Shown here one piece after another: positions 1 through 20,000 of a DNA stretch of 20,000 nt. The notes beneath the pieces are model-generated. The model saw only the letters and a program-made list of their open reading frames with translations. It ran no database searches and had not been told where the DNA came from. The position numbers and the translations under genes are program-made. The DNA comes from Chiloscyllium plagiosum (Eukaryota). Where the stretch lies: contig NC_057751.1 of the NCBI RefSeq assembly GCF_004010195.1, positions 15,034,219 through 15,054,218 on the forward strand. Reading direction: 5' to 3'. How positions within the stretch are numbered: position 1 is the first letter of the stretch; every line of letters begins with the position of its first letter.

Positions 1-60
1 AGGGCAGTCTACAACACACATTGTAGCTTCCCTAGAAGGAAAATGTCTATTCTGAGGGAA

Positions 61-780
61 GAAAGAAAGACTTGCATTTCTTTAGAATCTTTCAAAGCCT
101 CAGGAAGCCTTGAAGCAGTTCACAGCTAATTAAGTATTTTTGAAGTGTAATAGCCGTTATAGTGTAGGGAAACATGGTGGCCAATTTGTGCATGGCAACT
201 TCCTACAAATAAAAATGCAACAACAATGCATCCAAAGATGTGCAGGTTAGGTGAATTGGCCATGCTAAATTGCCCATAGTGTTCAGGGATGTTTTGGTTA
301 GATGCATTAGTCAGGGGTAATAATAGGTTTGGGGAATGGGTCTGAGTGGGTTATTTTTTGGAGGGTCGGTGTGGACTTGTTGGGCCAAAGGGCCTGTTTC
401 CACACTGTAGGGATTCGAACTCAAAACTGATCAGATTGACTATTAGTTGACGGAAAAATATTGGTCAGGCACCAGGGAGAATTCCCTGATTTCCCTCAAA
501 ATACTACCATGAGATCTTTTACACGGGATCTTTCTCTGAGGGAGTAATGGTGCCTTGTCTCATCCGAATGTTGGCACATTTGGTAATCTTGCACTTCTGG
601 CAGTATAATATTTCATCAATACTGACAGTACTCCCTCACTACTTAATGTCTAGCAGTGCAGTATTCTCTCACTGAATATCTATCACAGCAGTATCCTCTC
701 AATGAATTTCTGTCAATGCAGGGCTTCTTGAGTAATACCCCTGAGTACTGTAGCACAGGGAATGTCAGCACCTCATTAAT
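61..780 (-). mobile_element. DeuSINE-type SINE (SacSINE1/AmnSINE-like), interrupted by an HE1 SINE
   Basis: 61-215 (aagacttgcattt...tttgaagtgta...ccaatttgtgca) and ~440-600 (ttggtcaggcaccagggagaattccc...ccatgagatcttttaca...gtctcatccgaa) resemble the reverse complement of the L2-like tail and Deu core as I recall them. 600-780 is a degenerate reiteration of the cagtactccctca motif. Confidence 0.7.
232..416 (+). mobile_element. HE1-type V-SINE, 5'-truncated
   Basis: ccaaagatgtgcaggttaggtgaattggccatgctaaattgccc...gggcctgtttccacactgtaggga closely matches the longer copy at 13459-13725 in this window. Confidence 0.85.
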
Positions 781-879
781 ATTTTGTGCAAAGAGTATTT
801 GGTATAACAGTTTATTTGAAAGAGTGGAGGAATGGGTTTCTTGTTGATCATGTTTGGACTACTAATATGGAAATGCCAT

Positions 880-1078
880 CAACATAGTTATACAGCACCA
901 TTAATGTAATGCAATGTATCAATGTATTTGACAGAAGTATTATTAAATAAAATGAATCATCAAGTCACATAAGGTAATATTAGGTTAAATGAACAAAAGA
1001 TTAGCCAAAGAGTTTGGTTTTAAGGAGTGTCTAAAAGGAGGAGCGTGAGGTAGAGTTGCGGAGAGGTAGTGGATGTGA
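880..1078 (-). mobile_element. Decayed L2-type LINE 3' fragment
   Basis: cacataaggtaatattagg...ccaaagagtttggttttaaggagtgtctaaaaggaggag...gtagag..gcggagagg resembles the antisense 3' end of shark L2 elements (recall only). Confidence 0.5.
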
Positions 1079-1218
1079 TCCTTCTGAGGAAAACCTGGGA
1101 TTGTTCAATGTTTAAAAATGCTGCAATGAAACTGTAAAGAGTGAGTTTGTCTCATGTACAGTTTACTGTATTAATAACATAGAATATTACTTTCTCTGTG
1201 TTGGAAACTTCTCAATAT

Positions 1219-1742
1219 TCTTATGGACCAAGCCAGACCCCTTCAAAACTTTTCAACAAGGTCATCCAGACCCTATCGTTTCCACTTGTTTTAAGCAGGT
1301 GTAAAGTGGATACTTGAGGAGTGGTGCAGCTAGCCTCATCACTCCGTTTCAAACAAAACAGAATTTATTTGTACATGAATAAAAGAAAACCAAATTTAGA
1401 ATAATGTAACTATTTGAAAACCAACATCCCCATAAACACCCCCTTGACAAAAAAGGTAAAATCAAGCACAGGTTCTTACAGGGGAGATGTCAGGGAGAGA
1501 CAGGATTAGCAGGGGAGCTGTTTTTTGACCAGTAGCCTCAAAAAACTGACTGCTTGCTTAAACCCAATCAAACCAAACCCTGAACTGGGAGAACTGGCCA
1601 TTTCCTTTTCATTGTAAAGTGTTTCAAAAGAAAGACTTAAAAACATTCTCAAGTAGATAGACATATAGGAACTTCTGACTTTATGATCCCTCTGAGAAAA
1701 AAAAGGACAACATTACCTTGTTAAAGAAGCAGCATCATCACA
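1219..1742 (-). mobile_element. Probable solo LTR (524 bp) with 4-bp TSD
   Basis: Ends TCTTATG...CATCACA form an imperfect inverted pair (canonical TG...CA with one change). Flanked by ATAT at 1215-1218 and 1743-1746. AATAAA on the minus strand near 1364. Confidence 0.65.
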
Positions 1743-2747
1743 ATATGACCCTGCCTAGAAAGCATTGCTTATCTGGGGAAAATTAGCTATTTAGAAAATT
1801 AGCGATTTGGAGAACTTCTCTGAAAGTTTTTTAAAAAACGATTTTTGGTGAATTCTGCTCGATGATAGTCATTTCTGAATACTTTTTCCTCACCATTCAG
1901 GACCCAAGACACACTTGTGCCACACAGCCAGGTGCACATGTGACTACTATCTGGCTCTCTGTCTGCTCCCATTCCCAGTTTGGGAGAAGTACAAGAATCA
2001 TCCCTTGAAACATTGTTCCAAGGACATACAGTGTTTTTTTACTACCTGAAGAAGAATGCAAACAAAAATTAAAGCCTTTCAGAATGTCCAGACTATTTCG
2101 TGTGCAGTTTGTCATCTGCTAATCTGTCTCAGTGTTTGGAGTGACAATGAGGAGCTGCTAACATGTCAACTCAAAATGGAGAAGAACATGATGAACAAAC
2201 AGCGTGTCTCCTATTGATGCGACCTTTTGTATATGATGCCTCCGTGTGGCATGCTTCAGAGTAAAAGAATCCAAATAGAGGCAGTGGTGGGGAAGTGAGA
2301 AGGATAGATATGTCAACTGGTCAAATAAATTATGTGTTTAAAAAACGGTCAATCCAGAGATGATGCACAGCCTGTCTTATCATTGTCTTAACCCAAGATC
2401 ATTCAATAATATTACTGAATGACAACCTGACCATGCAATCTTCAGTATCTTCCCCAGACAATTCGTCTTGCTCAGCCTTAATGGTTAATATAACTTCTTC
2501 TGAGTGTGCTGAGAAATGAATGTTTGGGCATGGGAGAGCTCTGCATTTCAAAGGTCTTCCGAAAATGCCTTTTTCCTCAGACGGTAGGGTCAAAAAAGTG
2601 TATGCCTTTGGAGAACGTGAGAGATGAAGGAATATCGGGAGGTGAAATTAACGAACAGTGTCTGAAATACAGTGAGCATTTCCTTGTCACTGACGGTGAG
2701 ACTCAATGAGTATTAATTATCCCCATAATGATGTTCAATACTATGCA

Positions 2748-2930
2748 CTGATATTCACAGTGAAATTTGATACATAACACCCTGATGTTGACAATCAAAC
2801 TCAACACTCTATATGCTGATGTTTGCAGTCACACTCGGTATAACACTCTGATATTGACAGTGAAGCTCAGTATGCTGGTATTCACAGTGAGACTCGGAAT
2901 AAGACCCCGATTGTCACACAGAAACTCAAT
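2748..2930. repeat. Degenerate minisatellite, ~6 copies of a 27-34 bp unit
   Basis: Units start at 2748, 2782, 2816, 2848, 2875 and 2907; approximate consensus CTGATATTCACAGTGAAACTCRGTATAACAC. Confidence 0.7.
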
Positions 2931-2954
2931 GAATATGTCATGGGATTTTGACAC

Positions 2955-3140
2955 TCAGAGGCGGAACCAGCCAGTGTTACCGAATGTGTTCGGACCACGT
3001 GAGGGACGCGGTTGCCACGGTGACGGAGGTGATGTAATGACGCTGCGTCGGCGTGTGCGACGCCGTGGACCGTTGGAAAGCTGGAAGAAGGTAAGCGAGC
3101 GGCTGTCGCGCTGATGGGCTCCTAATCCCAGCTCGGGGTG
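2955..3140 (+). promoter_or_regulatory. ENKD1: CpG-rich ENKD1 promoter with RFX X-box
   Basis: This is the densest CpG patch in an otherwise CpG-poor window. GTTGCCACGGTGAC at 3011-3024 matches the X-box (GTTGCC-NN-GGYAAC, 1 mismatch). ETS-like CGGAA near 2962 and ATF/CEBP-like TGATGTAAT at 3030-3038. Confidence 0.75.
3040..3090 (+). other. ENKD1: Probable non-coding first exon of ENKD1 (5' boundary approximate)
   Basis: Strong donor AAG|GTAAGC at 3090/3091 directly downstream of the promoter. The ATG-bearing exon is preceded by acceptor-like sequence. Confidence 0.65.
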
Positions 3141-3306
3141 GTCCTGGTTGTTGGTGATTCCTTTCGGGCTTACACTGAAGGACCATGACTTATTCCAGCC
3201 TGCTCCTCCCCAAGCAGACTGAACTCCGAGCCTGGATACAGCTGATTGCAACTTGACTCCATAATGATACACTGGATTTTGACAATGCTCGGTTTTGTCC
3301 CACAAA

Positions 3307-3333
3307 CCCCCCCCCCCCCCCCCCCGCCCCCCC
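3307..3333. repeat. Poly-C tract (C19-G-C7)
   Basis: Read directly from the sequence. Confidence 0.95.
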
Positions 3334-4009
3334 ACAACCACTGCAAAAGTGCGTCCAAGTCGAATAACCCCTGTACTGATTCTGACCAGAAACCAACTTG
3401 GGCCCAGGCTTTTAGTCTCAGCTGTCAAACAGGGTAAGAAGAATGGCTTCTTAAACTGTGTTGTCCAAGGCCCCTTATGAGGGAAAAATGACCCTTTGAA
3501 CTATCCATCGGTTCTACCTACCCACAGTCCTTACCACCGCAAAAACGCTTATCAAAATCAATGGTAAGAATTACACTTCTTCTGATGAGATGCCAATGAG
3601 GAGACATGCAGAACCATACAAGAAAGCTGCATTCGGACCTCATACAGCTATTTCCCCTTGTCATTGAGCCACACAAATGTTGAAAGTTCTAGTTCTTTGT
3701 TGACATAAGTTGGGCTTATAAAACTAGTTGTTGCATTTTGTGATTTGTGCATGGAGCTGGTCTGGTTGCCGGATGTTGTTAACTCATGTGACCTCAGCCG
3801 TAGTGTTGCATGTCAGTCACTTGCATTTTCAGCTACAGTAGTTAGTGGATCAAATGCATTTATGTTGACAACCAGTGGCGTGGGACTGTACTTTGAGAAC
3901 CACTGCTCTATAAGGACTTTCTGGGGAGGAAATCACATTAAATTTCAGGGTGGTGCAGATTATCTAGGCCTTTGGATTAAACAAAGCCACTTTAGTAGTT
4001 AAAGGATAG

Positions 4010-5100
4010 TTCAGAATATTGTTTAAAGTAGATTGTCAAATTAAAGTAAAAGATTTGTAGATACATAAGCAATGGCAAAACTGTGGAAAAGGAATTGCCT
4101 CTCAAGGAATAAAATAGCATTGGAAAACATTCCTGTTGTGGCAAAGTAATGAAGTAAAGATTAGATTCAAAGAAGCAGCTTTCAATGTTACCAAAAAGGG
4201 TGTTGTGAGCCAGAGGATTTTAAAAATCAAGAAAACCTGACCAAAAAAATGAGATAATGAGGATGAAAGAACAGGAGGAAGCCAGCAAGAAAATAGATAG
4301 TCAAAGCTTTTCTGAGAACTTATAAGAAAGGAATTAGTGGAATTAAAATTGACCCATGGAGGCAAAGGCAGGAGAAATTACAAGTGAAAATAACAATATG
4401 TCAGATATTAGGTCAAGAAATAATTCTTTATAATGTCATAATGGATACGCTAAGAAAAATAATCATTATTTGGGAACTGAACATTTAATGACAGTAAGGA
4501 ATTAAATTCAAATTGTGAAGTTGTCATAAGGTTTAAAAAGAGGAGCTGCAAAATTATTAGAAGCATTGGTTTTGATTTTCCAGTATTGTTAGATTTTAGG
4601 AGAAAGTGAGGACTGCAGATGCTGGAGATGTGCATTGAGAGTGTGGTGCTGGAAAAGCACAGCAGGTCAGGTCGCATCAGAGGAGCAGGAGAATCGATGT
4701 TTCGGGCATAAGCCCTTCAACAGGAATCAGATATTAGGACTGTCCCCATGGATTGGCAAGTAGTAAATATGACTCTGCTATTCAGGAAGGGCAAGAGAGA
4801 GAAAACTTCAAATTAAAGGCAAACCAGGTGTATTAACTGTCGCTCCAAATTGATCCATTGACATTTTAGATCCAGAGACAAATCAAAAATGATCAATAAC
4901 TGATAGATTAAGAGTTAAGGAGACTCAAAGGAATTTTAGTGTGATGTTCATGTGCACAAATAAAAGTTAGTTGACAGATTTTAGAATTAATTTAACAACA
5001 TTAATAGAATCATTCTCTAAAGTTAGCATAATGAGGAATAGTAGTAAAGACCTCACTCAAAGTATTGTATTCAATTTTGGGCCCTGTACCTCAGGCAAGA
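4010..5100 (+). mobile_element. Highly decayed CR1 LINE ORF2 fragments
   Basis: 4742-4806 translates roughly VPMDWQVVNMTLLFRKGKREK, the CR1 pre-RT motif. The surrounding sequence is A-rich and degenerate; boundaries are approximate. Confidence 0.55.
4599..4728 (-). mobile_element. Penelope-like terminal-repeat fragment with degenerate hammerhead core
   Basis: Same family as 6648-6875 (ggagaaagtgaggactgcagatgct...). Flanked by agattttagga (4591-4601) and agatattagga (4729-4739). Confidence 0.7.
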
Positions 5101-5419
5101 TTTAAACTCTGTGGAATTACCTCAAATTTACAGCGCAGTATTTTTCAGGTCATTAAACCCAATTGGTTCACATTGATGTTTCTGCTCCACATCACCCTTC
5201 TTCCACCTGTCAACTTATCAGTGTAATTTTCTATTCCTTTCTCCCTCACATATGTGATTGGCTTTCTCTCAAACATATCTCTGCTATTCAACTTAATAAT
5301 TTCTTGTGATTTCAAGTTTCACCTCTGAGTACATAAGTTTTTCCTGAATCTCTTATTGGATTTAAATTAGTAACAAGTTGGTTGATCCAATAAGGTTGCT
5401 TCAGGGAATCTATTGTGCC

Positions 5420-5700
5420 TATTGGGCAACTCAGAACAAGAAGGCATGACCTTAAAATTACAGCATTTGGATGGGAAATCGGGTTATATGAAGTGTTGAA
5501 TAAGTCTGCAGTTTTGTTCGCCTTTTTGAAATTCAATTGTAATTTTCAACACAGAAATTGGAGTTTTCTTTTGTAAGCCAAGGTTTTCAAGTGATATAAA
5601 ACAAACGGGAAAATGAGTTGAGGTACAGTTCAGACATGATCCAAATTAATGGTGGGACAGGCTTGAAGGACTGATGACCTCCTTCTGCTCCTGTGATGCT
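5420..5700 (+). mobile_element. CR1 LINE 3' end fragment
   Basis: gagttgaggtacagttcagacatgatc...aatggtgggacaggcttgaaggactgatgacctccttctgctcct resembles a CR1 3' terminus; a similar terminus lies at 8610-8690. Confidence 0.6.
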
Positions 5701-5763
5701 CCTTTCCTTTTTAAATTAAATTATTTTGACATAGCTCTGTTACTGTATTACCAGGAAGCAAAG

Positions 5764-5848
5764 ATGTCTGAGGGTCCGTCCAAGATATCTGGTCCCATTC
5801 CACCAGACCCAACACTATTCCCAGATTTCTACAAGCGTCCAATGTCAG
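5764..5848 (+). CDS. ENKD1: ENKD1 coding exon 1 (MSEGPSKISGPIPPDPTLFPDFYKRPMS)
   Basis: ATG in AAGATGT context. Peptide matches the recalled ENKD1 N-terminus (MCEGPSRISGPIPPDPTL in human). Donor CAG|GTGAGG; 85 nt, phase 1. Confidence 0.95.
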
Positions 5849-6647
5849 GTGAGGTTTTACCTTTTTGTTTCCAGTGAAGTGCTTTCCATCTTCCTTTTGT
5901 GTTATTCTCATCTGAGAGGAAACAAAGTTGAAAGAAGTGTTTCTGCATGCAATGATTCTTGCCCTTTTGCCCATTCTATGCAATGGCTTAAGGTAGTCTG
6001 AAAGAACAAATTTAAACAAGAAATAACTTTTCCTAGCTACATTTGAAATAGAGTAATTGTGCAGGTACAGTATATTTGTAGAAACATGGGAAAGTAACCA
6101 ATTGGAATCTAATTGAGAGCTTCATGGTGTTGTTATAGATACAATGATTGGACACCCTATTAATACTAGGCTGAAATTCAGTCGAGAACTAAGTGCAAGT
6201 AATTGGGTGAGTGAAGATTCATATTCAGTAATTACTCCCCCAGTGTTGAATATTTCACAATATCTAATTAATAACAAATATGGTTTCAATTTTTATAATC
6301 TGATTCTGATTTTTTCGTTAGTTTAGTACTATTCCTAAAAATGACGGTTGCATAGGATGAAAGAGTAAAGGTGCTAATTGTTTTATCATTAATTATCCTG
6401 AATAGGGTTTGTTGTACAGATGGTGAGTGATCTTTGGGAGGTTTGTGATAAGACTCTTAACACACTTGGAGGATATCTTGAAACATAACTATTTAAACAA
6501 TTGTTTAACTGAGAATATGATAACCTTGAAACAAATGTTGGGCACTTTGCAATTTGACATTGAAAATTTTGCTCCTCTTTCTCCTCAGATGAGAGTCAAA
6601 TTTACCCAGTGTTGTTCTATGCCTGCAAAACTGAGCTCAGTAAAGAA

Positions 6648-6875
6648 GGAGAAAGTGAGGACTGCAGATGCTAGAGATCAGAGCTTAAAAATGTGTTGCT
6701 AGAAAAGCGCAGCAGGTCAAGCAGCATCCATGGAACAGGAGAATCAACGTTTTGGGTATAAGCCCTTCTTCAGGGCTTATTCCTGAAGAAGGGGTTATGC
6801 CCGAAACGTCGATTCTCCTGTTCCTTTGATGCTGCCTGACCTGCTGCGCTTTTCCAGCAACACATTTTTAAGCTC
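6648..6875. mobile_element. Penelope-like foldback insert (94-bp inverted arms) with hammerhead cores
   Basis: Arms 6681-6774 and 6782-6875 with a 7-nt loop, plus an unpaired ~30-nt tail at 6650-6680. Direct repeat agctcagtaaagaagg at 6634-6649 and 6871-6886. Confidence 0.8.
6783..6810 (+). ncRNA. Candidate minimal hammerhead ribozyme motif
   Basis: CUGAAGA-A-GGG(GUUAUG)CCC-GAAAC-GUC: both conserved core boxes, helix II and a GUC triplet are present. Helix I is weak. Confidence 0.55.
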
Positions 6876-7051
6876 AGTAAAGAAGGGAAAAGATATTGAT
6901 GGTTTTCATTTCTTGTAATTGTTCAGTTACAATTTTGGAAGCTGACACGATCAATTCAGCATTAAGATCCTCATGGCTGAATGATCAATTTACAGGTTGT
7001 ATATACTGACAAATATGTCTAATTGTTTTTGTCTTCTGTTTTTCACTGCAG

Positions 7052-7276
7052 CTCGGGGTCGGCTAGAAGGGAATAGCTTAAAACTAGACTTCCTTTTGGG
7101 ACCATTAGCCCCTGATCCCACCTTGTACCCCTCATGCTACAGTGCCCGCCCATCGCGGCCAGGCCCACGTGTGCGTTCAAATGCCAGAGAGATCCTGGAG
7201 AGAGGGCAAAAGGGCTCTGTCGGCATGCTGCTGCAGCTGGAAGGAGCATCGTTATATCGACCGTTGTCACCAAAAA
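7052..7276 (+). CDS. ENKD1: ENKD1 coding exon 2 (ARGRLEGNSLKLDFL...EILERGQKGSVGMLLQLEG...SPK)
   Basis: Acceptor ttttcactgcag, donor A|GTAAAT; 225 nt, phase 1 to 1. GRLEGN.LKLD and EILERGQ motifs match ENKD1. Confidence 0.95.
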
Positions 7277-7474
7277 GTAAATGATCTTTGTAGTGTGTTG
7301 TTGTTTCTGTGGAATGACTTTGCTGATGAGTAAGCATCTGTCAGGATTGGAATCTTGCTAAGCCAAAGCTAAAATTAAAATTCTGGAACTAGGTGGAGAT
7401 ACTGCATTGATGTGTTATATTTCGATGGTAAGCTCTACATTTCGTTTGAGACTCTTGGCAGCCATTGTTCAGTT

Positions 7475-7843
7475 GATTTGACTAGCTTCACAACAGGCTA
7501 CCTAGACCCTAACCACTGAAATTCCCTCTTTAAACCTAATTTTCCCTTCTCTCAATACTGATCATGTTCACTGAGGTGAGTAAAAGATGGTGTTGACTGA
7601 TTCTCAGTTGAATGGAATAAAAGACTACCTTTGGCAAATGAGGAGCCAGTTTTGCAGTGATGATTTCAAGGTATTTTTGGTTTTGACTATTGTGCCTTGA
7701 CTCTGATACCAATTGAAAACAATATATCTCTCTTTTACTGACCTCATTGATCATGATCAGTACTGGGAGAAGGGAAAATTAGGTTTAAAGAGGGAATATC
7801 AGTGGTTAGGATTGAGGTAGCCTGTTGTGAAGCTAGTCAAATC
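7475..7843. repeat. Long inverted repeat / foldback (MITE-like), 113-bp arms
   Basis: 7475-7587 versus the reverse complement of 7731-7843: 9 mismatches and no gaps by manual alignment; 143-bp spacer. Confidence 0.9.
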
Positions 7844-7879
7844 GGGGGTGCACAAACAGCCAGAATTGGAGGAGCACAC

Positions 7880-8692
7880 AAATAAGGAGCGATGAAATGA
7901 TGTATTTTGCGAGGAATATTGAGGAAGGACAATATAAGCTAAAGATTGCAGTTTTAAGGGAACTGTAGGAGCAGAAAGAGTGGAAATCTGTGCAGATATC
8001 ACTGAAGGTGGTGTGGCAGGTTGAAAAAGTGGTACAGAGGTGTTGGGCTTTATAAAGAGAGGCATCGAACACAATGGAAAAGAAGTTCATGGAACTTATT
8101 CAAAACAGAGTTTGAACTTCGAAAGGAATGCTGTGAGGAGAATAGAATATCAAAGTAGGTATGTTTTGCGAAGTTTTAAGGGCACTGAAAAAACCATATC
8201 TGGAGTATTGTATGTAGTCGTCTTATTTAAGAAGGGACATAATTGTTTTATAAGCAATTCAGAGAAGATCCATTTAATTTATTTCTGCTTATGAGGACAA
8301 GTTTGAGGGGTTGGATCTTTATCCACTGGAATTTAGACGAATGAGGAGAGATCCTGAGTGAACTTGACAGGGTGGATGCTAAAAGGATAATTTGAAAGGA
8401 TAATTGCAAGAAAGACTAGAACGAAGGGACACAATAAGGAGTCACATATTTCTGACAGATGAGAATATTTTTATATTAGAGGATTGTGAATCTGTGGAAT
8501 TCTCTTCTCTCGAGTGTGGCGAAGGCAGAAATACTGCAGTTTTAGAACTGAGGGACATGGAATTCTTTTTTGTTCAGAATCTAAGAGTATTGGGGTTGAC
8601 AGGAAATTGGAGTTGAGGCATTGCTGAGATCATGCATGATCTTAACGAATGGAGAACCAGCCTCCAGGAACTAAGCAGTTTACTCTTCCTTA
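7880..8692 (+). mobile_element. Decayed CR1 LINE 3' part (ORF2 C-terminus and 3' end)
   Basis: The LGFIKRGIEHNGKEV peptide resembles CR1 LGFI.RGIEYKS.EV; CR1-type terminus at 8610-8690. Confidence 0.7.
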
Positions 8693-8802
8693 ATTATAGT
8701 TTCTGTCATTTTGTTTGAAAGGTCACTAGCCCTTAACATGAAGATATGTACAAACTTACATGAAAAATGGTCACAATCAACATTTAGTTTGTTAATTTGA
8801 TG

Positions 8803-8969
8803 ATGTGCAGATGTTGGTTTTGGACTGGGGTGGATACAGTCAGAAGTCACATGACACCAGTTTATAGTCCAACGAAGTGACTTCACCTGATGAAGGAGCA
8901 GCACTCTACAAGCTTGTGATTTCAAATAAACCAGTTGAACTCTGACTTGGTATTGTGTGACTTCTGACG
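8803..8969. mobile_element. Second-family Penelope-like insert with short inverted arms and degenerate hammerhead
   Basis: Arms ~8839-8873 and ~8934-8968. Perfect 14-bp direct repeat ttgttaatttgatg at 8789-8802 and 8970-8983. CTGATGA at 8887. A related fragment lies at 10104-10174. Confidence 0.75.
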
Positions 8970-9082
8970 TTGTTAATTTGATGTCATGAACATCAGTAGA
9001 CCTCATAATGCTTTTTTTTCCTCATTTTTCCAGATATTCTGGACTCAGACTTCAATTCACAGGAATCTTGTTTCTGTTTTAG

Positions 9083-9255
9083 AGAAAGAATTGAAAGATC
9101 ATGAAAAGGAGAATGTGAGGCGCATACGGGAAATTCAGAAGAAATGCAGGGAGAAGGACCAAGAGCGAGAACTGAGTGGCCCCAAACCTGTTAAAGCGCT
9201 GTGGAAGTCCCAGAAATATGAATCCATTCCTTCAAAAGTGATGGCACAGTTACAG
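9083..9255 (+). CDS. ENKD1: ENKD1 coding exon 3 (KKELKDHEKENVRRIREIQKK...KALWKSQKY...KVMAQLQ)
   Basis: Acceptor tttctgttttag, donor CAG|GTAGAT; 173 nt, phase 1 to 0. KDHEKEN.RRIREIQK is characteristic of ENKD1. Confidence 0.95.
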
Positions 9256-9810
9256 GTAGATTTGGGCGAGCAATGAAGACAATACTGTGTTGTTAGCAAA
9301 ATATTGGGATGGTTTTCTCATGACTTCAGGACAAAAGCATGAGATAGTTAGGACTAACTTGCAAAACTGTTTTCTGTATGGAACACTGCTTATTTTCAGC
9401 CAGAATTATGAACGTGCCTCTCAACTTGGTTGCAATACTTCTGTGGCTAAATAGACTCATTATTACAATTCACTCAAGAGGAGTGGCTCCTTGAGTACAG
9501 TTAAAAAGAACATCTGGAGTGTTTAGTGGAGAAATTGGATAACACAGTTCTATTTTGAAAAGAAAATTCAGTAAAATCTGTAAATACAGAGCAGATAAGG
9601 CTGTATTACTTGAGGAACAGAAGTTGAAATGTGTTTAGGTTCTAAGATCCTTTTATCATAATTGTAAGAGGTGAAAAGTTGATTGATTGACCCAGTTTTT
9701 CACAAATGCTGCTTGACTCCTGAGGACTGTATTTTGTTACATTTGCAGATTTCCACTACCTGCAGGATTTTGCAGATGTTTTGTAGTTTCTTTTAGTGTG
9801 CTTGTTAATT

Positions 9811-11258
9811 TTCTTTTCATTCATCTGTGGAAAGTGGGCAATGCTGGCTTGCCAGTGTTTATTGCCTGTCCCAAGTTGCCCTTGAGAAGCTGGTGATGTG
9901 CCATCTTTTTCAAAATTGCAGTCCACCTGCTGTGGTTGACTCACAATACCATTAGTGGGGGGAATTCCAGGATTTTGACCCAGTGACCGTGAAGGAACAG
10001 CAATATATTTCCAAGTCAGGATGGTGAGTTGTTTGGAGAAGAACATGAAGTGAGTGGTGTTCCATTTTCTATGCTGCCCTTGTCCTTTGATTAAAGTTAA
10101 AAACTGGACTATAACCTGGTGTTGTGTGATTGTTAACTTTGTACACCCCAGTCCAACTCTGACATCTCCAAATCTTGCCGTTTTGAGGTGGACATGGTTG
10201 GAAGGTGTTGTCTGAGGATCTTTGAATTTCTACAGCACATCTTGCAGATAGTAGCAGCAGCGTGTACTGAGTGCCAGTGGTGGAAGGAGTTGTTACTTGT
10301 GAATGTAGTGCCAATCAACTGGGCTGTTGTATCCTGGATAGTGTCAAACATCTTGAGTGTTGTTGGAGCTGCAGCAATCCAGACAAGTGAGGTGTATTCC
10401 AACACACTCCTGACTTGTGTGTCATTGATAGTGCACAGGCTTTGGGGAGTCGAGAGGTGAGTTACTCACCACAGAATTCCTAGCCTCTGACCTGCTCTTG
10501 TAATCATGTGTTTATGCGGTGAGCATAGTTGATTTCTGGTCAATTGTGACCCTGAGAATGTTGATAATGGGGGATTCAGTGATGTTAAAGGGTGATGGTT
10601 AGATTGTCTCTTACTGGTGATGGTCATAGCCTGGAATTTGTGTGAATGTTATTGCCGCTGGTCAGTCCAAGCCTGGATATTGTCCAGATATTGTTGCATT
10701 TGAACATGGACTGCTTCAGTATCTGAGGAGTCGCCAGTGGTGCTGAACAATGCAATCATTGGTGAATATCTCCACTTCTGACCTCATGGTGGAGGGAAGG
10801 TGAAGCAGCTGAAGATAGTTGGGCCTAGGATGCTACCTTCAAAGACTCCTGCAGAAAGTCCGGAGCTGAGATTCCTGACCTCCAATAATCACCACCATCT
10901 TCCTATGTGCCAGGTATGACTCCAACCAGTGGAGGGATTTGCCCCCTGGATATCCATTGATTCTAGTTTTGCTAGGGCTCTTTGATGTCATATGCAGTCA
11001 AATGGAGCCTTGATGTTACTACTGTTGCCTTACCTTTGGAATTCAGTTCTTTTGTCCATGTTTGAGCCACGGCTGTAATGTGGTCAGGAGCTGAGTGACC
11101 TGGCAGAAGCCAAAGTGGGCGTTGCTGAGCAGGTGCTGCTTGATAGCACTGCTGATGACACCTTTGCTGGGGCACTAATTAACTGGATTGGATTTATTCT
11201 GCTTTTTATGTACAGGACATTGCTGGGTGAATTTTCTACATTGTTGGGTAAATGCCAG
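9811..11258 (-). mobile_element. 5'-truncated CR1/L2-group LINE (RT pseudogene)
   Basis: The minus strand gives GVFEGSILGPTIFSCF (decayed GVPQGSxLGP), IFTNDC (decayed FADD) and LEYTSLVW...DTIQD..AQLIG. Many frameshifts. Confidence 0.85.
10091..10175 (+). mobile_element. Penelope-like terminal fragment nested in the LINE
   Basis: tggactataacctggtgttgtgtga...caccccagtccaa..ctgacatctccaaatc matches the reverse complement of ~8803-8871. Confidence 0.7.
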
Positions 11259-11616
11259 TAATAATAGCAAATAAATTAATCTGGACTTAACTGCAAAATT
11301 CTTCATAAGTTTACTTGCCATGAAAATGGTGCGAAATATTCAGTCATGTTTCGAAAGCAATTCTGACATTTTGCTTGAAACTTTTGAAACCATATTGACA
11401 TTTCTTTCTTTTCTATGTTACAACATGTTGTTTTCAAATTTGTGAACAGACATTTTTGTATGCTGATTTTTCTTTTATCCCTGAATAATCTTGTTAGCTG
11501 CAAGAAAGCTTGTCCTTCTCTTTCCTGCCATCATGGGGAGAATCCTCCAACTTTGTAGAACCAGGAACAAAGGGATTAATGGACAGCAAGTGTTACTTCT
11601 GTTTTCCCTTTTTAGA

Positions 11617-12765
11617 TTATAGAGTCATAGAATTATAGAGTCCGACAGTAGGGAGATAGGCCCTTTGGCCCAAACTGGTCTTCACTGACCTAAATGTCCA
11701 TCAAAGCTAACCCCATTTCCCTGCACTGGCCCCATATCCTTGTGCAACTTTCCTATCCATGTATTTATCCAAATGCCTTTTTAATGTTGTGAATGCACCT
11801 GCCTCCTCCACTTCTGCTGGCAGCTCATTACATATGCATTCCACACTCTGCTTAAAAATGTTATCCCTCAGATTCCCTTTTATTCTTTCCCCTCTAACCT
11901 TCAACTAATGTCCTCTAGTTGTCGATGCCTCAGCCCTGGGAGAAAGACTGAGTGCATTCACTCTGTCCATGCCTCTCATGATTTTATACGCCAATATAAG
12001 GTTTCCCCTCTGCCTCTTATGCTGTGAAGAAAAAAAGTCCTTGCTTGTCCAACCTCTCCCTATAACTCAGACCACTGAGACCAGGCAACATCCTTGTAAA
12101 CTTCTTCTGCACTCTGCAGTTTAATAACATTCTTTCTATAGCAAGGTGACCTAAACTGAAACAATACTCCAAGTGTGGCCTCACCAACGTGGTGTACAAC
12201 TGCAACATAACTTGCCAACCTTTTATACTCCAATCCCTGACCGATGTAGGTCAGTGTGCCTGTGATTGAATTTTGCCCCTTCCTCTGTCCTGCTTGAGGA
12301 AATTGTCCTGAACACACTTAACAAATTTCACCCCATCTAAGCCCTTACCGCTCTGGCAATCCCAGTCTATGTTAGGAAATTTAGGAGGAAATCCCCTCCT
12401 ATGACAATCCCAGTCTCCCTGCCATATTTTTCCTCTAATTCCCATTGATTATTTGGGGACCTATAGTACAACCCCAATAACGTCACCATCCCCTTCTTAT
12501 TTCTTAGCTCCACCCACAAAGCCTCACTTGATGATTCTTCAGTTATTTCATCTCTGATTACTACTGTGCTACTAGCTTTAATCAAAAATGCAACTCCCCC
12601 TGACCTCTTTCGACCACCTCTGACCTGCCTAAAACACCTATACCCTGGTACATTCAGCTGCCAGTCCTGTCCTTCCCTTAGTCAAGTTTCTGTAATGGCG
12701 ATAATATCCCAGTCCCACATACCTATCCTTGCCTTGTGTTCATCTGCCTTAGATGCAGTTTAACC
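11617..12765 (-). mobile_element. CR1 LINE remnant, internally deleted (endonuclease joined to ORF2 C-terminus)
   Basis: APE peptides ALWVELRNKKG..TLLGLYYRSPN and IGGDF..PNIDW at 12290-12760; C-terminal LYTTLVRPHLEYC and NELPAEVEEAG..TTLKRHLD at 11700-12260; tandem tail near 11617-11641. Confidence 0.9.
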
Positions 12766-12935
12766 CAACAGGCATTCCTTACTCCCTATTCTGTTCCAGT
12801 CTGACCTGTCTCTTCACTTTACTGTTTCTGATTACTATATGTGGTCTATTTCTGATTATGTGGTCACACAAAGCAGTGAGCCTATACAGTTACTGCCTTT
12901 GCTGTTGAATTCCTGTATCGCTGGACATCAGAGTG

Positions 12936-13145
12936 CATCTGGGAATGAACTGCCAGAGGAAGTGGTGGAGACTCGTACAATTGCAACATTTAAAAGACAT
13001 CTGGATGGGTATATGAATAGGAAGGGTTTGGAGGGATATGGGCTGGGTGCTGGAAGGTGGGACGAGATTGGGTTGGGATATCTGGTCGGTATGGACGAGT
13101 TGGACTAAAGGGTCTGTTTCCGTGCTGTACATCTCTATGACTCTA
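12936..13145 (+). mobile_element. CR1 LINE 3' end fragment
   Basis: NELPEEVVET.TIATFKRHLDGYMNRKGLEGYG followed by a 3' end with a tctctatgactcta tail. Confidence 0.9.
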
Positions 13146-13284
13146 ATTGACAGTTTTTATTTTACTTTTCAAAAGTGAAATTTAAGTGTTGACCATTTTA
13201 TTTGGAGCCAATTGAATTTCCTCCATACAATGACAGAACTGCATCTCTCCCATCTCTTAATTTCCTCCTCCAGGATGAGATACA

Positions 13285-13458
13285 GTTGTGGAAAATACTG
13301 TGGATGTTGTAAATCTGACAGTGTCACTGGATAGAGTTAATGTTTTGAATCTGATAGGATTTTTCTTCAGAACTGAAAAGGGTTAGAAAATGATGGTTTT
13401 TCTCTTGATGGCAAAGGGGGAAAAGGGAGTAAGGGAAACAGATTGTGATGGTCCCAAA
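13285..13458 (-). mobile_element. Old Penelope-like fragment with decayed hammerhead
   Basis: Minus strand 13374-13335 reads AGTT-CTGAAGA-A-AAATC(CTATCA)GATTC-AAAAC-ATT-AACT. Confidence 0.5.
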
Positions 13459-13725
13459 ACACAGCACTAGGGTCCCAGGTTCGATTCCAGCCTCAGGCGA
13501 CTGTCTGTGTGGAGTTTGCACATTCTCCCCATGTCTGTGTGGGTTTCCTCCCACAGTCCGAAGATGTGCAGGATAGGTGAATTGGCCATGCTAAATTGCC
13601 CGTCGTGTTAAGTGCATTAGTCAGGGGTAAATGTAGGGGAATGGGTCTGGGTGGGTTGCTCTTCGGACGGTCAGTGTGGGCCGAAGGGCCTGTTTCCACA
13701 CTGTAGGGAATCTAATCTAATCTAA
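13459..13725 (+). mobile_element. HE1-type V-SINE, near full length
   Basis: tRNA-derived B-box GGTTCGATTCC (13478-13488), V-domain tgtgtggagtttgcacattctcccc..gtctg.gtgggtttcctcc, and a (TCTAA)3 tail. Confidence 0.9.
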
Positions 13726-13934
13726 AAAAGCAAAAGACAATGGGGTTACTCATGGTGCTGAAGGAGAGATTAAAATGTGAACTTGACATAAATACTTGTA
13801 TGGAAATGAGTCCATTGTGCTGCAGATCCATTAGCTTTGTAATGTATTGCTAGATTTTCTAAAGCACAGAATGGAGGCATGCTCTTTTGCTTCTTTTCCA
13901 TTTTCTTTTTAAATCGTTTGCTGTTTATCCTTAG

Positions 13935-14084
13935 GAGAGTTCACCCCCTCAACATTCTGAAAGTCAGCATTATCTTAAAGCACACTCAAGATGTGGGACA
14001 GGCATTTGCCCAAAGCGATCCTTGTCACCTAGTCCACCAAAATCAGAGACTTGTGCTGAAATCGCAGAAAGCGATAACAGAGAG
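13935..14084 (+). CDS. ENKD1: ENKD1 coding exon 4 (ESSPPQHSESQHYLKAHSRCGTG...DNRE)
   Basis: Acceptor tttatccttag, donor GAG|GTGAGA; 150 nt, phase 0 to 0. H.L.AHSRCG motif is present. Confidence 0.92.
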
Positions 14085-14335
14085 GTGAGAATAGACTTGT
14101 CCAAACTCACTTTCTGCACTAACGTAACATTCATGGTCGCACTTCCAAAATATTTCATTGTGTAGAGCGTCCTAAAGCCACCAAAGCCATTATTGTATAA
14201 ATGCAAGTTTTTTACTTCGTGCACTTTATGATGTATCAATTCAGATTTCCTTATTTTAATTGTCCACTTTTTTTCTTAAATTTATTTTAAATGTAAATGA
14301 TCAATTATTAATCTCCTTGTTGTTTTCTTTTCAAG

Positions 14336-14505
14336 ATTCAAGTCAAAGGTGTTAATATTGATTTTGTGAGGCATAATGCTCAGAATGCAAGGAGAATGCC
14401 AGTGCGACGCTCCAAATCTCTGCAGTCACTTGCAGAAGTGCTTGATAGGAAAGAGAAGGAACAGCAGGAATATATAAGCAAGAACAAAGGCCAGCTTCCT
14501 CAGTA
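14336..14505 (+). CDS. ENKD1: ENKD1 coding exon 5 (IQVKGVNIDFVRHNAQNARR...KGQLPQ)
   Basis: Acceptor ttttcttttcaag, donor TA|GTAAGC; 170 nt, phase 0 to 2. DF.RHNA and KG..P.Y motifs. Confidence 0.92.
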
Positions 14506-15146
14506 GTAAGCAGGGACTATTGGTATATTATAAACCTTACTGATCCTTTTTTTTCTCCCCCTCTCATCTTTTGCAATCATTTATTTAAACCAGTCCATTA
14601 CTACTGCAGCACTGTGTGCATTTTTTTAATTCTAGAGACATTCTTGTCTTATCTTAAACTTCCATCTCTGGAACCATCAACATTTCTCCGTTTTATGCCG
14701 TCTTTGTCATAGTTCTTCTTAAATTTTGGAGACCCTCTAAAACTTGAAATCCAATTTTTTAGATGTGCTTTCTGTCTCTGCATCTCAATATGTTAAAATT
14801 AAACTTAATGTAGAGTTTCTTTCTCTGTCTTATCCTCAGAGGTTCAATTCTCTCTGGCTTTCTTCCCTTCTGTGGTCTGCAAGCCTTTAACTCCAGGTTG
14901 ACATTTGTTTATCACTAGTTCCTGATGTACCTTGTTTGCGCTTTTATTGATTTTCCATTTTGATTGTGATCTTTAGCCTTGGTTTTTCTCATTTGAAGGA
15001 CAGAGTTATGAGTTGTTGTAACATGCACCACATATTGTTGAATTGCGTGCTTTACCTATCTCCCTGTATTTTTCGCTTTTAATTGAATTTTTCTTTTTCC
15101 TAGTTTTCGGTTGAGGATACTTAATTCATATTTTGACTGTTTTCAG

Positions 15147-15283
15147 TTTGATTGATCGGAGAAATCAATGGCGTAAAGAGGAAGAGGAACGAAAGAAGAA
15201 TATCCCTGATCCGAGCATGCCTCCTGGACATACTAGGATGCCAGAGAATGAACGTTTGGAAACACTTCATTCCCTGCAACAAA
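15147..15283 (+). CDS. ENKD1: ENKD1 coding exon 6 (YLIDRRNQWRKEEEERKKNIPDPSMPPGHTRMPENERLETLHSLQQ)
   Basis: Acceptor gttttcag, donor A|GTATGT; 137 nt, phase 2 to 1. PDP.MPPGHTRMPEN.RLETL lies in the enkurin domain. Confidence 0.95.
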
Positions 15284-15849
15284 GTATGTGTGATAGGCTC
15301 GTTCTGATTTAATGGCAATCAATCAACCTAAAGTTGGTTAATCAATCTGTATTTTTTCATCAATTTCCTAAGCATGCACTGCTCTGCAAATTTGCTGCTT
15401 GTTCTTCAATCGTTAATGTAATAATTAGTTCACTTTTAAAAACCAGAGTTAGTTTCCAGTAGTTGCAGTTGTGGAATTTATAGTGATTTATGAGACAATT
15501 GCTGCTCATATGATATAAATGGTTCAGAGACCATCAAATAATATGAGCTTAGAGTTCTCCAGCTGTTGTTGTAACTTAATGTGAGTGCAATATCTGCACC
15601 ATGAAGCACATAAATATTTCATGTGAACATCCAGGACCATGAGTTTTAGGGGTCTGTCATTACTGGAATCCTGTTGTTTGAACATTTATTTCGGATACTC
15701 CTGTGTGACACCCATTGATGAAACTGATATATTTGCTATCTTTTTAAAATTTACTGATCAGTTCTTGTTAAAGCTCTCGAAGGCAGGAGACATTTTCTCC
15801 TGCAGATATACCAACTATTAAGGTAAAAAAGCTGTGTGAGTTTGACTCG

Positions 15850-17220
15850 CTGTTTGATACACCTGTGAAGAATTATTTCAAAAACTACACATCCAAATGC
15901 AGTTGGAAAGACAGTTGAGGAGCAGAGCACATTTTGCTCCCATACTATTTGCGAGTTTGCAGCTTTCATCTGGTCCATATGCTTGTTCAGCACCGATCCA
16001 AACTTTATATGTCACTGGACCTGACCTCCCATCAACCATGCCCCGAACCCATGCAGGGGGATTCCCATGGCTTGTACACCAAACTTTGTCCCCTTAAGTA
16101 AACTCTCTTATTGGACCCTTGTGTCTGGCATTGGCATTCCTGATGCCATTTCAAACTGCTCCTCCCTCCCCCATGCACCAGTCCAGGAAGGTCAGATTTA
16201 TATGGTGCAGCAAGTCTGCCTGAGCTAACACTGTATATGCGTGAGAGTTGGTCCAATAATTAAATAGGAGCTGGGACAGTTTGGTATCTAGTGAAGTTGG
16301 ACACTGTTTCTTTAAGCCTGCCTTCAAAGTTTGGAGTGTTCTTTCTGCCAGACCATTGGATTGATGGTATGGAGCTGTCCTTATATGACTCATAACATTT
16401 GACTTTAGGAAATACTCAAATTCTCTGCCGGTAAAGGATGGCCTCTTTTCTGTGACACAACACTTCTTGGAATCCGTATATTACAAAAGATGCACACAGT
16501 TTTTCTATTGTTGTTCCTGTATTTAACAAATTAACTCAGTGCACATCCAACCATTGTGAATGCCCATTCACAAAGAATAAGAACATTGAGCTCACAAAAG
16601 GACCTGCACAGTCGATGTGTAACTGAGTCCAGAGTTTACCTGGCCAATTCCACGAATATGGAGGAGCTGTGGGCAGTAATTTTTGTCTTTGTTTGCACTC
16701 TGGGCACTGCCCTACCAACGCAGCTATGTCTGCATCCAATCCTGACCACCAGACCTGTCGTCAGCATATTCATTTTGGAAACTCCTGGGTGACCCTGGTG
16801 GGGTTCAACCAGTATCTGGCTGTGACCTTTTTTCAAGACTATCACTCTTGCTCTTCATATTAATAATATGCCATCCTCTATTGTGATCTGGTCTCTCCAG
16901 GTCCAAAAAGGTTTCAGTTGTTGTGACAGCCGTTTAGTTTCTCTCATCACCAGCTATTTCAGTTTTGCCTTGCCTTTTGCAAACCAAGTCTGATACTGTC
17001 AGCTGTGAATGGATGTGTATTTAGAAAATTTCAAACCATTACGGACTCCTGCAGTAGTCGATCAGCCAGCGGGAGGCAGCTCACTACATCTGCATTTGCA
17101 ACCTGTCCTCCTAGATGGTGTTCCAAGTTGTAATTATTCGTGTTTTGAATTCATATCCACTGTTGAATTCATCCTGAAGCTATGTGTGGCACTGCCTAGT
17201 CCTCTTTAAGTCGACCTAGC
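15850..17220 (-). mobile_element. Gypsy/Ty3 LTR-retrotransposon pol remnant (integrase)
   Basis: Fragments in different frames: HQGHPGVSKM and CPECKQ (HHCC zinc finger), LHIDCAGPF (first catalytic Asp), TAPYHQSNGLAERTLQTLK (catalytic Glu region). Confidence 0.9.
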
Positions 17221-17462
17221 AGGGATGTGTAGTCAATTGTTGTTACAAAACTGCATCGAACAAGTGAGGAGAATTTGGCCTTTTGGTTGCTGACACTAAT
17301 TTTTCAGTTAATTTCTTGAAAAGCTTTAAAAGCTATTTTAATAGACAATAGTAATTAAGTGCAGAATCAGAATTTCAATTTTTCATCATTAAGCTTTTGG
17401 TCTGTGAAATCTCTGACATAATGGTTGCTGTAATTACTTTTGTCTGATAACTAATAGTCTTC

Positions 17463-18418
17463 TGTTATGGTCAACCTTTTGACAGGTCTTGCAGGAACAG
17501 TGTCTTTTATTTACTTGATAAAAATTAGGACCGAAAAAGAGAGTGTTTGTTTGTTTTTTAAAAAACAGTGGTTCTAGTTTTGAAAAACAAGTATCCCAAC
17601 ACCCATCATGTAAACAATTATTTGAATTAGCACTATTTGCAAAGTTGCAGACAATCTGGCACCAAGGATGAAGGTTTTGCTGGCAACAAGAAATAGAATG
17701 GTTTATGGACTAGTGACAAATTAATAATAGAAATGTTTTTGCCTGCCAACGACTGTACCATTGGTTCTGAGGTAAGTGAACAGCTTGAAGGCAGGAATAA
17801 GTTGGAGAGAGGGAGAAAGTTGTTCAATTCTTCCCCAGTTCAGGACTGGTATCTTTGTTGTCTGCGGTCATAACTCCATGTAAACCTAAAGAAAAAAACT
17901 TCTCTTTTGCAATAGTTGTTTTATTCTCTGACTTTTAATTGTGAAGATAACAATTTTGTTTTTATAAGTGTACAAACCCCTTTTTTTAATTCTCTCACTA
18001 ACCACTGAAAGAAACCAGAAAAATAAAATTCAGTGGACACTGAAAAATTATAAGGATTATCTCAACAGCAGAACTTGGGAACAAAGACTACTGAACTGTC
18101 TTTGTAGTTTTTTCCCCTTTGTCCATAATTTACCCTGTCTGTCTGTTTCTGTGTAAGGAGGAATTTATAAGGGAATTAGAGTTTGAATAAGTTTTGTACG
18201 TCAAAGGCTTACAATTGTTTACATGTAGCTAGAGTCTAATTACTTGTAATATCTATCGATTCTTGTTCAGTTCAGAAATGTATTCCATGTTTTCTCTCAG
18301 CGAGGGTCTCGAAAGTCAGGTCAGTTCGGGAACTTTGCATACTTTTTGAAATCTTCAATTTTTGTCATGACTCTGGGAATAGTGGTACTTGATTTCCAAT
18401 GCACAGTGAGTTGTAACA
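17463..18418 (+). mobile_element. Possible solo LTR (~956 bp)
   Basis: Termini TGTTA...TAACA form a perfect 5-bp inverted pair. No TSD was found, so support is moderate and orientation is tentative. Confidence 0.45.
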
Positions 18419-18628
18419 ATTGCCTCACTGTTTCCACTGCTGACAACAAATATTTTTACGTGTAATTAGTCTTGTGTATTTCCATCATTTTCCAAGGAGT
18501 GATATGAGGGAATAATTAAACATATTTGAAGCTGGTGTCTTATCAGTGAGATTGAACAATGATATTTGCAATGTATTATAACTACACTTTTTTAAGCTTA
18601 TTTGGTTTGATCTGTTACCACTCCTCAG

Positions 18629-18789
18629 CCCAACAACAACTGACCAAGCAACTGTTGATGTTCCCTGTAAGAGTGGATACCATTGGCATGCGGAATCGAC
18701 GGACCGACCTTGAAAAGAAGTTGGCTGAAATTGAAGAAGCCATTAAAATTTTTTCACGGCCAAAAGTTTTCATCAAAACCAATGACTGA
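18629..18789 (+). CDS. ENKD1: ENKD1 coding exon 7 (TQQQLTKQLLMFPVRVD...LAEIEEAIKIFSRPKVFIKTND*)
   Basis: Acceptor ctcctcag; 161 nt ending in TGA. EEAIKIFSRPKVF is the enkurin-domain C-terminus. The joined CDS is 1101 nt and open throughout. Confidence 0.96.
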
Positions 18790-19239
18790 GCAACTCAGAG
18801 GTAAAATTTGGCTATTGCATTGACTCTGTAGGAGAATATTTTATTTCTTACTTGAGATAACAGTTTTGAGCAACGTGGTTATGACCTGGAAGGGGGACTG
18901 TGTTGAGGTGTGTAATACCAAAGGTGAATCAACAGCTCTTCCACTCATAACAGTTAAAGTATCAAGATCAGCATAGGATGCATAGTGTCTCAGTGGTTCA
19001 AAGTGGCTTATCTGATGCCAGATCGTTCGTGGTCTGTGCTGAGTTAGCAGTACGGTCAATCCTAGTAGACTTATAATCAACATATGGAATTGGTGTAAAA
19101 AGATATGATGGAAAGACTGGATTAAGCTTGATTGCAATGTGCTCTGCAGTCAACTGTCCTTCATTACCAAGACTCAGGTCCATATGATTGCATGTAGGGA
19201 GCTGTTCGGTGGATTAACCATTCATGCAACTGTATCTCA

Positions 19240-19356
19240 GTCAAGAGTTTGTGAGTTTTGAGATGATTTGCAGCTCAAGTTGAGGTTCTGGATGGAGGTT
19301 TGCTCGCTGAGCTGGAACGTTCATTTTCAGATGTTTCGTCACCATACTAGGTAACA
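19240..19356 (-). mobile_element. Third-family Penelope-like terminal fragment, truncated
   Basis: gtttgctcgctgagctgga...gtttcgtcaccatactaggtaaca; the minus strand gives helix GTTACC/GGTGAC followed by GAAAC. Confidence 0.55.
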
Positions 19357-20000
19357 GGATGACCTCCCAGAGAAAAGCCATAAGTCAGTTCTCTGGCACT
19401 GAACCTGACACTGTGGCGAAGAAGGGAAGGGGGCAGAATAGAAAAGTACTCATGGTAGGGGACTCGATAGTTAGGGGAATCGACAGGAGATTTTGTGGTC
19501 AGGATCGGGATTCCCGGAAGGTATGTTGCCTCCTTGGTGCCAGGGTTCGGGACATCTCCGATCAGGTGTATAAGGTTCTAAAAAGGGAGGGCGAACAGCC
19601 AGAAATCATGTTACATATTGGCACTAATGATATAGCCAGGAAAAGGATCGAGGATATACAAAGTGATTTCAGGGAGTTAGGATGGAAGCTGCAAAGCAGG
19701 ACGAACAATTAGTGTTCTCTAGTTTACTACCGGTGCCACGAGATAGCAAGGTGAGGAACAGGGAGTGGTGCGCAGCTTAACACGTGACTGCACAGCTGGT
19801 GTAGGAGGGAGGGCTTCAGATATGTAGATAATTTGGGATGCCTTCTGGGGAAGGTGGGACTTGTACAAGAAGGACAGGTTGCATCTGAACTGGAAGGGGA
19901 CCAATGTCCTGGGTGGAAGGTTTGCTGGAGTAGTTCAGGGTTTAAACTAGTATGTCAGGGGGGTGGGAACCTGAGCTGTATACCGGAGGTGAGAGTTGAT
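19357..20000 (+). mobile_element. CR1 LINE ORF1 (SGNH esterase domain), frameshifted; element continues beyond the window
   Basis: VGDSIVRG, GARVRD and HIGTNDI blocks; after frameshifts, FWGRWDLYKKDRLHLNWKG (DxxH). Ends ttaaactag at ~19950. Confidence 0.9.

What the first reader, a model, noticed from the sequence alone, without database searches (positions are those of the whole stretch)
6634..6886. Intact sense-strand hammerhead core locked in a 94-bp hairpin within an ENKD1 intron
Seen: CUGAAGA-A-[GGG/CCC helix II]-GAAAC-GUC at 6783-6810 on the pre-mRNA strand, with palindromic ACGU in place of a helix III loop. The upstream arm is its antisense copy (GAAA changed to AAAA). The insert has a 16-bp flanking direct repeat and an unpaired ~30-nt tail. 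Established: Penelope-like retroelements carry minimal type-I hammerheads in their terminal repeats, proposed to work as dimers, and often insert with inverted ends. Inference: a non-autonomous ribozyme-bearing element whose antisense arm masks the ribozyme, ~175 nt upstream of an exon acceptor; also a likely ADAR/Dicer substrate. Helix I is weak, so activity is uncertain.
Basis: partly seen in the sequence, partly recalled or inferred. Interest (0 to 1): 0.7.

Follow-up and report, generated by a model that had tools for sequence, protein, structure and literature searches.

The report
Penelope retroelement hairpin stub in intron
The hairpin and its hammerhead-ribozyme motif are real, but they are one of very many mirror-image stubs left by a known kind of jumping gene; this copy has a weakened stem, is predicted to stay locked in the hairpin, and likely does nothing to its host gene.

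Summary
Observation confirmed: 16-nt target duplication, 31-nt tail, 94-bp arms (86/94 paired) and an intact minimal hammerhead core at 6783-6810, in a spliced intron (5849-7051) of an enkurin-domain gene. It is not special. In 1.07 Mb sampled elsewhere in this genome, 173 insertions of this or related units occur, 52 of them hairpins (about 170,000 extrapolated); 16 of 52 keep an intact core. The unit is the pseudo-LTR of an RT + GIY-YIG Penelope-like element with a Neptune-type linker. Across copies the core is conserved and the helices covary, so the ribozyme was selected in the element. This copy has lost one helix II pair, and the hammerhead fold costs about 40 kcal/mol against the hairpin. 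It is likely a stub built at insertion rather than a self-propagating non-autonomous element. The same junction recurs 19 times, with the tail on either arm (6 vs 7), which fits two separately primed cDNAs joined head to head. Inverted pseudo-LTR plus tail plus TSD, and these hammerheads, are published. The scan has noted such stubs many times on other DNA (89 notes). Editing and small RNAs could not be tested. Ordinary.

The parts
6634..6649 (.). Left copy of the 16-nt target-site duplication; its last 3 nt also match the element (microhomology)
6650..6680 (-). 31-nt PLE 'tail' (unit positions 95-125, numbering from the C before the core), present on one arm only
   Evidence: 46 of 52 sampled hairpins have exactly one tail
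6681..6774 (-). Long, tail-bearing arm: pLTR unit positions 1-94 on the minus strand; hammerhead core broken (GAAA>AAAA at a CpG)
6775..6781 (.). Head-to-head junction; includes a short templated piece of the unit (positions 12-17); the same 28-nt junction occurs 19 times in the genome
   Evidence: templated origin read from the sequence
6782..6875 (+). Short arm: pLTR unit positions 1-94, sense to the host pre-mRNA
6783..6810 (+). Minimal type-I hammerhead core, intact boxes, palindromic ACGU in place of helix III; helix II reduced to 3 bp by C>G at 6794; helix I 2 contiguous bp; predicted cut after C6810
6871..6886 (.). Right copy of the 16-nt target-site duplication; its first 5 nt also match the element
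5849..7051 (+). Host intron (GT..AG), spliced in RNA reads, of an enkurin-domain gene (ENKD1 by recall)

Best explanation
This is a short head-to-head stub of a very abundant Penelope-like retrotransposon, likely made in one step at insertion and likely a neutral passenger in the intron, whose hammerhead motif is predicted to be locked in the hairpin. Shown: the unit is the element's pseudo-LTR and occurs both after the GIY-YIG domain and directly before the ORF. Shown: hairpin + one tail + 10-17-nt TSD is the family's standard product, and both arms carry the same subfamily letters. Inferred mechanism: the GIY-YIG endonuclease nicks both target strands about 15 nt apart. Each 3' end primes the RT inside the element RNA, one at about +127 to +130 (tail end) and one at about +81 to +97. 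Both cDNAs run to a strong stop at about -10 to +9, just before the hammerhead (likely the RNA start; a local fold-back palindrome is the alternative). The two cDNA ends are then joined through 1-3-nt microhomology. In the host pre-mRNA the antisense arm is made first and would pair with the sense arm as it emerges, so the ribozyme, which would also need a dimer partner and probably the element's protein, would not fold.
For: Abundance: 173 insertions, 52 of them hairpins, in 1,067,031 non-N bases; bootstrap 1.2-2.3e5 hairpins genome-wide; shuffled queries gave 0 hits in 5 of 5 on the first 50 stretches. Partner: GIY-YIG (Pfam E 0.0015, below cut-off) and a C-x4-C-xx-C linker upstream of the unit in L031; RVT_1 E 5.7e-8 in L174; the unit runs on into the ORF in L209. 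Same template: arms differ at 55 of 526 subfamily-variable sites (10.5%) vs 31.9% for shuffled pairs, minimum 24.1% in 1000 shuffles. Built on the spot: 46 distinct junctions in 47 hairpins; the window's junction recurs with the tail on the left in 6 and on the right in 7 of 13 examined, in different subfamilies and with different short-arm ends. Strong stop: 63 of 94 arms start at -10..+9 and 1 of 94 further upstream. Masking: helix II pair probability about 2e-14 in the element; the forced hammerhead fold costs 39.7 kcal/mol. Decay: 8 arm mismatches, one of which breaks a helix II pair of the 'intact' copy. Literature: two RT start sites bounding the tail, both strands cut and extended, ribozyme cutting only with protein (PMC11167929).
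Against: The insertion has been kept in at least two species labels (organisms B and C). This fits neutrality at about 3% intron divergence but does not exclude a function. The right arm has 1-2 of the 8 arm differences and the left arm 6-7; on so few changes this is not significant, but it is the direction that selection on the sense copy would give. The link between the unit and the ORF start rests on 1 of 18 loci, with N upstream. Twin priming is inferred from geometry; fold-back by two different routes could in principle give both junction polarities, and PMC3846280 prefers self-priming on an antisense template. Folding energies ignore kinetics and proteins.
Confidence: 0.88

Rival explanations
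1. A self-propagating non-autonomous hairpin element (SINE-, MITE- or retrozyme-like) that is transcribed and copied as a hairpin by the PLE enzyme.
For: Very high copy number and stereotyped size; the exact junction recurs 19 times; PLE pLTRs can give rise to non-autonomous retrozymes (10.64898/2026.07.22.740005, part 1 and passages).
Against: Copies sharing the junction differ in which arm has the tail (6 vs 7), in subfamily letters and in short-arm end; 46 of 47 junctions are distinct, and the one repeat is a local duplicate. Published non-LTR retrozymes are direct tandem repeats, not inverted pairs.
Confidence: 0.05
2. Each hairpin arises from one cDNA primed at the tail that folds back on itself (self-priming) and is copied out to the second target strand. 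The passenger status is the same; only the mechanism differs.
For: The arms share subfamily and even rare letters; the templated piece in the junction shows that cDNA ends do fold back briefly; PMC3846280 (passages) argues for self-priming at inverted junctions.
Against: The same asymmetric junction occurs about equally with the tail on either arm; a short arm primed at +81..+97 cannot template the tail, so fold-back needs two different routes to one junction. In several hairpins it is the tail-bearing arm that is the more 5'-truncated, so its partner holds sequence it could not supply. In vitro, both strands are extended from two start sites (PMC11167929).
Confidence: 0.2
3. The host has co-opted the insert: a ribozyme held off by its antisense arm, or an edited hairpin, tunes splicing or stability of the enkurin-domain gene's pre-mRNA.
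For: The core boxes are intact and sense-oriented about 175 nt from the acceptor; the insert is shared by two species labels; the sense arm has fewer changes than the antisense arm.
Against: 52 of 126 sampled arms that cover the core keep it intact by chance of age; this copy lost a helix II pair; masking is about 40 kcal/mol; related ribozymes need a dimer or the element's protein (PMC4209133, PMC11167929); the intron is spliced at the expected sites.
Confidence: 0.04

Closest known systems
EN+ Penelope-like element insertions with inverted pLTR, one-sided tail and TSD (Pen2a_Av, PMC3846280; general scheme in PMC8557442; passages read)
   Same: Head-to-head inverted pLTR, a 31-nt tail on one end, a TSD, and a pLTR that leads into the ORF.
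   Different: Here the whole body is missing, leaving only two pLTR pieces; TSDs are longer (mode 15 vs 8-10 in the rotifer examples); copy number is in the hundreds of thousands.
[quoted passage not shown]
   Same: CUGANGA and GAAA boxes, a bulged nucleotide before helix II, a G10.1-C11.1 pair, palindromic 15.2-16.2, no helix III; most copies dispersed and truncated, some pairs close together on opposite strands.
   Different: Helix II is only 4 bp in the family and 3 bp in this copy; helix I is 2 contiguous bp. No cartilaginous fish is named in the parts read; supplements were not read.
Poseidon element of Anolis, PAc (Frangieh et al. 2024, PMC11167929; parts 1-2 of 4 read)
   Same: RT start sites internal to the RNA about 110-130 nt past the hammerhead, two sites bounding the tail, both target strands cut and extended.
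   Different: This element has the Neptune/Nematis-type linker motif; stub ends show modest microhomology to the target (mean about 1.5 nt), whereas PAc primed without homology in vitro; in L209 the long ORF's first in-frame ATG lies beyond the tail rather than in stem II.
Non-LTR retrozymes (10.64898/2026.07.22.740005; part 1 of 5 and passages read)
   Same: PLE-pLTR-derived, carry type-I hammerheads, encode no protein.
   Different: Retrozymes are direct tandem arrays that can form dimeric ribozymes; this is an inverted pair with one hammerhead per strand.

Membership tests
EN+ Penelope-like element | RT and C-terminal GIY-YIG endonuclease in the partner ORF | tested here: met
   RVT_1 E 5.7e-8 above cut-off in L174; GIY-YIG E 0.0015 below cut-off, with recognisable motif, just upstream of the unit in L031. 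Seen in separate broken copies; no intact ORF was found.
EN+ Penelope-like element | pLTR found at both the 3' end and in front of the ORF | tested here: met
   After the endonuclease frame in L003, L010, L024, L028, L029; before the ORF in L209, 1 of 18 loci examined.
EN+ Penelope-like element | Inverted pLTR, 30-40-nt tail on one end, TSD | tested here: met
   Window; 46 of 52 hairpins with one tail; TSD of 9 nt or more in 22 of 52 distinct hairpins, 10-17 nt.
Neptune/Nematis clades | CX2-5CxxC linker between RT and EN (PMC8557442) | tested here: met
   C-x4-C-xx-C read in L031/L003 and L029 translations.
Neptune clade | RT phylogeny groups with Neptune | not tested
   No reference PLE proteins were at hand; no tree was built.
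Minimal type-I hammerhead | Conserved core boxes, bulge, palindromic 15.1-16.1 | tested here: met
   Window match; 10 non-CpG core positions vary 2.6% vs 9.8% for 50 flank positions, p 7e-5; 54 descriptor hits vs 0-1 in 5 controls.
Minimal type-I hammerhead | Stable helices I and II in this copy | tested here: inconclusive
   Helix II 3 bp (51 of 54 descriptor hits have 4 or more), helix I 2 bp; helix II probability 0.23 for the isolated motif and about 2e-14 in the hairpin.
Minimal type-I hammerhead | Self-cleavage | not testable with these tools
   Indirect only: 3 of 226 arms begin exactly at the cut site (+30) against about 1 per position nearby: inconclusive.
Non-LTR retrozyme | Direct tandem units each with a hammerhead | tested here: not met
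   The two copies are inverted.
Self-propagating non-autonomous hairpin element | Copies share one fixed junction, orientation and ends | tested here: not met

The most novel reading that the evidence does not exclude
The genome's roughly 100,000-plus stubs are an in vivo record of how Penelope-like elements integrate: both strands of a 15-nt staggered cut prime reverse transcription at two internal sites on RNA from one source element, both cDNAs run off the RNA start just before the hammerhead, and they are joined head to head. This symmetric twin priming would explain the inverted pLTR, the one-sided tail and the TSD in one step, and would replace self-priming on an antisense template.
Probability: 0.55. 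Interest if true: 0.45.

Novelty: new member of a known kind. Interest (0 to 1): 0.15.

Why it matters
For the host gene, probably not at all. For retroelement biology, the family gives a very large natural sample of PLE insertion products. Tail-side-independent junctions and a sharp stop before the hammerhead extend the in vitro work on PAc and bear on the open question of how inverted pLTRs form. The stubs also put on the order of 1e5 long inverted repeats into one genome, a possible dsRNA reservoir comparable to inverted Alus (comparison recalled, not tested).

Tried and rejected
Rfam scan: no hammerhead family; MIR821 and mir-3179 hits are below gathering and reflect a long hairpin. Two independent RNA templates for the two arms (prompted by the T/G difference at unit position 46): rejected, because arms are concordant at subfamily sites (48 of 52 hairpins used; dropped one duplicate and three with long spacers). 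ADAR signature in DNA: none of the left-arm changes is A>G on the transcribed strand. Editing in RNA: no RNA holder was listed. In run X21, 1,282 reads were laid, 97% running on into unlike sequence, and the unique intron bins had no depth; X22 laid none. So no test was possible. Hammerhead cleavage read from copy ends: inconclusive. An apparent end peak at +47, and part of the peak at -2 among solo copies, come from older related families that diverge from my reference there, so only tight hairpins were used for the strong-stop claim. TSD search on solo copies was weak (9 of 120). Pfam found nothing in the two exons flanking the intron. A first ORF-start search found no unit-ORF link in 30 loci. 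Literature: 'Penelope + shark + Neptune + hairpin' gave 0 papers; 'bamboo shark + Penelope + transposable elements' gave 2, not read (the species term was a guess). 'Twin priming' occurs 0 times in the nine listed papers that mention pLTRs. The library lacks most subscription papers and Repbase/Dfam, so absence from print is not shown. Lunse et al. on dimer cleavage was not held and is known only through review passages (PMC6765202).

Full report
Observation. The insert spans 6634-6886. It has identical 16-nt direct repeats (6634-6649, 6871-6886), a 31-nt unpaired tail (6650-6680), two 94-nt inverted arms (6681-6774, 6782-6875; 8 mismatches) and a 7-nt loop. The element folds at -164 kcal/mol. 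A minimal hammerhead core lies at 6783-6810 on the + strand; it is the only match in the window to a degenerate pattern expected 0.01 times by chance. RNA reads and contigs join 5848 to 7052 across a GT..AG intron, and two downstream exons hit Pfam Enkurin, so the core is sense to the pre-mRNA of an enkurin-domain gene. The name ENKD1, and my impression that the host is a shark, are recalled and not tested.

How common it is. A search of the own genome with the right arm gave 1,168 candidates, of which 40 were scored; one other copy is 100% identical. For an estimate not chosen by the query, I took 110 stretches of 10 kb at round coordinates on 42 large contigs. They were hand-picked, not random draws, and unplaced contigs were not sampled. 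In 1,067,031 non-N bases there were 226 arms in 173 insertions, 52 of them head-to-head hairpins, and 46 of the 52 had exactly one tail. Extrapolated, that is about 5.8e5 insertions (bootstrap 4.8-6.8e5) and 1.7e5 hairpins (1.2-2.3e5). Counting only copies at least 85% identical to the reference gives 101 insertions and 36 hairpins; the wider count includes older related families. Of 126 arms that cover the core, 52 keep it intact, and 16 of 52 hairpins have at least one intact core. An intact sense core in an intronic hairpin is therefore expected many thousands of times.

What the unit belongs to. In several loci the unit follows a frame encoding a C-x4-C-xx-C linker and a GIY-YIG domain, preceded by RT fragments (Pfam GIY-YIG E 0.0015, below cut-off; RVT_1 E 5.7e-8 in L174). 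PMC8557442 (passages) gives that linker as the mark of the Neptune and Nematis clades; no tree was built. None of 30 loci from a first search showed the link. In 1 of 18 loci examined from a second search (L209), the unit runs without a break through the tail into the N-terminal ORF. Several stub tails extend by the same 1-3 letters that follow in L209. So the unit is the pseudo-LTR and RNA leader, and the tail end is an internal point of the RNA, as shown in vitro for the Anolis element (PMC11167929, parts 1-2 read).

Is the hammerhead real? At family level, yes. Ten non-CpG core positions vary 2.6% against 9.8% for 50 flank positions (p 7e-5). None of the 10 core positions, but 16 of 64 others, carries a common variant. 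The free N of CUGANGA and loop II are among the variable ones. A helix II pair switches from G-C to A-U together in 13 of 159 arms, possibly one inherited event. A structural descriptor found 54 motifs in the sample against 0, 0, 1, 0, 0 in Markov controls. They fall into several families with different helix II and helix I sequences, and with ACGU or AGCU palindromes. This matches the min-HHR of PMC4209133 (parts 1-2 read), which did not cut as a monomer and cut weakly as a dimer. This copy is weaker than the family. Position 6794 is G where 142 of 159 sampled arms have C, as do 253 of 265 RNA reads from paralogues, so helix II is 3 bp instead of 4; helix I is 2 contiguous bp. In the hairpin, helix II pairs have probability about 2e-14 and the forced hammerhead fold costs 39.7 kcal/mol; the isolated motif reaches only 0.23.

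How the hairpin forms. Arms within a hairpin agree at subfamily-variable sites: 55 of 526 differ (10.5%), against 31.9% for shuffled pairs and 7.8% at invariant sites (48 of 52 hairpins used). They therefore come from one source element, and the 8 differences in the window arose largely after insertion. In 47 tight hairpins, 63 of 94 arms start at -10..+9, only 1 starts further upstream, and 3 start at +29..+32; long arms end mostly at +127 and short arms mostly at +81..+97. TSDs were found in 22 of 52 distinct hairpins (13 from query-chosen loci, 8 from the hand-picked set, 1 other), 10-17 nt, mode 15, with a rough mean overlap of about 1.5 nt with the element at each end. Junctions are nearly all different (46 of 47). 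The window's exact 28-nt junction recurs 19 times, with 0 matches for the control pattern. Among the window and the 12 other copies fetched (of 18), the tail is on the left arm in 6 and on the right in 7, in different subfamilies and with different short-arm ends; one of the left-tail copies has a more complex junction. A hairpin master copying itself would fix all of these. I infer two cDNAs, primed by the two target strands at the two internal sites, running to a stop before the hammerhead and joined by microhomology. Self-priming, favoured in PMC3846280 (passages), remains the rival.

Age and host effect. Contigs of three runs of organism B (one study) run from 5718 through the TSD 20 nt into the tail, with 26-27 differences in about 950 bases. 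Organism C contigs cover both junctions. So the insert predates the split of two labels about 3% apart, consistent with 8.5% arm divergence. The sequence of the sense core in organism B could not be read. The sense arm carries 1-2 of the 8 arm differences, which is too few to show selection. Editing and small RNAs could not be assessed.

Comparison and verdict. Inverted pLTR, one-sided 31-nt tail and TSD are described in PMC3846280 and PMC8557442; the hammerhead in PMC4209133; internal priming in PMC11167929. I found no paper on this family in sharks, but Repbase, Dfam, most subscription papers and supplements were not seen. The scan holds 89 earlier notes on the same kind of stub and one nearby. 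The locus is a new member of a known kind and very likely a passenger. The only added value is the family-level evidence on how PLE inverted ends are made. Interest 0.15.

Noticed in passing
window 4601-4731: Older solo copy of the same unit with tail (81% identical to the left arm) on the minus strand in the upstream intron; its hammerhead core is broken.
   Followed up: partly
window about 7500-7560 and 7760-7850: A second inverted pair of about 70 nt, roughly 200 nt apart, in the next intron; seen by eye, not of this family.
   Followed up: no
window 5847: Some spliced reads and contigs of organism C carry a different letter just before the donor; it looks like an allele, not alternative splicing.
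   Followed up: no
L095, L139, L140, L142, L097 and L077, L139, L140: At least two further hammerhead-bearing repeat families in the genome: one with a 5-bp GGAGC/GCUCC helix II and an AGCU palindrome, one with a long helix II; helix I covaries between families.
   Followed up: partly
L041, L084, L091, L096, L149: A subfamily with a 4-bp helix I (AUUC/GAAU); a better substrate than the window's subfamily for a cleavage test.
   Followed up: no
L187-L199 (G000:C1:136150183-136153037): A 213-bp tandem array of at least 13 units that include the element's N-terminal ORF fragment: a satellite derived from the PLE body.
   Followed up: no
L020 left flank: A copy of the unit inserted next to what looks like the RT region of a different Penelope-like element (recalled motif).
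   Followed up: no
run X21: About 1,200 of 13 million poly(A) single-cell reads match the unit at 93% or more, on both strands: the family is widely transcribed, passively or not.
   Followed up: no
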